A stretch of 64,000 nucleotides of DNA from Bdellovibrionota bacterium. GTDB taxonomy: Bacteria; Bdellovibrionota_C; UBA2361; CAKMMH01. Shown here in pieces: positions 1 to 64,000 of this stretch (the first letter of the stretch is position 1; each line of letters opens with the position of its first letter). The DNA lies in assembly GCA_034180415.1 (NCBI GenBank), contig JAXFOK010000018.1:12539-76538 (forward strand), read 5' to 3'. The translations under genes and the position numbers were made by a program. The notes beneath the pieces were generated by a model. It did not search any database. It saw only the letters and a list, made by a program, of their open reading frames with translations, and was not told the DNA's origin.

Positions 1-1
1 T

Positions 2-301
2 GGATTTGCTATTCCAAGTAGATGCGATAAGACTCCAAATAGAAAATGTGCTATTCGAATTTTAGTTGAAAGATATGGGTTTAGAACATTTGAAGTTGCA
101 TATCAAGATGATACAAAAGCTATGTTTAAAAAGCTTTGGCCAAAAGAACATTTCAATATTTTTAGTTTTTCAAATGCAAATGCTCTTGCGCAAGTTGGAA
201 ACAGAGCTGAAAAAATTAAACTTAATGAGCTTAATTTCTCAGGCATAAAAGAATTTATGACGAGAATGCCTCTTGGAAGTAATACTCTAAATATGCAGTA
301 A
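2..301 (+). CDS. 3' end (C-terminal ~99 aa) of a gene that starts upstream of the window; function not recognised
   Basis: Frame 2 is open from position 2 to the TAA at 299-301 and the translation is protein-like (..VERYGFRTFEVAYQDDTKAMFKKLWPKEHFNIF..). The supplied track ORF 66..248 is in a different frame and looks spurious. Confidence 0.4.
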   Translation, partial: GFAIPSRCDKTPNRKCAIRILVERYGFRTFEVAYQDDTKAMFKKLWPKEHFNIFSFSNANALAQVGNRAEKIKLNELNFSGIKEFMTRMPLGSNTLNMQ

Positions 302-452
302 AATTACTAAAATTTGTATCTAATTTGTAAAAAATTTTTAAATTGTCATTATTAAATTAACGATAATCATTAATTATCATCTTTAAGTTATAAATTGAAA
401 AATAACTAACTTATTTCTAATAAAATTTTTATAATTTAAAGGAATAAATAAT

Positions 453-677
453 ATGAAAAAAAACATCAATAAAAATACAAAGAACAAAGAATTCATTAAT
501 AGTCAAATTGAATCAGTACAAACTACAATTGGAGATTTGATAGAAGCTATTTCAAAAATTTCACTTGGAATTTGTAATGACAAAGAGGAAGCTTACAAAT
601 TAACTTCTAAAAGAATTTCTCAAATTCTAGCTCAGAATAATAAAAATTTTAATGATATAAATAATATGGACGCTTAA
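453..677 (+). CDS. hypothetical small protein (74 aa)
   Basis: ORF with an upstream GGAAT purine-rich stretch; composition only, no recognisable domain. Confidence 0.3.
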   Translation: MKKNINKNTKNKEFINSQIESVQTTIGDLIEAISKISLGICNDKEEAYKLTSKRISQILAQNNKNFNDINNMDA

Positions 678-711
678 AAAACATTATTAAGCTAAGTTAT
701 ATTTTTATTTT

Positions 712-1434
712 ATGTTAAAAGTTAAAAATATTTATAAAAATTTTGAAAACTTTGAAGTCCTAAAAGATTTAAATTTTACAGTTTCACCTTCTGAAATTTG
801 TGTTTTCTTAGGCGTAAATGGCGCTGGAAAAACCACGACTATGAAAATACTTGCTGGAATTTTAAAACCAACAAAGGGTGAGATAATAATCGATAATATA
901 AATTTTAAGGATAATCCTAACTACTGTAAAAGTATAACAGGTTACATTCAAGATAGACCATATTTTTATGAAAAATTATCAGTTAGAGAATTCTTAAGAT
1001 TTATTGGTGGACTATATGGGTTAAAAAAAGATATTACAAATGAAAGGATTAAAAAACTTTTAGCCCATTATCAAATAGAAAGTAAAATCGATTCTTTAAT
1101 TGAAAGTTTATCTCATGGAATGAGGCAACGCCTAGCTATTTGTGCAGGTCTTATTCATGAGCCAAAACTCTTAATAATAGATGAACCAATGGTAGGATTA
1201 GACCCATATGGAGCAAAACTTTTAAAAGAATCATTAAAAGAATATGCAAAAAATGGTATGGGAATTTTAGTTTCTACTCATAGTCTTGATGTAGCAGAAG
1301 AGTTAGCAGATAAAATTTTAATTATTGATAAGGGAAAAATAATTAAAAATACATCTTTAAGAGAAATCAAAGAAGATAAAAATTTTAAATCATTAGAAGA
1401 TCTTTTTATAAGTATTACTGATAAAAATTTATGA
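712..1434 (+). CDS. ABC transporter ATP-binding protein
   Basis: Walker A GVNGAGKTTT, signature-like LSHGMRQRLAI, Walker B LLIIDEP. Confidence 0.9.
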   Translation: MLKVKNIYKNFENFEVLKDLNFTVSPSEICVFLGVNGAGKTTTMKILAGILKPTKGEIIIDNINFKDNPNYCKSITGYIQDRPYFYEKLSVREFLRFIGGLYGLKKDITNERIKKLLAHYQIESKIDSLIESLSHGMRQRLAICAGLIHEPKLLIIDEPMVGLDPYGAKLLKESLKEYAKNGMGILVSTHSLDVAEELADKILIIDKGKIIKNTSLREIKEDKNFKSLEDLFISITDKNL

Positions 1435-3032
1435 AGCTATTAATTGCACTTATACCAAGAGTAAAAGAATTAATTAATGAGATGAAAAGTATTATTAAAA
1501 ATCCAGAGAAATCAGGAAGAATAATATTTTTATTAGTAATTTCATCTTTGCTAATTTATGCAACTTATATAGGAACACTTTTTCTAGCCAAATTTTTTCC
1601 AATACCATTTTTTCCGTTAAATTCAATTTTTACAATGCTTTTTGCATTAATATTATTTTCGGGCGCTATAATATCAATAAATGAGTTTTTTGTTTCTAAC
1701 GACTTAAATATATTTTTAAGCAGTCCACTAAAAAGTTTTTATTTTTACTTTGGGAAAATTGTAATAACTATTTTTTCGGCTTCCTGGATGCCAATTGCAC
1801 TTCTCATTCCATGTCTAATTGCTTTTGGTGTATATTATAATCAAGGGGCATTATATTATTTAATGATGCCTATAGTAATAATTCCTATTTTATCTATTCC
1901 GATATTCTTAGGTAATATTTTTGTTTTTCTATTTTCAAAATTAATACCAATAAAAATTTTTAAAGAAGTATTATTCTTTTTTTATATTACTGTATTTTTA
2001 TTAATGGGAGTAATAATAAAAAATTTATTTATAATTAAATATGAAAATTTTAATACAATTCCACCTAACGCCATGCCATATCATAAAGTTTCATATATAT
2101 TAAATGATTTATTACTAAACAAAGGCTTACTAATTAACAACATCTCATATTTGTATATTTTAACTTTATTATTATTATTAATCTCATATTACATTTTTAA
2201 AAAAAGTTATTTTGAAACATTAAATATAATATCATCTTATTCGTCTGCAAAAACTATTGTTATTAAAAAATTAGAATCTTTCTCAGAATATATTACTAGT
2301 TTTTTAGGTATAACAAGGCAACAAATATTTTTTAAAGAATACAAGACATTCTTAAGAAATCTAGGGCAAGCTTCTCAGATTTTCTTATTACTTGGAATAG
2401 TATTTTTATATTTTTCAAATTTAAGTGTTGTCGCAAAGATTTCAAATTTTGATGACAACCCTCTAATTACAACTATTGTAAATTTAGCAGTATGTTCATT
2501 TATATTAATTGCATTTTGTTCTCGATTTATATATCCAAGCCTTTCGTTAGAATCAAAAGCCTATGATATATTTTTAAAAAGTCCTATTAATTTAAAATTA
2601 TTATATAATAGCAAGAAAACTTTTTGGTTATTTTTCTTAAGTATCATTTCTTTGGTAATTTTTATTTCTACATCATTTGTATTAAATTTTACGCCTAAGT
2701 TAATTCTTTTAAGTCTTATATGTGCATTAGTATTACCTTATGGATTAATTAATGTATCTCTTTTTACAGGAAGTTACTTTTTAAAGCTAAACTGGAAGAA
2801 TCCTTATGAACTTTGTTCTTCAATTGGTAGCTTATCATGTATGTTACTAAGCATGTTATATTTATGTTTATCAGCATTATTTGTGTGTAAATTGTATCAA
2901 TATATGAATTTTGAAAACTATAATTTAAAAGTAATGAGCATATTAGTTTTATTTATAATATTTAATATACTAATTGCACGGTTTCTAACTTTTCTAAGTA
3001 TACGAAAATTAAAGGAAAAAATTTTACTTTAA
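1431..3032 (+). CDS. ABC-2-type transporter permease (polytopic membrane protein, 533 aa)
   Basis: 4-bp start/stop overlap with the upstream ATPase gene (operon); highly hydrophobic with many predicted TM helices. Confidence 0.7.
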   Translation: MKLLIALIPRVKELINEMKSIIKNPEKSGRIIFLLVISSLLIYATYIGTLFLAKFFPIPFFPLNSIFTMLFALILFSGAIISINEFFVSNDLNIFLSSPLKSFYFYFGKIVITIFSASWMPIALLIPCLIAFGVYYNQGALYYLMMPIVIIPILSIPIFLGNIFVFLFSKLIPIKIFKEVLFFFYITVFLLMGVIIKNLFIIKYENFNTIPPNAMPYHKVSYILNDLLLNKGLLINNISYLYILTLLLLLISYYIFKKSYFETLNIISSYSSAKTIVIKKLESFSEYITSFLGITRQQIFFKEYKTFLRNLGQASQIFLLLGIVFLYFSNLSVVAKISNFDDNPLITTIVNLAVCSFILIAFCSRFIYPSLSLESKAYDIFLKSPINLKLLYNSKKTFWLFFLSIISLVIFISTSFVLNFTPKLILLSLICALVLPYGLINVSLFTGSYFLKLNWKNPYELCSSIGSLSCMLLSMLYLCLSALFVCKLYQYMNFENYNLKVMSILVLFIIFNILIARFLTFLSIRKLKEKILL

Positions 3033-3154
3033 TTTTCATTTATTTAATAACTTCACCTCTTGATTAAAATTTAATATCCTAACATAATACTTGAATTAAT
3101 TAGGTTTTTTCTTAAATATTTCGCATAGGAATTTAACAAAGAAAGGACAATCCC

Positions 3155-4321
3155 GTGTCACCTATAGAACTTCAGGATAGAGACAAATGGATAAGCGTTC
3201 TTACTGCAATTCCACCGTCTTCAATTTGGACTTACGCTCAGTATTTCCTAATAACTGAGCTGGCTGACAGAAAATGGGAAGCCGAAGAAATATACAGGAA
3301 GCAAAAAAACGAAAGTGAACAAAACCTGGAATCGTTAGATGATTTGACCAAAACTTGGGCAAAAATCATGCTCTTATTGTCCGGGTTGTTCATAATCATT
3401 CTAAAGATCTTCATGCTTGCTTTCTTCTATATCGGCTTCATCAATAAGAATTGCAAAAAGTACATCACTCAAATTGAGAAATCACTCGAGGAAAAAGCTG
3501 ATTGTGCCTGTAAGTCAAAAAAGAATCTAAGAGTAAAAACCGTAGATGAAATTTCGGCTGAAAAAGGAATAACACACTTTGAGGATATGGTTGATAACCT
3601 ATTTAAAAATAGTGCAGATAATATCTACATTAAGGCTTATATAAACAACTTTCTCTCGAGTGTGATGGCAATCGGTCAACGTTGGGCAGTGGCAGAATTA
3701 AACTGCCGAGCAACAGAAAGCTCGCAGGATAGAGCAGAAGCACTATGGCGAGGCGGATTTATGATTAGAGCCTTTGGCTTTGGTACAATTAAGCTTATTC
3801 GTCAGCTTCTAGCGATACTTGCGATTGGTATGGCTGTGCCATTTCTGATCAATCTGTTTGCAAAAACTCCTAACTATTCCATTATAACAAACCTTGCCCA
3901 AGGCATTGGTTGGACGGCGATTCTCTGGGCAATAACGCTTGCGCTTACTCTGTTTTTAAATGATAGGCGTATGGCGAAAATTTGGAAAAGAGCGAAGCTT
4001 GCTTCTCTTTTAGCCCAAAAAACGAGATCGGAAGAATTAATTAAGGTTTTTAATGAGGTGAAAAATGCGATACAAAATTGCTTAACTCCACTCATTAATA
4101 GTATCGAGGATTCCATTTTGAAACTTCTAATTCTCGATAACATGAGACAGATTGATGAACTTATAAAAAGGGAGGAAAGTAAGCTTAAAAACTTTGATAG
4201 CGAAATAGCGATGATAAAACAGAACTTAAATCTAATAGAGAAGATTAAGCAAATCCTAGATACATCGTCGCAAGGAGATGCCATCGAACAACTTACAGAT
4301 GGTATCACAGATGCTTTCTAG
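3155..4321 (+). CDS. membrane protein of unknown function (GTG start; about 4 TM helices plus a C-terminal coiled-coil); GC-elevated, likely horizontally acquired
   Basis: 388-aa ORF whose GC is visibly higher than the flanks. Hydrophobic segments at about aa 70-95 and 205-260, and a heptad-like C-terminus. Isolated between an operon end and a terminator. Confidence 0.65.
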   Translation: MSPIELQDRDKWISVLTAIPPSSIWTYAQYFLITELADRKWEAEEIYRKQKNESEQNLESLDDLTKTWAKIMLLLSGLFIIILKIFMLAFFYIGFINKNCKKYITQIEKSLEEKADCACKSKKNLRVKTVDEISAEKGITHFEDMVDNLFKNSADNIYIKAYINNFLSSVMAIGQRWAVAELNCRATESSQDRAEALWRGGFMIRAFGFGTIKLIRQLLAILAIGMAVPFLINLFAKTPNYSIITNLAQGIGWTAILWAITLALTLFLNDRRMAKIWKRAKLASLLAQKTRSEELIKVFNEVKNAIQNCLTPLINSIEDSILKLLILDNMRQIDELIKREESKLKNFDSEIAMIKQNLNLIEKIKQILDTSSQGDAIEQLTDGITDAF

Positions 4322-4350
4322 ACCAATCGAAGGTTTGTTTCCGAGCACAT

Positions 4351-4389
4351 AAGAGCCGCGTTTTAATCAAAGCGCGACTCTTTTTTTTA
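4351..4389. terminator. bidirectional rho-independent terminator between convergent genes
   Basis: AAGAGCCGCG-ttttaatcaa-AGCGCGACTCTT hairpin followed by T8. Confidence 0.6.
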
Positions 4390-5175
4390 TCTTTTATAAA
4401 CTTTATAATTTTTAGGGATTTTTATATTAAAAACATCTTGTTTTACGTTGACATCATATTCTTTCTTTGTAACAAAGAAATTCATTAGTAATTCATTTTG
4501 AGGAATTATAACATAAAGCGCATTATTTGATTTTTTGATTCGCATTATAAGTTCTTGTCCATTATCTTTCCAATTATCATAAGTAACTAGTGACAAATCT
4601 TTTAAATTAAATTCATAATATTCATTTTTATTTTTACTTACAATTTGAAGAATCTTATAATCTTTATTTTCTAAAATATAAAAATCATAATTATTAACAT
4701 TATCTTTTGTTAAATTATTATTACCTGCAATTATTTCCATAAGGTTTTTATAATCGATATCTTCCTTCCATATTTCTTTAAATATATTTTTTATATCACC
4801 TGTTTTTATTGCAATCTTTTGCTGCCTATCTAAAAACATAGCCTCATTTTCATTTTGGGTTAAAATATGAAGTGATAAAAATGTTTCAGGAGGAAAAGCT
4901 TCTATACGAACAAATTCTTTTTTATCACTTAAATTTTTATCATATATAAATAAGTATCTAAACTTAAACCCCTCACCTTTTTCAATCAAAATGACATCTG
5001 AAAGGACTCGTACATTATTAAAATTTTTATTATTCTCTACTAATTTGTCAAAGAAAACATTTTTCTGCTTATCAGAAACAATATTTTTACTTATATTGGG
5101 AAATGTAATTTTATTACTTGAAAAACATCCTGTAAAAGATATTAAAATAAATAAAATTAATATGAATCTTTTCAC
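4387..5175 (-). CDS. lipoprotein, function unknown
   Basis: N-terminal signal peptide with lipobox-like FTGC, asparagine/lysine-rich. Confidence 0.6.
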   Translation of the reverse strand: MKRFILILFILISFTGCFSSNKITFPNISKNIVSDKQKNVFFDKLVENNKNFNNVRVLSDVILIEKGEGFKFRYLFIYDKNLSDKKEFVRIEAFPPETFLSLHILTQNENEAMFLDRQQKIAIKTGDIKNIFKEIWKEDIDYKNLMEIIAGNNNLTKDNVNNYDFYILENKDYKILQIVSKNKNEYYEFNLKDLSLVTYDNWKDNGQELIMRIKKSNNALYVIIPQNELLMNFFVTKKEYDVNVKQDVFNIKIPKNYKVYKR

Positions 5176-5200
5176 TTTGTCCTCAATTTTTTAAAGCTTA

Positions 5201-6961
5201 TTATAAATCTTCTAACTTATCTTCCATTCTTTCTATTGATTTAAGTTCATCGCCTGATAATTTATCATTCTTTTTAGCTAGACCTAATTTATAGTATTTT
5301 TTAGCAAGTTCTTTATTACCATCTGCTAAATAAACATCTCCTATATGCTCGAAAATAACGATATCATCATCAGCTAAATTAAGTGCTCGAAGTAATAAAT
5401 CGAGTGCTTCTTTATACTCTTCTTGCTTAAACTTAATCCAACCAAGTGTATCAATGTAATAAGGATTCTTAGGATCTTTTTCTAACGCTCTATTTATATA
5501 CTCTAGCGCTTTATCCAGATTAATATTATCTTCTGCCCAAGAATATGCTAAATAATTCAAAGCCTCTGCATAATCAGGATTTTTTGTAAGAATATAATTC
5601 ATTTTTTCAAGTGCTATATCTTTTTTTCCAGATTCATATTGTAAAACTGCATATTGAAAAATTATATCCAAGTCACCAGGTTTTTTCTCAAGAAATTCTA
5701 AAATTAATTTTTCTGAATCAGAGCTTTTTTCTAATTTTCTATAAATCATAATAAGTGTAGTAGCAATTCTTTTATCAAATGGAACATTTTTATAAGCTTC
5801 TTCTAACACTTTTTTTGCGTTATCATCTTTATCTAATTTTCTAAGAACATAAGCTAAAAGTAATTTAGCATCGATATAATTTTTCTTTTCATCATCAAAT
5901 TTAACTTTTTCTAGCTCGGTAGCAGCTTCTTCATATTTTTTTTCTGCTGCATACACAGTACCAAGTGCGTATCTTGCGCCTGTGTGTTCAGGATTAGACG
6001 CTAAAAGCAAGTTTAATTCTTTTGCCGCCTCTTCAGGCATATTTTTTTGCATATATATTAGTGCAATTTTATATCTAACTTCTGCTGTTGCTTCTTTTGA
6101 ATCTTTTAATGCATTAAAATGAGAAAGTGCTTCATCTAGATTATTATCTTGAAGTGAAAGCTCAGCTAAAATTCTTCTTGCTAAAGAATGATTAGGATTT
6201 TTTTCTATAACATTTAGTGCAACTTTTTTGGCATCTTCAAGTTTACCTTGTAAAACTAGTATTCTGCAAAATTCCATTGCAAGCACATCGTTTTCTTTAT
6301 CAAGTTCATAAGCTTGTTTTAATATACTTTCTGCTTTAGAAATATCCTTTTGTTTTTCATAAATTCTAGCTAAATATTGATATGAAATAACATCATCTGA
6401 AAACCTTTCTTTCATTTGTTCTAAAAGCTCTTGGGCTTTTGCTATATCTCCTTCTTCTCTATAAATATCCGCTAAAAGCAAATATGCGTTCTTTTGTTTT
6501 GGATCGTTTTTTAAAATAAACTTATAAGCTTTTTTAGCTTCATCACTTTGAGAAAGAGCTTCACAAAGCCCGGCTTTTATGTAGTAATTATCAAGTTTAA
6601 TTGGCGCTTCTTTAATTGCGATTTTAATTTCATCTAATGCTTTTTCTAGAAGTCCTTCTCTTAAGTAAAGTTCTGCAAGTTTTGAATGGACTGCTGCTGA
6701 GTTTCCTTTTGACAATTCGCCAGCTTTTTTTAAATTACTAAGTGCTGAATCAAAATTTTGATCAAATAAATCCATATTTCCCATTAAAAAATGGTGAAAT
6801 GATGATGACTGTTGTTCCATATTATCTTGCATAAAGCTAACTTTGGAATTTTTTATATCAACAGTTGGCGGTAAATCTGTTGGTGGAACGCTTGAACAAG
6901 CAATAACGACTAAACTAATGATAAAAATTGAAATAAAGATAACTTTTTTCACGCAAATCAC
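5201..6961 (-). CDS. tetratricopeptide-repeat (TPR) protein with N-terminal membrane anchor
   Basis: Repeated A..Y/L..A..A 34-residue helical repeat pattern throughout; N-terminal hydrophobic segment. Confidence 0.8.
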   Translation of the reverse strand: MICVKKVIFISIFIISLVVIACSSVPPTDLPPTVDIKNSKVSFMQDNMEQQSSSFHHFLMGNMDLFDQNFDSALSNLKKAGELSKGNSAAVHSKLAELYLREGLLEKALDEIKIAIKEAPIKLDNYYIKAGLCEALSQSDEAKKAYKFILKNDPKQKNAYLLLADIYREEGDIAKAQELLEQMKERFSDDVISYQYLARIYEKQKDISKAESILKQAYELDKENDVLAMEFCRILVLQGKLEDAKKVALNVIEKNPNHSLARRILAELSLQDNNLDEALSHFNALKDSKEATAEVRYKIALIYMQKNMPEEAAKELNLLLASNPEHTGARYALGTVYAAEKKYEEAATELEKVKFDDEKKNYIDAKLLLAYVLRKLDKDDNAKKVLEEAYKNVPFDKRIATTLIMIYRKLEKSSDSEKLILEFLEKKPGDLDIIFQYAVLQYESGKKDIALEKMNYILTKNPDYAEALNYLAYSWAEDNINLDKALEYINRALEKDPKNPYYIDTLGWIKFKQEEYKEALDLLLRALNLADDDIVIFEHIGDVYLADGNKELAKKYYKLGLAKKNDKLSGDELKSIERMEDKLEDL

Positions 6962-7129
6962 CTAAAACAAAATAAAACTTTAAAAGGATATTATTACCTA
7001 AGAGATAGCTACACTCTTTTAATCATAGTAACTTATAATTATTTTCTTAACAATCAGATATTACTAAAAAATTTAATCTTTCCGCTCTTTACTTATTATT
7101 TTTATATTGGTATATTAAATCATCATTTT

Positions 7130-7202
7130 GACCCTATCGTCTAGTGGTCTAGGACGCTAGCCTCTCACGCTGGAGACACGAGTTCGAACCTCGTTAGGGT
7201 CA
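7130..7202 (+). tRNA. tRNA-Glu (anticodon CUC)
   Basis: Cloverleaf folds by eye. Acceptor GACCCTA/TAGGGTC, D-arm GTCT..GGAC, anticodon stem CTAGC/GCTGG with loop CTCTCAC (U33, anticodon CTC, A37), T-arm ACGAG-TTCGAAC-CTCGT, discriminator A. Architecture is very close to canonical tRNA-Glu. CCA is not encoded. Confidence 0.85.
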
Positions 7203-7382
7203 TATTCTCTTTATCACATATCAGAAGTCAAGTACAAAAAGACAAGAAACGGCAATCAATTAGCAAAAACCAATATTAGCTATTAGAGAAAATCAGAAAT
7301 CAGATAACAGACACCCAGCACCATCCCCACGAGAGCAGATTCGACGAATAAAAAAACAAGAACAAACAAAGTACAAAATAGA

Positions 7383-7431
7383 CAAGGCATTGAAGAGTAA
7401 AAATTGGCAAGGCGTGAAAAAGACGAGACAT
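7383..7431. repeat. 49-bp direct repeat, copy 1 (caaggcattgaagagtaaaaattggcaaggcgtgaaaaagacgagacat)
   Basis: Matches copy 2 at 47/49 positions; lies in the T-depleted tract after tRNA-Glu. Confidence 0.8.
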
Positions 7432-7559
7432 ACTTAGCTTTATCACAAAAAAAACGAGCGAAGTTAGTCTACACTATACAATCCGTAAAAATTAGTGAGG
7501 CACGAAAAAGTCAAAAATAATTAATTTCACCAAAAAAAACGGACAAGGTGCGGAAATTA

Positions 7560-7608
7560 CAAGGCATTGAAGCGTAAAAATTGGCAAGGCGCGAAAAAGA
7601 CGAGACAT
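7560..7608. repeat. 49-bp direct repeat, copy 2
   Basis: caaggcattgaagCgtaaaaattggcaaggcgCgaaaaagacgagacat, 177 bp downstream of copy 1. Shorter degenerate sub-repeats (gtaaaaattagtgaggcacgaaaaagtc) lie between the copies. Confidence 0.8.
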
Positions 7609-7694
7609 TTGATAGGACTCCACCGGAGGCGTACTATTAGTACGTTGAGGATGGAGTCACTATCAAATAACGAAGTATTTTTCGATGGATTGCC
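7608..7694. repeat. GC-rich structured intergenic element, copy A. Outer stem TTTGATAGGACTCC/GGAGTCACTATCAAA, inner hairpin GTACTA-T-TAGTAC, then motif ATAACGAAGTATTTTTCGATGGAT.
   Basis: About 75-nt alignment to 63470..63550 with conserved blocks GGCGTACT..TGAGG..ATAACGAAGTATTTTT(C/T)GATG(G/C)AT. Confidence 0.7.
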
Positions 7695-7702
7695 AATTTT
7701 TA

Positions 7703-8464
7703 CTAGTCGGAGAAGTCGACAAGACTCTTAGCTGGCGCAAAACGCACCCTACTCTTTGCCTTAATATGAACGATTTCGCCAGTTGTAGGATTTCTTCCGA
7801 TTCTAGCCTTTGTTTTTCTTACATAAAGCTTTCCAAGACCTAAGAATGGAACTTTGTAACCTTTTGAAAGAGCATCTAATATAAAATTTGTAATATCATC
7901 GCAAATTTCTTTTGCTTGGGCTCTTTTTTCAAGTCCACAGAAAGCTTTAATATTATCATAAAACTCTAATTGTGTGTAACTAAGAGTTGAATCATTATTT
8001 GGCTTAATTGCTGAAGTAATCTTTTCAACTTCTTGTTTTTCAACTACTTTTGAAGAATTATTCTTACTTGAAACATTGATTACTTTATCTTGTTTTGAAG
8101 ATTTTAGTGATTTGTTAAGCTGTACGTTACTTACTTTGACATTATCTTTTACCTGGCTTTTTGCTTGAATGCTTGTATCTTTTGCTTTTATATTTAATTT
8201 TGTACTCTTAACTTTTAAATCTTCAGTTTTAGCACTTTTAGTCTGAACTTTTTTGACATCTTTAACTTTAGAAGCAGCGATCTTTTTACTAGCTGATGCA
8301 ATTTGCTTTTTTGATTTAGTATCACTTACCTTACTAACTTTTTTACTTGTGCTCTTTACGCTTGCACTTTTTGAACTAGCTTTTAAAGTTTTTACATTTT
8401 TTTTAGGTTCAAGCTTTTTTGTTTTGCTTGTAGTTACTTTTTTAGCAGATGCTGCCTTAGCCAT
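7703..8464 (-). CDS. hup: HU/IHF-family DNA-binding protein with about 165-aa N-terminal Lys/Ala/Ser-rich histone-H1-like extension
   Basis: C-terminal 90 aa matches the HU fold (..FLGLGKLYVRKTKARIGRNPTTGEIVHIKAKSRVRFAPAKSL..). Start moved to the second ATG, which has a perfect AAAGGAG RBS. The N-terminus is K/S/A/T low-complexity. Confidence 0.8.
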   Translation of the reverse strand: MAKAASAKKVTTSKTKKLEPKKNVKTLKASSKSASVKSTSKKVSKVSDTKSKKQIASASKKIAASKVKDVKKVQTKSAKTEDLKVKSTKLNIKAKDTSIQAKSQVKDNVKVSNVQLNKSLKSSKQDKVINVSSKNNSSKVVEKQEVEKITSAIKPNNDSTLSYTQLEFYDNIKAFCGLEKRAQAKEICDDITNFILDALSKGYKVPFLGLGKLYVRKTKARIGRNPTTGEIVHIKAKSRVRFAPAKSLVDFSD

Positions 8465-8668
8465 ATTAGCTCCTTTCATAAAATATTAAATTTATTAGAA
8501 AATTATAGAAAAGTTATAAAAATTATAAACTTCCAATAAAATAACACTATTGCTATATATAATGTAAAACTGATATATTTATCAAGAGTTTTTTTTGCAA
8601 TATCTTAAAAAAAAACAAAACTGTCCTTTATAATTTTACTAAATTATTAAATTTATACAACAGAAAAT

Positions 8669-9313
8669 ATGCTAAAAAACAGATTATTATTAACCTTTAT
8701 CTTTATAATACTATATTTTACAGTATTTAATAACGCCTTATGTGAGATATTCGAGCAAAATAATATTTTTATTGATATTCCAAGTAACATGACTACGGTT
8801 AAAAGCGATTTTCCTATGGTTATAGCTCAAATAAAATACAAAGATAAGGATTTTCCAACGGTAACAATAACTAATGAACAATCAAAGGATACGGCTAATC
8901 TTTTACCACAAGAGCTTGAAGCAAGGTTAAAGGAGACTTATGAAAGATTAGGATTTAAAGTTTTAACATCTAACTTTCTAAAAACGCAGGCAATTTCTAC
9001 TTATACTTCAAATTTATTTCAAATTGAGTATACATATAATGGACTATTATTTGTGTCACTTATAAACATTTTCACCTATAATGATCAAACTTACTATATT
9101 ACGACAATAAACAAAATAGATAACCAAACTCCATTAAAGGAAACTATCAAATTTCAAGAAGGGTTTTTAAACTTTATTTCTTTAGAAAAGAAAACATTAA
9201 CTAATGATTCTAAAAGTAGCAATGAGACTAAAAACAATTCTGCATCAAATATCTTAATCGGGTGTATTGCGTTACTTGGGAGCGCCATTTTATTTGCGGG
9301 CAAAAAATCTTAA
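8669..9313 (+). CDS. hypothetical exported protein with C-terminal TM anchor
   Basis: N-terminal signal-like hydrophobic segment; C-terminal ILIGCIALLGSAILFAG. Confidence 0.5.
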   Translation: MLKNRLLLTFIFIILYFTVFNNALCEIFEQNNIFIDIPSNMTTVKSDFPMVIAQIKYKDKDFPTVTITNEQSKDTANLLPQELEARLKETYERLGFKVLTSNFLKTQAISTYTSNLFQIEYTYNGLLFVSLINIFTYNDQTYYITTINKIDNQTPLKETIKFQEGFLNFISLEKKTLTNDSKSSNETKNNSASNILIGCIALLGSAILFAGKKS

Positions 9314-9431
9314 AAACTAACATATTAATATTGTTTTATTTCCTTGCAATCACTTCGTCTATATTTTATAGTACTTGTTACAAAGCTATTTATAAGTAGA
9401 TTTTTAATTATATTTTTAAATTGAGGTAAAA

Positions 9432-10871
9432 ATGATTGATAATATTCGTGAAGAAAAAATAAAGAAAATGAATAATTTTAAAGAAGCTGGAATTGAAACT
9501 TACCCAGCAGGGCCGTTTATAAAAGAATCTACTCAAAGTGCAATAAAAAAAACTGTAGGCGAAGAAGTAAAAATTGCTGGAAGAATTATGCTTTTTAGAG
9601 AAATGGGAAATATTACTTTTCTTACCATTCAAGATGAACAAGGTAGAATGCAAGCAGTGCTAAGTAAAAAAGAGCTTGAAAATGAAGAAGGATATAAGTT
9701 CTGGATTAAAAATTTAGATATGGGAGATTTCGTAGGACTTGAAGGCCCAAGATTTACAACTCAAAAAGGTGAAGAGTCTGTTTTAGTTAAAAAAATTACA
9801 CTTCTTACAAAATCGCTTCTTCCTCTTCCTGATAAGCATAAAGCGCTTCAAGATGAAGATAAAAGGTTAAGGAAACGTTACCTTGATATTATGTTCAATA
9901 AAGATGTTCAAGATTTAGTATATAAGAGAGATAAGTATTGGAATGCAATTAGAACTTTCTTAAAAGAAAGAGGATTTACGGAGGTTTATACACCAGTACT
10001 TGAAACTACTCCTGGTGGAGCAGACGCTAGACCGTTTGTGACTCATCACAACGCACTTGACATTCCTGTATATTTAAGAATTTCAATGGGAGAACTTTGG
10101 CAAAAAAGACTAATGGTTGCAGGGTTTGAAAAAACTTTTGAAATTGGAAGACAATTTAGAAATGAAGGAATGGATGCGGAGCACTTGCAAGATTATAGCC
10201 AAGTAGAGTTTTACTGGGCTTACGCAAATTATGAAATGGGAATGAAGCTTGTAGAAGAAATGTATAAGTATATAGCAAAGGAAGTTTTCGGTACATTAAA
10301 ATTTTCAATCAAAGGCTGGGATATTGATTTAGGAAGTGAGTGGAAAAGATATTCTTACACTGAAACTATTGAAGAGATGACAGGAATTAATATTAACACT
10401 GCCTCTTTAGAAGATATCACAAAGAAACTTGCAGATCTTAAAGTTGAGTATGATAGAAAAGGTTGGAACTTAACGAGAGCTATTGATACTCTTTGGAAAT
10501 ATTGTAGAAAACAAATTCCTGGACCTGGTTTTTTAATTAATGAACCAGTTTCTATTTCACCTCTTGCAAAAAGAATGAAAAATGAACCAGATTTAACTGA
10601 AAGATTTCATGTATTAATTGGTGGAAGTGAAATTGGAAATGGTTATAGTGAACTTAACGACCCAATGGATCAGGCGTCTCGCTTTGAAGAGCAACAAGCA
10701 TTAAGAGATAGCGGAGACGAAGAAGCTCAAATGCATGATAAGGATTTCGTAGAAGCTCTAGAATACGGTATGCCTCCTACTTGTGGCTTTGGTACTAGTG
10801 AAAGACTTTTATGGTTTTTACTTGATAAGAGTGCAAGAGAATGTCAAACATTCCCTCTAATGAAGCCGTAA
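9432..10871 (+). CDS. lysS: lysine--tRNA ligase (class II)
   Basis: 479 aa with an N-terminal OB-fold anticodon-binding region. Class II motifs FRNEGMDAEHLQDYSQVEFYWAY and ..GGSEIGNGYSELNDP..; GAGG RBS. Confidence 0.95.
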   Translation: MIDNIREEKIKKMNNFKEAGIETYPAGPFIKESTQSAIKKTVGEEVKIAGRIMLFREMGNITFLTIQDEQGRMQAVLSKKELENEEGYKFWIKNLDMGDFVGLEGPRFTTQKGEESVLVKKITLLTKSLLPLPDKHKALQDEDKRLRKRYLDIMFNKDVQDLVYKRDKYWNAIRTFLKERGFTEVYTPVLETTPGGADARPFVTHHNALDIPVYLRISMGELWQKRLMVAGFEKTFEIGRQFRNEGMDAEHLQDYSQVEFYWAYANYEMGMKLVEEMYKYIAKEVFGTLKFSIKGWDIDLGSEWKRYSYTETIEEMTGININTASLEDITKKLADLKVEYDRKGWNLTRAIDTLWKYCRKQIPGPGFLINEPVSISPLAKRMKNEPDLTERFHVLIGGSEIGNGYSELNDPMDQASRFEEQQALRDSGDEEAQMHDKDFVEALEYGMPPTCGFGTSERLLWFLLDKSARECQTFPLMKP

Positions 10872-10887
10872 GATGATTTAAATAAAA

Positions 10888-10942
10888 AACTACATGAAGA
10901 ACTCCTTTTGCAACGATTCGTGCTTAGAAGTTTCATGTAGTT
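10888..10942. terminator. large-loop hairpin downstream of lysS (AACTACATGAA ... TTCATGTAGTT); possible terminator or structured element
   Basis: 11-bp perfect inverted repeat with about a 33-nt loop, followed by a T-rich tract. Confidence 0.3.
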
Positions 10943-10950
10943 GCATCTTA

Positions 10951-11175
10951 TTATTTATAAAGAGAAGTTTCGCGGCTTAGAGGCTCTACTCTCAATATTC
11001 TACTATTGTCGGGGATCATCTGTTCCCCCCTCACAAATAAGATTTTGTCCTTTTGACCAATCAAACCAAGCTTGACATTAGAGCGTCCTATGTTGTTAAC
11101 AAATATTTGGGCAATTACCTTGCCGCAGTATATGATATCAATTATTTGTCCTTGTTTGCGTGATAAAATATACAT
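10951..11175 (-). CDS. csrA: carbon storage regulator CsrA-like RNA-binding protein (74 aa)
   Basis: N-terminal MYILSRKQGQII..I..V..I.....VKLGLIGQKDKILFVRGE follows the CsrA consensus ML(I)L(S/T)RK.GE.I.I...V.I.V......VRLGI.AP..V.I.REE. Confidence 0.6.
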   Translation of the reverse strand: MYILSRKQGQIIDIIYCGKVIAQIFVNNIGRSNVKLGLIGQKDKILFVRGEQMIPDNSRILRVEPLSRETSLYK

Positions 11176-11312
11176 AATCAGAACCTCCCTATAAAAAACC
11201 TTCTTGATCCATCCTCTTACCCATTATGAGCAAAAAACATAGCTCGTTATATTAACAAAAACTAAGAAGTAATGCAAATATTTAGAAAAGCAATAATATA
11301 CTGAAATTTTGG

Positions 11313-12758
11313 TTATAATTTTAAATAATTATGGATTGATTTAGCAGCCTTTCTCCCCATTCCCATAGCTAAAATCACGGTAGCTGCCCCTAAAACTATA
11401 TCTCCACCTGCGTATATGCCATCAATAGATGTCTTTAAATTTTCATCAACTACGATTCTCCCCTTCTTATCAACTTCTATTTCAGGCGTTGTCTTTGAAA
11501 TAAGAGGATTTGGATTATTTCCAAGAGCCATAATGACAGCATCAGCTTCAATAAAAAATTCACTTCCTGGAATTTCCTTTGGACTTCTTCTTCCTGATGC
11601 ATCAACTTCTCCTAATTCATACTTTAAACATTCAATCTTTGAAACTCTTTTATTTTCATCGCCAAGAATTCGTTTTGGGTTTGTTAAAAATAAAAATTCA
11701 ACCCCTTCTTCCATCGCATGTTCTACCTCTTCTTTTCTTGCTGGCATTTCATCTCTAGTTCGTCTATAAACAAGTTTAACATTTGCTCCAAGTCTTCTTG
11801 CAACTCTTGAAGCATCCATTGCAACATTTCCACCACCTACTACAACTACATTTTTTACTTTATAAACTGGTGTATTTGACTCTTCTTTGTAACCTTCCAT
11901 TAAGTTTACACGAGTAAGAAATTCATTAGCACTAAAAACACCAACCAAATTCTCGCCTTCAATATTCATGAACAAAGGAAGTCCAGCACCAGTGCTAATA
12001 AAAATAGCTTCAAAGCCATACTCTTCTTTTAATTCTTTTAATGTAGCAGTACGTCCAATAACAAAATTTGTTACAAACTTTACGCCTAACTTTTTTAACT
12101 TTTCAATTTCTTTCTCAACTATATTATTTGGAAGTCTAAATTCTGGGATTCCATAAATTAGGACACCACCAAGTTTATGAAATGCTTCAAACACTGTAAC
12201 ATCATATCCTAGCTTCCTTAAATCAGCACTTGCTGTAATTCCGCATGGCCCACTTCCTATAATTGCGACTTTCTTTCCATTGCTTTTGATTTCTTTAATG
12301 TCAGAATCAAAGTCATTTTCTCTTGCGTAATCTGCGACAAATCTTTCAACTCGTCCTATTGATACTGCTTTGTTTACATCCTTTAAAGATTTTCCAAGTA
12401 CACATTCTTTTTGACATTGTTTTTCTTGAGGGCAAACTCTACCACAAATGCTAGGAAGAAGTGTATCTTCTTTTAGAACTTCATATGCTCCTTTAATATC
12501 ACCTAATGAAACTTTTTTTAAAAAACTAGGGATTTTTACATTTACAGGACATCCTCCCATACAAAGAGGATTTTTACATTCAAGACACCTTGAGGCTTCA
12601 ATTCTTGCTTGCCTTTCAGTGTATGTGCTAGTAACTTCTAGCATATTGCAAATTCTCTTTTGTGCATCTTGTTCTTGTGGTATTTGAACAGAAATTTGTT
12701 GTTTTTCTTTTATCGTTAACGATTCATTATTAAAAATTTTTGATATCGTTTCTTCCAT
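11313..12758 (-). CDS. nfnB: glutamate-synthase-small-subunit-like FAD/NAD(P)H oxidoreductase with N-terminal Cys cluster (NfnB/SudA/GltD family)
   Basis: 481 aa; N-terminal Cys-rich Fe-S region (C..C..C...C), then two Rossmann GxGxxG motifs (IIGSGPCG, VVGGGNVAMD); adjacent to a PyrK-like partner. Confidence 0.8.
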   Translation of the reverse strand: MEETISKIFNNESLTIKEKQQISVQIPQEQDAQKRICNMLEVTSTYTERQARIEASRCLECKNPLCMGGCPVNVKIPSFLKKVSLGDIKGAYEVLKEDTLLPSICGRVCPQEKQCQKECVLGKSLKDVNKAVSIGRVERFVADYARENDFDSDIKEIKSNGKKVAIIGSGPCGITASADLRKLGYDVTVFEAFHKLGGVLIYGIPEFRLPNNIVEKEIEKLKKLGVKFVTNFVIGRTATLKELKEEYGFEAIFISTGAGLPLFMNIEGENLVGVFSANEFLTRVNLMEGYKEESNTPVYKVKNVVVVGGGNVAMDASRVARRLGANVKLVYRRTRDEMPARKEEVEHAMEEGVEFLFLTNPKRILGDENKRVSKIECLKYELGEVDASGRRSPKEIPGSEFFIEADAVIMALGNNPNPLISKTTPEIEVDKKGRIVVDENLKTSIDGIYAGGDIVLGAATVILAMGMGRKAAKSIHNYLKL

Positions 12759-12768
12759 GAAAATACCC

Positions 12769-13593
12769 TTAATTTGTTAACCCAATCCTACATTTATGTT
12801 CGTGTTCAATTCCTGCAAAACTTTTCCCTCTTGCAAGAAGATTATCAAAATCAACTCCCGCCGCATCAAACTCTGGCCCATCAACGCATACAAATTTTGT
12901 TTCACCATTAACACTAACACGGCATCCGCCACACATTCCAGTACCATCTATCATTATTGTATTTAATGATACAATTGTTTTTACATCATATTTTTTTGTA
13001 GTTAGCGAACAAAACTTCATCATAGGAAGAGGCCCAATTGCAATTACTAAATCAGGTTTCGTTTCGTTATTTTTGCAAAGCTCCTCAAGAGGCTCTGTAA
13101 CTAAGGCTTTTTTCCCAGCACTTCCATCATCTGTACAAACTATAAGATTATGAGAAATATCTTTAAAACGTTCTTCCCATAAAATTAATTCTTTTGTTCT
13201 TGCTCCTAGGATAACATTAACTTCATTACCTATTTTATATATTTCTTTACATATAGGAAAAAGTGGAGCAACACCGACACCTCCTCCAACACATACTACT
13301 TTTCCAAATTTTTCAATATGAGTTGGCGTTCCAAGAGGCCCCACAACAGAAATCTCATCACCGACATTTAATTTTGAAAGTTTAAAAGTTGTAGCTCCTA
13401 CAACTTGAAATATTAAAGTTATAGTTTCATTTTCAGCATCAGCAATAGTAAGCGGGATTCTTTCTGCTAAATTTTCATTTAACATTACAATAACAAATTG
13501 TCCCGCTTTTCTATTTTTAGCGATTTCTTTTGCTTGAACTTTTAAACAAAAGACATCTTTTGAAAGTTGCTCTTTAAAGATTATTTTATTCAT
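12769..13593 (-). CDS. nfnA: PyrK-like FAD/[2Fe-2S] electron-transfer subunit (NfnA / sulfide dehydrogenase alpha-like)
   Basis: 274 aa; FAD-binding RIPLTIAD-type motif and C-terminal Cys cluster CGGCRVSVNGETKFVCVDGPEF; 10-bp spacing to nfnB. Confidence 0.8.
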   Translation of the reverse strand: MNKIIFKEQLSKDVFCLKVQAKEIAKNRKAGQFVIVMLNENLAERIPLTIADAENETITLIFQVVGATTFKLSKLNVGDEISVVGPLGTPTHIEKFGKVVCVGGGVGVAPLFPICKEIYKIGNEVNVILGARTKELILWEERFKDISHNLIVCTDDGSAGKKALVTEPLEELCKNNETKPDLVIAIGPLPMMKFCSLTTKKYDVKTIVSLNTIMIDGTGMCGGCRVSVNGETKFVCVDGPEFDAAGVDFDNLLARGKSFAGIEHEHKCRIGLTN

Positions 13594-14302
13594 CTAAATC
13601 TTCTGCGACTCCTGGCCATAAGCAAACTACATTGCTTTCATCGTTAACATAAACACTAAATTCATCACCATAACGGCAGAAACCATATCTTACAGCTCCA
13701 CCATTATCTCTTAATAAATCTCTACAAGCCTTGTCCTCACCATTATTCCAAAGCTCTTCGTATTTCTTTAAAAGTGAATTATCATCTAAAAGCTCTCTAT
13801 CAACCATAGCAACACAACGCGTATCTACAAAGATATTTCCAACAGGTTCTTGCATTTCTCGAGATAATTCCTTTTTATCAACTTTAACATTAGTTGGATG
13901 AATTATAATTGAAAGCCCGTAAGGATCTCTTTGAATACCGTAAGTATCAGGAGCTATATCTATAACTTCTCCACCATAGTCCCTGATGATATTATCTTTT
14001 ACACTTGCATCTTCATCTATATTATCAAGCATTTTTTGAATAAATTGAGGATTTGCAAGCATGAACTGATCAATTAAAACCAATGCACCACTTTCAATTG
14101 CAATTCTTTCTCTTTTATTTCCTGCATCTGCCTGACTTATATCACTTCTCCTACGATTAAATCTTGGAGCGCCACGGCCTGATGAATATCTTGAACTACT
14201 ACGTGAAGAATACCTACCATCTCTCCCTCTTGAATTTCTTGAATAACGGCTATCACCTCTAGAGCCTCTATCATCTCTACTATACCTACTACCTCTTCTC
14301 AT
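13586..14302 (-). CDS. hypothetical protein with N-terminal Arg/Ser/Tyr-rich (RS-like) disordered region; co-operonic with nfnAB
   Basis: 8-bp overlap with the nfnA start. N-terminal 60 aa is RYSR/RGSR repeats (GC-elevated coding). The C-terminal about 170 aa is globular-looking with no domain I recognise. Confidence 0.55.
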   Translation of the reverse strand: MRRGSRYSRDDRGSRGDSRYSRNSRGRDGRYSSRSSSRYSSGRGAPRFNRRRSDISQADAGNKRERIAIESGALVLIDQFMLANPQFIQKMLDNIDEDASVKDNIIRDYGGEVIDIAPDTYGIQRDPYGLSIIIHPTNVKVDKKELSREMQEPVGNIFVDTRCVAMVDRELLDDNSLLKKYEELWNNGEDKACRDLLRDNGGAVRYGFCRYGDEFSVYVNDESNVVCLWPGVAEDLDE

Positions 14303-14801
14303 ATTTATTTCATCCCTTTATATCAATATAAAAAATAAATTCTCATAAAAATCACACTTTTTTACCAGTAATTCTATTTAAAAAGATACTTAAGATAAAT
14401 TAATTAAGAAAATTTATGACCTAAACATACTAAATGTATAAATTTATATTTCTCATATTTATATATAACTTATTTTTAATTTGAACTAAGCTATCAATTA
14501 GAAAAAGGCTCATATCATTAACTTTATCTTCTTTGTTATAAATAAAATTGCTGTATTTAAAAAGTACTCTAAATTAAAATTTAAATAAAAATAAACTTCT
14601 CTAAGGGTTTATACGTATTATATTCTCTGTCTTACATTATCTATAAATATATACTTATCTTTCTCATCTCTAAAATATTTTATATAAGACTTTAACTAAA
14701 ACCCTTATGCTTATAACTTACTAATATTAGTATAGTTTAATTTTCAAATTATTAAAAGTTAGTATCTATAAATTTTTTAAAAGTTCCGATACTAATTACA
14801 A

Positions 14802-15338
14802 ATGGAAATTATACAATATACTAATTCAAACATATCGCAAGACAATTTACAAAATTTTTCTCAAAGTAATCAAGATGTTACATCTTTTGGCTTTGTTTCA
14901 TATGACAAAGATACATACAAAGTCATTGGAGAATATTCTAATGAATTATACCTTTTTAGAGCAAAAAAACTCTGGAAAATGGTACTTCAAGATACTTTTT
15001 TATTAGAAGAAGTAACTGATTTTAAATTTCAAGTTAGAAAAAACTCAAAATTAAATGTTTTTACATTATCTTGTACTTTTAAAAGTGCTTGCGGACGTTA
15101 TGCTTTTTGGAGAATAAACAACAATCAAAATCCAGAAGTTACATATATCTTAGAAGCAGCGCATCTTACACAAACTACAGATAATTATGAACAATTATTA
15201 AATAAAACACCAAATTTCATCGTTTCACACAACTCTGAAATCTTGTGTGATATAGAAGATAAAGCAAATAATATATCAGAAATTCTAAAAAAAATTGTTA
15301 AAAAAATATGCAAAACTAAAGATGAAGAGGAAGAATAG
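14802..15338 (+). CDS. hypothetical protein (178 aa)
   Basis: ORF only; acidic C-terminus. Confidence 0.4.
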   Translation: MEIIQYTNSNISQDNLQNFSQSNQDVTSFGFVSYDKDTYKVIGEYSNELYLFRAKKLWKMVLQDTFLLEEVTDFKFQVRKNSKLNVFTLSCTFKSACGRYAFWRINNNQNPEVTYILEAAHLTQTTDNYEQLLNKTPNFIVSHNSEILCDIEDKANNISEILKKIVKKICKTKDEEEE

Positions 15339-15340
15339 CC

Positions 15341-16588
15341 TTACATTTCTTCCTTTTTAAACGCAATTGTTGCATTAGTCCCCCCAAATCCAAATGAATT
15401 TGAAAGCGCATAATTAATATTTCTTTCCTTATATTTATTTGGTGTATAATCTAAATCACACATCGGATCTTGATTTTCATAATTAATCGTTGGAGGAATA
15501 ATATTATTTTTAACTGCCAGTGCACAAAATAAAGCTTCCATAGCTCCTGCACCACCAAGAAGATGACCTGTCATAGACTTTGTAGAGCTTACACTAAGTT
15601 TATATGCATGCTCCTTAAAAACTTCCTTTATAGCAACTGTTTCCATTTCGTCATTTGCGTGAGTAGAAGTTCCATGAGCATTTATATAATCGACTTTTTC
15701 TGGTGTAATTGTAGCGCCATCAAGAGCCATTTTCATAGAAGATACTGCACCTTCTCCATCTTTTAAAGGAGCTGTAATATGATAAGCATCACAAGAATAA
15801 CCATATCCAACTATTTCTGCATAAATTTTAGCGCCTCTTTGCTTTGCCTTTTCATATTCCTCTAATACTAGAACTATTCCACCCTCTCCCATCACAAAAC
15901 CATCTCTATCTCTATCAAATGGACGAGATGCCCTTTGAGGTTCATCATTTCTTGTAGATAATGCTTTCATAGCCGCAAACCCCCCAACTGCACTTGGAGT
16001 TATTGTACTTTCAGCTCCACCTGTAAGAACGACATCATGTAATCCATCTCTTATCATTCTGTAACTTTCACCTATTGCATGTGTTGAAGAAGCACAAGCG
16101 CTAGTTATAACATAATTTATTCCCTTTAAGCCGTATTCAATTCCTAAATAGCCTGCAGCTAAATTACTTATAAGAGCTGGTATTAAGAAAGGAGATATCT
16201 TTCTAGGCCCACCTTCTCTATATGCATCATAATATTTTTCTAAGATGGGAAGCCCTCCCATACCAACACCTAAGATGCATCCCATGCGCTCTTTATCATA
16301 AAAGCCATCTTGCATAAGTCCAGAATCGACCCATGCCTGTTTTCCAGCTGCTATCGCATATTGGGTAAAAAAATCAACTTTTTTTACTTGTTTAACTTCC
16401 ATATAATCCTGAGGAACAAAATCTTTAACAACTCCTGCAATTTTTACTGAAAAATCTTGTGTATCAAATTGAGTTATACGATCAACACCTGAAACACCTT
16501 TTAGAGCATTCTCCCAAGTATCATTAACATTATTTCCTAAAGGACAAATACAACCTAAACCTGTTATAGCGACTCTTCTTTTTGACAT
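15341..16588 (-). CDS. fabF: 3-oxoacyl-[acyl-carrier-protein] synthase II
   Basis: 415 aa; active-site ..SACASSTHAIGE.. and the C-terminal HGTSTHANDE/GHLLGGAG motifs of KAS II. Confidence 0.95.
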   Translation of the reverse strand: MSKRRVAITGLGCICPLGNNVNDTWENALKGVSGVDRITQFDTQDFSVKIAGVVKDFVPQDYMEVKQVKKVDFFTQYAIAAGKQAWVDSGLMQDGFYDKERMGCILGVGMGGLPILEKYYDAYREGGPRKISPFLIPALISNLAAGYLGIEYGLKGINYVITSACASSTHAIGESYRMIRDGLHDVVLTGGAESTITPSAVGGFAAMKALSTRNDEPQRASRPFDRDRDGFVMGEGGIVLVLEEYEKAKQRGAKIYAEIVGYGYSCDAYHITAPLKDGEGAVSSMKMALDGATITPEKVDYINAHGTSTHANDEMETVAIKEVFKEHAYKLSVSSTKSMTGHLLGGAGAMEALFCALAVKNNIIPPTINYENQDPMCDLDYTPNKYKERNINYALSNSFGFGGTNATIAFKKEEM

Positions 16589-16612
16589 ATAAAAACTCCT
16601 CCTTAAATTTTA

Positions 16613-19090
<2,478 letters not shown>

Positions 19091-19281
19091 CTAACGCACG
19101 CGATATAAATAGTATTAAAATCATTTCAAATTACCTAAAAAATCGCAAAAATTTTTTAAAAATTTTTAAGATAAAATACTAGGATAGTTTACAATATTTA
19201 CCAAAATTTAGCAAAGGAAGAATCCATTTTAAATGCATAAAAATTCTTGATTTTAAAGGCTTTATAAATATAATAAACCCC

Positions 19282-20775
19282 ATGTCTAAAGAGCGTAAAT
19301 TTTCTATATTTTGCATTGTTATTTTAGCTGTTTTTTTTGCTTATTCTGTCTTTATTTCGCTTAACAGGCTTATTGCAAGAGATGAAGGATTTTACATAAT
19401 AGCAAGTGAACTTTTATTAAAAGGCAAAACACTGTACAAAGATTTTTTCTTTCCTCAAATGCCATTTACTGCGTTATTTTATAGTCTTTGCTTTAAAATT
19501 TTTGGAATTTCTTGGGGCGTAGCAAGATTAGCCTCAGGATTAATGTATTTTTTAACTGGAAGCTTTCTATTTTTATATATAAGGAAAAATTATAATTTTG
19601 GACTCGCTCTTTTTTCTTTGATTTTTTTTGCTCTTCACCCAATGGGATTTGCCTGGCAAAGCGTCATTAAGAGTTACACATTTGTAAATTTTTTTCTTAT
19701 TATTGTTTTTATTTTAATAAATTCTTATTTAAGTAAAAATAAAGATAACAAGAATGTTATATTTTTTATTGGTATTATTTATGGGCTTCTTGGATTAACT
19801 AGACTTCATTTTCTATCTTTACTTCCCTTAATTTTATTTCATATATACATAAAACAAGGAAAAATTAATTTTAAAGATCTATTATTTTTTATTATTGGAA
19901 GCGTTATATCATTAAGTCCTTCTGTTTATTATTTTGTTTTATCTCCTAATGATTTTATTTTTAATAATCTTGGCTATCATCTAGTAAGAAGCCAAACTCC
20001 GCTTGAAGCGGAATTTCTCACCAAGCTTCAATCATTAAGTAAACTTTTAGGCTTATTACTTTCTCAGCAAGTTTTTAAAACACAAATGTTTATAACATAT
20101 TTTATTCCTATTCTTTTTGGAATTTGTTATTTTTTTGTTTTGCTAGTAAAGAAAAATATTTATTTTCCTATTCTTTATACACTTTGGATATTAATTTTAA
20201 ACTTAATTCCTACTCCAACATATTTACAATATCATTCTTGCGTTATTATTTTCATTATTATTTTAAGTGTGGATTTTATCAAATTACAAAATAATAATAT
20301 TATTAAATTTTTTATTTTATCGGCATTTATACTTATTAATTTATTTTATTACAAAGAATCTTTGAAATCTTATACGATAACAGGTCATAACGTAATTGGT
20401 ATAACCGGACAGAATCCTGAAATTTGGAATATTCATTTGATAGAAAAAATTAACGAACATGTAAACAAAATTGAAACTAATAAATATTTAGTTGCGATAT
20501 GGCCTGGACATGCACTTAACACAAGGCATAAGTTTTTACCTGGCACAGAAAATCCATTTCTTGTAAAAGTCCCAGAAGATATTTCAGAAAAATATGGCTT
20601 TACTAAAAAAGCGGATATTTTGGATGCTATATCTAATAAAAAAGTTGGAATTGTCGTTTATAAAGATGGTGATACAATTAACAAGAAAGAGTTAAAAAAT
20701 TTTTTAATTAAAAATAAGTTTTTATTACGTTCAAGAGTAGGAAGTGTCTTTATTTGGAGTAGGTATGATGATTAG
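19282..20775 (+). CDS. polytopic membrane glycosyltransferase, GT-C fold (ArnT/PMT-like, GT39/83-type)
   Basis: 497 aa with more than 10 TM helices; N-terminal region resembles dolichyl-phosphate-mannose/ArnT-family transferases (..RDEGFYIIASELLLKG..LY.DFFFPQMP..). Confidence 0.65.
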   Translation: MSKERKFSIFCIVILAVFFAYSVFISLNRLIARDEGFYIIASELLLKGKTLYKDFFFPQMPFTALFYSLCFKIFGISWGVARLASGLMYFLTGSFLFLYIRKNYNFGLALFSLIFFALHPMGFAWQSVIKSYTFVNFFLIIVFILINSYLSKNKDNKNVIFFIGIIYGLLGLTRLHFLSLLPLILFHIYIKQGKINFKDLLFFIIGSVISLSPSVYYFVLSPNDFIFNNLGYHLVRSQTPLEAEFLTKLQSLSKLLGLLLSQQVFKTQMFITYFIPILFGICYFFVLLVKKNIYFPILYTLWILILNLIPTPTYLQYHSCVIIFIIILSVDFIKLQNNNIIKFFILSAFILINLFYYKESLKSYTITGHNVIGITGQNPEIWNIHLIEKINEHVNKIETNKYLVAIWPGHALNTRHKFLPGTENPFLVKVPEDISEKYGFTKKADILDAISNKKVGIVVYKDGDTINKKELKNFLIKNKFLLRSRVGSVFIWSRYDD

Positions 20776-21403
20776 ATTTTTTGTTTTATTATTGTTTTTA
20801 TGTGTTTCAAATGTTTTTGCAGGACCACTTAACGATATTAACAATCAGATTATCAACAACACCTTAAACAAACCTATCGATTCACCTGCTTGGTTTAAGG
20901 ATAATCCGAATTTAAAAATTTTATTTTTAGAAAAAAATGGTTCGAAAGCTTTATTCTCTTGGGTTGGAGAAGGAGATGGTGATTTTTTTAGACAAGATAG
21001 CTTTTATTCAGAGAAAATTAAATTTAAAGATCCCTTTATTGTATATAGTGCAGACTATGTTAATAAAGAAAGGGAACTGTTAAAAATCAGCATTTATGTT
21101 CCTCACCCCATGATTGCAAGCACAGTAGAATTAGGATTAAACGACAAGATAAACGAATTTTTTCCTCCTCAAATTAAAACTTTTTTTGAAAAAAAAGTTA
21201 ATTTAAAGGATGTCGAAGGAAAATTATATTTGCACAAAAGTAATGCTTGTTCCATCGTATTAAACTTTCCATCAAATGCTGTATTAAGAACATACAAAAA
21301 AGATTGTAAAAATAGTGATGAGCTTGTAAAGTTTACAGAAGGTTTTGATTTAACTAGACTTAAAATTAAGCTAACAAAACCTAAGAAAGACTCTAATCTT
21401 TAA
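20765..21403 (+). CDS. hypothetical secreted protein
   Basis: Start re-assigned to the ATG at 20765 (GGAGTAGGT RBS; 11-bp overlap with the upstream gene). N-terminal signal peptide MMIRFFVLLLFLCVSNVFAG. Confidence 0.5.
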   Translation: MMIRFFVLLLFLCVSNVFAGPLNDINNQIINNTLNKPIDSPAWFKDNPNLKILFLEKNGSKALFSWVGEGDGDFFRQDSFYSEKIKFKDPFIVYSADYVNKERELLKISIYVPHPMIASTVELGLNDKINEFFPPQIKTFFEKKVNLKDVEGKLYLHKSNACSIVLNFPSNAVLRTYKKDCKNSDELVKFTEGFDLTRLKIKLTKPKKDSNL

Positions 21404-21532
21404 GAAATATTTATAATTTACTTAAATTATTAAATATTTTACATTTACTACTACTTGCAAAAGGATTAAGCATTTGTTAAACTAAGGAACTCATAAGATT
21501 TAATTTTTTTATATTTAAGAGGTCAATTTAAT

Positions 21533-21802
21533 ATGCCAAATCATAAATCAGCTGAAAAGCGTTTAAGACAAAATTTAAAGAAAAGAATTCGTAATAGATT
21601 AGTAAAATCTGCTTGCAGAACTGCTGTTAAAAAAGTTAACAAAGCAATTGAAGAAAATGATATTGAAAGAGCAAGAGAGTATTTTTTAATTGCAGAAAAG
21701 AAATTAGCAAGTGCTGCTACTAAAGGTATTTATCATAAGAAAAATGCTTCAAGAAGAATTAGTAGATTAGCTTTAAAATTAAATAATATTCAAGCTAAGT
21801 AA
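21533..21802 (+). CDS. rpsT: 30S ribosomal protein S20
   Basis: 89 aa, MPNHKSAEKRLRQN.. basic helical protein typical of S20. Confidence 0.9.
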   Translation: MPNHKSAEKRLRQNLKKRIRNRLVKSACRTAVKKVNKAIEENDIERAREYFLIAEKKLASAATKGIYHKKNASRRISRLALKLNNIQAK

Positions 21803-21881
21803 TTTTTATATTTATTATTATTTCTTGTGTGTGTCACATATATAATGACATGTTTAGTGACGCATGTAAGAGATAAGAGCT

Positions 21882-21924
21882 AAAAAAAAGGGTAGCTAAT
21901 TGTTTTATTAGCTACCCTTTTTAG
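21882..21924. terminator. bidirectional rho-independent terminator (A8-GGGTAGCTAA-loop-TTAGCTACCC-T5)
   Basis: Perfect 10-bp stem flanked by an A-run and a T-run between the convergent genes rpsT and 21941..22576. Confidence 0.7.
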
Positions 21925-21940
21925 TTTTTATTTTAAATTA

Positions 21941-22576
21941 TTAGTTATAATAATGATATGAGTTATTATAATCTTGCTCTTCAAGTATATTGTCAGCTAA
22001 TTTATTTCCTAACCAATCACCTATTTCATAACACAAAGCACCAGCTCCCATACCAACAGTTGTTGCAAGTGGTGCACCTATACCTGTAGAAGCTGTAAAT
22101 AGCCCTGCTCCAGCTCCACAAGCAACGCTTAACCCATTACTAGTTGCAGAAACTAACGCATCTCTTTTAGTTCCGCCTTCTTCCCATGTCCAAGGATTTA
22201 CACCATTTTGAACATTGTTATCATATGAATTTTTTGTATCTCTATAAATGTTAAAAAATGTCAATGCTCCACCAAGTTTTCTAAAAACATCTGATGTGAA
22301 TTTTGATACATTTTTACTCACGCCATCTCTTATATTACCCCATAAACGGTTTCCGCGTTCAGTCACCCCACCAAGAATTGAACCATCAAATAGTTTTGAA
22401 AAAAATCCTTTGCTTGATGTATCTGTGTTAGGTGCTGCATATGCCCCACCGTTTACATTGGCATTATTAAGGATATTACCATAATTCATATAGCCTGTAT
22501 TACCAGTACCTAAATTACCGGTATATGTATAATTATTATAGTTATTATAATTATAATTTCCGTTGATTGTATTCAT
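21941..22576 (-). CDS. hypothetical protein: N-terminal Asn/Tyr-rich low-complexity region plus C-terminal Gly/Ala glycine-zipper segment
   Basis: N-terminus NGNYNYNNYNNYTYTGN.. The C-terminus GAGAGLFTASTGIGAPLATTVGMGAGAL has repeated GxxxG/A, like glycine-zipper membrane-insertion or bacteriocin-like motifs. No signal peptide. Confidence 0.5.
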   Translation of the reverse strand: MNTINGNYNYNNYNNYTYTGNLGTGNTGYMNYGNILNNANVNGGAYAAPNTDTSSKGFFSKLFDGSILGGVTERGNRLWGNIRDGVSKNVSKFTSDVFRKLGGALTFFNIYRDTKNSYDNNVQNGVNPWTWEEGGTKRDALVSATSNGLSVACGAGAGLFTASTGIGAPLATTVGMGAGALCYEIGDWLGNKLADNILEEQDYNNSYHYYN

Positions 22577-22733
22577 ATTATAGTCTCCTCTAATTAAAAA
22601 ACTTTTTAAAAAGTTTTCCTATAAATGAAAATCGAAAATTATGTGTTAAAATGTGCTTTAAAATAATATTTTAATATTAGTATTATTAATGTATTATAAA
22701 AAAGATATTTTTAGTTAAGAGAAAAATATATTC

Positions 22734-23290
22734 ATGAATAACAATTATTTTATAATACATGGAAGTTTTGGAAGCCCATTTAGCAATTGGTTTCCATGGC
22801 TTAGGGAAGAAAATAGAGGTTAAAGGGTTTGATGTATATACGCCAGATTTTCCTAAAGGCGTTGGATTTCCAAATTATAATAATTGGTCTAACTTCCTAA
22901 AATCTTATTTAATGAGTGGAGTATTAAATATAAATTCTATAATATTTGCTCATTCGATAACACCTGTATTCATTTGTAAATTTCTAATAGAAAAATCAAA
23001 TTAAAGTTAAAAGATTAGTTTTTGTGTATGGTTTTAATAATTACCTAGGCATAAATGAAGAGTATTATGCTGTTAATAAAAGTATGTTTTTTGATAATTT
23101 GCGTGATGTAAAAAAGTATTGTAATGACATTGTTTGTTTTTATACAGATAACGATCCTTATGTAAAATTTGAAACAGAAAAAGAATTTACAGATACAATC
23201 GGTGCAAAACAAATTCTTATACCTAATGGTGGCCATTTAAATTCAGAAAGTGGTTTTAGTGAATTTAAAGAATTATTAGAATATATGTAG
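22734..23290 (+). pseudogene. alpha/beta-hydrolase (YdeN/RBBP9-like serine hydrolase) pseudogene with two frameshifts
   Basis: Three consecutive frames give MNNNYFIIHGSFGSPFSNWFPWL / ..KKIEVKGFDVYTPDFP..IIFAHSIT.. / ..CFYTDNDPYVKFE..IPNGGHLN.., which together match the conserved order of YdeN-type esterases. The nucleophile motif has degenerated to AHSIT. Confidence 0.6.
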
Positions 23291-23431
23291 AAAAATAAAT
23301 ATAGTAATTTTAATTCGTTAAAAATTTCCTTGAAATAAATTTTACTAAGAGAATTTTCTATGTTATAAAAAAGATAGCGGTTTTCAAATGATAACCAATT
23401 CATTGTTCAAAGGTTTTTTTCGGAGAAATAT

Positions 23432-23659
23432 GTGATGAAATACCTTTTTTATGTTTTTATACCCTCTATAATTCTCGGGGCACTAATTAAATTTATTATG
23501 CCCACAGAACAACAAGAACCAGCAGAAATAGTAATGGATTTCCTTGGTTACGATGGGTTTTCATTTGATAAAATTTTTAAACAATCCATCTGTTTTGCCG
23601 TATTCATTATACTCAACATTCTCTACTTCAAGGATTGGATATCGGAAAACAAACAGTAA
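23432..23659 (+). CDS. hypothetical small membrane protein (75 aa)
   Basis: ORF with two hydrophobic helices; followed by a terminator. Confidence 0.35.
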   Translation: MMKYLFYVFIPSIILGALIKFIMPTEQQEPAEIVMDFLGYDGFSFDKIFKQSICFAVFIILNILYFKDWISENKQ

Positions 23660-23674
23660 AGAAAAACGCTCACG

Positions 23675-23720
23675 AAAAAAGAGGTCTAGGATATTTTATT
23701 TTAGACCTCTTTTTCTTTTT
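23675..23720. terminator. bidirectional rho-independent terminator (AAGAGGTCTA ... TAGACCTCTT + T-run)
   Basis: 10-bp perfect inverted repeat with a T-tract, between convergent genes. Confidence 0.65.
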
Positions 23721-23738
23721 AATCTTACGATAAATTTC

Positions 23739-25667
23739 TTACAATAAATCAATGTCTAATCGATACGCATTATCACATATCATCTGATATCTATCCTTTG
23801 CATCTTTTCCAAAAAGTCTATCAAGCATTTTGTCTGCTTCTTTAACATCATCGATTGTGATTTTTAAAATTGTTCTATGAATAGGGTCAAGAGTAGTTTC
23901 CCAAAGCGTGCTTGGATTCATTTCCCCTAACCCTTTGAAACGAGTAATAACATATTTTTTATTTGCATATTTTTTCATAAGTTTATCTCGCTGATCATCA
24001 GAGAATGCCCAGTAATCTTCTTGTTTAGCACCAGCGCCAACTCGCACTCTATATAAGGGAGATAAACCTAAATATAAGTGTCCTTCTTCAATTAATGGAC
24101 GCATAAAACGATAAAAGAATGTCATAAGAAGTGTTGCTATATGCATTCCGTCAGCATCTGCATCTGTTAAAATAATAACTTTTCCATAACGAATTTTTGA
24201 AGCGTTAAATTTATCCCCAATTCCTGCACCTATTGCAAGAGCAAGGTCACTAAGCTCTTTATTGTCTTTTATTTTATCCATTGAGATTGAAAGAGAGTTT
24301 AAAATTTTTCCACGAAGCGGAAAAATGGCTTGAGTCTTTCTATCACGACCTTGTTTTGCACTACCTCCTGCAGAGTCTCCCTCTACAATAAATAACTCAG
24401 ATTTATCTGGGCTATTGGAAGTACAATCTGCAAGTTTCCCAGGAAGATTAAGTCTGTAGCTTAATGTTCCTTTTCTATTTACACTTTGCGAAGCACTCCT
24501 TGCAGCTGCTCTTGCTTTTGCAGCAAGCATTATTCTTTCTACAATTTTTGATGCAACTTGCGATTTTGCATTAAGCACATTTTCAAAGCTTTTTAAAAGA
24601 GAATCTACAGGTGCAATAACTTCTACGTTATTTAATTTATCTTTTGTTTGTCCCTGAAATTGAAGTTCACTTACCCCACTTGGAATTGTTACTGATAAAA
24701 TTGCAACAAGCCCTTCACGCATATCTTCTGCGGTAAGTTTTACACCTTTTGGATTTAGGTTGTGAACACTTATATAATTTCTTATAGCTTTTGTTAGCCC
24801 TGATTTAAAGCCCTCAACATGTGTTCCACCTTCTAATGTGTTAATACCATTTACATAAGATTTAATAACTTCATTTGTATCCTCTGTCCAAGTAAAAGCA
24901 ACTTGAATTTTTATACCGTTTTGTTTTTCTAAATAAAAATCTTCACCTAATATTGATTGAAGTTCACATTCTTTTAGTAAATCTGTTAAATAAGTTTTTA
25001 TTCCTTCTTCATAAAAGAAAGTAAACTCTTCATCTTTACTTTCATTTTTAAAAATAATTTTTAAACCTTGATTTAAAAATGCTTTTTCCTCTGCAATTCT
25101 TTTTATTTTTTCTGCATTAAACGTAGTTTTTGGAAAAATCTCATCATCTGGTTTAAAAAATATTGTAGTTCCATGTTCTTTTGTTTTAGCGCCTTTTTTT
25201 AAAGGTGATACAACTTTTCCTTTTCGGTATTCTTGAGACCAAGTGTAGCCATCTCTTTTTACAGTTGCAATCATTTGAGAAGAAAGCGCATTTACAACAG
25301 AGCCACCAACTCCGTGAAGACCGCCAGCTGAAACATAATTTTTATTTGAGAATTTACCACCTGCATGAAGTGTAGTTAATATGATTTCAAGAGCTGGCTT
25401 TTTAAACTTAGGATGTGTATCTACTGGTATTCCACGGCCATTATCTTCTACAGTAATACTTTCTAAATCTTCATGAAGTGTAATTACAATTTTATTTGCA
25501 AAACCATTCATTGCCTCATCTACAGAGTTATCAACGATTTCTTTTACAAGATGGTGAAGCCCGTTAGAATCTGTTCCACCTATATACATACCAGGGCGTT
25601 TTCTTACAGGTTCTAAACCTTCTAAAACTTCTATATCTGCTGCATTATATGAACTACTACTAACCAT
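23739..25667 (-). CDS. parE: type IIA topoisomerase ATPase subunit, short form (topoisomerase IV subunit B-like)
   Basis: 642 aa; GHKL motifs (GLHHLVKEIVDNSVDE, GLHGVGGSVVNALS), Toprim [15 protein letters not shown]. Immediately upstream of a 763-aa GyrA/ParC-type gene; a separate long GyrB exists at 16613..19078. Confidence 0.75.
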   Translation of the reverse strand: MVSSSSYNAADIEVLEGLEPVRKRPGMYIGGTDSNGLHHLVKEIVDNSVDEAMNGFANKIVITLHEDLESITVEDNGRGIPVDTHPKFKKPALEIILTTLHAGGKFSNKNYVSAGGLHGVGGSVVNALSSQMIATVKRDGYTWSQEYRKGKVVSPLKKGAKTKEHGTTIFFKPDDEIFPKTTFNAEKIKRIAEEKAFLNQGLKIIFKNESKDEEFTFFYEEGIKTYLTDLLKECELQSILGEDFYLEKQNGIKIQVAFTWTEDTNEVIKSYVNGINTLEGGTHVEGFKSGLTKAIRNYISVHNLNPKGVKLTAEDMREGLVAILSVTIPSGVSELQFQGQTKDKLNNVEVIAPVDSLLKSFENVLNAKSQVASKIVERIMLAAKARAAARSASQSVNRKGTLSYRLNLPGKLADCTSNSPDKSELFIVEGDSAGGSAKQGRDRKTQAIFPLRGKILNSLSISMDKIKDNKELSDLALAIGAGIGDKFNASKIRYGKVIILTDADADGMHIATLLMTFFYRFMRPLIEEGHLYLGLSPLYRVRVGAGAKQEDYWAFSDDQRDKLMKKYANKKYVITRFKGLGEMNPSTLWETTLDPIHRTILKITIDDVKEADKMLDRLFGKDAKDRYQMICDNAYRLDIDLL

Positions 25668-25956
25668 ACACTCCTTTCCTTAATAATTTGTGGCGCCCCT
25701 TTAGGGCATCAAATGAGTAGAAATTAACGATTAAAAATAAAACTTCTAAAAATCTCGTAATTTCTCAACTCAAACTAACATTTTGTGCAAAAATTTTTAA
25801 ATAACCTTTATTTTACCCTGGCACCGCGTACTATGTACGCTTATTCAACCCCTAATGAGGTAAATAAATACCGAGTTAATAAACTATATTATTGTTCTCG
25901 GATAAATTTAAAAATATCCCGCAAGGGGTCGACTAACCAAATTGATATAACTCTCC
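25668..25956. other. 289-bp parC-parE intergenic spacer carrying GC-rich palindromes (GCCCCTTTAGGGC; GCGTACTATGTACGC; CCCGCAAGGGG)
   Basis: Perfect palindromes read directly from the sequence. GCGTACTAT.GTACG resembles the GTACTA-N-TAGTAC hairpin in the dispersed repeat elements. Confidence 0.4.
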
Positions 25957-28248
25957 CTATCTTGCCAAAGTTACACTTATTAATTTTGCCTTTGATAAAA
26001 TCTTATTTCCTTTTAGTGCGCGTTTTCCTTTAACAATATCTGAAGCGCTTATTAACACTTCTTTATCTTTATCATTTTTTATAACAAGACTTTCATCTTT
26101 ATCATAACTTATCGCCGCAACTAATTCATCATCATCTCTTATTCCCATTAAAGTTATTCCAACAACCGGGCTATCTTTTAATGGAATTTCTTTTGTTTTT
26201 ATTGAAAGAGCAGATGAGTCAGATGTAAACATTGCTAAATTTACCTTATTTCCTTTAACTACGCATCGAAGCTCATCTCCATCTTTTATTTTCATAATTC
26301 TTCTTCCACTTTTCTTTATATTTGAAAGATCATCTAAATGATACGCGGTTCCTAATCCATTTTTTGTAATTAAAATTACATCATCTTCATTTCTAATTTC
26401 ATCATCTTGAGTATTTTTTGCAAAATCAAAAACTTCTATTTGCTCATCTTCAGAAAGTTTTAAAAAGAACGATTCAACTATAATTTCACCGTCCTTAAAC
26501 TTTAAAATTTTTTGAATTGGCACACCATAACCACTAGATGATGGAAACTCAGATACGTTAAGGGAATAAACATTTCCTAAATTTGTAATAAAGACAACAT
26601 TATCTAAAGTGCTAATTGCAAATGCTTTAAAAATACTATCCCCATCTCTAAGCCTTGTGGAAGAAAGCTCATTGTTTTGTCTAATTCTTTTTATCCAGCC
26701 ATCTTTTGTAACAATTGCATATACATCTTCTTTTACAACATATTCGCTCTTATCAAATTCTATAATCTTATCTTGATAGTCTTTTATTAATTTACTCTTC
26801 CTTGCATCACCATACTCTTTTGCTACAAGTTCTAAATCTTCTTTAACAAGATTAAGAATTGCTTTTTCGCTTTTTAAGATATTATCAATTTCTTTTATAC
26901 GTTTTAATTTAGCTTTTAGCTCAGCTCTAACTTCTTCAATATTTGTTCTTGATAGTTGATAAATCTTCATATCAACTACTGCAAAAGATTGTACTTCAGT
27001 TAAATCAAATCTTTTAGCTAGCTTTAGAGCAGCATCTTGCCTTCCATCACTTTTTCTTACAATTTTTATTGCTTCATCAAGCGAGTCGAAAATCTTTGCA
27101 AGTGCTTCTAAAATATGCACTCTTGCTTCAAGTTGTTTCTTTTCAAAAATTAATCTCTTCTTTGTAACATCAACACGAAACTCTAAGAAATAATTTAAAC
27201 ATTCTTTTAAAGATAAAACTTGCGGCTTTAAACTTATTCCCTTTGTAGGAACAAGTGCTGTTAAATTAACATTAAAATTGCTTTCAAGAGCTGTGTTTTT
27301 ATAAATAAAAGCCATTGCAACTTCAGAATCCGCATTTGGTGCAAGCTCTAAAACAACACGCACTTCATCTGTTGATTCATCTCTTATATCAACAATTTGA
27401 GGAAGTTTTTTATCAGTAATAAGCTGAGCAATTTTTTCTATAAGCTGAGATTTATTAACTCCATAAGGAACAGAAGTGATAATTACAAATTTTTTTCCAC
27501 GCTGTCCTTCCTCTTCTTCCCACTCACCACGCATCCTTATTGCGCCTTTTCCTGTAGCGTAAATTTCCTCGAGCTCATTTTTTGAATTTAAAATTGTGCA
27601 GCCTGTTGGAAAGTCTGGAGCTTTAATTAAAGAAACAAGTTTTGAATTTGTAATTTCTTTATCTTCTAAAAGTCCAATAAGAGCAGAAACTACATTTTTT
27701 AAATTATGAGGTGGCACACTTGTTGCCATACCAACTGCAATTCCTGAAACACCATTTACTAAAAGATTAGGTACCCTACTTGGAAATACCTGTGGTTCTT
27801 TTAATCTTCCATCGAAGTTATCTCTAAACTCTACTGTTTCTTCGTCAATTTCTCCTATTACTTCAAGAGCAAATGGTCTTAACCTTGCTTCTGTGTAACG
27901 ATACGCAGCAGCAGAGTCGCCATCAATCGAACCAAAATTTCCTTGTCCATCTACTATTGGGTACCTAAGAGAGAAATCCTGTGCCATTCTAACCATAGCT
28001 TCGTAACAAGCCGTGTCACTATGTGGGTGATAATTACCAAGCACCTCTCCTACAACTGATGCTGATTTTCTATATGAGCTATTTGGTTTTAAATTAAGAT
28101 TTTTATACATTGCGTATAAAATTCTTCTTTGAACTGGTTTTAAACCGTCCCTAACATCAGGAAGCGCTCTACTTGAAACAACGCTAAGAGCGTAAGTTAA
28201 ATACCTATCTTGTGATTCTCTTTCTAATGATGATTCTATTACTGCCAT
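25957..28248 (-). CDS. parC: type IIA topoisomerase subunit A, short form (topoisomerase IV subunit A-like)
   Basis: 763 aa. N-terminal ..[21 protein letters not shown].. and the catalytic-Tyr region ..[11 protein letters not shown]..; it lacks the long GyrA C-terminal extension. Confidence 0.75.
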
Positions 28249-28555
28249 AAAAAACTACTTAAAAACTAATAAATTCTATATAAATTATTAAAATTTCACT
28301 ATAAATATACATTTTAACAGTAATTTTAAATTTTTAAAATATGGAAATAAAGCATTATTTGATTAAAAATACTAAATAATTATAACATTTTCAATTTATT
28401 AGCCTGAGATTATAATTAAGGAAAAGGACTAATATGGATAATTTAGAAAATTCAAATGAAGAAATAAATATGACACTTGAAAATTTAAAATTAAAAAGCA
28501 AGAAAATAAAAGAAAGAAACAAAAGAGTAGAGCTAGACAAAGCTTAGAAACAAGC

Positions 28556-28726
28556 ATGACTCGTAAAGTTTCAATTATCATTTTAACTTATCTTGTAATG
28601 GTACTTGTAATGAATACGTTAAAAATGGAAGAACTACTAATAAATGCAATTATTCTAACTTTAGGATTTACTTTATCTACATTTTCAATGAGTTTAATTA
28701 AGATTTTTTGGTTAAAGAAAAGATAA
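28556..28726 (+). CDS. possible small membrane peptide (56 aa), unannotated in the ORF track; a 37-aa ORF precedes it at 28434..28547
   Basis: ATG ORF MTRKVSIIILTYLVMVLVMN.. with two hydrophobic helices, followed by the hairpin AGGTGTCTT..AAGGCACCT. Weak RBS, so speculative. Confidence 0.25.
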   Translation: MTRKVSIIILTYLVMVLVMNTLKMEELLINAIILTLGFTLSTFSMSLIKIFWLKKR

Positions 28727-28781
28727 GAGAAGGTGTCTTGAAAGATTAAAGGCACCTCCCCTTTTAACATGAAAACCTTTT

Positions 28782-29075
28782 TTAGAAATGAGAAAACTCG
28801 CCGTCTGTATACGCAATACCATCTGGTGTCATACATGAGGAGAACATCTCACTTATACCGTAAGGATGCGCAACTTCGACTATCCCTAAATTTGATTCCG
28901 AATCAGGCATCCATACCTTTCCATGAAACGGGTCATCAAAGTCAAGAAACATTACATCTGACTCTTTCCCCTGCTTTTCGGAAAACTTATCATATAGATA
29001 GCTTCCTTTAGCTAAAGTTTCTAACGAACAAACTTTAACCTCAAAAAGATCAAGATCGACTTTCAAAAAACTCAC
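28782..29075 (-). CDS. hypothetical acidic protein (97 aa), GC-elevated
   Basis: ORF with protein-like composition in a locally GC-richer patch; no recognisable domain. Confidence 0.4.
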   Translation of the reverse strand: MSFLKVDLDLFEVKVCSLETLAKGSYLYDKFSEKQGKESDVMFLDFDDPFHGKVWMPDSESNLGIVEVAHPYGISEMFSSCMTPDGIAYTDGEFSHF

Positions 29076-29167
29076 AAATTTGCAAGTTATTATGTTGTGT
29101 GTCTATCATAGCATCATATGGGTAACTCTCTCCACCTTTTCCTGCAATAGAAACTTTCAAGAAAACA

Positions 29168-29213
29168 CTGATTAATGAAAATTTACTCATTGAATGTACT
29201 TTTCATTAATCAG
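29168..29213. promoter_or_regulatory. 14-bp inverted repeat CTGATTAATGAAAA-N18-TTTTCATTAATCAG downstream of the Nif3-like gene (terminator or operator candidate)
   Basis: Perfect inverted repeat read from the sequence. Confidence 0.3.
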
Positions 29214-29225
29214 CACTCTTTGACT

Positions 29226-29978
29226 TTATACTTCGCAAGGGATATCAACAAATTCTGATTTTATCCCAAACTCTTTTTCAAGTAATTTTCCTAAATTTTG
29301 CACTCCAAGTTTTTCAGTGTTATAGTGCCCAGCACCTATTACTGAAATATTTTCTTCTTCAGAAGAACGCACAACTCCTTCATAAAGCTCCCCTGTTACA
29401 AACACATCTGCTCCTAATTTTTGAGCTCCCTGATACCAACTTGCAGCACCACCAGAAACAATAGCAATCTTTTTAATTTTTCTATTATCATTATTTGTAA
29501 CGACTGATTTGGTATTTAATTTTTTATTAATGGTATTTACAAAATCATTTAATGAGCATGCTTTTTCTAAATTTCCTATAAAGCCAATATCGTAAAGTTT
29601 TAAATTCTTAACGCCTAAAAGTTTACAAAGAGATATATTGTTTCCAATTTTTGGATGTGCATCAAGTGGAAGATGAAAGCCAACAAGTGAGATATCATTT
29701 GAAAGCATGCTTTTTAATCTTCCTTTCATATAGCCATCAATTTTAGGAGAGTTGCCTATCATTTTAGGGAAAATTCCGTGGTGAACAAGAATCATCTCTG
29801 CTTTTTTAGAAATTGCATAATCAATAAGTTTTTGCGACCAAGAAACGCCTAAAATAATTTTACTTACTTTATCAGCACCTTCTATTTGAAGTCCATTTTC
29901 GCAGTGGTCATCAAAGCTAGAAACATCTAAATATTTTTTACAAAAGTTTACTATATCATCTCTTTTTGCAGTTTTCAT
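29226..29978 (-). CDS. Nif3-family dinuclear-metal-centre protein (YqfO/YbgI-like)
   Basis: 250 aa; N-terminal ..CENGLQIEG.. and C-terminal ..VFVTGELYEGVVRSSEEENISVIGAGHYNTEK.. match Nif3-family conserved His/Glu metal ligands. Confidence 0.75.
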   Translation of the reverse strand: MKTAKRDDIVNFCKKYLDVSSFDDHCENGLQIEGADKVSKIILGVSWSQKLIDYAISKKAEMILVHHGIFPKMIGNSPKIDGYMKGRLKSMLSNDISLVGFHLPLDAHPKIGNNISLCKLLGVKNLKLYDIGFIGNLEKACSLNDFVNTINKKLNTKSVVTNNDNRKIKKIAIVSGGAASWYQGAQKLGADVFVTGELYEGVVRSSEEENISVIGAGHYNTEKLGVQNLGKLLEKEFGIKSEFVDIPCEV

Positions 29979-30109
29979 ATTAAATTCCTTATAAACACCA
30001 ATTCTAATATAAATTTAAATATATAAGATATGTTATTATATACAATGAAATATTTTTAAATAAAACTATTATTTATAATATTAACTAGTTATATATTTTA
30101 AACGATATT

Positions 30110-30153
30110 CTATTTTATTTTTACGCCCGAATGGGCGAAAATATAAAATAGAG
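30110..30153. promoter_or_regulatory. palindrome P1 (ctattttattt-TTACGCCC-GAAT-GGGCGAAA-atataaaatag) in a divergent promoter region
   Basis: Imperfect long inverted repeat with a GC core ACGCCC/GGGCG. Confidence 0.5.
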
Positions 30154-30178
30154 ATAGATTTTTATTAGATATTTTTAA

Positions 30179-30224
30179 GCTCTATTTTAGATTTACGCCC
30201 AAATGGGCGTAAATCTAAAATAGC
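30179..30224. promoter_or_regulatory. palindrome P2: perfect 19-bp inverted repeat CTATTTTAGATTTACGCCC-aaat-GGGCGTAAATCTAAAATAG
   Basis: Perfect 19-bp arms with a 4-nt loop, 26 bp from P1 and sharing the TTTACGCCC..GGGCGTAAA core. It lies 78 bp upstream of the DUF4143-type ATPase gene. Confidence 0.55.
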
Positions 30225-30301
30225 ATATTGTTAAATTAAATTATTTATGTAATATTTAACTTTACTACCAAATAATTTTATAAATCATATAGAGAGATTA
30301 C

Positions 30302-31561
30302 ATGCGAATAAAAAGAGATTTATATCTAAATAAACTAATAAGGCACAAGCATAATGGATTCATAAAAATCATTAGTGGCGTTAGGCGCTCAGGAAAGTCA
30401 TTTTTACTTTTTGAATTATTCAAAGAACACTTATTAGAATCAGGCATTAAAAATGATCATATAATTTCGATTGCATTAGATAACAGAAAGTACGTTAAGC
30501 TTCAAGATCCCGATCTTTGTTATGAATACATAGAATCAAATATTAAAGATAATGATATGTATTATCTTTTTATAGATGAAGTGCAACTTATGAATAATTT
30601 TGAAAGTGTTTTAAATGGTTGCCTTTATATTAAAAACCTTGATGTCTATGTTACTGGCAGTAACTCTAAGTTTTTAACTACCGATATAGTAACTGAATTT
30701 AGAGGAAGAGGCGATGAAATTAAAATCCATCCTCTTAGTTTTTCAGAATATTATAGTGCTGTAAATGGTAGCTGGAACAAAGCTCTTGATGAATATTTAA
30801 CTTATGGCGGGATGCCGGCCTTATTTTCATATGATACACATACCGAAAAAGAAGAATATTTAAAAAGATTATTTTATGAAACTTACATTAAAGATTTAGT
30901 AGAGAGAAATAAAATAAAGAATGAAATCGAGTTTAGTGAACTTTTAGATGTTCTCGCATCAAATATTGGAACACTTACTAACCCTAAAAAACTCTCTGAT
31001 ACTTTTTCTAGTGTACAAAATAACAAAACCATTTCAGAACCAACTATAAAACTTTACTTATCATATCTTTCAAATGCTTTTCTTATAAATAAAGTTTTAC
31101 GATACGATATAAAAGGGAAAAAATATTTAAACACTCCATTTAAATGCTACTTTATAGACACGGGACTTCGCAATGCAAGATTAAACTTCAGACAATTTGA
31201 ACCTACACACTTAATAGAAAATGTCATATATAATGAACTTTGCATAATGGGATATCAAGTTGATGTTGGAAATATTGAAATTAGAGAACAAAACCAAGAC
31301 AAATCATATTCTAAGAAACAACTTGAAGTGGATTTTGTTGTAAATGCTGGAAGTAAACAATACTATATCCAATCTGCTTATATGATGCCAACATTAGAAA
31401 AGCAACAACAAGAAGAAAAATCATTACTACATATTGATAATTCATTTAAAAAGATAATTATTGTAAACGAAGATATTATTCCAAGGCACCAAGAAAACGG
31501 GATTACAATTTTAGGCCTTAAAGATTTTTTGTTAAACAAGAATAGTCTTGATTTAGCGTGA
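30302..31561 (+). CDS. AAA+ superfamily ATPase of the DUF4143 type (predicted ATP-binding protein)
   Basis: 419 aa; Walker A GVRRSGKS, Walker B LFIDEVQ, and the conserved C-terminal region typical of DUF4143 ATPases. Paralog at 59711..60970. Confidence 0.8.
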   Translation: MRIKRDLYLNKLIRHKHNGFIKIISGVRRSGKSFLLFELFKEHLLESGIKNDHIISIALDNRKYVKLQDPDLCYEYIESNIKDNDMYYLFIDEVQLMNNFESVLNGCLYIKNLDVYVTGSNSKFLTTDIVTEFRGRGDEIKIHPLSFSEYYSAVNGSWNKALDEYLTYGGMPALFSYDTHTEKEEYLKRLFYETYIKDLVERNKIKNEIEFSELLDVLASNIGTLTNPKKLSDTFSSVQNNKTISEPTIKLYLSYLSNAFLINKVLRYDIKGKKYLNTPFKCYFIDTGLRNARLNFRQFEPTHLIENVIYNELCIMGYQVDVGNIEIREQNQDKSYSKKQLEVDFVVNAGSKQYYIQSAYMMPTLEKQQQEEKSLLHIDNSFKKIIIVNEDIIPRHQENGITILGLKDFLLNKNSLDLA

Positions 31562-31603
31562 AATAAACGAGGCTTGGGAAATAGTAAAGCATTTGAGGGG
31601 AGG

Positions 31604-31684
31604 ATCACCGCAAGCTACACTAAAGCACAGCAAGGATAACGCTCCCTCACATAGCGAAGCATCTTTTCGATGCATCGTTTATTT
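31604..31684. repeat. GC-rich structured element, partial copy C (TGAGGGGAG..CTCCCTCA outer stem; ATAGCGAAGCATCTTTTCGATGCATCG containing the perfect palindrome CGATGCATCG at 31668..31677)
   Basis: Shares the motif (A)TA(A/G)CGAAG.AT.TTTTCGATGCATC with the copies at 7668..7694 and 63517..63546. Confidence 0.5.
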
Positions 31685-31686
31685 TA

Positions 31687-33672
31687 CTAGATAGCCTTCT
31701 TTATAGCATCTTTAACTGCGTTAATATCAGCTTTACTTAATGTGATTCCATTAACTTCAACATTAACGCCCTCTTCCCATTTAGGAAGGAAGAATGTACC
31801 TTCAACATAAACTTTATCTTGTAATTTTTCTGAATCAATAAAGTTTAGAACTTGAGAAAGTAAGTTTGTTTCTTCTTTTGTTCTACCTGCAAGAGAAACT
31901 TTAACTGAAACTTTTCCCTCTTTCTTTCCTGTGTTAAAGATATCTACAGAGCTTGTGCTTGTAGGCTGAGAATGATAATAAGTGTGAAGTAAATGATGAG
32001 CTTTTTCTCCACCAATCTCGCCTAAGAACTTCTCATAACAAGCCTTAATATCAGGGTTATCTTGAGAGTTTCTTAATTCCATACTCTTATCATTATTATA
32101 AATCCCAGCACTTCTTTTTTGTCTATAATCAAAGTCTGTGTTTCTGATTTGTCCTGCACCATTTATGCAACCTCCAGGACATGCCATAACTTCAATTAAG
32201 TCATAGTTACATTTTCCAGCACGAATTTCATCGCAAACTTTCTTAGCATTTGCAAGGCCACTAACAAGAGCTAAGCGAATTGTCTTTCCTGCAACAGTAT
32301 ACTGTGCAGTCCTAATTCCCTCTTGTCCTCTAACTTCTACAAAGTCACTATTTTGAAGTTTCTCACCTGTTAATTTCTCTACTGCAAACCTAAGTGCTGC
32401 TTCTGTAACACCACCTGTTACACCAAAAATCACACCACCACCTGAGAAATCACCAAATGGCTTATCAAATTTATCAGGCGCTACTTTCTTAAAATTAATC
32501 CCCGCGCCCTCAATCATTTGAGCAAGTTCTTGAGTTGTTAAAACTACATCTGTGTCACGAATTCCATCATGAGTAAAACGCTCTAATGCTGCTTCGTGTT
32601 TCTTTGCAGTACATGGCATAATTGCAACATTAAAGATATCTTTCTTCTCTACTCCAAGCTCTCCTGGAAGCGCATCCTTAATTACGCCACCAAACATTTG
32701 CATAGGGGAACGACAAGATGATAAATTATCCTTTAAATCAGGATAGAAAAGCTCAACATAACGAACCCACGCTGGGCAACATGATGTAAATTGAGGAAGT
32801 TTCTCTCCCTTAATTACACGATTAACAAACTCTGTTGCTTCTTCTACTATTGTTAAATCTGCACTAAATGATGTGTCAAACACTAAATCAAACCCTAGCA
32901 TTCTTAAACAAGCAGCAATCTTATTTGTTAAAACCTCCCCAGGTTCCTCGCCAAATGCTTCCCCTAGAGATACTCTAACAGCTGGTGCCATATGAACTAC
33001 TGTCTTTTTAGTAGGGTCATTTAATGCAGCCATTACTTTTTCAATTTCATTCTTAGGTAAGATTGCACCTGTTGGACAAACTGCAGCACAACGACCGCAA
33101 AGCACACAATCAACTTCTGATAGTGGTTTATCAAGACATGGTGTTACATACGCATTTGATCCTCTTTTTGCAAAATCTAAAACGCCAATTCCTTGCACTT
33201 CATTACAAGCTCTAACGCAGTTTCCGCAAAGTACACATTTACTTGGGTCTCTTGTCAAAGAATCAGATGAATTATCAATAGGTCTTGGTTTTCTTGTTGG
33301 TTTAAATCTTACATTTTCAACACCTATTACTCTAGTTAATTTTTGAAGCTCGCAAGTGTTATTCTTATCGCATGTTGGACAAGACTTATTGTGGTCTGCA
33401 AGTATTAACTCTAAAGCAACCTTTCTTAGCTTTCTAATTTCATCTGTGTTTGTTAAAACTTTCATACCATCTTGTGGCTTTGTTGTACAACTTGTAACAA
33501 TACGTCCGTCAATATCAACAAGACATAAACGACACGCTCCATATACGCTTAAATCTGCATGATTACAAAATGTAGGAATATCAATTCCTGCTTTTTTTGC
33601 AAGCTCTAATATACTACGCTCACCATTAATAGGAATCTGTTTGCCATTTATTGTAATTATTCCATCACTCAT
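31687..33672 (-). CDS. hydA: [FeFe]-hydrogenase catalytic (H-cluster) subunit
   Basis: 661 aa; N-terminal 2Fe-2S and 4Fe-4S ferredoxin domains; H-cluster motifs TSCCPAW, MPCTAKKHEA and EVMACPGGCINGAGQ. Confidence 0.9.
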   Translation of the reverse strand: MSDGIITINGKQIPINGERSILELAKKAGIDIPTFCNHADLSVYGACRLCLVDIDGRIVTSCTTKPQDGMKVLTNTDEIRKLRKVALELILADHNKSCPTCDKNNTCELQKLTRVIGVENVRFKPTRKPRPIDNSSDSLTRDPSKCVLCGNCVRACNEVQGIGVLDFAKRGSNAYVTPCLDKPLSEVDCVLCGRCAAVCPTGAILPKNEIEKVMAALNDPTKKTVVHMAPAVRVSLGEAFGEEPGEVLTNKIAACLRMLGFDLVFDTSFSADLTIVEEATEFVNRVIKGEKLPQFTSCCPAWVRYVELFYPDLKDNLSSCRSPMQMFGGVIKDALPGELGVEKKDIFNVAIMPCTAKKHEAALERFTHDGIRDTDVVLTTQELAQMIEGAGINFKKVAPDKFDKPFGDFSGGGVIFGVTGGVTEAALRFAVEKLTGEKLQNSDFVEVRGQEGIRTAQYTVAGKTIRLALVSGLANAKKVCDEIRAGKCNYDLIEVMACPGGCINGAGQIRNTDFDYRQKRSAGIYNNDKSMELRNSQDNPDIKACYEKFLGEIGGEKAHHLLHTYYHSQPTSTSSVDIFNTGKKEGKVSVKVSLAGRTKEETNLLSQVLNFIDSEKLQDKVYVEGTFFLPKWEEGVNVEVNGITLSKADINAVKDAIKKAI

Positions 33673-33714
33673 TTAAAAATCTCCTTGTTCTTTTTTTCTT
33701 TTTATATTTTTTTA

Positions 33715-33753
33715 TCATTATAAAGATTAAATACTTCTTATAATCTTTATAAT
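33715..33753. promoter_or_regulatory. perfect 14-bp inverted repeat CATTATAAAGATTA-N9-TAATCTTTATAATG inside the hydrogenase operon, between the NuoF-like and catalytic subunit genes
   Basis: Read directly from the 130-bp intercistronic spacer. Confidence 0.4.
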
Positions 33754-33802
33754 GATATTTTTAAGCTTACTTAAAATTTTTTACCTTTTAAGCAGATACT
33801 TT

Positions 33803-35722
33803 TTAAGCTGATACACCTGAAATTGCACCAAACTTACAAGTTCTTACACAAGAGCCACAACGAATACACTTATCTTTATCGATAGAGTGTGGCTGTTTAA
33901 TTGTGCCAGAAATTGCACCTACTGGGCACTGTTTAGCGCACGCTGTGCATCCTTTGCATTTCTCTTTGTCAATTACAGGTGTTGAAAGTTTAGGGCAACG
34001 ATTAGTTGGACAACGCTTATTAAACACGTGCTCATTTACTTCATCTCTAAAATAACGAAGTGTAGCAAGCACTGGGTTTGGAGCTGTCTTTCCTAATCCA
34101 CAAAGCGAGCTTATTCTTACAGATTTTGCAAGTTCTTCTAATGTTTCGATAGTTTCTGCTGTTGCAGTACCATCAATAATTTCATCTAAAAGATTTAGCA
34201 TCTGCTTTGTACCTTCTCTACAAGGAATACATTTTCCACAAGATTCATTTTGAATAAATTGCATAAAGAATCTCGCAACACTTACCATACAAGTATTCTT
34301 GTTCATTACAACAAGTCCACCAGATCCTACCATTGCACCAACTTTTGGAAGTGAGTCAAAGTCTAATGGCATATCTAAGTGTTCTTCTGTCAAACAACCT
34401 CCTGAAGGTCCACCAATTTGAACAGTCTTAAATCCATCTGGCCAAGGGTTACCGTTATCATCAATAACACCACCACCGATATCAAAAATAATCTTTCTTA
34501 ATGTTGTTCCCATTGGAACTTCAATAAGACCTGTGTTAACAACGTGTCCTGTTAGTGCAAAAGTCTTAGTACCTGGAGAAGTTTCTGTTCCCATTTTTCT
34601 AAATTCTTCTACACCGTTTCTTACGATAAATGGAACTGTTGCTAAAGTTTCCACATTGTTAATTGTAGTAGGAGCTTTCCAAAGTCCAGATTGTGCTGGG
34701 AATGGTGGTTTTGGGCGTGGCATACCACGATGTCCTTCAACTGATGCCATAAGTGCAGTTTCTTCACCACAAACAAACGCACCTGCTCCTTCCATTACGT
34801 GAAGATGTAATTTTAAGCCTGTACCAAAAACATTATCGCCTAAGATACCTTCTTTTTCTGCATCTTGTACAGCACGAGTAATACGTTTAACTGCAAGTGG
34901 ATATTCAGCACGAACATAAAAATACCCTTCGCTAGCCCCTATTGCACGAGCTGCAATCATCATACCTTCGATAACTGCATGAGGATTTCCTTCCATAACA
35001 CTTCTATCCATGAAAGCACCTGGGTCTCCCTCATCTGCATTACATACGATATATTTAAGGTCAGCTTGAACAACTCTTGTTAAATCCCATTTTTTACCAG
35101 TTGGGAAGCCAGCTCCTCCTCTACCTCTTAATCCAGAGTCAAGAATCATTTTACAAACTGCCTCTGGTTCCATATCTAAATAAGCTTTGGCAGCTGCAGC
35201 GTAACCACCGTGAGAAATATATTCTTCAACATTCTCTGGGTCTAAACTTCCGCATTCATTTAATGCAACACGATGTTGCTTTGAATAGAAATCTATTTCC
35301 TTTTTACCTTTACAATGCTTTCCTGTATTATGGTCAACATATAAAAGTCTTTCTATAACTTCACCATGAAGAATAGTTTTTTCAACTATTTCTTTTGCAT
35401 CTTCTGGTTTAACTTTTACATATAAAATTCCATCAGGCTCAATAGATAAAAGAGGTCCCATTTGACAGAATCCTTGGCAACCACTTTTTGACATCCATAC
35501 ACCTTTTTCATTTAACTCTTTTTCTTTTTGAAGCTCTACAACAATATCAAGTCCATTTGCTTTTAATTCTTTACAAACTTCATCATAAACTTTCATTGAG
35601 CCACCAGCCATACAACCAGTACCTGCACAAAGTATGATTCTGCGTTTTACATTTTGCTGAGCTTTAATAAAATTGTCTTTAATTTCCGCTAATTTTGCAG
35701 CATTAATACATTCATTACTCAT
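33803..35722 (-). CDS. hydB: NuoF-like flavoprotein (NADH-binding, FMN, Fe-S) subunit of the multimeric [FeFe]-hydrogenase
   Basis: 639 aa; N-terminal thioredoxin-like 2Fe-2S domain, GRGGAGFPTG FMN/NADH motif, C-terminal CGKCIPCREG and 2x[4Fe-4S] CxxCxxCxxxC. Confidence 0.9.
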   Translation of the reverse strand: MSNECINAAKLAEIKDNFIKAQQNVKRRIILCAGTGCMAGGSMKVYDEVCKELKANGLDIVVELQKEKELNEKGVWMSKSGCQGFCQMGPLLSIEPDGILYVKVKPEDAKEIVEKTILHGEVIERLLYVDHNTGKHCKGKKEIDFYSKQHRVALNECGSLDPENVEEYISHGGYAAAAKAYLDMEPEAVCKMILDSGLRGRGGAGFPTGKKWDLTRVVQADLKYIVCNADEGDPGAFMDRSVMEGNPHAVIEGMMIAARAIGASEGYFYVRAEYPLAVKRITRAVQDAEKEGILGDNVFGTGLKLHLHVMEGAGAFVCGEETALMASVEGHRGMPRPKPPFPAQSGLWKAPTTINNVETLATVPFIVRNGVEEFRKMGTETSPGTKTFALTGHVVNTGLIEVPMGTTLRKIIFDIGGGVIDDNGNPWPDGFKTVQIGGPSGGCLTEEHLDMPLDFDSLPKVGAMVGSGGLVVMNKNTCMVSVARFFMQFIQNESCGKCIPCREGTKQMLNLLDEIIDGTATAETIETLEELAKSVRISSLCGLGKTAPNPVLATLRYFRDEVNEHVFNKRCPTNRCPKLSTPVIDKEKCKGCTACAKQCPVGAISGTIKQPHSIDKDKCIRCGSCVRTCKFGAISGVSA

Positions 35723-36233
35723 TTCCTGCCTCCTTTTTAAGAATTTTATCTAGAAGTGCTTCTACTTTAGCAGGAGACATTTGACCATGAACTTCTCCAT
35801 CAATAACAACAACAGGTGCAAGTCCACATGCACCTAAGCAAGAAACTATTTCAATAGAAAATAATAAATCATCTGATGTATTCTTCCCTTCTTGCATATT
35901 TAATTTTTTTCTTATTGCATTAATAATAGGAATTGATTGCTTCACATGACATGCAGTTCCATTACAACAACGAATTAAATGTTTTCCTTTCGGTTCTAGT
36001 GTGAAATGTGAATAAAATGTTGCAACACCGTAAATACGAGAAGCAGGTATTTTTATTGAATTTGCAACAAACTCTATTATTTCCTTAGGAAGATAATGGT
36101 ATACGTCTTGTATTCTCTGTAAAATTGGGATCAATTTTTCTTCTCTATATTCGAATTCCTCTAATATTTTACAGATACTCTCAAATTGTTGAGTACGGGT
36201 TAATACTTCCCCAGTCTGAGTTCCATCAGTCAT
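35715..36233 (-). CDS. hydC: NuoE-like [2Fe-2S] thioredoxin-like ferredoxin subunit of the hydrogenase
   Basis: 172 aa; ..LIRCCNGTACH....CLGACGLAPVV.. Cys motif; 8-bp overlap with the downstream NuoF-like gene. Confidence 0.85.
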   Translation of the reverse strand: MTDGTQTGEVLTRTQQFESICKILEEFEYREEKLIPILQRIQDVYHYLPKEIIEFVANSIKIPASRIYGVATFYSHFTLEPKGKHLIRCCNGTACHVKQSIPIINAIRKKLNMQEGKNTSDDLLFSIEIVSCLGACGLAPVVVIDGEVHGQMSPAKVEALLDKILKKEAGNE

Positions 36234-36573
36234 GATTCTTTCTCCGATATATATGTTAATGTACTAAAATATTTAAATTTATTAACGAAAAACCTTAGTA
36301 AAATCTTTTAAGACTCTAGCTTTTAAAAAATAAAAAATTGAAAGGTAAAAATATCCTATTTCAAATTTTATAACTAAATTTAAAAAGAAAATTAAAAGAA
36401 ATTACCAACAATTTTAAACTCTAAGAATTTTAACAGCCCCCCCACGATCCGTCAAGATAGCTAAGGAAACGCGCCAAATTCCTTCTTATGCTTACAAGCT
36501 AGTACGTGTATTTTATTTTAAAATTCACTAACGAAATAGTGTTTGAATTATATTGAATTTTTCATTAAAATTT

Positions 36574-37779
36574 TTATTTTTTCTTTAACATATCATTTAA
36601 CACTTCACTTAAATTATTTTTGTATATTTCATTAAATTTAACGTCTATATCATATTTAGTTTTAACATCTTTTAAACTTCTAAAAAACTCTAGCAACTTT
36701 CTCTTTGGATAATTTTCTATTATATATTTTATTAAAAACCCACCACCGATTTTCTTAATAGTAACACTCGCACTGTTATCCAATAAATTCAAAATTTTTT
36801 CGTTATAATCCATACCTGTTAATCCGCCAGTTAGGTATGTAACGATTCCATGTACTACCCAAGAATCGACTAAATTATTATTTTTGAAATATTGTATTAT
36901 TAAATTTTTAGTAGCAAATGTCGTAACATATTTAAAGTAATTATCCAATTTATAGTAGCTCTTTCTTGGATTAAACAAATAAAGTGAAGATTGCATTTCA
37001 GAATAATTGTTATTTGCTGAAAGTTCCTCTAAGTATCCCTCTATTAAAACTTTATTATTACTGAAATCGTACTCAAAAAACTCTTCTAGTAATTCTTTAC
37101 ATTCATTAACTCTTTTATAAACTTCTGATTTAAAAGAATTTATTAAATTATTTTTCCCGTTTATTATTACTTCATTACTTTTCAAAAGTTCTTTTAGTAT
37201 ATCTCTCAAAGATTTACCATAAATTTTAATACAGCATTTATTAGTTTCATTTTGAGATTTTATTTTACTTAATAAATCTAAAAATTGTAGAAAATTATCT
37301 TTACTATACTGTTCAATTAAATATTTAATAAATATTCCTGCACCATCATAATAAAGTCTAATATCCGGATTCTTTTCAAAAAGCTTAAACATATTTATTG
37401 ATATATTACAATTTTCAACTTGATTAGATAAATATACTGATAATCCTTCGCAAAGCCACTTAGGTATAAAATGATTTAAATCTGTATAACAATTTAAAAA
37501 CGCATGCGCAATTTCATGTTTTAAAAGTTTAATGTATTCTTTTTCATTATATTCATTTGCTATACTTTCATAACTACAAATATAGACATTATTATTATCT
37601 GTTAGCCCTACAGCAAAATTACTTAATCCATTATTCAATCTATAAAATGAGTTTTTATCCAATATGTGAATAAATATCATATTATCTGTTATTTTAACTC
37701 GAAAAAAATCATTATATTCATCGATAATTTTGGCTATAATGCCATCTAAATTTACATCATTAGATACGTGAAAAATCAT
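36574..37779 (-). CDS. putative zincin-like metallopeptidase with tandem duplicated MA-like domains (first HEIAH..WLCEGLSVYLS, second degenerate)
   Basis: Start moved to the ATG at 37779, which has a perfect AAGGAG RBS. HExxH followed about 20 aa later by WLxEGLxxYLS, a pattern I associate with peptidase MA-like domains. The second half repeats the fold without HExxH. Paralog at 41962..42627. Confidence 0.55.
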   Translation of the reverse strand: MIFHVSNDVNLDGIIAKIIDEYNDFFRVKITDNMIFIHILDKNSFYRLNNGLSNFAVGLTDNNNVYICSYESIANEYNEKEYIKLLKHEIAHAFLNCYTDLNHFIPKWLCEGLSVYLSNQVENCNISINMFKLFEKNPDIRLYYDGAGIFIKYLIEQYSKDNFLQFLDLLSKIKSQNETNKCCIKIYGKSLRDILKELLKSNEVIINGKNNLINSFKSEVYKRVNECKELLEEFFEYDFSNNKVLIEGYLEELSANNNYSEMQSSLYLFNPRKSYYKLDNYFKYVTTFATKNLIIQYFKNNNLVDSWVVHGIVTYLTGGLTGMDYNEKILNLLDNSASVTIKKIGGGFLIKYIIENYPKRKLLEFFRSLKDVKTKYDIDVKFNEIYKNNLSEVLNDMLKKK

Positions 37780-37929
37780 CTTTATTATATCTCCTTGTAT
37801 AGAAAAAGGCACACATAAGAATAAAATTCTTACATATGCCCTATTAGGATAACATACTCCTACTGCTTCCATCATAAAGGAAAGAAAGCAAAACCTTAAT
37901 GGATTACAACTTAGTTTTAGCTATCCTTA

Positions 37930-38154
37930 TTAATCCATGCAAGTGTCGCAAGGCGGCTTATGACAAATGTAACAACATTCTTCACAAAGACCGTGACAAA
38001 CGCAATTACTCGTCTGAGAGTGATTGTTAGCGGAAAATTCGACATCACAACCATCATCGACGCATTGGTTGGAACTCTCAAAAGATAAATTTTTGCTACA
38101 AGCATTAAAGTCATCATCAAAGATGTCCAACACATGAGGATCGAGCGCAATCAT
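37930..38154 (-). CDS. Cys-rich acidic small peptide (74 aa; 11 Cys, C-terminal ..CVCHGLCEECCYICHKPPCDTCMD); candidate RiPP precursor
   Basis: Lies 5 bp downstream of a PqqD-like gene. This frame is conserved in the paralogous remnant at 42901..43019 (MIALDPHVLDIFDDDF.. vs MIVLNSCVIDVFDGSF..). The overlapping 77-aa ORF 37917..38150 was rejected. Confidence 0.5.
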   Translation of the reverse strand: MIALDPHVLDIFDDDFNACSKNLSFESSNQCVDDGCDVEFSANNHSQTSNCVCHGLCEECCYICHKPPCDTCMD

Positions 38155-38158
38155 AGCA

Positions 38159-38540
38159 CTATTCCTTATTAGTAGAGGTTAATGAAACAACATTACTATT
38201 AAGAAGTCTTAAAAAGAACTTCTTATATTGGGTAACAGTTAAGTCGTTAGTAGATACTAACTTTTTTTCAATGCAACTTTCAACTAATTTGTATCCGTCA
38301 ACATCTAAAAAAAGCCAACCACCATTTTCGCTTGGCATTACCGCTCGAAATCTTCCTTTCAAGTTATTACCTTTTGAAAATCAAGAAAACAATCATTAGG
38401 AATTTCTTCTTTTTGAATTTTTATCTTCACATTTTCCTTAAACAACTCGAAAGCCAAATCTTTTGATAAGACATCACACAGAGGATCAAGACCATCAATT
38501 AATCCTGTATTATCCTCTCCCCGATATCGACACCCTCCCC
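38159..38540 (-). pseudogene. PqqD-like RiPP recognition element (RRE) protein, frameshifted relative to the paralog at 43006..43404
   Basis: Two frames give ..GLIDGLDPLCDVLSKDLAFELFKENVKIKIQKEEIPNDCFLDFQKVIT* and (TTG)KGRFRAVMPSENGGWLFLDVDGYKLVESC..FFLRLLNSNVVSL. These align colinearly with the intact paralog, and no ATG precedes the N-terminal part. A shorter product from the internal ATG (MPSENGG..) remains possible. Confidence 0.5.
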
Positions 38541-38546
38541 TACAAT

Positions 38547-39050
38547 TTACAAAGAGCTTGCAGTATTAAAAATATCATGTACATTAAGCTTCGTCGTTAC
38601 CATATTGCATGTAACATCAAAACCATTATTTAATGCACATTTAATCCCGTCAACTGCCTTTTTGAAACCACCTTTCACACCGCTTACCAATTCGTACACT
38701 TCCTCGCATGAACCCATAAACGATGTTAAGATTCTCCTTAAGCCAAGTTCTTTAAGTTCTCTTGCAATATGATCATTAATATATGTCAAATTTGAATTCA
38801 TCGACATATTAATATGATTTTCTTTTGCAAGAATCAAAAGGTGCTTCACAATTTTGTAATTAAGAAGCGGCTCACCACCAGTAATCACGATACTTTTAAT
38901 TTTATGCTTTTTGATTTCACTAAAAAGCTTATTAGCAGTATATAAAGTCATATGACTTGAGTGAACATTATCTGAATAATCCTTATCAAGCCAATCTCCA
39001 CGCCAAAAATTGTAACAATGTTTGCATTTAATATTACAAACACCGATAGC
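38547..39050 (-). pseudogene. radical SAM enzyme remnant (N-terminal core only; SPASM/C-terminal half missing)
   Basis: The track ORF MTLYTANKLF..ITGGEPLL.. is in frame with an upstream CNIKCKHCYNFW (CxxxCxxC). A TAA lies immediately 5' of the motif (..SVQL*AIGVCNIKC..) with no start codon. The protein ends after about 160 aa of rSAM core and overlaps the PqqD-like gene. Confidence 0.65.
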
Positions 39051-39422
39051 TTACAATTGAACACTAAGGGGTACAGTTAATGATTTATATATCTTATTAA
39101 CCCTTTCATTAATTAAAGGTAAGGATAAGAAAACATCTACTCATATTTTTTGTAACCATTTATAAGCGAGAAATATTTCTACGCATAAAAAGGGGCTGAA
39201 TGAAAAAACTAAATTTTATATTTCTTTAAAATCACACACTCTCTAATATATGTACCGAAAATTAATTAAAAAAAATGTTTTTATTTTGGTAAAAAATTTT
39301 AAATTTATTTTTATAAATATTTTCTCTTGGAGTTTATAGCATCTTAATTCAAAATCCTCTACAGAAACAACTTGTAAAAAATTCAAGTGACATTTTGGAT
39401 AAAATCTAACTAAAGATTTACG

Positions 39423-40139
39423 TCAATCAATGTTATTTACCACATCATATATTGCGTACTCTTTATTATAAATTTTAGCCCATTCCCTATCTCCAAAGCT
39501 AAAGTGCCACCACTCTCCATTAAATGGAGCAAATTCATGACGAATCATAAGCTTTCTTAGCATCAATCTATTTTCAAATTGTTCTTTCGTAATATAGGAA
39601 TTTTTTACAGGTAAATATTCTTCTTTATCAAAATCACCAATTTCACATCCCATATCTAATAATGTATCACCAATTTTTATAGATAAATCGATAGCCCCGC
39701 CTGTTGTATGCCCCGCAACTTTTGGATAAGCAATCATTAAATGAGTTTTTTCAATTTGTTCATCTTGAGATAATAAAGGAAACTTTGCTTTTATATCGTT
39801 AAAAACTTTTTTAAAATTTTCTTCCTGTATTTTTGGATGTCTATACACATTTGAAACCACTAATGAAGCATCTTTATTTATATTTAGTAGTTCTTTGCTT
39901 ATTTCATCTAATTTTTCTGCAATTTCTTTTCTTCCATAGAAAAAAAGATTTCTTATTTCATTATTGTTATCACTAATTGAAAGATACTTTGGAATTCTAA
40001 ATTCAATATTAGGGTTTACCATATCTGGTAAATAGACTAACTCTTTAGAGCTTTCATTAACATTAATAATTACTAAATCAGAAACTAAACTAAAAGTTTC
40101 GAAATCATTTAGTACATAATCATATAATTTATTATCCAT
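39423..40139 (-). CDS. VanX/DdpX-like D-alanyl-D-alanine dipeptidase (peptidase M15D)
   Basis: 238 aa; motifs YRHPKIQ, AGHTTGGAIDLSI (SxHxxGxAxDL) and EWWHF characteristic of VanX-type zinc D,D-dipeptidases. Confidence 0.8.
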   Translation of the reverse strand: MDNKLYDYVLNDFETFSLVSDLVIINVNESSKELVYLPDMVNPNIEFRIPKYLSISDNNNEIRNLFFYGRKEIAEKLDEISKELLNINKDASLVVSNVYRHPKIQEENFKKVFNDIKAKFPLLSQDEQIEKTHLMIAYPKVAGHTTGGAIDLSIKIGDTLLDMGCEIGDFDKEEYLPVKNSYITKEQFENRLMLRKLMIRHEFAPFNGEWWHFSFGDREWAKIYNKEYAIYDVVNNID

Positions 40140-40255
40140 AGTCTCTATAAATTAAATAAAAAAATGCAAGCCACTAGGATAGTATAATTTAATGGTTTTC
40201 ATATGTCACGATTTCTACCAATAAAGCAGAAGATACAACATTTAGAGAAGATCTC

Positions 40256-40849
40256 TTAGTGAAGAGACCTCCGAACCATGAAAATCCGCCTATCTCTTAC
40301 GGGAGCATCGCCAAGTCTTCGCTGACTGACGTATTCTTTCGTCCCGTCAAGGAGCGAGAATCCAGATTTGAGGAACAGGTTCTTCGATGCGACATTTTTT
40401 TCTGTCGTACGAACAATCATGTTCGTATCAGGATACTCTTCCTTAAGCTTGTTAACAAGACAAGCAGCGAACCCATTACCACGCCACTCGGGAGCAGTAA
40501 GGATTTCTGCGACATAAAGATAATTTTGAGGCTCATCAATATTATCTTTAATCGCCTTTAAAACCTTCTCTTCATGTTCCAGGTTGTATGCCACCAAATA
40601 GCTATAAACTTGCCCGGTGGACACATCAACAAGAGCAAAGATCGAAGAATTAGGGGTGGACCACTTTTCCTTTGCAAGTTTCATGACATCGTCATGAGTA
40701 AACTTTTCTTGGTAAGGTGGCGCACCAAAACAAAGAACATACAGGGAGGTATACTGCGATGACGAATCACCGAAAATGGCCTCAGAAATCTTGACGATTT
40801 TCACGGCCTCCCAATCCAAGCACGACATCTTTTGGGTTTGTCGTTTCAT
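40256..40849 (-). CDS. GNAT-family N-acetyltransferase (GC-elevated)
   Basis: 197 aa; acetyl-CoA-binding motif ..VAEILTAPEWRGNGFAACLV.. and ..EKNVASKNLFLKSGF..; coding GC clearly above the background. Confidence 0.75.
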   Translation of the reverse strand: MKRQTQKMSCLDWEAVKIVKISEAIFGDSSSQYTSLYVLCFGAPPYQEKFTHDDVMKLAKEKWSTPNSSIFALVDVSTGQVYSYLVAYNLEHEEKVLKAIKDNIDEPQNYLYVAEILTAPEWRGNGFAACLVNKLKEEYPDTNMIVRTTEKNVASKNLFLKSGFSLLDGTKEYVSQRRLGDAPVRDRRIFMVRRSLH

Positions 40850-40924
40850 GATAAAACCTCATATGTTTTATAATGGGAGTTAACGACTAGAAAATCAAAA
40901 GAACACTTTTCCCTTTAAAACTTT

Positions 40925-41788
40925 CTAATCATCTAAGAACAATTCTCCTTTAGCTATCACATCTACGATGCCTCCAATTGAGACACTTTCAACATACAAA
41001 GCATCAGAAGATAACCTAACTTCTAACTCGATTGATTTCTTAGACGGTTGATATATCCGTTCCTTAAAATCTCTCTTGTTATTCAACGCGCTTACTATAC
41101 CAAATGCTGCGGTTCCTGAACCGCATGCTGTTTCATAATATGTACTATCGGTATCTCGTACCCAAACGACAGGATTAATAAAAACCCCATTATCATTTTT
41201 TTGTACAAATATTAATCCTACTGCACTTTCATTTTGTAATTCCAAACTATCTCTCACATGTTTTGAGAATTCGACATAATTATCTTTTCTGAACTTAAAG
41301 TGTGGTTCATTCAAAATAACGTGAGTAATACCACTAAGATAAGTAACAAAAACTTTGTAGCCATCTAAAAGTTTTTCTTCAACATGATTTTTAGTTGAAA
41401 GATAAACTTTAGTATTTATTTTACTCCCGTCCCTAAAACATTCACCTTTAACTTTTTCATTAACCCCAGAAACAGATAAATAGCATTCCCAATGATTTTC
41501 ACCAATAGACTTTAATGATTTTGAATCTTCAAAGAGTAAAAGCGCCAAGACGCTTCTTGTAGCATTTCCACAAAACTCTCCACCCATCATATCTAGTCTT
41601 GGAGTACCCTCTTCAAGATAACTTACGACTCCGACCTGCTCTCCACCAAGATGCAATGGGTCTAGAATCTTATTTGAAATCAAAGCACGGTATCTAGCAT
41701 CCATTGAATCTTTATTTTTAATGAGAACCGTCGTGTTTCCACTAGGGCTCATTTTATAAAAGCTGTACGTAGTCATAACAAAAAACAT
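40925..41788 (-). CDS. DapF-family PLP-independent amino-acid epimerase (diaminopimelate-epimerase-like, two catalytic Cys)
   Basis: 287 aa; ..SGNTTVLI.. (GNDF-like), ..GGEFCGNATRS.. (QCGNGARC-like) and ..YETACGSGTAAFGI.. (ETxACGSGAxA-like) give both DapF active-site cysteines. Confidence 0.7.
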   Translation of the reverse strand: MFFVMTTYSFYKMSPSGNTTVLIKNKDSMDARYRALISNKILDPLHLGGEQVGVVSYLEEGTPRLDMMGGEFCGNATRSVLALLLFEDSKSLKSIGENHWECYLSVSGVNEKVKGECFRDGSKINTKVYLSTKNHVEEKLLDGYKVFVTYLSGITHVILNEPHFKFRKDNYVEFSKHVRDSLELQNESAVGLIFVQKNDNGVFINPVVWVRDTDSTYYETACGSGTAAFGIVSALNNKRDFKERIYQPSKKSIELEVRLSSDALYVESVSIGGIVDVIAKGELFLDD

Positions 41789-41961
41789 CCTTTCTTTTAC
41801 AAGAAATATGATCTTCTATAGGAGGTATCGAATTTAAATTTTAAAAGTTGCTTAAAATCGATAAAAATTTTCAAAAATTGATATTTAAAGATATTTTTAT
41901 TAAAAAATGATAAAGAAAATTACATGGTTACATGTAATATATTTCTGATGACTTTTTAATT

Positions 41962-42627
41962 TTACTTATTATTTTCGCCTAATATTTCATTTAAAACTTC
42001 TTTAATATCTTTATTGTAATGTTTCATAAATATAATACTTACTTCATTGCTACTCTTAAGATTTCTTAACTCATTGAAAAATTCTAAAAATTTTTTATTA
42101 CCATAAGTTTCTATAAGATGTTTTACAAAGATTCCCCCACCTTAATAAATTACATTTGGTAAAATATTATCATTAAATAATGTTTCCAAATCTTTACAAA
42201 CTTCGCCACTTATCATCTGTCCTGATAAATATCTTGCTAGTCCTTCATGCAACCAATTTGGAACGTACTTATTAAAATTAACATACATATACGCATATAC
42301 ATGTACTATTTCATGTTTAATTAATTTTTTATATTCGATATCGTTATATATATTTTTTATATCATCATGATTACAGATAAAAATAATATTAGAACGAGGG
42401 CAAGCAAACGCTACGACATAATCTTCCTTAATACTTTTAAATTCATCAAATATTTCTTTTTTCATTGAAAAAACGCAAACACTAAATTCATCATTAGGAA
42501 TATTAAAAAAAACTGAATATTCTTTAGATGTTTCTTCTATACATTTATTAAGTTCTATATCATTATTTGGAAAAATATTATAAAGCATACTATCTCTCAT
42601 TAAAAAAGAGCAGGGACAAAAAATCAT
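41962..42627 (-). pseudogene. single-domain paralog of the MA-like metallopeptidase, interrupted by a frameshift/stop at about 42142
   Basis: The track ORF (..LIKHEIVHVYAYMYVNFNKYVPNWLHEGLARYLSG..) stops at 42142. The next frame continues with ..GGGIFVKHLIETYGNKKFLEFFNELRNLK..NEILGENNK*, which matches the C-terminal part of 36574..37779. The first codons lie inside a terminator hairpin. Confidence 0.55.
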
Positions 42628-42635
42628 CCCTGCTC
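42602..42635 (-). terminator. rho-independent terminator on the minus strand (GAGCAGGGA-loop-TCCCTGCTC + T6) between the RRE/peptide module and the peptidase paralog
   Basis: Perfect 9-bp stem followed by TTTTTT on the transcribed strand; the annotated ATG of the peptidase paralog sits in the loop. Confidence 0.5.
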
Positions 42636-42900
42636 AAGCAAGCTGTTATCAAATTTCTAGAAATTTTACTCTGCCTTTAACGACGATAAAAACCTTATTC
42701 ACGGTTTAAGCCTCTTAAGGTGTAACACTGTTTCATTGAGGTTCACCATCAACACAAATTCTTTAGCAAAGTTCAAAGTATTCAAAATTACGGCCCACAT
42801 GGATCTTGCGATCAACAATACTCAAAACTTGCGGATTGATTTCTTTTATCTTAGCACTCCTTATGTTAGAACGATTAACATCACCATTGTAATAGCAAAC

Positions 42901-43019
42901 TCAGTGACAGATATGCCGGTAGCAATTACAACCACAGTAAAATGCATTATGAAATTCTAATTACTAGCTTTAAAGCTACCATCAAACACATCAATAACGC
43001 AAGAGTTAAGTACAATCAT
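42901..43019 (-). pseudogene. remnant of a second Cys-rich precursor-like peptide (broken by a stop and a frameshift)
   Basis: MIVLNSCVIDVFDGSFKASN* then, in the adjacent frame, ..EFHNAFYCGCNCYRHICH*. The N-terminus parallels the leader of the 37930..38154 peptide. It overlaps the PqqD-like gene end by 14 bp. Confidence 0.4.
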
Positions 43020-43404
43020 AACGTTGTTCCTTATGACTAGGGGTTAATGAAACTATATTACTGTTAAGAAGCCTTAAGAAGAACTCCTTATTTTCAGTAA
43101 TTACCTGAGCATTAGTAGACACTAATACTTTTTGCACACACTGTTCTATTAAGTTGTAACCATCAACATTTACAAATAGCGACCTACCATTTTTACCTAG
43201 TATTACAGCACCAAAGTCTTCCTCTCGAGTTACCACTCCTTCAAAATCAAGATAGTAATCATTAGGAATTTCTTCCATATATTTTATCTTAACCTTATTT
43301 TTACTATATAACTCAAGAGAAATATCTTTCGAAGATACCTCAAAAAGCGGATCAAGTCCATCGACTGACTTCTGAAAGCTACCTTTTCCTAAAATAAATA
43401 TCAA
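43006..43404 (-). CDS. PqqD-like RRE protein (intact copy; probable true start at internal ATG 43278, giving about 90 aa)
   Basis: ..DFEGVVTREEDFGAVILGKNGRSLFVNVDGYNLIEQCVQKVLVSTNAQVITENKEFFLRLLNSNIVSL.. fits the PqqD/RRE pattern (V..RE.DGG.LL.n..g..f.LN..G..IW.......T...I......FL..L...GLI). The annotated start is TTG without an SD. Confidence 0.55.
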   Translation of the reverse strand: MIFILGKGSFQKSVDGLDPLFEVSSKDISLELYSKNKVKIKYMEEIPNDYYLDFEGVVTREEDFGAVILGKNGRSLFVNVDGYNLIEQCVQKVLVSTNAQVITENKEFFLRLLNSNIVSLTPSHKEQRYDCT

Positions 43405-43472
43405 ATATTAAAAATAAAAGTTGCTAAATATAATTAATTTATTTTAAAACTAAAATATTGTTTTTATATATT

Positions 43473-44135
43473 TTACTTTATTCTTTCACTAATCTTTTTT
43501 GCTGATATTTTTTGAATATAATTTGGCTCTAAATCTGTAATATTTGATACACTTTGCACATCGTGATTTATATAATATTCTATTAGAATTTTTGATGGTA
43601 AATTTGAATCTGATAAATCTAATAATTCATAATCAAAACTTTTATACTCATCTTCTATTTTATTTATGACAAAAGCTTTAGAATTTTTTTCTTTTAAATA
43701 CTCTTTAATGCTTTCACTTTCTATAAATTCAAGTTTATTTTCTTTTACATTATAAACAAAATAACTACTTTTTCTTATATGTTGGCAAATAAGATCACTT
43801 TCATTTATTGCATCACTATAAATATGCCTTAAAGCTTCTAAAAGTGTAATTTCTGCAACATTAATACTTACACTCATCATTATACCTTCTAAAAAAGCAT
43901 AACCTATCCTAAGCCCTGTAAAAGATCCTGGCCCCTTATTTATAAGAATAGTATTTACATCATTAATACTAAGAGAATTGTCATCTAAGATTTTTTTTAG
44001 TAAACTTGCAAGCTCCTCGTTATTACTACTTTCCCCTTCACCTTTTATACTTGTAATTTCACCGTCTTTATAAAGAGAAATATTTAAGATGCTTCCTGCA
44101 CTATCTATTGCAATTATATTATTTTTACTATTCAT
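43473..44135 (-). CDS. tsaB: tRNA threonylcarbamoyladenosine biosynthesis protein TsaB (YeaZ-like)
   Basis: 220 aa; ..IDSAGSILNISL.. and GPGSFTGLRIG motif. Confidence 0.8.
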   Translation of the reverse strand: MNSKNNIIAIDSAGSILNISLYKDGEITSIKGEGESSNNEELASLLKKILDDNSLSINDVNTILINKGPGSFTGLRIGYAFLEGIMMSVSINVAEITLLEALRHIYSDAINESDLICQHIRKSSYFVYNVKENKLEFIESESIKEYLKEKNSKAFVINKIEDEYKSFDYELLDLSDSNLPSKILIEYYINHDVQSVSNITDLEPNYIQKISAKKISERIK

Positions 44136-44151
44136 ATAATAAATACATCAA

Positions 44152-45327
44152 TTAATTGTGAAACAATCTAAACAAATCATTTCCTGTTGCAAAAATCATA
44201 AGAGAAAAAAGAATAAACATACCTAGTTGCCCAGCAAGTGCTTGCACTTTTAAAGGCACAGGACGCCTTATTAAAAATTCAATTGTAAAAAACATAAGAT
44301 GTCCGCCATCTAAAATTGGTATTGGTAAAAGATTCATAATAGCAAGTGACATACTTATAAAAATCATTAAATCTAGAAGCTTATTAAATCCCTTCTTAGA
44401 AACTTTTGAAGTAACATTTACTATTTCTATAGGGCCTCCAATATGTTTTGCTGAAATTGCACCATTTATTATTCCTTTAAAACCTCTATAAGTTAAAACA
44501 GTAATTCCTATAAGTTTTGAAAGTGAATATAGCGGAGCATGAATTAATGGAACTTTTTTTGTTTGAGATGAAGCGACTATTCCTATTTTTAATCTTTCAC
44601 TACTTTTATTATTGCTATTTGAAATAGCCTTCATCTCTGCTGAATCTTCAGTTGCCACAAGAGATACATTTTTAGTTATAAATCTATCATCAACTTTTCT
44701 TCTTATAGCAACATTAACTTTTCCATCTTGAGATTTTGCAATGAACCTTGCGACATCACTCCAAGTCTTTGGCTTAACACCATTAATTGATACAATTCTA
44801 TCATCTGCTTTTATTCCTGCTTTTGCTGCTGGATAATCTGGTACCACATCACCTACTATCGGCTTATTTAAAGGAACATCTACTCCCCAAAAACACACGA
44901 TAGCTATCCCAACTAAAAATGCAAATAATATATTAAAAAATGGACCCGCAAAAACTATTAAAAATTTTTGCCACACAGGTTTATTTAAAAACCATCTTGA
45001 TTCATTTTTTGAAAGTTTTATAGATTCCTCATCATAAAATTTAGGATATTTTGGTGCATTATCTTCTTTATTATCTTCCTTACTATTAATTTCTTCTTCT
45101 CCATAAACAGTATGTGGATCTTCTCCTGCCATACTTACATAGCCACCTAGTGGTATTGCCCTTAAAGAATACCAAGTTTCACCTTTTTTCTTTTGCCAAA
45201 TTTTTTTACCAAATCCTATTGAATATTCAAGGACACCAACTTTAAACATTTTAGCAACAATAAAATGTCCAAATTCATGTACAATAACTAAAATACCTAA
45301 TACTATAACTGCTGTTATAATTCCCAT
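44152..45327 (-). CDS. rseP: RIP site-2 zinc metalloprotease RseP
   Basis: 391 aa; HEFGHF (HExxH) in TM1, central PDZ region, C-terminal LDGG motif (..PIPILDGGHL..). Confidence 0.85.
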   Translation of the reverse strand: MGIITAVIVLGILVIVHEFGHFIVAKMFKVGVLEYSIGFGKKIWQKKKGETWYSLRAIPLGGYVSMAGEDPHTVYGEEEINSKEDNKEDNAPKYPKFYDEESIKLSKNESRWFLNKPVWQKFLIVFAGPFFNILFAFLVGIAIVCFWGVDVPLNKPIVGDVVPDYPAAKAGIKADDRIVSINGVKPKTWSDVARFIAKSQDGKVNVAIRRKVDDRFITKNVSLVATEDSAEMKAISNSNNKSSERLKIGIVASSQTKKVPLIHAPLYSLSKLIGITVLTYRGFKGIINGAISAKHIGGPIEIVNVTSKVSKKGFNKLLDLMIFISMSLAIMNLLPIPILDGGHLMFFTIEFLIRRPVPLKVQALAGQLGMFILFSLMIFATGNDLFRLFHN

Positions 45328-45372
45328 TATTAAAAATAATCCTTAAAAATAAATTACTCTAAAAAACTTACA

Positions 45373-46200
45373 TTAAAAAAAGCAAATAAGAGTAAGTGGA
45401 GCAGCACCAAAAATCGCATCGACTCTATCAAGCACTCCACCATGCCCTGGTAAAAGATTTGAGCTATCTTTAACCCCTACAATTCTTTTTATAAATGATT
45501 CTATTAAATCTCCAATTTGTGCACACCACACAGTAAAAATTGTTGGAACTAAAAGTCCATATCTTAAATTAGATATTCCTAAAAAATGAATCATTAAATA
45601 TGAAACAATAATCGCCCCAATCATTCCACAAACTGAACCGCTTATTGTTTTATTTGGAGATATAAATTTATTAAATTTAGCTCCCCCTATTAAGCGCCCT
45701 CCAGCGTAGGCAAAAATATCATTAAAAGAAACTACTGAAATAAGCCAAAAGAAAACTTTTGCACTCTCATTGTGACAAGCAATTTTAGTAAGAGAAAAGC
45801 CCCCAAGTCCAATTAGTATAAAATATAAAAGATATAAAAAAGTCTTTTTTTGAACTGCCTCTAACTCTCTCCCTTCAAATTCTGCTTTTAACACTTCATT
45901 ATTTGGTTCATAAAAAAAGAAACCAACGGTTAAAACATAAATAAATCCAAAAATTGAATAGAACGCAAATGTTCTTCCTGTGACTGCAAAAATTATAGGA
46001 GCAATTACAAAAGCAAAAAACATAAGAACACTTTGTTTTTTGTTTTGAAGTTTTAACATTTTTACAAATTCATAAAAACAAAAAGTTAAAATTAAACCTA
46101 TAAAACATGAAGTAAGCTGAGCACTCTCTTGAAGCAACACAAAAATAATAACCAATAATAAAATTGTTGCAGTAATAATTCTTTTTGTAAGATTGTTCAT
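45373..46200 (-). CDS. cdsA: phosphatidate cytidylyltransferase
   Basis: 275 aa polytopic membrane protein; C-terminal CDS signature ..SFIKRIVGVKDSSNLLPGHGGVLDRVD.. Confidence 0.85.
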   Translation of the reverse strand: MNNLTKRIITATILLLVIIFVLLQESAQLTSCFIGLILTFCFYEFVKMLKLQNKKQSVLMFFAFVIAPIIFAVTGRTFAFYSIFGFIYVLTVGFFFYEPNNEVLKAEFEGRELEAVQKKTFLYLLYFILIGLGGFSLTKIACHNESAKVFFWLISVVSFNDIFAYAGGRLIGGAKFNKFISPNKTISGSVCGMIGAIIVSYLMIHFLGISNLRYGLLVPTIFTVWCAQIGDLIESFIKRIVGVKDSSNLLPGHGGVLDRVDAIFGAAPLTLICFF

Positions 46201-46304
46201 AAGTTTCCCTTATAATATTATTAAAAGCATACAACATTTGCATTTTATAATGCCAATATCCTGAAGGGATATATTAAAACATTATTCAACTTTTCCTAAT
46301 GCTT

Positions 46305-46345
46305 AAACGGCGGCTGCTTCGCTTGCGCTACGCATCCCCTCCGTT
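46305..46345. other. GC-rich hairpin (AACGGCGG ... CCTCCGTT) in the uppS-cdsA intercistronic spacer
   Basis: Inverted repeat with an about 24-nt GC-rich interior (GCTTCGCTTGCGCTACGC) in an otherwise AT-rich 145-bp spacer. Confidence 0.35.
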
Positions 46346-47095
46346 CTATTTTTCTTCGCTTTCAGCCTTTATTTGATCTCCCGTTTTGCCAAACCTACGA
46401 CTTCTCTTATTAAATTCATCGATACATCGCTTTAGCTCAGAAAAATCAAACTCTGGCCAATACTTCTCGCTAACTACTAACTCAGAGTAAGCGATTTGCC
46501 AAAGTAGAAAATTTGAAACACGAAGCTCTTTAGAGGTGCGAATTAAAAAATCAGGATCTGGAACATCTGGTAAATATAAATAGTTTCTAAATGTATTTTC
46601 ATTAACTTCATCAATGCTTATTTTTTTATCTTCAAAATCTTTTAATAATTTCTTACAAGCATCACAAATTTCATATCGCCCACCATAAGAAACTGCAATA
46701 ATTAAATCAAGAGCATCACAATCTTTTGTCATATCCATTGCTTCATAAAGTTTCTCTTGAACATCTTTGGGAAGCATATCTAAAGCCCCCATTGCTCTTA
46801 ATCTTACATTATTTTTCTTTAACTCTGGCGTTTCATCATTAAGAGCCGAAATAAAAAGCTTCATAAGCGAAGAAACTTCCGCTTCTGGCCTTTTCCAGTT
46901 TTCAGTTGAAAAGGCATAAACTGTTAAATATCGAATCCCTAACTCCCTTGAAGCTTTTACAATTCTTTTTAGTGCTTTTGCACCTTGCCTATGCCCTTCA
47001 ACTCTTGGCATCATGCGAGCTCTCGCCCACCTACCATTTCCATCCATTATAATTGCTACATGCTGTGGAATATTATTTGGAATATTGCTTTCCAT
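46346..47095 (-). CDS. uppS: ditrans,polycis-undecaprenyl-diphosphate synthase
   Basis: 249 aa; ..HVAIIMDGNGRWA.. and ..YLTVYAFSTENWKRP.. motifs. Confidence 0.9.
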   Translation of the reverse strand: MESNIPNNIPQHVAIIMDGNGRWARARMMPRVEGHRQGAKALKRIVKASRELGIRYLTVYAFSTENWKRPEAEVSSLMKLFISALNDETPELKKNNVRLRAMGALDMLPKDVQEKLYEAMDMTKDCDALDLIIAVSYGGRYEICDACKKLLKDFEDKKISIDEVNENTFRNYLYLPDVPDPDFLIRTSKELRVSNFLLWQIAYSELVVSEKYWPEFDFSELKRCIDEFNKRSRRFGKTGDQIKAESEEK

Positions 47096-47131
47096 ATTAA
47101 ACTTTTAAAAACAACAAAAAATTAAACTAAA

Positions 47132-47686
47132 TTATACTTCCATTATTTCAGCTTCTTTTTGCTTAAACATCTCATCAATTTTAGCAATATATTTATCAGT
47201 AACTCCCTGAACTTCTGCTTGCCCTTTCTTAAGTTCATCTTCAGAAATCTCTTTTTCCTTTTCCATTTTCTTGAGAGCATCAATGGCGTCTTTTCTGTGA
47301 TTTCTTATTACTACTTTTTCATCTTCCCCAAGCTTTCCTAGTCTTTTTGAAAGCTCCTTTCTTCTATCCTCTGTTAATGCAGGGACATTTAACCTAATTA
47401 AATTCCCCTCTCTTGCAGGATTTAAATTTAAATCAGAATTTCTTATAGCTTTTTCAACACTATCAATTGAACTTGCATCATAAACTTGCACTGTAATAAG
47501 TCTTGGCTCTGGTGTGTTTATTAATCCCATTTGAATTAAAGGAACTTTTGAACCATAGTAATCAACTTGAATATTTTCTAAGATAGCACCATTAGCCCTT
47601 GCACCTCTTATTTTTCCAAGCTCAGATTTAAAATGAGCAATGGTTTTTTCACAATTATCAGCAAAAATATCTATTTGTTCTTTCAT
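47132..47686 (-). CDS. frr: ribosome recycling factor
   Basis: 184 aa; typical RRF length and conserved ..LNLNP..EGN.IRLNVP.LTEDRR..L.K.. pattern. Confidence 0.9.
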   Translation of the reverse strand: MKEQIDIFADNCEKTIAHFKSELGKIRGARANGAILENIQVDYYGSKVPLIQMGLINTPEPRLITVQVYDASSIDSVEKAIRNSDLNLNPAREGNLIRLNVPALTEDRRKELSKRLGKLGEDEKVVIRNHRKDAIDALKKMEKEKEISEDELKKGQAEVQGVTDKYIAKIDEMFKQKEAEIMEV

Positions 47687-47745
47687 AAAATTATTTTCCT
47701 AATATTAAATCAAAAAAATTAAACTAAAAATTAAAACTTACAAAA

Positions 47746-48462
47746 TTACGCCTCTACAATTGTTCCTACATTTTCTCCTTGTAAAAGCTTAACTAATGCC
47801 CCCTCTTCTTTCATATTATAAACAGCAAGAGGCATTTTATTATCTCTACACATAGAAATTGCCGTAGCGTCAATTACTTTTAAATTTTTTGCTAGCACTT
47901 CATCGCATGTAATTCTTTCAAAGAATTTAGCATCTTCAAACTTCTTAGGGTCCTTATCATAGACTCCATTTACGCTTGTTCCTTTAATTAAAAGATCTGC
48001 TTTTATTTCTATAGCCTTTAAGCTAGCTCCAGTATCTGTTGTAAAGTAAGGATTTCCTGTACCACAAGCAAAAATTAAAACTTTACCATTTTCTAACTCG
48101 TTAAGAGCTTTTTCTTTTGAAAACTTTTCAATTAGATTATCAAGATAAAGCATAGAAAGCGCCTTTGCTTTTATGCCGTTTTTATTTAAATAACTCTCTA
48201 ACGCTATTGCATTAATCGCAGTTGCAAGCATTCCCATATAATGTGCGTTTGTTTCTTCAATTTCTAAATCCTTTGCTTGCCTACCTCTAAAAATATTCCC
48301 AGCTCCTATTACTAGTGAAACTTCTGCCCCTAGCTCTTTAATTTTTTTTATTTCTTCTAAAATAAATTTAAAAATTTTTACATCATGTCCAAACCCTACA
48401 TCTCCAGCTAACACTTCACCACTTAACTTTAAAAGTACTCTTTTATATTTCAAATTGGACAT
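47746..48462 (-). CDS. pyrH: UMP kinase
   Basis: 238 aa; ..KRVLLKLSGE.. and ..GAGNIFRG.. motifs. Confidence 0.9.
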   Translation of the reverse strand: MSNLKYKRVLLKLSGEVLAGDVGFGHDVKIFKFILEEIKKIKELGAEVSLVIGAGNIFRGRQAKDLEIEETNAHYMGMLATAINAIALESYLNKNGIKAKALSMLYLDNLIEKFSKEKALNELENGKVLIFACGTGNPYFTTDTGASLKAIEIKADLLIKGTSVNGVYDKDPKKFEDAKFFERITCDEVLAKNLKVIDATAISMCRDNKMPLAVYNMKEEGALVKLLQGENVGTIVEA

Positions 48463-48579
48463 AATTTATTTACCTTAAAAAATTTTTAAAAACTTGTCTT
48501 TATATATAAAAAAAGACTGCAACATAAAAATACCTAAATACTTTTATATTGCAATCTTCTTTATAGAGCAAGCATTAAA

Positions 48580-49224
48580 TTATTGCATAGCTGCAGCAAC
48601 TTCAGCAGCAAAATCTTCTTGTTTCTTCTCAATTCCTTCGCCAACTTCAAAACGAGCAAAACGTCTAATAACAATTTTTTCACCGATTTTAGCACTTAAA
48701 TCTTGAACTAATTGAGTAATAGTTTTGCTGTCATCTTTAATGAAAGCTTGTTTAGCAAGAACATTCTCTGAATAAAACTTCTCAAGTTTTCCTGGGATGA
48801 TCATATCAGCTTTTTCTTTTTGCTTATCATTTAATTGTTCCATTAAGATTTCTTTTTCTTTATTTAAAACATCCTCTGGAATATCTTCAACAGTATTATA
48901 TTTTGGATTCATTGCAGCAACTTGCATTGCAATATCATTTGCTAAAGTTTTAAACTCTTCTCCTCTTGCAACAAAATCTGTTTCAGAATTTAATTCAACA
49001 ATTGCTACAATTTGAGCTCCAGCGTGAACATAACAACCGATTGTTCCTTCAGCTGCAACTTTTCCAGCTCTTTTATCAACGCTTTTTAATCCTTTCTTTC
49101 TCAAGATTTCAATTGCTTTTGTTTCATCGCCATCAGCTTCTACTAAAGCTTTTTTACAATCCATCATTCCAGCGCCTGTTTTTTCTCTTAAATCTTTAAC
49201 GATACTAGCTGTAATTTCTGCCAT
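48580..49224 (-). CDS. tsf: elongation factor Ts (short form, 214 aa)
   Basis: N-terminal UBA-like ..[24 protein letters not shown]..; position between rpsB and pyrH. Confidence 0.85.
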
Positions 49225-49327
49225 TTTTTAAAATCTCCTAAAATAACTTTTTTCCTAAAATCTTTTTATCAAAAGTGGAAAAATTTATTATTTTCCCACT
49301 TTAAAAGATATCAATCAAAAATATCAA

Positions 49328-50128
49328 TTATTGCATATTTTCAGTTCTATTAAATTTAGCTTGAAAATTTTTCTTTCCTTCACAAACTGCATCAGCCACA
49401 GCATTACAAAAAAGTGAAATTGTTCTTAATGCATCATCATTTGATGGGATTGGATAAGTAATGTCTGTTGGATCGCAATTTGTATCAACAAGAGCAATTA
49501 CAGGAACATTTAAATTTTTAGCTTCTTTAACAGCGATATCTTCTTTTGTAACATCAATAATGAAAATTAAATCTGGAGTTCTTTTCATGTTGTAAATACC
49601 AGCTAAGTTCATAGCCAATTTATCTAAAGTCTTAGAGATATCTAATTTCTCTTTTTTATTTAACTTAACACCTGTTGCTTCATTTTCAGCATCAGTTAAA
49701 AGTTTTTTAAGCTTATTCATTTTTTCGATTGAACGCTTAATTGTAGCAAAATTTGTTAAAGTACCACCAAGCCATCTATTGTTAATATAGTAAGAATCAC
49801 ATCTTGTAGCAGCCTCTTTAACTACTTCTTTTGCTTGTTGTTTTGTAGCAACAAATAAAACTGTAGCTCCTTGAGACACCTTATCAACTATAAATTTTCT
49901 AGCTTCTAACCATTTTTGAAGAGTAATATCTAGGTTAATAATATGGATGTTATTTCTTTCACCGTAGATATAAGGAATCATTTTAGGATTCCAACGAACA
50001 GTTTGGTGTCCATAATGAGCACCCGCTTTTAAAAGTGATTTAATATCTACAACTGTTTCTTCTTGTGGTTTATTATTTAATGTATCTTGCATAGAAGTAG
50101 CTTCTGTGCTGTTTAATTCTTCTGACAT
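49328..50128 (-). CDS. rpsB: 30S ribosomal protein S2
   Basis: 266 aa; ..LLKAGAHYGHQTVRWNPKM..IINL..T.. conserved S2 N-terminus; operon context with tsf. Confidence 0.9.
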   Translation of the reverse strand: MSEELNSTEATSMQDTLNNKPQEETVVDIKSLLKAGAHYGHQTVRWNPKMIPYIYGERNNIHIINLDITLQKWLEARKFIVDKVSQGATVLFVATKQQAKEVVKEAATRCDSYYINNRWLGGTLTNFATIKRSIEKMNKLKKLLTDAENEATGVKLNKKEKLDISKTLDKLAMNLAGIYNMKRTPDLIFIIDVTKEDIAVKEAKNLNVPVIALVDTNCDPTDITYPIPSNDDALRTISLFCNAVADAVCEGKKNFQAKFNRTENMQ

Positions 50129-50396
50129 AAAATTCTCCTTTATAACTTAGTTAATTCCTCCTTAGATATATATGGCGTGACTCTTTGATAGCTCACTAAG
50201 TTTTTTAGATATCTAAGTGCGTTAATAACCCTTATGCCTTACATTTTGAATAAAAATCAAAGCATAAAGACTTTGTTAAAATTAACATATTTACTAAATA
50301 AATTCAAATATCTCTTTTTTTTAATTACTTACAGTATATTATGTACATAAAATATCATTATATATTTCATCGTTATATAAATTATTTATAATATTT

Positions 50397-51872
50397 TTAA
50401 ATAGTTACATAATATTCACAACTAAATATATGCGCACTATATTTCTTAAGCTTTACAAAAAGCCCGTTTGTATCTAAATCAGATTTTTTATATTCATACT
50501 CTTTATTATTTAATAAATCAGTAAATTTAATCTTTTCACTATTTCCAAAATTAACTCTTATATGTGCACTCGAATCATATTCTGAAAAATTAATAATAAT
50601 TAAAACTTTCTTTCCTTCATACTCACGTGACCATGCTAAAATATTATTATAAGAAAGCGAATCTTCTCCCCTTTCTACATTTAATAGACTCCATGAACCT
50701 TTTCTAAATATATCAGTATTAACAATATTTAATAATTTTAAATAAAACTCTTTTATTTCCTTATTTTCTTCTTCAACTGGTTCACGCCTTAGCTGAACTG
50801 GTAATTTTACAGTCTTTCCTTCAAACTCGCCATCATAATAAAATCTCATTCCTAAAATCGTACTTATAATAATAGCAGCCATTTTTGCTTTATCTTCGCC
50901 AAGGGCTTTAATTGAGCGTTCTTCATCATGATTTTCAATAAACCTTACAAGTTTTTCTTGATATAAAGTTTCTGCCCTTAAGTGTCCTCTTATATCATTT
51001 GCATCAGAGTACTTTATTCTATCCATTAATCTTTTATCGTATGTGTAATCAAAACCTAAGTTTTGCATTTCCCATTCTGTATCCCAGTATGTTTCTGCAA
51101 TAAAAATGAAATTTGGATTTTTTGCTTTTACTTTTTTAATTGCTTCGCTCCAAAATTCATTTTGAGGAGCATGAAGATTTTGTTTTTCTATAATATTTTT
51201 CCAAGTCTTTGCAAAAATTCTATTAAGACAAAGCATTGCCATATCGCATCTTACGCCATCTGCAACACTCGAAAGATTAAGCAAAATTTGCTCCATAAAG
51301 TTTCTTGCACTTTCACTAAAATAATTTATCTGAACTGTATCTTGCCAAGCTGCAAAATTTGGGTCTTTTCCATGAGCAAAAAATACTTCTTTTTCTTTAA
51401 ATGGTCTAAAAAAAGTAGTTCTATCGTTAAAAAAATCTTCTTTTGTGCATTTTAAAAATACATCTTCATGTGTTTCTAAAAGTGGAGTACTTGCACCAAA
51501 ATGATTAGGTACAAAATCAACAATTAATTTCAAACCAATACTATTTAATTTTTGTTTTAACAGTATTATATCATCTAAATTTCCAAGTGCAGGATTTAAT
51601 TTATAATCTGAAATTGCATAAGGGGAACCTACGATATCATCTTCTTTTACATCAGGAAGTGCTTTTTTATATTCTTTTAATAGGTTTATTTCTTTACAAT
51701 ATTTATCAATATATTTTTTAGATAATGGTTCCCAAACTCCCATCATCCACACATAATCGATACCTAATAATTTTAATTTTCTAAAATACTCTAGTGGGAT
51801 TTGAAGCAAAGCTTTGTTCTGCTTGTAACAAAATGCACGAGTGTTTATTTGATAAATAGAAACATTTTGCAT
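50397..51872 (-). CDS. glycoside hydrolase family 13 (alpha-amylase superfamily) enzyme
   Basis: 491 aa; GH13 conserved regions: IVDFVPNHFG (region I), GVRCDMAM (region II, catalytic Asp), IAETYWD (region III, Glu), FIENHDEERS (region IV). Confidence 0.75.
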   Translation of the reverse strand: MQNVSIYQINTRAFCYKQNKALLQIPLEYFRKLKLLGIDYVWMMGVWEPLSKKYIDKYCKEINLLKEYKKALPDVKEDDIVGSPYAISDYKLNPALGNLDDIILLKQKLNSIGLKLIVDFVPNHFGASTPLLETHEDVFLKCTKEDFFNDRTTFFRPFKEKEVFFAHGKDPNFAAWQDTVQINYFSESARNFMEQILLNLSSVADGVRCDMAMLCLNRIFAKTWKNIIEKQNLHAPQNEFWSEAIKKVKAKNPNFIFIAETYWDTEWEMQNLGFDYTYDKRLMDRIKYSDANDIRGHLRAETLYQEKLVRFIENHDEERSIKALGEDKAKMAAIIISTILGMRFYYDGEFEGKTVKLPVQLRREPVEEENKEIKEFYLKLLNIVNTDIFRKGSWSLLNVERGEDSLSYNNILAWSREYEGKKVLIIINFSEYDSSAHIRVNFGNSEKIKFTDLLNNKEYEYKKSDLDTNGLFVKLKKYSAHIFSCEYYVTI

Positions 51873-51938
51873 ATTTTTAATAACCCCTACTAAAAATCAC
51901 TTACAGTTAAAACCACATATAATTATAAATCACATTTC

Positions 51939-53423
51939 TTAAAAGTCTTCATTATAAATCTTTATCGAATATTCAACAGAGTCTACAGGCACATACTTTA
52001 TACCTAAATTTTTAAGCTCATTTTTAAACCTTTCAGATAGCACACCTTTTATCATCGCTACAATCTCTTTTGGTTTTATGCCATCTTCTTTTATGGCTTC
52101 TAGTGTTTCTTTAAAGAACATACTAGTATCTCTTACCCAATAAAGATGATCCCCGGCAAATGTTATTAGCACTCTATTATCTTTTGTCACAACTGTAGCA
52201 AGGGGAGCATCTTTTATAAATCTTACGAAAGGCTCTTTTTCATATAATGTAGGCAAAATTGCAAAACCTTGCATCATCATCCAACCTATTTCATAATCAT
52301 CGACCATAACTGCGATTTTTATTAACTCATTAACATTTTTAACTTTTCTTAAACGTATAACATTATTTGCAATAATAACTTTTAAGAACGTAGAAAATCC
52401 ATCTGCCTTTTCAAATTTATCGATTAATTTTTTACTACAACCAGCTAAAAGTAAACCATCATGTATTTTTTCCATTTGCTCTCTTTCAGTGCTATATACT
52501 GAAATTGTATCAGCAGCACCAACAAATGTTTTTGTTGTGTTTAAAATCCTCAAAACCTGAGTTGCAGGAACAAGAGATGTAGTAAGCCCGCCATAAGCCT
52601 TCATTTTTGATATATGTAAAATTTTATCACGCAAAACTGGGTTTGTGTTATCTGGGTCGATATGAAATTTCTCTAAAATATCAATGATATTTTCTCTAAC
52701 GCCAATTAGACTTTGAACTGTATTTACATTTGCAGTCTCATCACTGTTAAATTTATTATATGGTATATGTTCAACAAAATCTTTATCATCATCAAGTATC
52801 TTTCCAAATCTCTTATTAACCAACTCACTATCGTCATCATCATTATCATTTCCATTATTTTGAGATACTGTTTGCTTTTTTATTTCCTTAAGTTTTTCTT
52901 CATCTTCCAAGTCTTCTTCTGTAGTTTCTTTAGGACTAGCTGTAAACATTTTTCCTATCAACTTTACTAATTTCCAAGGGGAAGTTATTACTGCTAAAGC
53001 AGATTTTCCTAACCCTTTAAAAAATGGAACTCTCTCGAGCTTATCTAAACTTTCTAGTGCATTGACTTCATTTATTCTAGTTTTTAAAATTAAAAAACTT
53101 TCAGCCTTTGAATCTCCCCATTTTGATTTAAGATAAAAATGGTCAATAGTACCATCACTATAAACTTCATCTTTAATCGTATATAATTTATTTCCTAACA
53201 TAGATGGTGGCAAAATGTCCTTTGCCTTTAACACAGGCGGTATTTCAAATCCTTCTTGATGCTTAACATTTGTTTCGTAATACTTATTCCCAGGAATAAA
53301 AACATCTTCGCAAAAATCAGCCACTTTATACTTTTTTGAAGAACATGATACGCAAAATAAAAAAGAAATAGTTAAAACTATTTTAAAAAGACGATTAAAT
53401 AAATTTAATTCTTTGTTTTTCAT
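51939..53423 (-). CDS. hypothetical lipoprotein (494 aa) with acidic Asp-rich linker
   Basis: Signal peptide with ..FLFCVSCSS lipobox-like Cys; internal NGNDNDDDDSE low-complexity linker. Confidence 0.5.
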   Translation of the reverse strand: MKNKELNLFNRLFKIVLTISFLFCVSCSSKKYKVADFCEDVFIPGNKYYETNVKHQEGFEIPPVLKAKDILPPSMLGNKLYTIKDEVYSDGTIDHFYLKSKWGDSKAESFLILKTRINEVNALESLDKLERVPFFKGLGKSALAVITSPWKLVKLIGKMFTASPKETTEEDLEDEEKLKEIKKQTVSQNNGNDNDDDDSELVNKRFGKILDDDKDFVEHIPYNKFNSDETANVNTVQSLIGVRENIIDILEKFHIDPDNTNPVLRDKILHISKMKAYGGLTTSLVPATQVLRILNTTKTFVGAADTISVYSTEREQMEKIHDGLLLAGCSKKLIDKFEKADGFSTFLKVIIANNVIRLRKVKNVNELIKIAVMVDDYEIGWMMMQGFAILPTLYEKEPFVRFIKDAPLATVVTKDNRVLITFAGDHLYWVRDTSMFFKETLEAIKEDGIKPKEIVAMIKGVLSERFKNELKNLGIKYVPVDSVEYSIKIYNEDF

Positions 53424-53456
53424 GTTACCAATTTTTGATACAGATATTTAAAAAAA

Positions 53457-55820
53457 CTACTTTTGCTTAACGCCTTTCTTAGCTAAATTTTCTACTACTT
53501 TATCAACTACTTCTTGCACTTCTTCTCTTGTCAAAGTTCTTTCAAGGCAAGAGAAAGTTATTCTTGTAGTGATAGCCCTACCATCCTCTCCATCGTAAAT
53601 ATCAATAACTTTTACGCTACTTACTAGTGGTGAGTTAATCTCTTTTATAGTGCTATCAATTACATCAAATTTATCAGAAATAAAATTTAAATCTACTTCT
53701 ATACTTGGATATTTAGAAACCTGTTTGTATTTTAAAGGTAGCTTCTCTATATTACTTAATGATTTTATATCTATTTCAAAATACACAATAGACGCTTTCT
53801 TATCTATATTCTTTGAAACAAAAGGATGAACGATACCTATTTCACCTAAAGATGAATTCTCTACGAAAATTTCACATAGATTTTTAGGATGGCTAAAGCT
53901 ATGAGCATTTTTATTTACCTTTAAGCTTATGCTTTTTCCTGTAATTTCAGAAACTATTAAAGAAATAATATCTCTTAACTCAAAGTAAAGTTTCTCAGTG
54001 TCTTTTGTCTTACTAAAAAGCACAACACTTAAATTTTTATGTTCATTGCAAAGTCCATCAGCTCCTAATCCTTTAACAACGCTTCCTATTTCAAAAATAC
54101 CAAAATTAGGTGCGTAGTAAATATTATTTGAAGCGATGCAAAGCAAAGTTGGAGTGATAAAATTTCTTAAAGTTCTAATGCTAGGATTAATTGAATTTAC
54201 TATTCCAACATTTTCCTCAACATCAATTCCTAAATTTTTATACTCATCACCATACGCCCAAACATAAGAATGTACTTCGTGAAGAAGAAAACGTTTTACA
54301 AGAATATCTTTAACTTGTTCTTCTACTTGTTTTTCTCTTTCCATACGAACAGGTGAAAGACTTGACTCAAGGGCAGCTGGCTTAAAATTATCATAACCAT
54401 AAATTCTTGTAATTTCTTCAATAATGTCAGCTTTTATTGTGACATCTTTTGTAGCTCTATAAGATGGAACTTTTACTTCAAAATCGCTATCATTTCTTTT
54501 AACTTCAAAACCTAATGCTTTTAAAGTGTTTTCAATAAAATCACAAGTTATTGTATCGCCAATTCCTGTGTATCTATCAACAAAAGCTTTATTAAATGTT
54601 ATTATTTTTCTTTCATAGCTTTTTTTATACTCATCTGTAAAACTCGAAATTACTTTTGCATTTTTATCGATACTTGTTAAAAGATTTACGAATCTTCCTA
54701 CTGCAATTTTTGTCATCTCTGGATCTAAAGATTTTTCATATCTTTGCGATGCATCTGTTCTATGCCCAAGTCTTACAGCTGACTTTCTAATAGAAGGCGC
54801 CAAGAAGCAAGCAGATTCTAGTGTTAAAGAAGTAGTATCTTCTACAATCTCAGAGTCTAAACCTCCCATAATTCCTGCGATTGCAACAGGAGTATCTCCG
54901 TTACAAATCATAAGAGTTTCTGTATCAATATTTCGCTCTACATTATCTAAAGTTGTAAATTTAAAAGGCTTATCAAATTTTTTAATTCTTATTTTTTCTA
55001 CTTTTCTTGAGTCAAATGCGTGCATTGGTTGTCCCATTTCAAGCATAAGATAATTTGTAAGGTCAGCTAAGAAATTTATTGCACGCATTCCGCAATAATA
55101 AAGCCTAATTCTCATGTTTACTGGGCTTTTATTTATGCTAACGTTATCAAATTTAATTCCCGAATATCTTAAACAATCTTCATTTTCAATTTTGATATCA
55201 AGTTTTGGTAAATTATTAAAATCATCTAAATTAACACTTGGCATTTCTTTTAAAGGTCTTCCTGAAATTACAGCAAACTCTCTTGCAATTCCATAATGCC
55301 CCCACAAATCAGGTCTATTTGTTAAAGATTTATTATCAACTTCAAAAATTATATCATCAATTTCATAAATATCTTTTAAGTTAGTTCCATTTTTTAAACT
55401 TGCATCTAAATCCATTATGCCAGAATGGTCATCACTTATTCCAAGCTCTTTTTCAGAGCAACACATCCCGTTTGACATAACGCCTGCTAATGCTCTTGGA
55501 GTAATTTCAATTTCGCCAAGTTTTGCACCAACTTTCGCAAAAGCGGTCTTCATACCGACTCTTACATTAGGAGCTCCGCAAACTACATCTACTAAACTGC
55601 TTTCTCCTATATCAACTTTTAGAAGGTGAAGTTTTTTTGAACTTGGATGTTCTGCAACTTCTTTAATTTCAGCAACGACGATCCCTTCGATATCTTTTCC
55701 TTTATAAAATATTTTATTTTCCACCTCTGCAGTAGATAGAGAAAACTTTTGAATTAATTTATTAATATCTAGTCCACTTAAATCAACAAAATCCTTAATC
55801 CAATTAATTGAAATATACAT
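53457..55820 (-). CDS. pheT: phenylalanine--tRNA ligase beta subunit
   Basis: 787 aa; N-terminal tRNA-binding domain, B3/B4 and FDX-ACB-like C-terminus; directly downstream of pheS. Confidence 0.9.
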   Translation of the reverse strand: MYISINWIKDFVDLSGLDINKLIQKFSLSTAEVENKIFYKGKDIEGIVVAEIKEVAEHPSSKKLHLLKVDIGESSLVDVVCGAPNVRVGMKTAFAKVGAKLGEIEITPRALAGVMSNGMCCSEKELGISDDHSGIMDLDASLKNGTNLKDIYEIDDIIFEVDNKSLTNRPDLWGHYGIAREFAVISGRPLKEMPSVNLDDFNNLPKLDIKIENEDCLRYSGIKFDNVSINKSPVNMRIRLYYCGMRAINFLADLTNYLMLEMGQPMHAFDSRKVEKIRIKKFDKPFKFTTLDNVERNIDTETLMICNGDTPVAIAGIMGGLDSEIVEDTTSLTLESACFLAPSIRKSAVRLGHRTDASQRYEKSLDPEMTKIAVGRFVNLLTSIDKNAKVISSFTDEYKKSYERKIITFNKAFVDRYTGIGDTITCDFIENTLKALGFEVKRNDSDFEVKVPSYRATKDVTIKADIIEEITRIYGYDNFKPAALESSLSPVRMEREKQVEEQVKDILVKRFLLHEVHSYVWAYGDEYKNLGIDVEENVGIVNSINPSIRTLRNFITPTLLCIASNNIYYAPNFGIFEIGSVVKGLGADGLCNEHKNLSVVLFSKTKDTEKLYFELRDIISLIVSEITGKSISLKVNKNAHSFSHPKNLCEIFVENSSLGEIGIVHPFVSKNIDKKASIVYFEIDIKSLSNIEKLPLKYKQVSKYPSIEVDLNFISDKFDVIDSTIKEINSPLVSSVKVIDIYDGEDGRAITTRITFSCLERTLTREEVQEVVDKVVENLAKKGVKQK

Positions 55821-55862
55821 ATTAACTTTTCCTTTTAAACATGACCAATATAAATTTTATTA

Positions 55863-56918
55863 TTATTTATCCTCTGTAAATTGAGATAGGAAATTCAAAT
55901 TTCCGCCGTTTAAATCTCTAATATCATTTACGCCATATTTCATCATTACAAGTCTATCTAACCCTAAACCAAAGGCAAAACCCATATATTCCTCTGGGTC
56001 AATTCCGCCTTCTTTTAACACATTAGGATGTATCATTCCGCAAGGGCAAAGCTCAAGCCAACCTCCATGCTTGCAGCTTGGGCACCCCTTGCCGCCACAA
56101 ATTCTACAGCTACAATCAAGCTCAAACCCTGGTTCTACAAACGGGAAGAATCCTGGGCGAAGTCTAACTTTTAAATTTTTATCATTAAAAACCTCAATTA
56201 GCATAATTTTCATAGAATAAATTAAATTTGCTATTGAGATATTTTTCCCTACCATCACGCCTTCCATTTGGAAGAATGTGTTTTCGTGGCATGCATCAAG
56301 CGACTCATTTCTAAAGCAACGACCAGGGAAAATTGCCTTTATTGTTTTTCCCTCATTAATCAAGGCATCTTTATATTTTTTATAAATTGCATTTTGCCCA
56401 GCAGATGTTTGAGTTTTTAAAAGCTCACCGTTTGTTAAGTAAAGAGTGTCTTGCATATCTCTTGCTGGGTGGAATTTAGGAACATTTAACGACTCGAAGC
56501 ATTCATAATCTGTTACGACTTCGCCGTAATCTTCTATAGTAAAACCCATTGATTTAAAAATTTCTGCACATTGTCTTAAAACAAGAGTTATTGGGTGATA
56601 TGAACCACTTTCAAGGTTTGGAGGAAGTGAAATATCAAATTCTTTTGTTTCATCGATTTCTTTTTGAAGTTCTTGTTTTTTTAATTCAACTTGGCGCTTA
56701 CTAATTAAATTTGCGGCATAAGTTTTAAGTTCATTAACCTCGCTTCCAAAGCTTCGTTTTTCTTCATCTGATAGCTTTCCCATTTCTTTTAAAAGGGAGG
56801 TGATCTTCCCTTTTTTACCTAAAAACTCTACTCTAAAATTTTCAAGCTCGCTTTCACTTTTTGCATTATTTACAGCGCCGTCTAAATCTTCCCTAATTTT
56901 ATCTACGATTTCGCTCAT
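55863..56918 (-). CDS. pheS: phenylalanine--tRNA ligase alpha subunit
   Basis: 351 aa; class II motifs ..FPGRCFRNESLDACHENTFFQMEG.. and ..GFAFGLGLDRLVM.. Confidence 0.9.
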   Translation of the reverse strand: MSEIVDKIREDLDGAVNNAKSESELENFRVEFLGKKGKITSLLKEMGKLSDEEKRSFGSEVNELKTYAANLISKRQVELKKQELQKEIDETKEFDISLPPNLESGSYHPITLVLRQCAEIFKSMGFTIEDYGEVVTDYECFESLNVPKFHPARDMQDTLYLTNGELLKTQTSAGQNAIYKKYKDALINEGKTIKAIFPGRCFRNESLDACHENTFFQMEGVMVGKNISIANLIYSMKIMLIEVFNDKNLKVRLRPGFFPFVEPGFELDCSCRICGGKGCPSCKHGGWLELCPCGMIHPNVLKEGGIDPEEYMGFAFGLGLDRLVMMKYGVNDIRDLNGGNLNFLSQFTEDK

Positions 56919-57713
56919 AAAAACTCTATCTCCAACAAACTAAAAAATATATTTATGTAATTTTGACAAATTGAATTTAAACTAGACATATTATTTTAAC
57001 ATAAATTAAATTTAATTGGTATAAAAATCGAGAAAACCACTATAAAAGATTGCACATTTAAGCATACTTAAAATTATTTTACTAACTTTTAGCTTATATC
57101 CTTCTACATCTTATATAAACCCACGAAAATGTAATAAGCATTTTTTTTAAGTGAAGAACTTTATGAAGTATCAATTATAAGTCCTGTTGAATTTTGCATT
57201 TCATATTCGTCAAGCACTTTAAATTTTTCTCTCACTCTATGTTTTCCTACATCTTTATTAATTTTTATGAATAAATTTTTCATCTTTAAAACTGCAAAAA
57301 TAACTTTCAGCAAAAACAACATAGCATTGTAATTTTTTACAGAAACAATAAAGCGACATCTTACTTTTATAAAATTCATATTAAATTCAGATTGTTACAA
57401 ATTTTACTGCACCAATTTGAGATTTTCTACAAGTTCAATTTGCATCTTTTTGAGATTTTTGAAGAATTTTAGAGGTTTTTATATTAAATTTAGATGGTTA
57501 TACTTTTTTAATTACATTTTTTCTAACGATAGCAATTATAGAATACACTGATAAATTCATAATATTATAAATCTTAGTTTCCACCTACGGTGTCGTGTGT
57601 ATGATGGATTTTGTTATAATGGAGTATCGACCCGAAATTGTTCCACAACATAGTAATTTTAAATCAACCTATAAATTCTTATACCAACTAGCACTTATCA
57701 ATTACTTTAGAAT

Positions 57714-58472
57714 TTATCTTAATTTATAAGATGGAGTTACTCTTTTAATGTAATAATGATAGTCATAACCTGTATTGTTTTCTTTAATGAATTTATTATA
57801 TTCTCTTTTTACATTATTTTTGTATTTTACATACATGACTCTTGGAGAAGTTTGACTATAGGCATTACCCAAAGCTGAAAGATATTTTCCTTTAAAATAT
57901 TCTAATTTTATTGAAACTACACCCGAAATATTTTCTTTTAAATGAATACCACAAGGAAGATAATTATTTTCTTTATAATATTTTGTAAACCAATCATTTT
58001 TATCTTCTTGAGTTATAGCATGAGTAGAACCTACATAATAAAAATTTAGTTTATCTTTATCATAATGTTCATAAATATTTTTACACATTGAAAGTTCATG
58101 TTCATCATAAGTTGAAATATCCTCATCTTTCCTACCTACGGTAAAAAAAGAGTTTATCCTATTCTTATTATCCTTTATAAAGTCAATTATTTTAAACATG
58201 TCTTTTGATAAACGTCCATCATATAAATCTTTTGGTGGATTAAAAAAGTTTGTTTTTAAAAATTCTTTATATTCAACTTTACCTTCAATATAATCATTAA
58301 GTAATTTTTGCATTTCTACTGGAAATTCTAAAAACACATTTATATTTTTATTTAAAGTTAAAGCTTCTTTTAAAATTTTAATAAATGTTTGTGGCATTTC
58401 TTTTGTGCCATGACATTCACCAATTAAGAACATGTTAGATTTTGTTTGATTATAAAGGTCAAGGAAATTCAT
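57714..58472 (-). CDS. hypothetical protein, possibly TraB/GumN/Tiki-family (GxxH motif FLIGECHG)
   Basis: 252 aa; N-terminal ..MFLIGECHGTKEMP..FIKILKEAL.. resembles the TraB/GumN superfamily signature. Weak assignment. Confidence 0.4.
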   Translation of the reverse strand: MNFLDLYNQTKSNMFLIGECHGTKEMPQTFIKILKEALTLNKNINVFLEFPVEMQKLLNDYIEGKVEYKEFLKTNFFNPPKDLYDGRLSKDMFKIIDFIKDNKNRINSFFTVGRKDEDISTYDEHELSMCKNIYEHYDKDKLNFYYVGSTHAITQEDKNDWFTKYYKENNYLPCGIHLKENISGVVSIKLEYFKGKYLSALGNAYSQTSPRVMYVKYKNNVKREYNKFIKENNTGYDYHYYIKRVTPSYKLR

Positions 58473-58553
58473 ATATACGCCATTAGTTATATATAAAACT
58501 TAAGGGGTTATAACAAAATAAAATGAGAATGAGAGAAGAATTTAAAATATTAT

Positions 58554-58733
58554 TTATCGTGGATCAGCACATTGATCATCAAGACACATTCCGCCTTTAC
58601 CATCAGAAGATGCTGTCCCATATCCTGAAGCATACACATCTAGGCAAGCGCTTTCATTAAGCCTCTGAAGCTTGTCGTCATAATCCTTTCTATTATAAGG
58701 AAGATTAACTCTAAACGGCTCGCTTCCAAGCAT
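58554..58733 (-). CDS. possible small GC-rich ORF (59 aa, MLGSEPFRVNLPYNRKDYDDKLQRLNESACLDVYASGYGTASSDGKGGMCLDDQCADPR), immediately preceded by an 11-codon mini-ORF
   Basis: Open frame in a GC-elevated patch (about 45% GC) upstream of 57714..58472. Below the track length cutoff, no RBS identified, so speculative. Confidence 0.2.
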   Translation of the reverse strand: MLGSEPFRVNLPYNRKDYDDKLQRLNESACLDVYASGYGTASSDGKGGMCLDDQCADPR

Positions 58734-58976
58734 TTAAGACATTAAACTGTTACTAGTTGCAAATTTCATATAAATACCCTATCAAAACCTTCCTCTTTTC
58801 CCTCATTCTCGTAGGAAATCTAACATATATCATGATAGTTATCAATCAATATTTAAAAAATCTTAACAAAATATCAAGTACTTTATATATTTTCTTAGGA
58901 TTTTTAAGTATTTTGTATTAGAATAAATAAGAATCTTAGTATTCCCTACTCTTTTATTCTTAGGAGTTACTTTCTT

Positions 58977-59483
58977 ATGGAGAACCTTCTTTTTAAAAAC
59001 ATTATTTCTAAATTTGCAAAACCTTATAATGAAAAAAGTGATGCAACAAGATGTAGATGTATTTTATTAAACAAAGATGAAGAAAAACTTGCATTAATTA
59101 AACGCACAAAACAAAACATTGATATATACTATGTTTTTCCTGGAGGTGGCGTTGAAAAAGATGATAAAAATTTTATAGATACGATGTATAGAGAAATTAA
59201 TGAAGAAGTCGGGTTAGAAAAAGAAAAAGTAAAATTAATAAAAGATTTTGTTCTTGAAGATATAGGTATTTTTAAAAACGAAGTAAAAGAAGAACATTTT
59301 AAATATTTAACATTTTTAGGTATTGCAAATACAAACGCTCCTTTAAAAATTGCATCCGCCGCTCCAGAACTTACAAGAAATAATGGTATATATGAGCCAG
59401 TGTGGGTTCCTTTAGAAGATATTGAAAAGTTAAATGTGGTTCATACATATTTAAAAAATGTTGTTGTAGAATGCCTAAAGTAA
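58977..59483 (+). CDS. NUDIX hydrolase
   Basis: 168 aa; Nudix box ..FPGGGVEKDDKNFIDTMYREINEEVGL.. (GX5EX7REUXEEXGU). Confidence 0.8.
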   Translation: MENLLFKNIISKFAKPYNEKSDATRCRCILLNKDEEKLALIKRTKQNIDIYYVFPGGGVEKDDKNFIDTMYREINEEVGLEKEKVKLIKDFVLEDIGIFKNEVKEEHFKYLTFLGIANTNAPLKIASAAPELTRNNGIYEPVWVPLEDIEKLNVVHTYLKNVVVECLK

Positions 59484-59710
59484 CACAAAAATTTTATAAC
59501 ATACTGATTATACATATATTTTTAATTTTACTTTAGTATTTTGCTACAAAAGTTAAAAACTTTATTAAATTTATATTAAAATCAACAAGTTATGGCAATA
59601 ACTACCTAAAATAATAAAAATCACACATAAACCAACAAATATTTATTTAATCTTTTTAATAAGTTGGCCAATCTAAAGTAGTACTTTGGATTTTTTCAAA
59701 AGGACTTACC

Positions 59711-60970
59711 GTGTACTCAATAAAACGTCATATTGCTGATATTATAAAATCACGTTCAAAAAATAGTAAATCTATTCTTTTAACTGGTCCAAGACAAGTT
59801 GGAAAATCAACTCTCTTTAAACATTTATTTAAAGATGCAAGACAAGTAACTTTTGATGATAACTTATTACTCTCACAAGCAACAGATGACCCTAAATTAT
59901 TTTTAATGGATAATCCTTGCCCTCTTATGATTGATGAAGTACAAAAATGTCCTATGATTTTTAATAGCATAAAAATCATTCTTGATAATACTGATAAATA
60001 TGGAAATTTTTTTCTCACAGATTCTCAAAAATTTCACTTAATGGCTAATGTTAGTGAATCACTTGCAGGAAGAATTTCCGTAATGGAGCTAGATGGTCTC
60101 TCACTTCGTGAAATTAATAATGTTGATTTTAATAAACACTTTGTTCCATCATCTGATTACCTTAAAAAACGAGAAGAAAAACTAAAAAATTATTCTTCAA
60201 ACATTTGGGATATTATTCACAAAGGAAGTTACCCAGAGCTTTATGCAAATGATAACAAAGATTGGCAAGATTTCTATCGCTCTTATGTTAAGACTTATTT
60301 AGAACGTGACGTAAACAGTCTAATAAAAGTTAAAAACAATCTTACTTTTATTAAATTTATGACCGCAATCGCTGCAAGAACTGGACAAGTAATAAATTAT
60401 GCTAACATAGCTTCTGAAGTTGGTATAAGCGAAGTGACTATAAAAGAATGGATTTCCATTCTTGAAAAAAGTGGCATTATTTATATTTTAAAACCATACA
60501 CACCAAGTGTGTTAAACCGCGCAATAAAAAGACCTAAGATTTATTTTAAAGACACAGGACTTTGCTGTTACCTAACTCGCTGCCTCACTCAAGAAACTCT
60601 TAAAAACGGTGCAATGACAGGTGCTATTTTTGAAACATTTGTTGTTAATGAAATTTTAAAATCATACACAAATGAAGGGTTAGATTATGATTTTAATGTT
60701 TTCTATTACAATGGAAAAGATAAGTTAAAAAAAGATGGAGACTCATCAAATCAAGCAGGCGAGATAGATTTAATTATATACGAAAATGGCACTCTATATC
60801 CTATAGAAATAAAACTCACCTCATCTCCAAAAGCCAATATGACATCAGCATTTAAAGTGTTAGATAAAGTGCCAGAAACTCAACGTGGCATGGGAGCAAT
60901 CATTTGCCTAATCGACAAGAAAACTCACCTTAGAGAAAATCTTGTGGCACTTCCTATAGAATATATATAG
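59711..60970 (+). CDS. AAA+ superfamily ATPase of the DUF4143 type (second paralog; GTG start)
   Basis: 419 aa; Walker A GPRQVGKST, Walker B LMIDEVQ; same architecture as 30302..31561. Confidence 0.8.
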   Translation: MYSIKRHIADIIKSRSKNSKSILLTGPRQVGKSTLFKHLFKDARQVTFDDNLLLSQATDDPKLFLMDNPCPLMIDEVQKCPMIFNSIKIILDNTDKYGNFFLTDSQKFHLMANVSESLAGRISVMELDGLSLREINNVDFNKHFVPSSDYLKKREEKLKNYSSNIWDIIHKGSYPELYANDNKDWQDFYRSYVKTYLERDVNSLIKVKNNLTFIKFMTAIAARTGQVINYANIASEVGISEVTIKEWISILEKSGIIYILKPYTPSVLNRAIKRPKIYFKDTGLCCYLTRCLTQETLKNGAMTGAIFETFVVNEILKSYTNEGLDYDFNVFYYNGKDKLKKDGDSSNQAGEIDLIIYENGTLYPIEIKLTSSPKANMTSAFKVLDKVPETQRGMGAIICLIDKKTHLRENLVALPIEYI

Positions 60971-61020
60971 CTAAAAAACCATATTGCAAGTATTTACCTT
61001 TTAGCTTAATACTTATATTT

Positions 61021-62253
61021 ATGGAAAATAATATACTTAAAAATAGAATTCAAAAAATTAGAAAAGAGCTTTTAAAACAATCAAAAGGTGCTGTGCTTTT
61101 ATTATCAAGTAAGCCTGAAATTATAAACACACGCGACCTTACATTTGATTATAAACAAGACACAAATTTTTATTACTTTACAGGTTCTCATATTAAAAAC
61201 ACACTTATGTTAATTAAAGCAAACGAAGATGAGCCTTTAGTTTTATCCCCACACCAAAGCAAAGAAGAAATTTTATGGCTTGGAGCAAATAAGTCCCCTA
61301 AAAATTTAGCAAAAAAAATTGGTGGAAAATTTATTGAGTGTGATTTAAAAGAAGAAAGTGTGTTTAAATATTTAAAAGAAGCTGACACTCTTTTTTATAG
61401 TTCTTATGAGTATTCACTATCAAATAAAATTGCAAAAAAACTTTTAAAAGAAAATACAAGCACTCTTGAAAGATATAAACTTCCATATAAATTAATTAAC
61501 CAAGATTTTTTAATTACCCCTTTAAGACAAATTAAAGAAGCAAGCGAAATTGAAAATATCAAAAAGGCAGTAAATATTACGTTAAATTCAATTAAGGAGC
61601 TAGAAAATATTTTACGCCCAGGGCTTACAGAGCTTCAAATTAAAAACTTTCTTGAAAATGAATTTAAAAAACAAGGCGCCCTTATTGCATTTGACACAAT
61701 TGTAGCAAGCGGGAAAAATGCAGCAACTCTTCATCACACATGCTCAAATAAAGTGCTTCAAAAAGGCGAAATGCTTCTTTTAGACTTAGGTGCAGAATAT
61801 AATATGTACGCAGCTGATATTAGTAGAACACTTCCTGTTTCTGGTGCATTCTCCCCTCTTCAAGAAGAATTAGTAAAAGGGGTTAAAAAAGCACAAAATG
61901 CTGCAATTAAAAAAGCAAAATCAGGTATTACTTATGGCGATTTCCAAAAAGCAGCAGATTTAGAAATTATAAAACTTTTAAAAGAATTAGGAATTTTAAA
62001 AGGAACAGAAAAACAAATCTTAGAAAAAAATCTTCATAGAGAATATTTTCCTCATAGCATTGGACACTCTCTTGGGCTAGATACTCATGATACAGGAAGA
62101 TTGTTTAAAGATACAGTACTTAAAAAGAATATGGTCATAACTTGCGAACCTGGTATTTATTTTAGTAAAAAGATTAAAAATATTATGCCACTTGGGATAA
62201 GAATTGAAGATGATATACTTATTGGAGATAAGGAAAGTAAGGTAATAGGATAA
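61021..62253 (+). CDS. Xaa-Pro aminopeptidase (peptidase M24B)
   Basis: 410 aa; pita-bread metal-ligand motifs ..LLDLGAEYNMYAADISRT.., ..HSIGHSLGLDTHD.., ..ITCEPGIYF.., ..GIRIEDDILI.. Confidence 0.85.
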   Translation: MENNILKNRIQKIRKELLKQSKGAVLLLSSKPEIINTRDLTFDYKQDTNFYYFTGSHIKNTLMLIKANEDEPLVLSPHQSKEEILWLGANKSPKNLAKKIGGKFIECDLKEESVFKYLKEADTLFYSSYEYSLSNKIAKKLLKENTSTLERYKLPYKLINQDFLITPLRQIKEASEIENIKKAVNITLNSIKELENILRPGLTELQIKNFLENEFKKQGALIAFDTIVASGKNAATLHHTCSNKVLQKGEMLLLDLGAEYNMYAADISRTLPVSGAFSPLQEELVKGVKKAQNAAIKKAKSGITYGDFQKAADLEIIKLLKELGILKGTEKQILEKNLHREYFPHSIGHSLGLDTHDTGRLFKDTVLKKNMVITCEPGIYFSKKIKNIMPLGIRIEDDILIGDKESKVIG

Positions 62254-62319
62254 AGTTTTTAAAAAGAAATATTTTTTATGATTCAAGAATTATAACCTAA
62301 AAAAACTTATTATAATAAT

Positions 62320-62834
62320 ATCATTATTGAAACAAAGAGACTTATTTTACGTAACTTAACACTAGATGATTCAGATGATGTTTTAAGTGGTGTGGCGACC
62401 CCGATGTTACAAAGTTTGTAAGTTATAACACATATAATAATACTAATGAAGTTAGAGAATATCTTAAGTGGGTAATATCTGAAAATTAAAATCCAGATCA
62501 TTTAATCGCAGGAGTAGTAACAAAAGCTACAAATGAATTAATAGGAAGTTGCACTATATGTTACGAAAAAGATAGAGATATCTGGTCTATGGGATACACC
62601 TTTAGAAAAGATACTTGGGGACATGGTTACGCTACAGAAGCTATGCAAGGTCTTATAGATTACATTAAAAAATTTAGGACAATGAGAGGAATTGAAGGAT
62701 GTGTTGTAAATGAAAATCCTGAAAGTCAACGTGTACTTGAAAAATCAGGAATGACATTTCTTAAGGACGTTACACTTTCTAAAATAGATGGTACTCAAAC
62801 CTTTAAAGGAAAAAAATTTCGAAAGATATTTTAG
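62320..62834 (+). pseudogene. GNAT (RimL/YoaA-like) N-acetyltransferase pseudogene: lost ATG, a +1 frameshift near 62370-62395, and an in-frame TAA at 62487..62489
   Basis: Frame 1 gives IIETKRLILRNLTLDDSDDVLS; frame 2 continues WCGDPDVTKFVSYN..EVREYLKWVISEN*NPDHLIAGVVTKATNELIGS..GYTFRKDTWGHGYATEAMQGLIDY..VNENPESQRVLEKSGM.., the canonical GNAT order. Confidence 0.6.
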
Positions 62835-62919
62835 CAATCGTTTTTAAAAATAAAAAAAAGAACAGACAACATTTTCTAAAAAGTGTCATCTGTTCTCCGT
62901 AATTTTGCTGGATTCAGAA

Positions 62920-63276
62920 TTATTTATGAAATCCAGAGAGTTGCTTTTCGCCAAGTGCTCCTGCTTGCCGCAATTCATGAAAATGCTCAAGTGTTACAAG
63001 AACTATTTCAAAGCTTTTGAGTTTGTTACCGAAGGATTCAATTCGGTCAACATTCTCATACACAAAAAAACCTTCTTGCTTGTCGTTCAGAAAACCTGTC
63101 TTAAGCTTCCCATCAACCTCAATTCCATAAAGCTGAGGGGGCCGTCGACGAAATTTGAAACGTCCATAAAACTTAGGAAACTTGTATTTCCCGTTTTTTG
63201 CTCGAAGCAACAAGACATATTCAATATTAGGTTGATTCTTAAACGAAAGCTTGATAAAACACTTCCGCCTATACAT
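62920..63276 (-). CDS. hypothetical basic protein (118 aa) in a GC-elevated patch
   Basis: Better protein-like composition than the overlapping plus-strand ORF 62905..63291; no domain recognised. Confidence 0.35.
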   Translation of the reverse strand: MYRRKCFIKLSFKNQPNIEYVLLLRAKNGKYKFPKFYGRFKFRRRPPQLYGIEVDGKLKTGFLNDKQEGFFVYENVDRIESFGNKLKSFEIVLVTLEHFHELRQAGALGEKQLSGFHK

Positions 63277-63469
63277 AATGTCCTTTCGTAAAAAATGACT
63301 AAAATTGGCTAAAGTGAAAAACCCCTTTATTCTTTTGTATCACATAATTAAAACTTAATAAAACGTATTTTAAATAAATGTTATAACTTTTAGATTTTTT
63401 TTAGTATTTTCATCCTATTTATGAAAAAAACAAAGTTAGAAGTGTTTAAAATAAGATACATATGAGGGG

Positions 63470-63550
63470 GAGCAACCAAAGGCGTACTTATGCTACAGTG
63501 AGGCTTGATCTCCTTAAGATAACGAAGTATTTTTTGATGCATCCTCTCTA
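63470..63550. repeat. GC-rich structured intergenic element, copy B (..AAAGGCGTACTTATGCTACAGTGAGG..AAGATAACGAAGTATTTTTTGATGCATCC)
   Basis: Colinear with copy A (7608..7694). More GC-rich hairpins follow downstream: GCTGTACTA-CT-TAGTACAGC at 63604..63623 and the CGATGCATCG palindrome at 63660..63669. Confidence 0.65.
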
Positions 63551-64000
63551 TTTTTAGGTGCGAGGCGCGATAATTTCAAGGCATTTTAGGGGAGACGAAC
63601 GGAGCTGTACTACTTAGTACAGCGAGTATCGGCTCTCTCTAAAATAACACAGAAATTATCGATGCATCGCCCCTAAAAACAAAAAAAAAGCTGACTTAAG
63701 AACTTATTATTATCCTTCAGCCAGCTCAAACAAACTAAAGAAACTTGTTTTTTACCTCGCAAGTTCCTATATTCATAGGCGTAGTTTGCCCCACCCTTTC
63801 TCTGTATTTGTATTTGCACATATAATTAAATGATAACATCTAAAAAAGGATTCTTTTTTTTAAAAAAATTTTTAACTTTTATGCCAAAAGGTATGAATGT
63901 GTGTGTGTGCGGTAAATAGGAGGAAACTTTTGGCATAAAGTCATTATTTTTTAAATTATCCTCTACATGCATCTACTAACAAGTAATAAAGCAAGCTTTA

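Follow-up and report, generated by a model that had tools for sequence, protein, structure and literature searches.

The 64,000-nt stretch of DNA analyzed here (the window) harbors several copies of an imperfect palindrome of ~130 nt, which constitutes the repeat unit and forms a single long rod of ~51 pairs. The family formed by these copies is probably a MITE- or REP-like interspersed repeat, non-coding, non-autonomous and locally amplified, that doubles as a bidirectional terminator, and we hold this explanation with moderate confidence. It would imply that a selfish interspersed repeat is tolerated, and probably co-used, as a bidirectional terminator by the genes next to it. A first-pass annotation of the window had already suggested either repeats of the REP/MITE-like type or a family of small structured RNAs, and this suggestion is supported by the dispersal of the copies, the existence of filled and empty sites, differences in tandem copy number and the occurrence of truncated copies.

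Distribution of the repeat family

Copies were detected with two covariance models (R1 and R2) and an nhmmer profile. Across the 64 kb, these searches identified three full copies and one truncated copy, all located on the plus strand, as well as an orphan 5' arm whose score was marginal. The covariance models are strongly biased toward one strand (~135 bits compared with ~45 bits on the other), and the orientation of the element is therefore defined. Copy A (GTAAAAATTGGCAAGG ... TTGCCAATTTTTAC) spans positions 7574–7703 of the plus strand, with 134.9 bits on this strand and 43.5 bits on the minus strand under model R2, and it ends on the first nucleotide of the stop codon (7703–7705) that closes an HU-family gene on the opposite strand. 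Copy C (31558–31687, plus strand) is more degenerate (R1: 123.7 bits; R2: 81.9 bits) and constitutes the entire spacer of two convergent genes, both of whose stop codons are found inside its ends: the TGA stop codon of an AAA_14/DUF4143 gene (31559–31561) is situated within the 5' end, and the TAG stop codon of hydA (31687–31689, minus strand) overlaps with the 3' end. The third full copy, B2 (63551–63679, plus strand; R2: 133.1 bits), exhibits a reversed polarity of the outer stem, with the T-run on the 5' side and the A-run on the 3' side. It is located ~870 nt upstream of an RNase E/G-type gene, at a site where, according to the context provided by contig L046, no gene 3' end is present. 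On its upstream side, B2 is adjoined by the truncated copy B1 (63439–63545, plus strand; R2: 41.1 bits over model positions 16–120), which lacks the 5' outer arm.

The first-pass annotation had described the family as units of ~80 nt, with a copy A at 7608–7694 and a copy B at 63470–63550, the latter being B1. Its quoted motifs are indeed present in both copies, and the likeness between them is real, as a degenerate pattern of the common motifs matches three sites in the window and none in 100 dinucleotide-preserving shuffles; the true unit, however, is the ~130-nt palindrome. A GTACTA..TAGTAC hairpin had been assigned to both copies, but the version in B1 (GTACTTATGCTAC) is imperfect and the perfect one belongs to B2. 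Among the proposed partial relatives, the sequence at 31652–31677 was found to be the 3' part of full copy C, and CGATGCATCG at 63660–63669 the 3' part of full copy B2. No such role could be assigned to GCGTACTATGTACGC near position 25825 or to the stretch at 36497–36540, neither of which received any score from the two covariance models or from nhmmer, even at E ≤ 10. These 25.8-kb and 36.5-kb sites were rejected as members of the family and are regarded as chance matches of short words. The elements are richer in GC than the window (41–44% compared with 30.2%), though their earlier description as “far more GC-rich” than their surroundings was overstated.

Further copies exist both outside the window and in a sister species; consequently, the outcome that it had named as speaking against a family, namely the absence of additional copies, was not observed. 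Contigs of related strains contain a copy, termed D, ~1 kb beyond the left end of the window; it follows an ABC ATPase gene, and the region upstream of it consists of ~188-nt tandem units of partial copies. Sister-species contigs exhibit a copy adjoining mutL (L056), a pair of inverted copies in the spacer that separates tkt from a DUF5658 gene (L051p and L051m on contig L051), additional copies at the tkt locus (L091) and a single hybrid copy at the orthologue of the 63.5-kb locus (L057). In total, eight distinct full copies were collected from the window, neighboring contigs and sister-species loci, which is a small sample. Seven loci, distributed over two species, display this ~130-nt architecture with the same loop sequences.

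Near-identical metagenome contigs of the window are numerous, and a pattern scan of metagenomes returned 30 matches, among which three contigs (ODAI01...) were real according to the model. Searching for identical HU and PepP proteins led mostly to short contigs. The pattern CATCRANNNNNNCTNNGTTATN{10,30}CTCRNYGTA, which would miss C-like copies, was also used to scan 185,579 species-representative genomes, a collection from which the source species is absent; it gave 33 single matches in unrelated taxa, all of which failed the model. None of the six matches to the same pattern in viral contigs was real, and ~80 kb of sequence covering four relatives at greater distance contained no family member. 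A search of the whole window against Rfam 15 at gathering score was passed by tRNA-Glu alone. When the isolated element regions, along with both doubtful sites, were searched at E ≤ 10, the best matches of the element regions reached 13–17 bits with E > 0.3, and the earlier remark that the repeat is not recognizable as a known RNA class is thereby upheld for the families of Rfam 15. The lineage itself is isolated: for HydA, related proteins were detected at 83, 80, 79, and 77% identity and none other above 55%. The family is lineage-specific, its copies coming from uncultured bacteria of a single narrow clade with ~30% GC.

It might be argued that there is no family at all and that independent hairpins or terminators merely resemble each other by chance or base composition. 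Such an argument could point to the blastn alignment between copy A and the claimed copy B, which covers 21 nt only (E ~5e-4), and to the fact that two of the five claimed relatives were chance word matches. Its probability is close to nil, as it is refuted by the covariance-model scores of 80–155 bits (E 1e-17 to 1e-33) and by the conserved loop sequences. The shared architecture at seven loci, the absence of the motif pattern from shuffled sequences and the failure of all ~60 pattern matches from other organisms to fit the covariance model argue in the same direction.

Architecture and covariation of the element

The anatomy of the element was read from the alignment of the eight full copies. 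An outer stem, typically of the form GTAAAAATTGG.../...CCAATTTTTAC, is followed by a second stem, GCGCRAAAA/TTTTYGATGC, which contains a bulged A and a G.U pair that is kept in seven of the eight copies. The adjacent internal loop, CAAGGCA/TAACGMAG, is purine-rich and conserved. Inward of this loop, a hypervariable third stem leads to a GGAG/GAG loop and finally to an apical GTACT...AGTAC hairpin. All copies are palindromic, yet their terminal sequence varies: GTAAAAATTGG/CCAATTTTTAC is found in A and in the L056 copy, GAAAATTGA variants in the L051 copies, TATAAAAAAGGG in D, and TTTTTAGG/CCTAAAAA in B2 and L057. Structure prediction for the copy A region (a 181-nt stretch around 7574–7703) yields one rod of −68.7 kcal/mol with a z-score of −9.7 against shuffles. 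Copy B2 folds into the same architecture (−59.1 kcal/mol, z −10.1), whereas the fold of copy C is weaker (−39.5 kcal/mol, z −1.8) and that of the truncated copy B1 is at shuffle level (z −0.3). No ORF was called by gene callers inside the element in any copy seen.

Standard pairs occupy 88.4% of the alignment cells compared with 72.4% in shuffles, and changes on both sides of a pair, i.e., compensatory changes, are found in 33 of the 51 pairs compared with 18.1 in shuffles. The observed value was reached by none of 500 shuffles, and slid controls pair at 40–45%. These data establish that the hairpin is maintained, while the covariation does not indicate the cause of its maintenance. Template switching in long quasi-palindromes can produce paired changes without any selection on an RNA; correction of the quasi-palindrome at the DNA level would leave the same covariation signal.

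One interpretation of such a signal would be that the copies are functional RNAs, either cis-acting 3'-UTR or terminator modules under selection or protein-bound small RNA genes with purine-rich loops, and that their dispersal is secondary. Several properties are consistent with this possibility. Three of the four helices vary strongly in a compensatory manner, whereas conservation is seen in the internal loops and in one G.U pair, and at one and the same locus a single pair differs between two strains as U-A and C-G. The retention of asymmetric loops (CAAGGCA/UAACGMAG and GGAG/GAG) and of the G.U pair in stems that otherwise vary would be expected for a functional RNA or for a strand that is recognized by a protein. 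In addition, the GC content lies above the genome background, and the RNA of the plus strand is somewhat more stable than that of the minus strand in seven of ten copies, by 0.6–7 kcal/mol. However, wobble pairs favor neither strand: G.U is found in 23 cells and A.C in 18, or 16 and 18 when the one conserved pair is disregarded. The flanking genes transcribe the antisense of the strand that bears the conserved G.U pair, a promoter scan around the elements revealed no convincing promoter, and the template switching described above could generate compensatory changes that are unselected. Together with the genomic evidence presented below, this makes a family of functional RNAs unlikely in our estimation; none of the data demand it, and the selfish repeat is the preferred explanation.

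Stop codons, turnover and termination

At six of the seven loci, again a small sample, the same end of the element (...GATGCATC...CAATTTTTAC) either borders on or runs into the stop codon of a gene encoded on the other strand. Copies are thus situated mainly at gene 3' ends rather than equally in 5' and 3' intergenic positions, both of which the first-pass annotation had listed. For copies A, C, D, L056, and L051p, the distance between the element end and the stop codon is 0–3 nt, or the two overlap. The respective neighbors are the HU-family gene and hydA for A and C, at the positions given above, the ABC ATPase gene for D (19773–19775 of L081), mutL for the L056 copy (563–565) and the DUF5658 gene for L051p (1970–1972). 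The sixth case, L051m, is adjoined by tkt, which extends 30 nt into the element, so that its last five codons and its stop codon are element-derived; the Tkt C-terminus reads ...EKLMMHSK with the element present and ...EKILSLF in L092. In all six gene-end cases, the orientation of the element relative to the abutting gene is identical. The flanking genes (hydA, HU, tkt, mutL, and the ABC ATPase gene) are unrelated to each other, have housekeeping functions and are syntenic. The sole exception to the position rule is B2/L057, upstream of the RNase E/G-type gene. Its swapped outer-stem polarity is conserved in two species, albeit at a single locus.

Comparison of orthologous loci revealed filled and empty sites. 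The tkt-DUF5658 gene pair is kept in four lineages, and its spacer measures 441 nt and contains three copies in L091, contains two copies in the L051 strain, and is reduced to 29 nt in L099 (83% Tkt identity) and 90 nt in L100 (70%), both of which lack the element. The Tkt protein of L092, which retains the native C-terminus, is 94% identical to Tkt of the filled locus. These sites represent a comparison between species rather than between strains, and their exact insertion borders are unreadable. The tkt junction is situated in the sequence GAAAAA(A)TT, where native sequence resembles the element end and overlaps with it, and this arrangement hints at a target preference or at homology-assisted insertion. 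Copy C was identified in 10 related-strain contigs, so that all ten close strains have it, and the region downstream of hydA in sister species (77–83% HydA identity) contains ordinary short terminators and no copy C.

A second form of variation concerns tandem units. At locus A, two direct repeats of 177 nt are found on the plus strand (7355–7531 and 7532–7708, spacing 177 nt), each of which opens with the element 5' arm, and only in the second unit is this arm completed into copy A. Positions 7560–7608 match 7383–7431 at 96%. The orphan 5' arm, A0 (7397–7431, plus strand; GTAAAAATTGGCAAGGCGTGAAAAAGACGAGACAT), corresponds to nhmmer profile positions 2–35, scores 21.4 bits with model R1 over 7384–7504 and is followed by unrelated sequence. 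Two degenerate 5'-arm-like fragments, GTAAAAATTAGTGAGGCACGAAAAAGTC and AGGTGCGGAAATTACAAGGCATT (compare GAGGCGCGATAATTTCAAGGCATT in B2), lie in the tandem unit at 7484–7573 on the plus strand. They constitute weak evidence that is in part a reading of the sequence by eye, with 7573–7599 aligning to 7484–7510 at 85% by blastn and a weak nhmmer match at 7537–7568 (E 0.21). The spacer between the HU-family gene and the TPR gene measures 750 nt in the window and in L082 and 927 nt in L081, L083, L084, and L087; the difference equals exactly one 177-nt unit, and the longer strains carry three units. The element is gained or lost between close relatives and forms local tandem arrays of partial copies, which probably would have arisen by unequal recombination between the common 5' arms. 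Truncated or orphan half-copies, tandem variation and an ORF that is fused into the element are traits of a junk-like repeat and speak against the functional RNAs considered above, as do orthologous sites in close relatives, which lack the element and for which ordinary terminators suffice.

In addition to the behavior of a selfish repeat, the ends of the copies suggest a further role. Directly after the rod, a run of four to six U can be read on both strands in A, C, D, L056, L051p, and L051m, and the gene-abutting copies exhibit an A-run ahead of the rod and a U-run behind it on either strand. Copy D shows the textbook layout, A6-GGGCGTGGCGCG ... CCACACCC-T6, the 5' side of which can also be written as A6-GGGCGTGG. 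A transcript of either strand would accordingly contain a rod of ~51 pairs with a GC-rich base followed by 4–6 U, and an element in place would act as a bidirectional intrinsic terminator and supply a 3'-end hairpin for the flanking genes. Judged by these features, the element probably stops transcription of its flanking genes in both directions. B2 and L057 have no U-run after the rod and, on the same reading, cannot terminate in either direction. A simple terminator scan, with a scanner that considers loops of 3–8 nt only and counts at most 20 pairs, did not flag the rods as wholes; its matches were two short sub-hairpins inside copy C. In the convergent-gene spacers at A and C, the scan found no other terminator-like site. 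The A- and U-runs, the lack of another terminator at A and C and the plain terminators of relatives lead us to propose a selfish repeat that is probably used as a terminator. Terminator activity would explain why copies have survived mainly at gene 3' ends, and it would likewise explain the swapped A- and U-runs in B2/L057, the copies located upstream of a gene.

The mode of dispersal was considered on the basis of the element borders. A target-site duplication was not found; the flanking dinucleotides are TA/TA, TA/TA, TG/TA, TG/CA, and GA/TC. Since these are complementary, they represent an extension of the stem and not a direct duplication, and a TA target-site duplication in the style of IS630/mariner was rejected because the variant flanks are complementary rather than direct repeats. 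A partner transposase was not found in the contigs covered here either. The sole insertion sequence observed, an IS4-family element (DDE_Tnp_1, L035) that is polymorphic in related strains, was examined as a possible parent and dismissed, its ends (CCTGTTTTCGAC) being unrelated. The idea that a core had inserted into a pre-existing host terminator, now visible as the outer stem, was rejected as well, because AAAAATTG recurs at four loci.

Dispersal without target-site duplications would be compatible with folded single-strand DNA recombination sites, similar to attC or to REP elements with their RAYT genes, that are moved as hairpins by a dedicated enzyme. Conserved terminal repeats would be unnecessary in this scenario, the conserved bulges and mismatches could mark one strand, and the better conservation of structure than of sequence would be expected. 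The position behind stop codons recalls a cassette with its attC site, the tandem clusters recall BIMEs, and the fact that the element faces the abutting gene in one orientation at all six gene ends is likewise consistent with such sites. Against this, the ends carry no attC cores (RYYYAAC/GTTRRRY), the flanks are syntenic housekeeping genes and not cassettes, the unit is three to four times as long as a REP, and no integrase, HUH transposase or reverse transcriptase is encoded in ~85–90 kb of sequence from the species or in the sister-species loci. We consider recombination sites of this kind improbable. A small probability is also given to a portable bidirectional terminator that is mobilized as a hairpin, in which an enzyme or host protein would read the folded strand via its bulges and purine-rich loops and insert it at stop codons in one orientation, without terminal repeats or target-site duplication. 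If true, such hairpin-mobilized spread and targeting would be a mode not described for bacterial MITEs.

The selfish repeat favored here represents a familiar type of element, observed in a new lineage, and it enlarges the small group of terminator-like interspersed repeats by a clean example. Three of its properties are unusual, namely the strict abutment of stop codons in one orientation, the strong compensatory variation around conserved loops and the polarity-swapped variant at the sole locus where termination would be harmful. For practical purposes, the element breaks metagenome assemblies, as several contigs break off within the element or immediately behind it, and it can change protein C-termini, as in tkt; annotators of this clade should therefore mask or model it. 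Should the terminator role and the insertion mechanism be demonstrated, the family would help to explain how bacteria gain and exchange 3'-end signals.

Comparison with known interspersed repeats

The ERIC (or IRU) elements of enterobacteria and the Correia (NEMIS) elements of neisseriae are MITEs that can alter mRNA 3' ends or stability. Like the repeat described here, they are imperfect palindromes of similar length (100–170 bp) that form long RNA hairpins and reside in transcribed intergenic regions near gene ends. In those MITEs, the terminal inverted repeats are conserved and the target-site duplication is TA, whereas in the present family the termini vary and the flanking dinucleotides prolong the stem. 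Correia elements additionally carry an IHF site. The element is not known to bear sequence resemblance to the ERIC consensus. The comparison with ERIC, Correia and bcr1 is drawn in part from a review, which describes bcr1 as a ~155-bp repeat of the Bacillus cereus group that is group-specific, strain-variable and transcribed and whose structure is kept by compensatory changes (PMC3184786). The present family shares the group specificity, the variability between strains and the compensatory base-pair changes, but bcr1 is flanked by 5-bp direct repeats. Stop-codon abutment is not known to have been reported for bcr1.

REP elements and their composite BIMEs likewise are extragenic palindromes that occur in tandem clusters at gene 3' ends without target-site duplications, and they sometimes attenuate transcription. 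Their units of 20–40 nt, which are tied to RAYT genes, are far from the ~130 nt observed here, and no Y1/HUH gene was present among the Pfam-called genes in ~85–90 kb of sequence from the species or in the sister-species loci. Integron attC sites, e.g., the ~124-bp repeats of Vibrio cholerae, are imperfect palindromes of similar size that directly follow a stop codon, and their structure is more conserved than their sequence, with conserved extrahelical bases. All of these traits are found in the present element, though it has no RYYYAAC/GTTRRRY cores, cassette array or integrase, and an identity with attC was rejected on the basis of the core sites and the genomic context.

The closest known behavior is that of pneumococcal SPRITE. 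These repeats are terminator-like and enriched near the 3' ends of convergent genes, exhibit only AAAA/TTTT as terminal repeats, have no identifiable target-site duplication and were proposed to have been co-opted as terminators (PMC3049150). The likeness is one of behavior, and several differences are evident. The rod comprises ~51 pairs here compared with 18 in SPRITE, and the element is richer in GC than its genome whereas SPRITE is richer in AT. Moreover, both strands of the present element have a U-run, which makes it symmetric; it also contains conserved internal loops, extends over stop codons and occurs in tandem arrays built of half-copies, which sets it apart from SPRITE. Nevertheless, both are non-coding interspersed repeats of ~100 bp that are confined to one species group, both resemble an oversized terminator in combining a hairpin with a U-rich tract, and both have termini that consist of little beyond A- and T-runs, lack identifiable target-site duplications and are strongly enriched near the 3' ends of convergent genes.

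Palindromic sequences outside the repeat family

The first-pass annotation had linked two further GC-rich palindromic stretches to the family of ~130-nt imperfect palindromes, one in the parE-parC spacer (window 25785-25950) and the other upstream of the hydrogenase operon (window 36430-36500). Both were found to be non-members, and neither stretch gave a match in Rfam. The minus strand of 25785-25950 folds moderately well (z -2.75).

A long inverted repeat with 77-nt arms that are complementary at 75% is located at 30077-30256 between divergent genes, upstream of an AAA_14/DUF4143 gene. Its predicted fold reaches -55 kcal/mol (z -8.0), and within it the small hairpin TACGCCCRAATGGGCG occurs twice, bordered by runs of the ATTTTA type. 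This inverted repeat may represent a second, smaller type of palindromic repeat. The AAA_14 + DUF4143 ATPase gene occurs as two paralogs of 419 aa each in the window (30302-31561 and 59711-60970), the first of which has its 3' end inside element copy C. At this position, a gene of only 249 aa is called in 10 related-strain contigs, as opposed to 419 aa in the window.

Non-coding sequences adjoining element copies

Downstream of element copy B2 and upstream of an RNase E/G-type gene, a non-coding stretch (window 63690-63860) appears strongly conserved. Side-by-side reading of its counterparts in the contig L046 (3996-4170) and in a sister species (L057, 2190-2330) gave ~93% as a rough by-eye estimate. 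The stretch contains a GCTGA...TCAGC hairpin; it may belong to an extended leader of rne or represent a further small RNA.

The tRNA-Glu(CTC) gene (7129-7203) is followed on its 3' side by ~350 nt of non-coding, strongly A-rich and T-poor sequence (region 7204-7570), which runs into a tandem array of element fragments.

Direct repeats and a strain-level insertion

Paired direct repeats of 73-81% identity are found at 38087-38409 and 42952-43275, spaced ~4.87 kb apart. They adjoin or overlap small minus-strand ORFs, namely a 134-aa radical-SAM fragment (38547-38951) and a 132-aa ORF (43006-43404). Some related strains (L035, L038, and L040) carry an insertion sequence of the IS4 family that is absent from the window (L035 3170-4878; ~1.7 kb; DDE_Tnp_1, 514 aa). 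It has the ends CCTGTTTTCGAC/GTCGAAAACAGG and a 10-bp duplication, AAATTTGACA, at a site corresponding to window 38784-38793. This element is an insertion polymorphism at the strain level and has no relation to the palindromic repeat family.

Observations in a sister species and a more distant relative

The contig of a more distant relative (L100; 70% Tkt identity), from which the repeat family is absent, encodes at 1032-2333 a reverse transcriptase of the group II intron type (RVT_1 + GIIM). In a sister-species contig (L056), a GC-rich region upstream of the mutL-adjacent element (50-410) exhibits long inverted repeats (CCTATGTCGCTCGCTTACTCTCGCTTAAG / CTTAAGCGAACGATAGTGAGCGACATAGG) together with GGGGT/ACCCC hairpins; its only match in Rfam, obtained on both strands, is a generic long-hairpin microRNA model.

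Follow-up and report, generated by a model that had tools for sequence, protein, structure and literature searches.

The window analysed here is a 64,000-nucleotide stretch from an uncultured Bdellovibrionota, and its source is metagenome-assembled genomes (MAGs). Ten co-oriented features, all on the minus strand, span the interval between hydC (35715-36233) and tsaB (43473-44135), and the ten minus-strand genes that an initial annotation had placed there were all located (36574-43404). These features and two hairpins are as follows.

36574-37875, minus strand: module-1 tandem Peptidase_MA_2, 433-aa ORF (PF13485 at 3.6e-8, 33.9 bits vs a cutoff of 32.4)
37806-37842, minus strand: AT-rich hairpin followed by a T-tract (terminator-like scan, 17-pair stem), between the module-1 precursor and peptidase genes
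37930-38154, minus strand: module-1 precursor-like peptide, 74 aa, with leader LDPHVLDIFDDDF and Cys-rich C-terminal core CVCHGLCEECCYICHKPPCDTCMD
38159-38562, minus strand: module-1 maturase 3′ remnant, about residues 312-443 of an intact 451-aa homolog (tblastn, L002 rSAM query)
38547-39092, minus strand: module-1 radical SAM (rSAM) maturase 5′ fragment, equivalent to homolog residues 1-179, with CX3CX2C (PF04055 at 1.4e-17)
39423-40139, minus strand: M15 (VanX-type) zinc dipeptidase-like protein, 238 aa, intact (PF01427 at 7.3e-14, 52.4 bits vs a cutoff of 27)
40256-40849, minus strand: GNAT N-acetyltransferase, 197 aa, GC 0.44, intact (PF00583 at 3.6e-7)
40925-41776, minus strand: two-Cys cofactor-independent racemase/epimerase, 283 aa from MTTYSF, intact (CntK/HisR branch, DapF superfamily)
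41962-42627, minus strand: module-2 single-domain Peptidase_MA_2 with HEIVH...E and an in-frame TAA at 42144-42142
42608-42635, minus strand: intrinsic-terminator-like hairpin (12-pair stem with 6 GC pairs, T-tract), in the gap between the module-2 peptide remnants and peptidase
42740-43019, minus strand: module-2 broken precursor remnants (three-frame translation; tblastn with peptide 1, 1.6e-4)
43006-43404, minus strand: module-2 maturase 3′ remnant, an open 132-aa TTG-initiated ORF (tblastn, 51% identity to L002 aa 335-443)

Modules 1 and 2 proved to be in-register direct repeats with a spacing of 4865-4866 nt and 73-81% DNA identity, confirming that they are paralogous, and the two cassette copies are anciently diverged. 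The locally elevated GC described earlier was likewise recovered, since GNAT (0.44) and the peptide gene (0.40) stand above the value of 0.30 for the whole window; the peptidases lie at 0.23-0.24. A terminator had been predicted in module 2 and is present there (42635-42608), while the second hairpin (37842-37806) is possibly an attenuator. Most of the initial domain calls also stand (radical SAM, Peptidase_MA_2, M15/VanX-like, GNAT and a two-Cys racemase that is CntK/HisR-like).

The module-1 5′ fragment carries the CxxxCxxC motif expected of a radical SAM remnant (CNIKCKHC) and is 69% identical to aa 1-179 of the rSAM protein encoded on metagenome contig L002 (tblastn). With the same query, aa 312-383 aligned to 38562-38347 and aa 382-443 to 38353-38168, residues 180-311 had no counterpart in the window, and the 5′ and 3′ parts lay in different reading frames. 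The gene has thus lost about residues 180-311 through an internal deletion that also shifts the frame, and with them half of the barrel and most of the SPASM region. The 5′ fragment contains an in-frame TAA at 39053-39051 and stops at the deletion junction near 38556-38562. The 3′ remnant, taken at first for a stand-alone PqqD-like RRE gene, retains the last three Cys of the SPASM motif CX2CX5CX3C together with an RRE-like C-terminal domain, and is itself broken, by a TGA codon (38361-38359) and by the loss of 1 nt near 38347.

Module 2 keeps the 3′ end of the maturase only, the first ~335 codons being lost; within its 132-aa ORF, the homologous part (43359-43033) matches the intact maturase at residues 335-443, the RRE-like C-terminal domain, so the intact PqqD-like gene proposed for this module is a maturase remnant as well. 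Stand-alone PqqD genes were rejected, as the homologous counterpart of both ORFs is the C-terminal stretch of ~115 residues in a single 451-aa rSAM/SPASM maturase. The PqqD profile matched the 'RRE' ORF of neither module, and the suggested search with PF05402 returned no match in any of six members of the C-terminal-domain family, even at E ≤ 10. Among 1.84 billion cluster representatives, the relatives of the module-2 ORF were its own fragment and the module-1 paralog, with a marginal third match (E = 5.5e-4) over a 24-residue stretch.

The C-terminal domain of the cassette maturase on contig L018 matched the RRE protein MftB (positions 7-53 of 85) at E = 0.0024, a single, sub-threshold profile match that covers the motif R-x-E-x-F-G, conserved in all members of the cassette family. 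AlphaFold models of the domain (pLDDT 37 and 48, too poor for a fold search) consisted of strands followed by two helices, with three strands in the first model and two in the trimmed one, and no sequence match was found in the PDB. The domain resembles the PqqD/MftB RREs in size (~90 aa), in its predicted strands and two helices and in the R-x-E-x-F-G strand motif, but it is fused to the intact maturase, whereas PqqD and MftB are separate proteins. An RRE at the C-terminus has precedent in proteusin epimerases (PMC8326336). The ~115-aa domain is a plausible candidate for an RRE/MftB-like peptide-recognition domain.

The 74-aa peptide has 11 Cys in the window strain, as initially described; at position 19, the other 14 population variants listed have Ser in place of Cys, and the eight core Cys are invariant among all 15. 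Profile searches matched it to no curated family, and it aligns with peptides encoded on contigs L002, L004, L014 and L018. For module 2, the broken Cys-rich peptide remnant is indeed broken, although module 2 appears to carry remnants of two precursor genes and not one: the first reads as a leader-like MIVLNSCVIDVFDGSFKASN ending in a stop, then out of frame as a Cys-rich YCGCNCYRHICH with a further stop, and the second contains another leader-like stretch (INPQVLSIVD...). This peptide segment diverges fastest between strains (5.2%).

The module-1 peptidase, whose true start is likely the Met at 37779 (MIFHVSN), past the hairpin, does contain tandem MA_2 domains, but it is not the double HExxH enzyme first described: HEIAH...E is confined to the N-terminal half, and the C-terminal half, 30% identical to it, lacks HExxH; in each of the three tandem homologs this second half is a degenerate copy. 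Its homologs P0003 (51%) and P0004 (37%) occur in rSAM-peptide-peptidase cassettes. The module-2 peptidase is single-domain and inactivated, as proposed, through the in-frame TAA and not through a frameshift; in assembly L001 it is an intact 221-aa ORF (called as a 208-aa gene, PF13485 at 1.5e-7) with Ser at the position of the stop (*162S). No solved structural relative of the MA_2 peptidase was found, and PF01433 matched only its MA-clan motif region (E about 1e-3). AplP is an M1-type leader peptidase of class III lanthipeptides. The MA_2 protein is comparable to AplP-like enzymes in being a gluzincin HExxH...E protease encoded with a RiPP precursor, presumably for leader removal, but is much smaller and has its own tandem pseudo-domain architecture.

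An intact version of the locus had been suggested as a search target, and contig L002 supplied one, with a full maturase (451 aa), an unbroken Cys-rich peptide (64 aa) and a tandem peptidase (416 aa). Models of rSAM/SPASM maturases match residues ~5-340 of its rSAM protein, in which CX3CX2C lies at residue 19 and CX2CX5CX3C at residue 309; the best profile matches of this protein were NirJ2, AhbD, GeoRSP, WgkB, ScmE, PqqE and PapB, none at a curated family cutoff (best 98 bits vs 500), and the rSAM matches in the PDB include PqqE, SkfB and CteB. Three more contigs, L004, L014 and L018, each combine genes for a C-terminally extended rSAM protein, a Cys-rich peptide and an MA_2 peptidase. Across cassettes, the precursors are 50-75 aa long; their N-terminal leader follows the consensus L-[DN]-P-x-V-L-x-I-F-D-D-x-F, and their core, at the C-terminus, is Cys-rich. 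The protease has either one domain or a tandem pair of which the second is dead. No relative of the cassette was present among 185,579 GTDB species representatives. The ingredients are those of a radical-SAM RiPP-type cassette, as had been supposed. The cassette shares with sactipeptide/ranthipeptide maturase clusters (PapB/freyrasin, CteB/SCIFF, SkfB, GeoRSP, SynChlorMet) the CX3CX2C and SPASM CX2CX5CX3C motifs of its intact maturase and a short adjacent precursor with leader and Cys-rich core. It differs from them in that the putative recognition domain is C-terminal instead of N-terminal, in having a dedicated Peptidase_MA_2, which is cytoplasmic and frequently a tandem protein whose second domain is dead, in lacking a transporter and in being very rare, and in the window the maturase is a pseudogene.

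Between the modules, the predicted DapF-family two-Cys epimerase has both catalytic Cys (C69 and C218, invariant in 46 homologs) and belongs to the CntK/HisR branch. Its matches to NF052224 HisR (1.1e-35) and CntK (1.4e-29) stay far below the cutoffs (124 vs 400 and 103 vs 300), and in the PDB it matched HisR (9CR1/9CR6) at 4.8e-25 and CntK (6JIS/6JIW) at about 1e-14; its homologs are assigned to PF26317 CntK_N. It has the DapF-like two-Cys fold family and catalytic Cys in common with CntK of the Staphylococcus aureus staphylopine pathway and HisR of Fusobacterium nucleatum, but lacks a cntL/cntM context and is instead GNAT-paired or -fused, followed by an M15 dipeptidase. The GNAT call was upheld by PF00583 and the VanX-type call by PF01427, above its gathering threshold: the M15 protein aligns with VanX (1R44, 7e-6) at the zinc ligands H-x6-D and EWWH, and the catalytic residues of the trio are intact. 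Compared with the D-Ala-D-Ala dipeptidases VanX/DdpX, however, it scores far below equivalog cutoffs (38 vs 320 and 35 vs 176), has an extra ~90-aa N-terminal region and is not adjoined by vanH/vanA or ddp transporter genes.

The initial annotation had joined this trio and the modules into one new RiPP architecture, in which the ten genes would form a single locus and the trio would serve D-amino-acid tailoring or self-immunity of the Cys-rich peptides. In favour of this, the genes share one orientation and form a tight group flanked by housekeeping genes, the trio sits exactly between the modules, and the arrangement is kept in all strains of the species seen. In RiPPs, however, D-residues arise on the peptide itself, not from free D-amino acids. 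A CntK-like gene and M15, with or without GNAT, are adjacent in six unrelated loci (L007, L008, L022, L085, L092 and L101) from different lineages, comprising three named phyla and a metagenome contig of unknown taxon. The fetched flanks of these six contain no rSAM or MA_2 relative, and neither does any of the 80 CntK-like loci examined (0/80). CntK and GNAT are moreover fused in four clusters (P0084, P0100, P0117 and P0127), and in L008 such a fusion lies beside M15. Because of this recurrence and the fusions, the trio is, on comparative grounds, a unit separate from the RiPP cassettes. The cassette in turn recurs elsewhere as a three-gene unit, lacking the trio on L002, L004, L014 and L018, which is weak evidence by itself, these contigs being short (2-3.6 kb). 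Terminator-like hairpins between the units, the inactivated maturase in both modules and the use of free histidine as substrate by CntK and HisR (PMC11602996) also speak against a single pathway, which we regard as very unlikely.

We then compared five assemblies of the species (L001, L005, L006, L102 and the window). The ~130-codon maturase deletion is common to all five, and in none of them does either module encode a functional maturase. L001, 98.7% identical to the window, has the deletion and lacks the four extra lesions of the window lineage (three nonsense codons and a 1-nt deletion); its module-1 3′ remnant has neither the TGA nor the 1-nt deletion. That these lesions are assembly or sequencing artefacts in an intact locus might be suspected from the MAG origin of the window and the single-base indel at 38347. 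Yet the five contigs with the deletion were assembled independently from different samples, an independent NCBI MAG (L102, 99.95% identical over 13.9 kb) has every window lesion, including the same nonsense codons and indel, and of the four lesions specific to this lineage three are base substitutions, a form atypical of assembly error, making an artefact extremely improbable. The rSAM 5′ fragment differs from L001 by 0 synonymous and 11 non-synonymous changes (including *14E), and other strains carry frameshifted GNAT alleles (P0210, P0211 and P0217). Together with the four lesions, these data agree with the earlier view of a degenerate locus in turnover. The corresponding synonymous:non-synonymous counts for the trio are 7:3, 5:2 and 5:3. 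The maturase is dead in both modules in this species, and therefore the cassettes by themselves cannot make a modified peptide.

Decay may nevertheless be partial, with the 74-aa peptide, the peptidase(s) and perhaps the 132-aa RRE-like ORF retained as functional, either through a maturase elsewhere in the genome or as an unmodified metal-binding/redox Cys/His-rich peptide that is protease-processed. All five assemblies keep peptide 1 and peptidase 1 as intact ORFs, which may still be doing something. Their divergence is 0.44-0.46% vs 4-5% in the neighbouring remnants, the core Cys are conserved as described above, and synonymous and non-synonymous changes relative to L001 number 4 and 2 in peptidase 1 and 5 and 2 in the module-2 ORF. 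These counts are tiny, however, those of the module-2 ORF being too few to speak against constraint, and a recent recombination tract could account for the low divergence, there being 0 differences in the adjoining 340 bp of non-coding DNA. Partial function is further opposed by the nonsense codon in peptidase 2 of the window lineage, the clearly dead module-2 peptides, the lack of another rSAM/SPASM relative within the 64-kb window and the lack of an exporter in the cassette. We consider it unlikely.

Drawing on the homology, the lesions, the synteny elsewhere and the gene fusions, we reasoned that the interval is probably a decaying patchwork of two decayed RiPP-type cassettes and an unrelated D-amino-acid-type cassette, not one new pathway. 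In an intact cassette, the C-terminal domain would bind the precursor leader, the rSAM/SPASM core would install Cys-based cross-links, which by analogy with sacti- and ranthipeptide maturases may be of the thioether type, and the MA_2 protease would then remove the leader. In this species, module 1 has decayed via the out-of-frame internal deletion and module 2 via loss of its first ~335 codons, and the window lineage has further gained its three nonsense codons and one frameshift. The trio, for its part, would act not in peptide maturation but in the metabolism of free D-amino acids or D-dipeptides, its presumed substrates, for example in the salvage or detoxification of cell-wall-derived D-amino compounds.

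The ten features between hydC and tsaB all lie on the minus strand, as the initial annotation had described, in a window with an overall GC content of 0.30. The window proteins appear in NCBI as MDY6090xxx and those of a near-identical metagenome-assembled genome (MAG), labelled 'Pseudomonadota bacterium', as MDD7473xxx; the species was found across dozens of ENA and Logan assemblies. The two modules of the interval, module 1 (radical SAM fragments, peptide 1, and peptidase 1) and module 2 (a 132-aa ORF, peptide remnants, and peptidase 2), form direct repeats in register, with a spacing of 4865 to 4866 nt and a DNA identity of 73 to 81%, so their proposed paralogy is borne out and is not a matter of chance. 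Flanking repeats were sought as mobile-element boundaries, and none was found beyond the two modules themselves. Profile searches gave the following assignments:

36574-37875, minus strand: 433-aa protein (peptidase 1), Peptidase_MA_2, barely over the gathering score
38547-38951, minus strand: radical SAM (rSAM) fragment, Radical_SAM, 1.4e-17
39423-40139, minus strand: M15 protein, Peptidase_M15, VanX-like, 7e-14
40256-40849, minus strand: GNAT, 3.6e-7
40925-41788, minus strand: 287-aa protein, HisR 1e-35 and CntK 1e-29, with DapF proper only at 3e-7
42142-42627, minus strand: 161-aa protein, Peptidase_MA_2, under the gathering score

Neither of the two ORFs annotated as RiPP recognition elements (RREs) and neither of the peptides matched a Pfam or NCBIfam family. 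Elsewhere in the window, an AAA_14/DUF4143 ATPase gene, known from annotation of the equivalent same-species contig L005, lies on the opposite strand (30302-31561, plus) between hydrogenase genes and a NIF3-like gene, and a tRNA (7130-7202, plus) is the sole Rfam match at the gathering threshold in the entire 64 kb.

An intact reference cassette, on contig L002, encodes a 451-aa rSAM protein with a SPASM motif (CX2CX5CX3C, residues 309 to 322), a 64-aa Cys-rich peptide, and a 416-aa tandem peptidase. In tblastn of this maturase against the window, residues 1 to 179 matched 39092-38556 (69% identity), residues 312 to 383 matched 38562-38347, and residues 382 to 443 matched 38353-38168, with no counterpart anywhere in the window for residues 180 to 311. 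At the junction, the 5′ part ends in ...NTASSL* and the 3′ part (YCKLFVNCRGGCRYRGE...) is in a different frame; together with the missing residues, this shows that module 1 carries an out-of-frame internal deletion, which takes out half of the barrel and most of the auxiliary-cluster ligands. A complete barrel and SPASM auxiliary-cluster domain are present in L002 and absent in the window. The rSAM assignment and its CxxxCxxC motif held up, since CNIKCKHC (CX3CX2C) lies inside the PF04055 domain; an in-frame TAA precedes it by five codons in the window lineage. Module 2 retains just the 3′ end of the maturase gene (residues 335 to 443 at 43359-43033, 51% identity; residues 1 to 334 missing), its start now 68 bp from tsaB. 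Against NCBIfam equivalogs, the best scores of the intact L002 maturase were 98, 95, and 88 bits with cutoffs of 400 to 650, and no curated named maturase family reached its cutoff with this protein.

The last ~115 residues of the L002 rSAM protein, after the SPASM motif, are homologous to both 'RRE' ORFs of the window. For the 132-aa ORF, a word-indexed search returned only its own sequence and the paralog, and HMMER, run exhaustively over 1.84 billion representatives, returned essentially the same two; its link to the maturase was found only via the neighbours of peptidase homologs. The initial annotation had proposed stand-alone, PqqD-like RRE genes. Intact homologs carry the region as the maturase C terminus; the window ORFs are truncation products, and even at E ≤ 10, PF05402 (PqqD) matched neither of them and none of the six family members searched. 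The C-terminal domain of a distant family member, L018, aligned with MftB (TIGR03967) at an E value of 0.0024 (18.2 bits; cutoff, 33) over the strand region bearing a family-invariant R-x-E-x-x-G. AF2 models of the domain showed strands (three in the first, full-length model and two in the trimmed one) followed by two helices at low confidence (pLDDT 37 and 48); Foldseek found no meaningful PDB match for these models, and a six-member profile of the domain gave only spurious hits to PDB sequences (PRP9, E about 0.06). This domain is most likely an RRE, and proteusin epimerases offer a precedent for RREs at a C terminus (PMC8326336). As at this locus, truncated maturase genes can pass for stand-alone RRE genes, which calls for caution in annotation.

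The MA-like HExxH peptidase was confirmed by a PF13485 score of 33.9 bits for the 433-aa protein (gathering threshold, 32.4); the L002 peptidase scored 39.7 bits. HExxH is present with a downstream Glu, and HEIAH/HEIVH and WL[HC]EG are conserved. The tandem peptidases have HExxH in the N-terminal half only, and the dead second half was kept in all three tandem proteins. Homologs of the 433-aa peptidase formed two clusters (51% and 37% identity), whose contigs bear the intact three-gene cassette. The module 1 peptidase is 56% identical to that of L002 and 34% identical to that of module 2, and the C-terminal domains of the two modules are 61% identical. The modules are therefore not a recent duplication but either old paralogs or separate acquisitions, and some gene conversion may have contributed.

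More distant cassettes were found on L004 (tandem peptidase), L014 (Hainich groundwater; single-domain peptidase), and L018 (extra HExxH protein), all with the rSAM/SPASM C-terminal extension and a downstream peptide that is Cys-rich at its C terminus. The extra protein (L018:1054-1791; 245 aa, HELFH) is unrelated, and its gene separates that of the Cys-rich precursor from that of Peptidase_MA_2. Leaders of the closer members share the motif L-[DN]-P-x-V-L-x-I-F-D-D-x-F. The 11 Cys residues first counted in the 74-aa peptide 1 (37930-38154) hold for the window strain, with Cys19 being particular to its lineage (Ser in the 14 other variants listed). A scan of the GTDB species representatives with the peptidase alignment yielded no relative, and the intact island therefore has no named genome. 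A scan of JGI metagenomes yielded 11 distant MA_2 relatives, with the cassette only in L014 and L018 and generic MA_2 proteins in the remainder, and no description of the cassette was found in the literature on PF13485 with radical SAM.

Conspecific contigs share the deletion: L001 (98.7% identical to the window) has the same synteny and the same deletion, which is also common to L005 and L006 (99.0 to 99.2%). Every lesion of the window is present in an independent NCBI MAG (L102; 99.95% over 13.9 kb), and the lesions are therefore real. L001 has an uninterrupted module 1 C-terminal region, an rSAM N terminus without the TAA, and an intact 221-aa peptidase 2 ORF; the window has gained two TAA codons (39053-39051 and 42144-42142), a TGA codon (38361-38359), and, near 38347, a 1-nt deletion. 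Between the two, the rSAM 5′ fragment shows 0 synonymous and 11 non-synonymous changes, and divergence is at its maximum (5.2%) in the module 2 peptide remnants, which consist of two broken leader-like stretches and one out-of-frame Cys-rich stretch. At least three GNAT alleles (P0210, P0211, and P0217) carry a C-terminal frameshift. These data support the earlier description of a locus in turnover. Divergence from L001 is also very uneven, from 0 in a 340-bp non-coding stretch upstream of hydC (36234-36573) through ~0.45% in peptidase 1 and peptide 1 (36574-38154) to 4 to 5% in the module 2 remnants, and may reflect a recent recombination tract.

The synonymous to non-synonymous ratios are 7:3 for the racemase, 5:2 for GNAT, 5:3 for M15, and 4:2 for peptidase 1. 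The last of these would suit a maturase-independent or trans-maturated role kept by peptide 1 and the peptidases; the nonsense codon in peptidase 2 and the broken module 2 peptides speak against such a role, which we regard as unlikely. More improbable still is a joint reading in which the cassette (a maturase with an RRE-like C terminus, a Cys-rich precursor, and a half-dead tandem Peptidase_MA_2) represents a RiPP family that has yet to be described, with its own novel cross-link chemistry, and in which the surviving peptide, peptidase, and RRE-like fragment of this Bdellovibrionota species were co-opted for a role that needs no maturase, for instance as a Cys/His-rich metal-binding peptide, perhaps cooperating with the racemase, GNAT, and M15 trio. 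Decay of both modules is the reading that we prefer.

The 287-aa protein belongs to the CntK_N (PF26317) group, and its catalytic Cys residues, C69 and C218, are invariant in 46 homologs. HisR is the closest solved structure (alignment over residues 4 to 281). Equivalog scores were 123.6 bits for HisR (cutoff, 400) and 103.4 bits for CntK (cutoff, 300), compared with 30.1 bits for DapF TIGR00652 (cutoff, 114.65) and 21.6 bits for PF01678 (cutoff, 34.7). The protein, initially called a DapF-family two-Cys epimerase, thus keeps its two catalytic Cys and DapF-like fold but is a CntK/HisR-like racemase. While CntK has its own cntKLM context, the window racemase neighbours GNAT and the M15 peptidase, without CntL or CntM. 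The supposed VanX-type D-Ala-D-Ala dipeptidase has a PF01427 domain (52.4 bits; cutoff, 27), and GHTTGGAID and EWWH, with the zinc ligands, align to VanX 1R44; however, it fell under the VanX (37.7 bits; cutoff, 320) and DdpX (35.1 bits; cutoff, 176) equivalog cutoffs. The GNAT acetyltransferase was correctly recognized, with PF00583 at 30.9 bits (gathering threshold, 20.7) and WRGNGFA as the acetyl-CoA motif (R/Q-x-x-G-x-G/A). Its GC content (0.44) is far over that of its two partners (0.27 and 0.35) and of the genome (0.30).

About 60 in-frame stop-free codons follow the TGA of the M15 gene (39243-39422), including a 47-aa ORF (39243-39386). Recoding of this TGA was rejected: the downstream stretch is low-complexity and AT-rich, the NCBI annotation likewise gives a 238-aa product, and homologs are of similar length (232 aa on L007 and 225 aa on L008). 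The open stretch was judged to be due to chance, not to read-through or recoding. A defence-system reading was likewise dropped, PADLOC models having given only generic rSAM/viperin similarity.

The racemase unit recurs elsewhere. Racemase-GNAT fusions of 466 to 478 aa form four homolog clusters (P0084, P0100, P0117, and P0127) from several metagenomic lineages, and on L008 such a fusion (8001-9401) precedes, on the same strand, genes for an M15 peptidase and histidyl-tRNA synthetase (hisS), in that order. The racemase adjoins M15 in two other Bdellovibrionota/Bdellovibrionales MAGs (L007 and L022), a Clostridia MAG (L085), and two Patescibacteria genomes (L092 and L101), the last two with GNAT as well. 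No rSAM or MA_2-peptidase relatives occur in the flanks of these five loci or of L008. Of 80 racemase loci, the 76 others lack M15, and the racemase-M15 pairing is therefore a sub-type of the racemase family. On L009/L010 (P0044; NCBI name, Desulfovibrio ferrophilus), a CntK-like racemase shares its orientation with a YkuD L,D-transpeptidase, Peptidase_M99, and AP_endonuc_2, which is another cell-wall/D-amino-acid context for such racemases. The substrate of CntK and HisR is free histidine (PMC11602996), and a trio of free-amino-acid racemase, acetyltransferase, and D,D-dipeptidase-like enzyme would fit D-amino-acid or D-dipeptide metabolism, not peptide maturation. No description of it was found in the literature on PF26317/CntK_N.

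Mosaic in structure, the interval combines a rare rSAM RiPP-type cassette, present in two dead copies, with a racemase/GNAT/M15 cassette that is independent and appears to be functional. The unified RiPP architecture with D-amino-acid handling suggested initially therefore gives way to two separate, juxtaposed units, and this organism has the RiPP unit only in dead form. The window itself is of limited value. Two by-products emerge. One is an uncharacterized, rare RiPP-type cassette (rSAM/SPASM maturase whose C terminus forms a recognition-like domain, Cys-rich precursor, and MA_2 peptidase), for which L002, L014, and L018 provide intact examples in which to seek new cross-links. The other is the CntK/HisR-like racemase with GNAT, sometimes fused, and M15, recurring in Bdellovibrionota, Patescibacteria, and Clostridia. 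Some hosts of this unit are thought to depend on other cells for living. The recurrent unit points to a putative, undescribed bacterial pathway acting on D-amino acids in free form or on D-dipeptides.

Follow-up and report, generated by a model that had tools for sequence, protein, structure and literature searches.

Does the short Cys-rich reading frame at 37930..38154 (-) encode the precursor of a modified peptide? This was the question raised by a 64,000-nt stretch of bacterial DNA, referred to here as the window. The original prediction described the frame as a 74-aa candidate modified-peptide precursor lying directly downstream of a PqqD-like gene, and gave a metal-binding peptide as the alternative. 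In this study, we found that the encoded peptide (peptide A) is a genuine precursor homologue from a three-gene cassette, an undescribed variant of the radical-SAM RiPP systems. At this locus it most likely belongs to a relic of a duplicated cassette, and the active cassette lies outside the window.

Coding evidence for the 74-aa reading frame

The translation of 37930..38154 (-) was identical to the 74-aa sequence given in the original prediction. The precursor gene of cassette copy A encodes the leader motif MIALDPHVLDIFDDDF, followed by a Cys-rich acidic C-terminal part that ends in CDTCMD. Eleven of the 74 residues are Cys, and the predicted cluster of ten Cys was confirmed within one stop-free stretch of 45 residues. 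This was the highest Cys fraction among the 129 six-frame ORFs of at least 50 aa in the window, and the probability of at least 11 Cys in 74 codons under the base-composition expectation was about 1e-5. The GC content of the ORF is 40% vs 30% for the window. The ATG is preceded at 8 nt by an AAGGA Shine-Dalgarno sequence and at 4 nt by the stop of the upstream reading frame.

The substitution pattern was examined by comparing peptide A with its intact paralogue, peptide C. The pN/pS was 0.52 in the annotated frame, vs 1.12 and 1.15 in the other two frames, which also contained stop codons. By these values, the overlapping alternative frame, raised earlier as one that might be conserved, is not the conserved frame. 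No Pfam or NCBIfam family, the SCIFF peptide model included, matched peptide A or four of its homologues at E <= 0.1. A word-index search and a full HMMER scan (1.84 billion representatives) with peptide A returned near-identical alleles only, besides two spurious matches to repeat proteins (P0008 and P0009), which were rejected as homologues. A motif scan of the window for further hidden precursors revealed none beyond copy A; the broken copy B was located separately.

The adjoining radical SAM gene is a pseudogene

The region upstream of peptide A was compared with an intact 451-aa radical SAM/SPASM homologue (P0053) using tblastn and six-frame reading. The N-terminal part, at 38556..39092 (-), corresponds to residues 1-179 and is 69% identical. 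Its start codon has been replaced and an in-frame stop is present at codon 14, just before the cluster motif CNIKCKHC, which is still readable. Pfam Radical_SAM matched the 134-aa ORF at 38547..38951 with an E-value of 1.4e-17. The N-terminal segment ends at a deletion of ~132 codons, and residues ~180-311, which form most of the SPASM domain, are absent. The SPASM end and the start of a C-terminal extension (residues ~312-378) follow at 38362..38562 (-) in another frame than the N-terminal part, ending in a stop. The rest of the extension (residues ~382-443) is located at 38162..38353 (-) in the third frame and shares 63% identity with residues 382-443 of P0053.

The PqqD-like gene of the original prediction (ORF 38159..38362) is therefore no separate gene, being the frameshifted remnant of residues ~382-443 of the 451-aa protein. 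The lesions of the radical SAM gene comprise two stop codons, a frameshift, and the ~132-codon deletion, and they were common to all strains examined. In one sister lineage, an IS element is additionally inserted in this gene. Judged from these lesions, the maturase adjoining peptide A is dead and the PqqD-like ORF is an artefact of pseudogene decay.

The precursor, radical SAM enzyme, and HExxH protein form a conserved cassette

Relatives of the locus were reached through homologues of the HExxH peptidase encoded downstream of peptide A, and through metagenome and genome scans that used peptidase alignments and a tblastn filter based on the radical SAM protein. A genome scan based on the complete peptidase alignment gave no match. 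A short catalytic-motif alignment matched mostly unrelated MA peptidases, largely from Chloroflexota, and these were removed by the tblastn filter. Scans of metagenome and genome collections added five loci (L024, L028, L032, L033, and L069), and a scan of viral contigs for the intact maturase gave no match. A search for homologous short ORFs beside radical SAM genes had been suggested earlier, and such ORFs were found in nine cassettes, always between a radical SAM/SPASM gene and a HExxH peptidase gene. These cassettes are window A, window B, locus C (L018, L112-L119), L020, L032, L028, L024, L033, and L069. The order of radical SAM/SPASM enzyme, small Cys-rich peptide, and HExxH protein is conserved in them. 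The hosts are gut and groundwater bacteria, and L024 comes from Hainich groundwater.

The contigs encoding the peptidase homologues P0006 and P0007 carry the intact arrangement, with a 451-aa radical SAM/SPASM protein, a small peptide, and a HExxH protein. In the intact cassette, the precursor gene begins 4 nt after the stop codon of the enzyme gene, and the last ~110 residues of the enzyme correspond to the PqqD-like fragments of the window. Peptides homologous to peptide A occupy the same position in L018/L112 (64 aa), L020, L032, L028, L024, L033, and L069, down to ~20% identity, and the identity of the enzymes across cassettes falls to ~30%.

Two subgroups were recognized. The AT-rich subgroup consists of window A, window B, locus C, L020, L032, and perhaps L028, and the leader P-x-V-L-x-(I/M)-F-(D/E)-D-x-(F/Y) is common to all six. 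A two-domain peptidase is present in locus A, locus C, L020, and L032. The environmental subgroup (L024, L033, and L069) has a single-domain peptidase, the leader ...S(E/Q)FF.D...(L/F)NR.FD.S..N.P.R.MD, and the core end ...SC(Q/H)N(T/S)GCNK. The precursor cores vary in length and contain 2 to 10 Cys with no conserved spacing. Conservation is confined to the leader and the final few residues, a pattern typical of RiPP precursors. Because the peptide matches no SCIFF or other Pfam/NCBIfam model, the earlier idea of a distinct precursor family is reasonable.

The intact maturases carry a C-terminal extension

The intact enzymes contain the CxxxCxxC motif (CNISCKHC in P0053 and CNQICRHC in P0077; Pfam Radical_SAM 2.8e-22), and the SPASM motifs C-x(n)-G-x4-C and Cx2Cx5Cx3C are present in both. 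In the L020 enzyme fragment, the match to TIGR04085 was below threshold (22.4 vs 27 bits). In P0053 and P0077, the cluster motif starts as early as residue 18-19, and so the maturase has no N-terminal recognition domain or RRE. None of the NCBIfam radical SAM families reached its cut-off on the intact maturases. The best families were AhbD, NirJ2, GeoRSP, WgkB, ScmE, and PqqE, with 70-120 bits vs cut-offs of 380-650, and PapB (NF047865) scored 67.3 bits vs 340. The SCIFF maturase model TIGR03974 was not among the best 25 families in the first enzyme search, in which all scores were at most 98 bits. The Clo7bot model TIGR04334 was likewise not among the best 25 families for P0053 or P0077; the Clo7bot control locus (L075) scored 852.6 vs 600. 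The closest solved structures were MoaA, PqqE, SkfB, and CteB, with E-values from 1e-6 to 2e-4.

In L018, L033, and L024, the C-terminal extension of ~110 aa forms one polypeptide with the radical SAM/SPASM protein. Pfam searches of five extension members gave no match to PF05402 and only weak winged-helix matches (GntR 0.043 and PaaX 0.073, each in one of the five). In hhalign, the probability against a three-sequence PqqD alignment was 0.15%, and a profile search of PDB sequences with the extension gave no match. AlphaFold models of the extension had a pLDDT of only 44-45; the second model showed a strand-strand-strand-helix-helix order over residues 58-116. Foldseek with this low-confidence model gave no PDB match below E = 1, and the RRE of PbtF (8t19) was placed at rank 8 with an E-value of 2.7. 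The PqqD or RRE nature predicted for the ORF at 38159..38362 was not borne out by these searches, as it had no Pfam or NCBIfam match, a negligible hhalign probability, and no significant structural match. The three strands followed by helices that are predicted in the extension are compatible with the RRE fold. As the sequence and structure tests were negative or weak, we infer the recognition role from position and analogy, by which the extension would be expected to be a leader-binding module.

The hairpin and HExxH peptidase of copy A are retained

A terminator-like hairpin at 37806..37842 (-) separates the precursor gene from the peptidase gene. It consists of a 17-bp stem followed by a T-run, and its fold z-score is -3.95. 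The intact cassette has a hairpin of different sequence at the equivalent position (L112, 2335..2366). Downstream of the hairpin in the window are an AAGGAG Shine-Dalgarno sequence and then the probable true start of the peptidase gene. The mechanical ORF reaches 37875 (433 aa) and runs through the hairpin, and the NCBI start, which gives 401 aa, is likely the true one.

The 401-aa HExxH protein (Peptidase_MA_2; peptidase A) is encoded intact at 36574..37779 (-) and matched PF13485 with a narrow pass of 33.9 bits vs a cut-off of 32.4. Its N-terminal half contains HEIAH...WLCEG, the putative catalytic region, and the domain is repeated in degenerate form, with no HExxH, in the C-terminal half. 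Homologues in the same cassette position, P0006 and P0007, are 51% and 37% identical, and the HExxH...WLxEG catalytic region is conserved among the cassette peptidases. Peptidase A has remained intact over 1.2 kb, whereas radical SAM gene A gained 4-5 lesions in less than 1 kb on the same time-scale. It is intact in nearly all strains, with the adjacent enzyme long dead. By our own Poisson argument, its survival without selection is unlikely, at below 1%. Since peptidase A is intact while enzyme A decayed, part of locus A may still be in use.

The window contains a second broken copy, and an intact third copy lies elsewhere

Copy B, at 41884..43404 (-), is a second and more eroded version of the whole unit. 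Its sole radical SAM remnant at 43033..43359 (-) covers residues ~335-443 with the C-terminal extension, is 51% identical to residues 335-443 of P0053, and lies inside a 132-aa ORF (43006..43404). A search with this ORF found itself as the sole match, and only tsaB is located upstream of the remnant. The broken precursor gene of copy B spans 42766..43019 (-). Its leader at 42960..43019 (-), MIVLNSCVIDVFDGSFKASN, ends in a stop, and a Cys-rich continuation is found in another frame (42904..42957 and 42766..42900) with a further stop. The segment at 42904..42957, EFHNAFYCGCNCYRHICH, is Cys-rich too and also ends in a stop. The broken paralogue with a leader-like N-terminus that had been reported previously is thus real. 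The HExxH peptidase of copy B is a pseudogene at 41884..42588 (-), which keeps HEIVH...WLHEG, has several in-frame stops downstream, and is 38% identical to the intact peptidase by tblastn; its MA/HExxH matches in Pfam and NCBIfam were weak. A GNAT gene near copy B was considered as a cassette member and rejected. Since this GNAT is unrelated to that of the Clo7bot cluster, the racemase, GNAT, and M15 genes were not counted as cassette members.

The intact cassette (locus C), which encodes the 451-aa enzyme P0053 and a 64-aa peptide, lies outside the window. The accessions of its enzyme and peptide (L018) are MDD7473738/MDD7473737 and MDY6089631/MDY6089632, and those of the window proteins are MDD7473786-795 and MDY6090139/MDY6090147. 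The SPJ04_ locus-tag prefix is common to the proteins of locus C and the window, and the MDD numbers are ~50 apart. These shared features indicate that two independently binned MAGs hold both loci. The two MAGs are named Pseudomonadota bacterium (GCA_028724725.1) and Bdellovibrionota bacterium at NCBI, and come from animal gut. Locus C and copy A share 67-75% DNA identity. The leaders of the two peptides are much alike (MIALDPHVLDIFDDDF vs MVVLNPKLNPQVLGIFDDSF), as are the C-terminal ends (CDTCMD in peptide A vs CDKCMD in peptide C). Locus C is widespread, its major peptide allele being found on 143 contigs, and it is well conserved with no Cys lost. As its intact genes indicate, locus C is the working cassette of the organism.

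Strain variation of peptide A

A 1-bp deletion frameshift allele of peptide A (P0003) was present on 22-25 contigs, in the IS-bearing lineage. An independent 4-bp deletion allele (P0002) was found on one contig. Fifteen intact alleles of peptide A were retrieved, and the Cys-loss alleles among them were C72R (three alleles) and C36Y. Cys19 of the window allele is a private derived change, as this residue is Ser in all other strains and in paralogue B. About 70% of the contigs seen keep an intact 74-aa allele. By our own Poisson estimate, a 225-bp ORF would escape lesions about one time in three at the rate of the enzyme pseudogene.

Sampling of distinct sequences inflates polymorphism values for short proteins, and we therefore relied on non-singleton counts. 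Non-singleton polymorphic residues numbered 8 of 74 in peptide A and 0 of 64 in peptide C, and non-singleton polymorphism in ParC, peptidase A, and enzyme C was ~0.005 per site. The between-strain pN/pS involved too few substitutions to interpret. The alleles show signs that the gene of peptide A is under relaxed constraint.

Relic or working precursor

In an intact cassette, the enzyme would dock the precursor leader, probably via the C-terminal extension, and its three Fe-S clusters would serve to form cross-links between core cysteines and other residues. The best guess for these cross-links is thioethers of the sacti- or ranthipeptide type, a chemistry suggested by the families involved (PMC8326336). 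The cytoplasmic HExxH zinc peptidase of the MA clan would then remove the leader. By analogy, we infer that the cassette chemistry consists of Cys-derived thioether cross-links followed by leader removal. Cassette A is most likely a not-yet-destroyed relic of a duplicated cassette, carrying one of three paralogous precursor copies.

The dead maturase, the frameshift and Cys-loss alleles, and the fast evolution make it likelier that peptide A is a relic than that it is an active precursor. The original prediction of a modified-peptide precursor therefore stood at the level of the family, with nine cassettes, and probably does not hold for this locus, where the maturase is dead, alleles with frameshifts or lost cysteines exist, and evolution is faster than in the neighbouring genes. 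Some points speak against a relic: most contigs retain an intact allele, peptidase A is intact over its full 1.2 kb, and high diversity of RiPP cores can also reflect diversifying selection.

These points bear on a rather unlikely alternative, in which peptide A is a working orphan precursor that is matured in trans by P0053 from locus C and has its leader cut by peptidase A, so that one maturase would give two products. The likeness of the leaders and C-terminal ends of A and C and the presence of the intact enzyme in the same two MAGs are in line with maturation in trans. Further support comes from the retention of peptidase A in nearly all strains despite its dead neighbour enzyme, from the ribosome-binding site and hairpin kept at copy A, and from the 74-codon frame kept by most alleles. 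However, two independent frameshift alleles exist, one of them common, and other alleles have lost core cysteines. Non-singleton polymorphism is also far above that of peptide C and the neighbouring genes, and the survival of a 225-bp ORF by chance, at about one in three, weakens the argument from the intact frame.

It is highly improbable that peptide A is an unmodified Cys-rich metal-binding or redox peptide of the metallothionein type, independent of the radical SAM enzyme. The metal-binding alternative of the original prediction would account for the high content of Cys, Asp, Glu, and His and for the persistence of the ORF without a functional adjoining maturase, but it gained no positive evidence. 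Peptide A matched no metal-binding family in Pfam or NCBIfam, a radical SAM/SPASM gene and a peptidase gene flank every relative, and the number and spacing of Cys (2 to 10 Cys) are not conserved. The Cys-loss and frameshift alleles also argue against it. A never-coding chance frame in non-coding or decayed DNA is scarcely credible, since homologues in the same position down to ~20% identity, the ribosome-binding site, the frame-specific substitution pattern, and the extreme Cys enrichment all oppose it, although the window is AT-rich and does contain spurious ORFs of 70-100 codons.

The relic of a duplicated cassette thus remains our preferred explanation for peptide A. A wider proposal, which we consider unlikely in its full form, is that the cassettes represent an undescribed radical-SAM peptide family, with a C-terminal leader-binding module, an MA-clan leader peptidase, and hypervariable Cys-rich acidic cores, that is common to reduced-genome gut bacteria (Bdellovibrionota-like MAGs) and groundwater bacteria, and that one intact maturase still serves the orphan peptide A.

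Significance and comparison with known systems

We know of no natural product from the uncultured gut and groundwater lineages that carry the cassette. Its three genes, in ~3 kb, make it a compact candidate for heterologous expression, and copy A of the window would not be the first choice for this. One genome contains three copies of the cassette, one intact, one reduced to its peptide and peptidase, and one nearly erased, which together represent the life cycle of a cassette. The locus also carries a warning for genome mining, as even a convincing precursor may be inactive when it lies beside radical SAM fragments.

For Cys-rich cores of this kind, the chemistry is best established in the SCIFF/ranthipeptide and sactipeptide systems. 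Like these systems (CteA-CteB and freyrasin PapA-PapB among the former), the cassette combines a short Cys-rich precursor with a radical SAM/SPASM maturase. In freyrasin, Cys is linked to Asp (PMC8326336), and acidic and polar residues are found near the cysteines here too. In contrast to SCIFF/ranthipeptide systems, the precursor matches no SCIFF model, the maturase falls far short of the PapB cut-off (67.3 bits vs 340), a C-terminal extension is present without an N-terminal recognition domain, and the cassette includes a dedicated peptidase of the MA clan.

PqqD-type recognition proteins act as partners of PqqE, MftC, and GeoRSP. The AhbD/NirJ/GeoRSP/ScmE/PqqE/MftC group provided the best NCBIfam families for the maturase, with alignments that span the radical SAM and SPASM domains and start near the N-terminus. 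However, the scores (98-120 bits) were far under the cut-offs of 265-650 bits, and the partners here are a Cys-rich peptide and a peptidase. The putative recognition module also differs from that of the PqqE-type group, being fused C-terminally and not detectably PqqD-like. Proteusin radical SAM epimerases are similar in that a C-terminal RRE has been reported for these RiPP enzymes (PMC8326336). They differ in having no SPASM domain, one cluster only, and long nitrile-hydratase-like precursors, and no sequence similarity of the cassette to the proteusin epimerase systems was detected.

A review of RiPP leader peptidases names the metalloprotease families M1, M16, M61, M103, and M50 (PMC10885120), and a term search of this review retrieved no passage that connects a metalloprotease with a radical SAM peptide system. 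A literature search for PF13485 together with radical SAM gave no match, and a search for Clo7bot found no experimental literature. The Clo7bot locus of Clostridium botulinum ATCC 25763 (L075) encodes a TIGR04334 maturase (852.6 bits) and seven tandem Cys-rich peptide genes. It resembles the cassette in its Cys-rich peptides, its radical SAM/SPASM maturase, and an MA-type HExxH peptidase directly downstream, which is 38% identical to peptidase A over the catalytic 80 residues (E 1e-7). This independent association of an MA-type peptidase with a maturase supports a leader-peptidase role for the HExxH protein. Unlike the enzymes studied here, the Clo7bot maturase belongs to a clade with an N-terminal recognition domain and is only ~21% identical. 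Its seven tandem precursors are 34-48 aa long with a basic MK(F/Y)I leader, and a GNAT and an ABC exporter follow in the locus. What sets the present cassette apart from these systems is a precursor family outside the curated models, a C-terminal instead of an N-terminal extension on the maturase, and an MA-type peptidase of its own.

Copy A and its surroundings

In a sister lineage of the window strain (contigs L005, L007, L008 and L009), the radical SAM pseudogene of the relic cassette copy A carries an IS element, located at 7790..9334 of L005, which encodes a DDE_Tnp_1 transposase of 514 aa. The pseudogene was already broken before this insertion. The same sister lineage has a 1-bp frameshift in the copy-A peptide gene. 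An AAA_14/DUF4143 ATPase gene (window 30302..31561, + strand) is full-length in the window strain, encoding 419 aa, whereas in sister strains L005 and L006 the product is cut to 249 aa. This truncation is a further sign of continuing gene decay in the lineage. Immediately downstream of copy A lies a three-gene HydABC-type [FeFe] hydrogenase operon (window 31687..36233, - strand), which encodes a NuoE-like protein of 172 aa, a NuoF-like protein of 639 aa and a hydrogenase of 661 aa. Strain-to-strain comparison showed strong purifying selection on this operon (pN/pS 0-0.11).

The HExxH protein of copy A, a mechanically called ORF (window 36574..37875, - strand), contains an internal duplication. 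Its C-terminal half is a repeat of the MA domain and is 30% identical to a homologue's N-terminal half. The HExxH motif is gone from this C-terminal repeat, and WVVHGIV replaces WLxEG. The HExxH proteins of the groundwater relatives have one domain.

Genes between the relics and around intact cassettes

Three intact genes lie on the - strand between relics A and B (window 39423..41788). One encodes a CntK/HisR-like histidine racemase, whose NCBIfam match (1e-35) falls below the cut-off; the products of the other two are a GNAT acetyltransferase and a VanX-like D-Ala-D-Ala dipeptidase of the M15 family. All three are absent from the neighbourhood of the intact paralogous cassette C. The contigs carrying cassette C (L112-L119 in general) are always short (≤17 kb), and in one case an ORF6N-domain (antirepressor-like) gene adjoins the cassette (L115 515..1501). 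This hints that the context of cassette C may be mobile or repeat-flanked. No relative turned up among viral contigs scanned for the intact maturase. At the environmental-subgroup locus of an uncultured bacterium, a 119-aa ORF directly 3' of the cassette (L033 4403..4762) has a membrane helix at its N-terminus, followed by an ectodomain rich in Cys and Asp/Glu.

Comparison with the Clo7bot system

A complete Clo7bot locus is present in Clostridium botulinum ATCC 25763 (NZ_LHUL01000004.1; L075 655..4321), and a literature search found no publication on this system. The locus comprises seven tandem Cys-rich peptide genes and the gene of a TIGR04334 maturase ending in CSQQGCCCE. It also encodes an MA-type HExxH peptidase, together with a GNAT and an ABC exporter. 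When the GNAT between relics A and B was compared with that of the Clo7bot cluster, the two were unrelated. The Clo7bot MA-type HExxH peptidase, which no NCBIfam model covers, is a relative of the HExxH protein in the window.

Follow-up and report, generated by a model that had tools for sequence, protein, structure and literature searches.

A Radical-SAM/SPASM-RRE Maturase Gene Decayed to a Pseudogene in an Uncultured Bdellovibrionota Bacterium

Introduction

PapB and CteB, the ranthipeptide maturases of freyrasin and SCIFF, are radical-SAM/SPASM enzymes that make Cys-to-Asp/Glu/Thr non-alpha thioethers, and in CteB, as in most sacti- and ranthipeptide maturases, the RRE is N-terminal. Freyrasin itself carries six Cys-Asp links (PMC8326336). 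Proteusin epimerases of the PoyD/OspD type carry the radical-SAM cluster only, without a SPASM domain (PMC8326336). Here we describe a locus in a 64,000-nt stretch of DNA from a Bdellovibrionota bacterium (the window; all positions refer to it) that shares with PapB and CteB a radical-SAM core and, in its intact paralog, the SPASM seven-Cys motif, but in which the maturase gene of the window is a pseudogene.

We hold with high confidence that 39092..38159 on the minus strand is a unitary pseudogene of one RiPP maturase, and that the damage is real and not sequencing error. As an ordinary pseudogene of an uncharacterized radical-SAM/SPASM-RRE maturase family it will not surprise a specialist. 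It also points to an uncharacterized, conserved three-gene RiPP cassette, the intact copy of which (the maturase P0001, a 64-aa peptide and a 416-aa peptidase) would suit heterologous expression, and the nested strain-level lesions of the relic make a clean small case of how a pseudogene decays step by step in an uncultured gut bacterium.

A Fragmented Maturase Gene

A protein search with the concatenated relic translation found P0001, an intact 451-aa radical-SAM paralog that lies on a different contig in the two NCBI MAGs holding the window locus (accessions MDD7473738.1 and MDY6089631.1; window proteins are numbered MDD74737xx and MDY60901xx). In tblastn against the window, P0001 residues 1-179 aligned to 39092..38556 at 69% identity, residues 312-383 to 38562..38347, and residues 383-443 to 38350..38168. 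The three matching pieces lie in three different frames, and residues 180-311 are missing. The relic and its recognizable parts, all on the minus strand, are as follows.

38159..39092, minus: whole maturase relic (cassette copy B), running from the lost start codon down to a TAG stop (38159..38161), delimited by tblastn of P0001
39015..39038, minus: CxxxCxxC radical-SAM cluster motif CNIKCKHC, from translation
38862..38879, minus: SAM-binding motif GGEPLL, from translation
38547..38549, minus: TAA ending the N-terminal frame just past the deletion junction, after NTASSL and 167 codons beyond the first TAA
38530..38562, minus: remaining SPASM motif tail CKLFVNCRGGC (CX5CX3C), out of frame, from translation and tblastn
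38168..38380, minus: relic of the C-terminal RRE (PqqD-fold) domain, aligning to P0001 residues ~372-443
Frame a, minus, conceptual translation: ...KIYKSLTVPLSVQL, stop, AIGVCNIKCKHCYNFW...ITGGEPLL...NTASSL, stop
Frame b, minus, conceptual translation: CKLFVNCRGGCRYRGEDNTGLIDGLDPLCDV...DFQKVIT, stop (TGA at 38359..38361), KEDF
Frame c, minus, conceptual translation: RAVMPSENGGWLFLDVDGYKLVESCIEKKLVSTNDL...SLTSTNKE, stop at 38159..38161

Frame a matched the radical-SAM family PF04055 in Pfam (80.7 bits, cut-off 29.5, E=1.8e-22), so the radical-SAM resemblance is real and beyond chance. The match and the motifs are evidence of ancestry only. What remains is not a functional radical-SAM gene: Met1 reads ATA, codon 14 reads TAA, and residues 180-311 are deleted. 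Of the seven-Cys SPASM motif the relic keeps only CX5CX3C, out of frame.

Comparison with intact homologs revealed five lesions, again on the minus strand.

39090..39092, minus: lesion 1, lost start, ATA in place of ATG at Met1, from DNA comparison with the paralog contig L001
39051..39053, minus: lesion 2, Glu14 GAA to TAA, four codons ahead of the first Cys
38556..38562, minus: lesion 3, junction (overlap TGCAAGC) of an out-of-frame deletion of 403 nt in P0001 coordinates
38359..38361, minus: lesion 4, Arg CGA to TGA; CGA in 12/12 other related contigs covering the site
38347..38348, minus: lesion 5, 1-bp deletion (TTC-G^AGCG); GGA in 12/12 other related contigs covering the site

A GAAAGG ribosome-binding site is kept upstream of the ATA, as in the intact paralog, and no ATG, GTG or TTG start occurs between the upstream stop and the TAA at 39051..39053. 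The 403-nt deletion, which removes P0001 residues 180-311, takes C200, C240, C256, C274 and C309, among them four of the seven SPASM-motif cysteines. In P0001 the ends of the deleted segment read TGCAAGCTT and TGTAAGCTT, with the repeat TG(C/T)AAGCTT at both, which suggests a deletion between short direct repeats.

Two other ways of reading the broken frames were considered and set aside. A genetic code in which TGA means Trp is contradicted by the long ORFs, which stay open under table 11, and by the relatives, in which CGA (Arg) stands opposite the TGA. Programmed frameshifting or readthrough would have to bridge five lesions, which vary among lineages, and essential Cys ligands are lost.

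The C-terminal piece has a recognizable fold: the AF2 model, which is of the in-frame paralog fragment and not of the relic, predicts a winged helix-turn-helix with a three-stranded beta-sheet followed by helices, resembling known RREs. At E<=0.1 no relic piece matched the Pfam PqqD model PF05402, and neither did the 132-aa paralog fragment; P0001, P0004 and P0013 gave no match at E<=1. In P0001, and in all 22 homologs that share the R-x-E-x-FG motif, the domain is a C-terminal fusion to the radical-SAM protein. Each of these full-length homologs (22/22) has a radical-SAM core, the cysteine pattern CX9-15GX4C...CX2CX5CX3C, and then a C-terminal extension of 87-139 aa; given this common layout, the PqqD-like piece is the C-terminal domain of the maturase, and the N-terminal core and PqqD-like tail are one ancestral gene, now abutting at the 403-nt deletion.

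These results bear on a sequence-only reading of the window, which had pointed to CNIKCKHC and GGEPLL, a TAA immediately before the Cys motif, and a frame with no start codon. All three were borne out, at the positions listed above. The frame was also said to be short and to lack SPASM; short it is, but the last three SPASM cysteines survive out of frame. That the downstream part would need a frameshift to match a paralog at 43006..43404 proved right, with a G missing at 38348/38347 and the TGA at 38359..38361 in addition. That paralog, for its part, is no more than a piece of a further decayed copy. A separate, overlapping PqqD-like gene had been proposed as well, and this proved wrong: the piece belongs to the same ancestral protein, as its C-terminal domain, and the 403-nt deletion has brought it next to the core.

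In public annotation, NCBI PGAP names the relic a "radical SAM protein" of 161/166 aa (MDD7473797.1, MDY6090149.1; 38547..39047, minus), without a pseudogene flag, the two products beginning at ATT and ATC codons of the window. Our analysis corrects this annotation: the three ORF fragments are one gene.

Decay Within the Population

Assemblies other than that of the window carry the same sequence.

L024/L027, Logan SRR21357815: 42690..35018, 1 mismatch, 0 gaps
L026, NCBI GCA_028724725.1: 42154..33930, 4 mismatches, 0 gaps
L028, Logan SRR21357823: 38800..37504, 100%, 0 gaps
L029, SRR20662467: 38341..37301, 100%, 0 gaps
L025, SRR20662467: 41646..38365, 13 mismatches, 0 gaps

Together these contigs, which represent three runs assembled by Logan and one NCBI MAG, are 99.6-100% identical to the window and gap-free over the lesions that they cover, a reproducibility of assemblies, not of reads, in which some assemblies may go back to the same raw data as the MAG that the window comes from. 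To these we added a population alignment of 15 further ENA metagenome contigs, 97-99% identical to the window and drawn from metagenome samples, some labelled gut metagenome.

The lesions differ in how widely they are shared. The deletion junction at 38556..38562 is gap-free in 14/14 related contigs spanning it, and ATA stands at codon 1 in every related contig reaching that codon. The TAA at codon 14 is present in nine of 16 sequences (the window and the 15 contigs), the Glu14 codon having T in the window and eight contigs (L016-L023) and G in L007 and L010-L015. The TGA at 38359..38361 and the 1-bp deletion at 38347/38348 are restricted to the window haplotype. Other lineages have separate 1-bp deletions, at 38715 in L010-15, leading to 123-aa products (P0121/P0132), and at 39023 in L021-23. 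Protein-cluster members, among those listed, end in NTASSL followed by a stop, or stop earlier through the 38715 frameshift.

Polymorphism in the N-terminal part of the relic comprises three synonymous and 18 nonsynonymous sites, one stop and two indels, and in the C-terminal part four synonymous and nine nonsynonymous sites, one stop and one indel; these counts are small, and metagenome contigs may be chimeric consensus sequences. Pairwise piN/piS is 1.22 in the relic, compared with 0.02 in the adjacent NuoE- and NuoF-like genes. The relic drifts neutrally as a pseudogene within the population. The gene thus shows five lesions relative to intact homologs, recurrence in other assemblies, and neutral substitution.

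Among the neighboring genes, the NuoE-like gene is split in L016 (6720..7242; 91 + 76 aa), elsewhere being 172 aa long; either the assembly is at fault or, perhaps, this strain has a lesion of its own.

The Intact Paralog and Its Family

The intact cassette, which we call copy A, was found on six contigs (L001-L006) and comprises the 451-aa radical-SAM protein, a 64-aa peptide, and a 416-aa Peptidase_MA_2-like protein. Given the shared MAG accessions and the fact that L002 (copy A) and L026 (window locus) are contigs of one assembly, the genome most likely retains this one intact cassette, a placement that rests on MAG binning. Copy A was seen only on contigs of <=17 kb, the window locus on contigs of up to 434 kb, and in L005 copy A lies near an ORF6N-domain protein (515..1501); copy A may be in a variable or mobile region.

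The SPASM motif of P0001 reads C256-X13-G-X4-C274 and C309-X2-C-X5-C-X3-C322. In hmmscan, PF13186 was matched by its relatives P0004 and P0013, whereas P0001 itself did not reach it. The C-terminal regions of copies A, B and the further copy C (see below) are 51-62% identical to one another, which marks the copies as old paralogs; for the RRE-containing C-terminal regions of A and B the figure is 58%.

Distant relatives on L030 and L032 show a radical-SAM-RRE gene, a 41-46-aa peptide ending ...CDCATDCDQ, and an MA peptidase of ~210 aa. On L032 the full cassette is present twice (1..1221 and 4001..5486), 4265 bp apart and with identical 46-aa peptides, which could mean that the cassette was duplicated in tandem, or that the assembly ran more than once around a small circular element. 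A search of genome contigs with P0001 returned only two distant radical-SAM genes, in Dehalococcoidales and Desulfovibrionaceae MAGs, and no orthologous locus. With the 132-aa C-terminal fragment, phmmer against 1.84 billion representatives gave three matches, a number that is no gauge of family size and probably reflects cluster representatives that are fragments.

Precursor, Peptidase, and Further Cassette Copies

Downstream of the relic, the cassette of the window follows the order of copy A: relic, 74-aa ORF, peptidase.

37930..38154, minus: 74-aa Cys-rich precursor ORF, opening MIALDPHVLDIFDDDF, with leader ...LDPHVLDIFDDDF... and core ...CVCHGLCEECCYICHKPPCDTCMD, from translation
36574..37779, minus: intact two-domain Peptidase_MA_2-like protein (PF13485) with an HEIAH motif, a putative leader peptidase

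The 74-aa ORF occupies the same slot as the 64-aa ORF in the intact operon, and the two precursors have in common a leader motif, L(D/N)PxVLxIFDDxF, and a core end, C(D)xCMD. All 15 cluster members among those listed are 74 aa long. Precursor polymorphism runs to four synonymous and 11 nonsynonymous sites (piN/piS 0.69); the ATG is changed to ATT in L007, and a Cys of the conserved terminal CxxCMD to Arg in L011 and L021-23. Judging from this site ratio, the start loss and the Cys replacement, the precursor is probably under relaxed constraint too.

The peptidase is 401 aa long from the ATG at the 37779 end, or 433 aa from an upstream ATG at 37875. It matched PF13485 at 33.9 bits (cut-off 32.4), and it is 51% identical to the peptidase of the copy A operon. 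With four synonymous and three nonsynonymous sites (piN/piS 0.22) and no disabling lesions, it appears to be still constrained. Neither precursor had a Pfam or NCBIfam match, and the peptidase had none in NCBIfam. Across 36234..37929 (minus), which spans the peptidase and both flanking spacers, diversity is ~0.002-0.003 (piS 0.006), and piS in neighboring genes is 0.03-0.10; this could be a local sweep or a recombination tract.

A third cassette copy, C, lies at 41962..43404 (minus) and is more decayed than copy B.

43033..43359, minus: radical-SAM fragment of copy C, in frame, covering P0001 residues 335-443 only (tblastn), inside the ORF 43006..43404
42901..43019, minus: broken precursor relic of copy C, MIVLNSCVIDVFDGSFKASN followed by a stop, then CGCNCYRHICH and a stop in another frame, from translation
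41962..42588, minus: single-domain MA peptidase of copy C with TCA changed to TAA at 42142..42144, intact at 208/221 aa in other strains

Between the cassette copies (39423..41788, minus) are an M15 D-Ala-D-Ala-dipeptidase-like gene, a GNAT gene, and a CntK-like histidine racemase gene; the racemase scored 124 bits with NF052224, below the cut-off of 400, and in L017 and L018 its gene is broken into parts of 232 and 70 aa. Elsewhere in the window, a hydrolase gene at 22734..23290 (plus) needs two frame changes and has a nucleophile motif reading AHSIT, and a GNAT gene at 62281..62834 (plus) is frameshifted near 62370 and also interrupted by an in-frame stop (SEN, stop, NPD). Both look like pseudogenes, and the genome therefore seems rich in decaying genes.

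How the Locus May Be Read

Whether the gene is a pseudogene or the assembly carries indel errors had been left undecided by the sequence-only reading, which had likened the damage to that in the GNAT and hydrolase genes (similar lesions are indeed seen there: frameshifts in both, plus the in-frame stop in GNAT) and had proposed comparison with related loci. That comparison, in 15 metagenome contigs, showed nested, lineage-specific lesions, and the pseudogene half of the alternative stands. For a gene intact in the organism, its stops and frameshifts being assembly or sequencing errors in AT-rich homopolymer sequence, speak the ~30% GC of the region and the one lesion that is a 1-bp deletion in a GG dinucleotide. 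We nevertheless find error hardly credible: three lesions are substitutions (ATG to ATA, GAA to TAA, CGA to TGA) and one is a 403-nt deletion common to every related contig spanning the junction, gap-free matching contigs come from three other runs and another MAG and from different assemblers, the lesions are nested along lineages, and substitution is neutral. It also seems very improbable that the remnants still work as split proteins, a minimal radical-SAM protein of 134-169 aa and a stand-alone PqqD-like RRE presenting the 74-aa precursor to the intact paralog. In favor, PGAP does annotate a protein for the N-terminal part, L007, L010, L016, L017 and L021-23 have the RRE part as an unbroken 90-aa ORF, and stand-alone PqqD-type RRE proteins are established in other RiPP systems (RRE-Finder, PMC7470986). 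The N-terminal part, however, has no canonical start, stops partway through the barrel, lacks every auxiliary cluster, is independently frameshifted in two other lineages, and has nonsynonymous and synonymous sites at 18:3; the RRE ORF, at 9:4, is broken in the window by the TGA and the frameshift, and a fused RRE is already part of the intact paralog.

A different question is whether the locus still makes a product: copy A would modify the 74-aa precursor in trans, the local peptidase would trim it, and the loss would be limited to a redundant maturase. An intact precursor ORF in the window, the uniform 74-aa length of the listed cluster members, the leader motif and core end in common with copy A's precursor, a lesion-free peptidase with piN/piS of 0.22, and the presence of copy A in the same MAGs all fit this. 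We consider it unlikely all the same, given the 11:4 ratio of nonsynonymous to synonymous sites in the precursor (piN/piS 0.69), its start loss in L007 and the Cys-to-Arg change in CxxCMD in L011 and L021-23, the identity of only 58% between the RRE-containing C-termini of copies A and B, and a low diversity of the peptidase that may reflect a local sweep and not constraint. We therefore retain the reading of the maturase as a pseudogene. The relic locus is unable to yield a functional maturase; with the maturase dead, the copy B system is unable to work alone, and assembly quality is not the cause.

The ancestor was a protein of ~450 aa whose radical-SAM core stood at the N-terminus, followed by a SPASM domain for the auxiliary clusters and, fused at the C-terminus, an RRE of PqqD fold that presumably bound the leader peptide; its gene headed a three-gene cassette of maturase, Cys/Asp-rich precursor peptide, and MA-type metallopeptidase. 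An order of events can be proposed from there. Two lesions probably came first, since every related contig covering them has them: the 403-nt deletion, apparently between short direct repeats, which cost the end of the barrel and four SPASM cysteines and shifted the frame, and loss of the ATG. Different secondary lesions would have followed in different lineages as the relic drifted neutrally; the lineage of the window has the TAA at codon 14, the TGA in the RRE domain, and the 1-bp deletion.

Relation to Described Maturases

P0001 fell below the cut-off of every curated NCBIfam radical-SAM/SPASM family. Its best matches included AhbD (98 bits, cut-off 500), GeoRSP (88 bits), ScmE (79 bits) and TIGR04053 (79 bits), the last three with cut-offs of 395-500. 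Since the precursors, too, are without a match, the cassette represents an uncharacterized member of the radical-SAM/SPASM RiPP systems. It resembles the systems that Haft and Basu described in silico (GeoRSP, SynChlorMet ScmE/F, ACGX, TIGR04053) in having a small adjacent Cys-rich peptide. Our literature search found no description of a cassette of radical-SAM-RRE protein, precursor and MA peptidase. A far-reaching reading would make it an undescribed RiPP class, defined by a radical-SAM/SPASM enzyme whose RRE is C-terminal, a precursor of 40-75 aa with a Cys/Asp-rich core at its end (...CDCxxDCDQ or ...CDxCMD), and an MA-type metallopeptidase, with a product that is maybe multiply thioether-bridged or metal-binding. 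The genome would then hold three paralogs of the cassette, each at a different stage of decay, with the orphan precursor and peptidase of copy B still serviced in trans by the one intact maturase. Taken as a whole, we regard this as quite unlikely.

Homology to PqqE can be detected (TIGR02109, 69 bits; structure 6c8v, E=2e-5), but the TIGR02109 score is far under the PqqE cut-off of 381. Unlike PqqD, the RRE of the window family is fused to the C-terminus of the enzyme and not encoded by a separate gene, and it has no PF05402 match; the precursor of the window, in turn, is Cys/Asp-rich and without the Glu-x3-Tyr motif of PqqA-like peptides. The proteusin epimerases of the PoyD/OspD type share the position of the RRE, C-terminal to the radical-SAM core (PMC8326336), whereas the window family has the full SPASM Cys motif and an unrelated type of precursor.

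The likeness to the ranthipeptide maturases PapB and CteB extends to an RRE that presumably binds the leader, and to a short precursor with a Cys- and Asp/Glu-rich C-terminal core. P0001 is nevertheless not of PapB type (67.3 bits with NF047865, cut-off 340), and the CteB structure 5wgg matched the P0001 family at only E=2e-4. In contrast to CteB, the RRE is C-terminal in the window family, and the window cassette differs from both systems in carrying an MA-type metallopeptidase. By analogy with ranthipeptides such as freyrasin, the most likely chemistry of an intact cassette would be the formation of thioether crosslinks from Cys to acidic residues.
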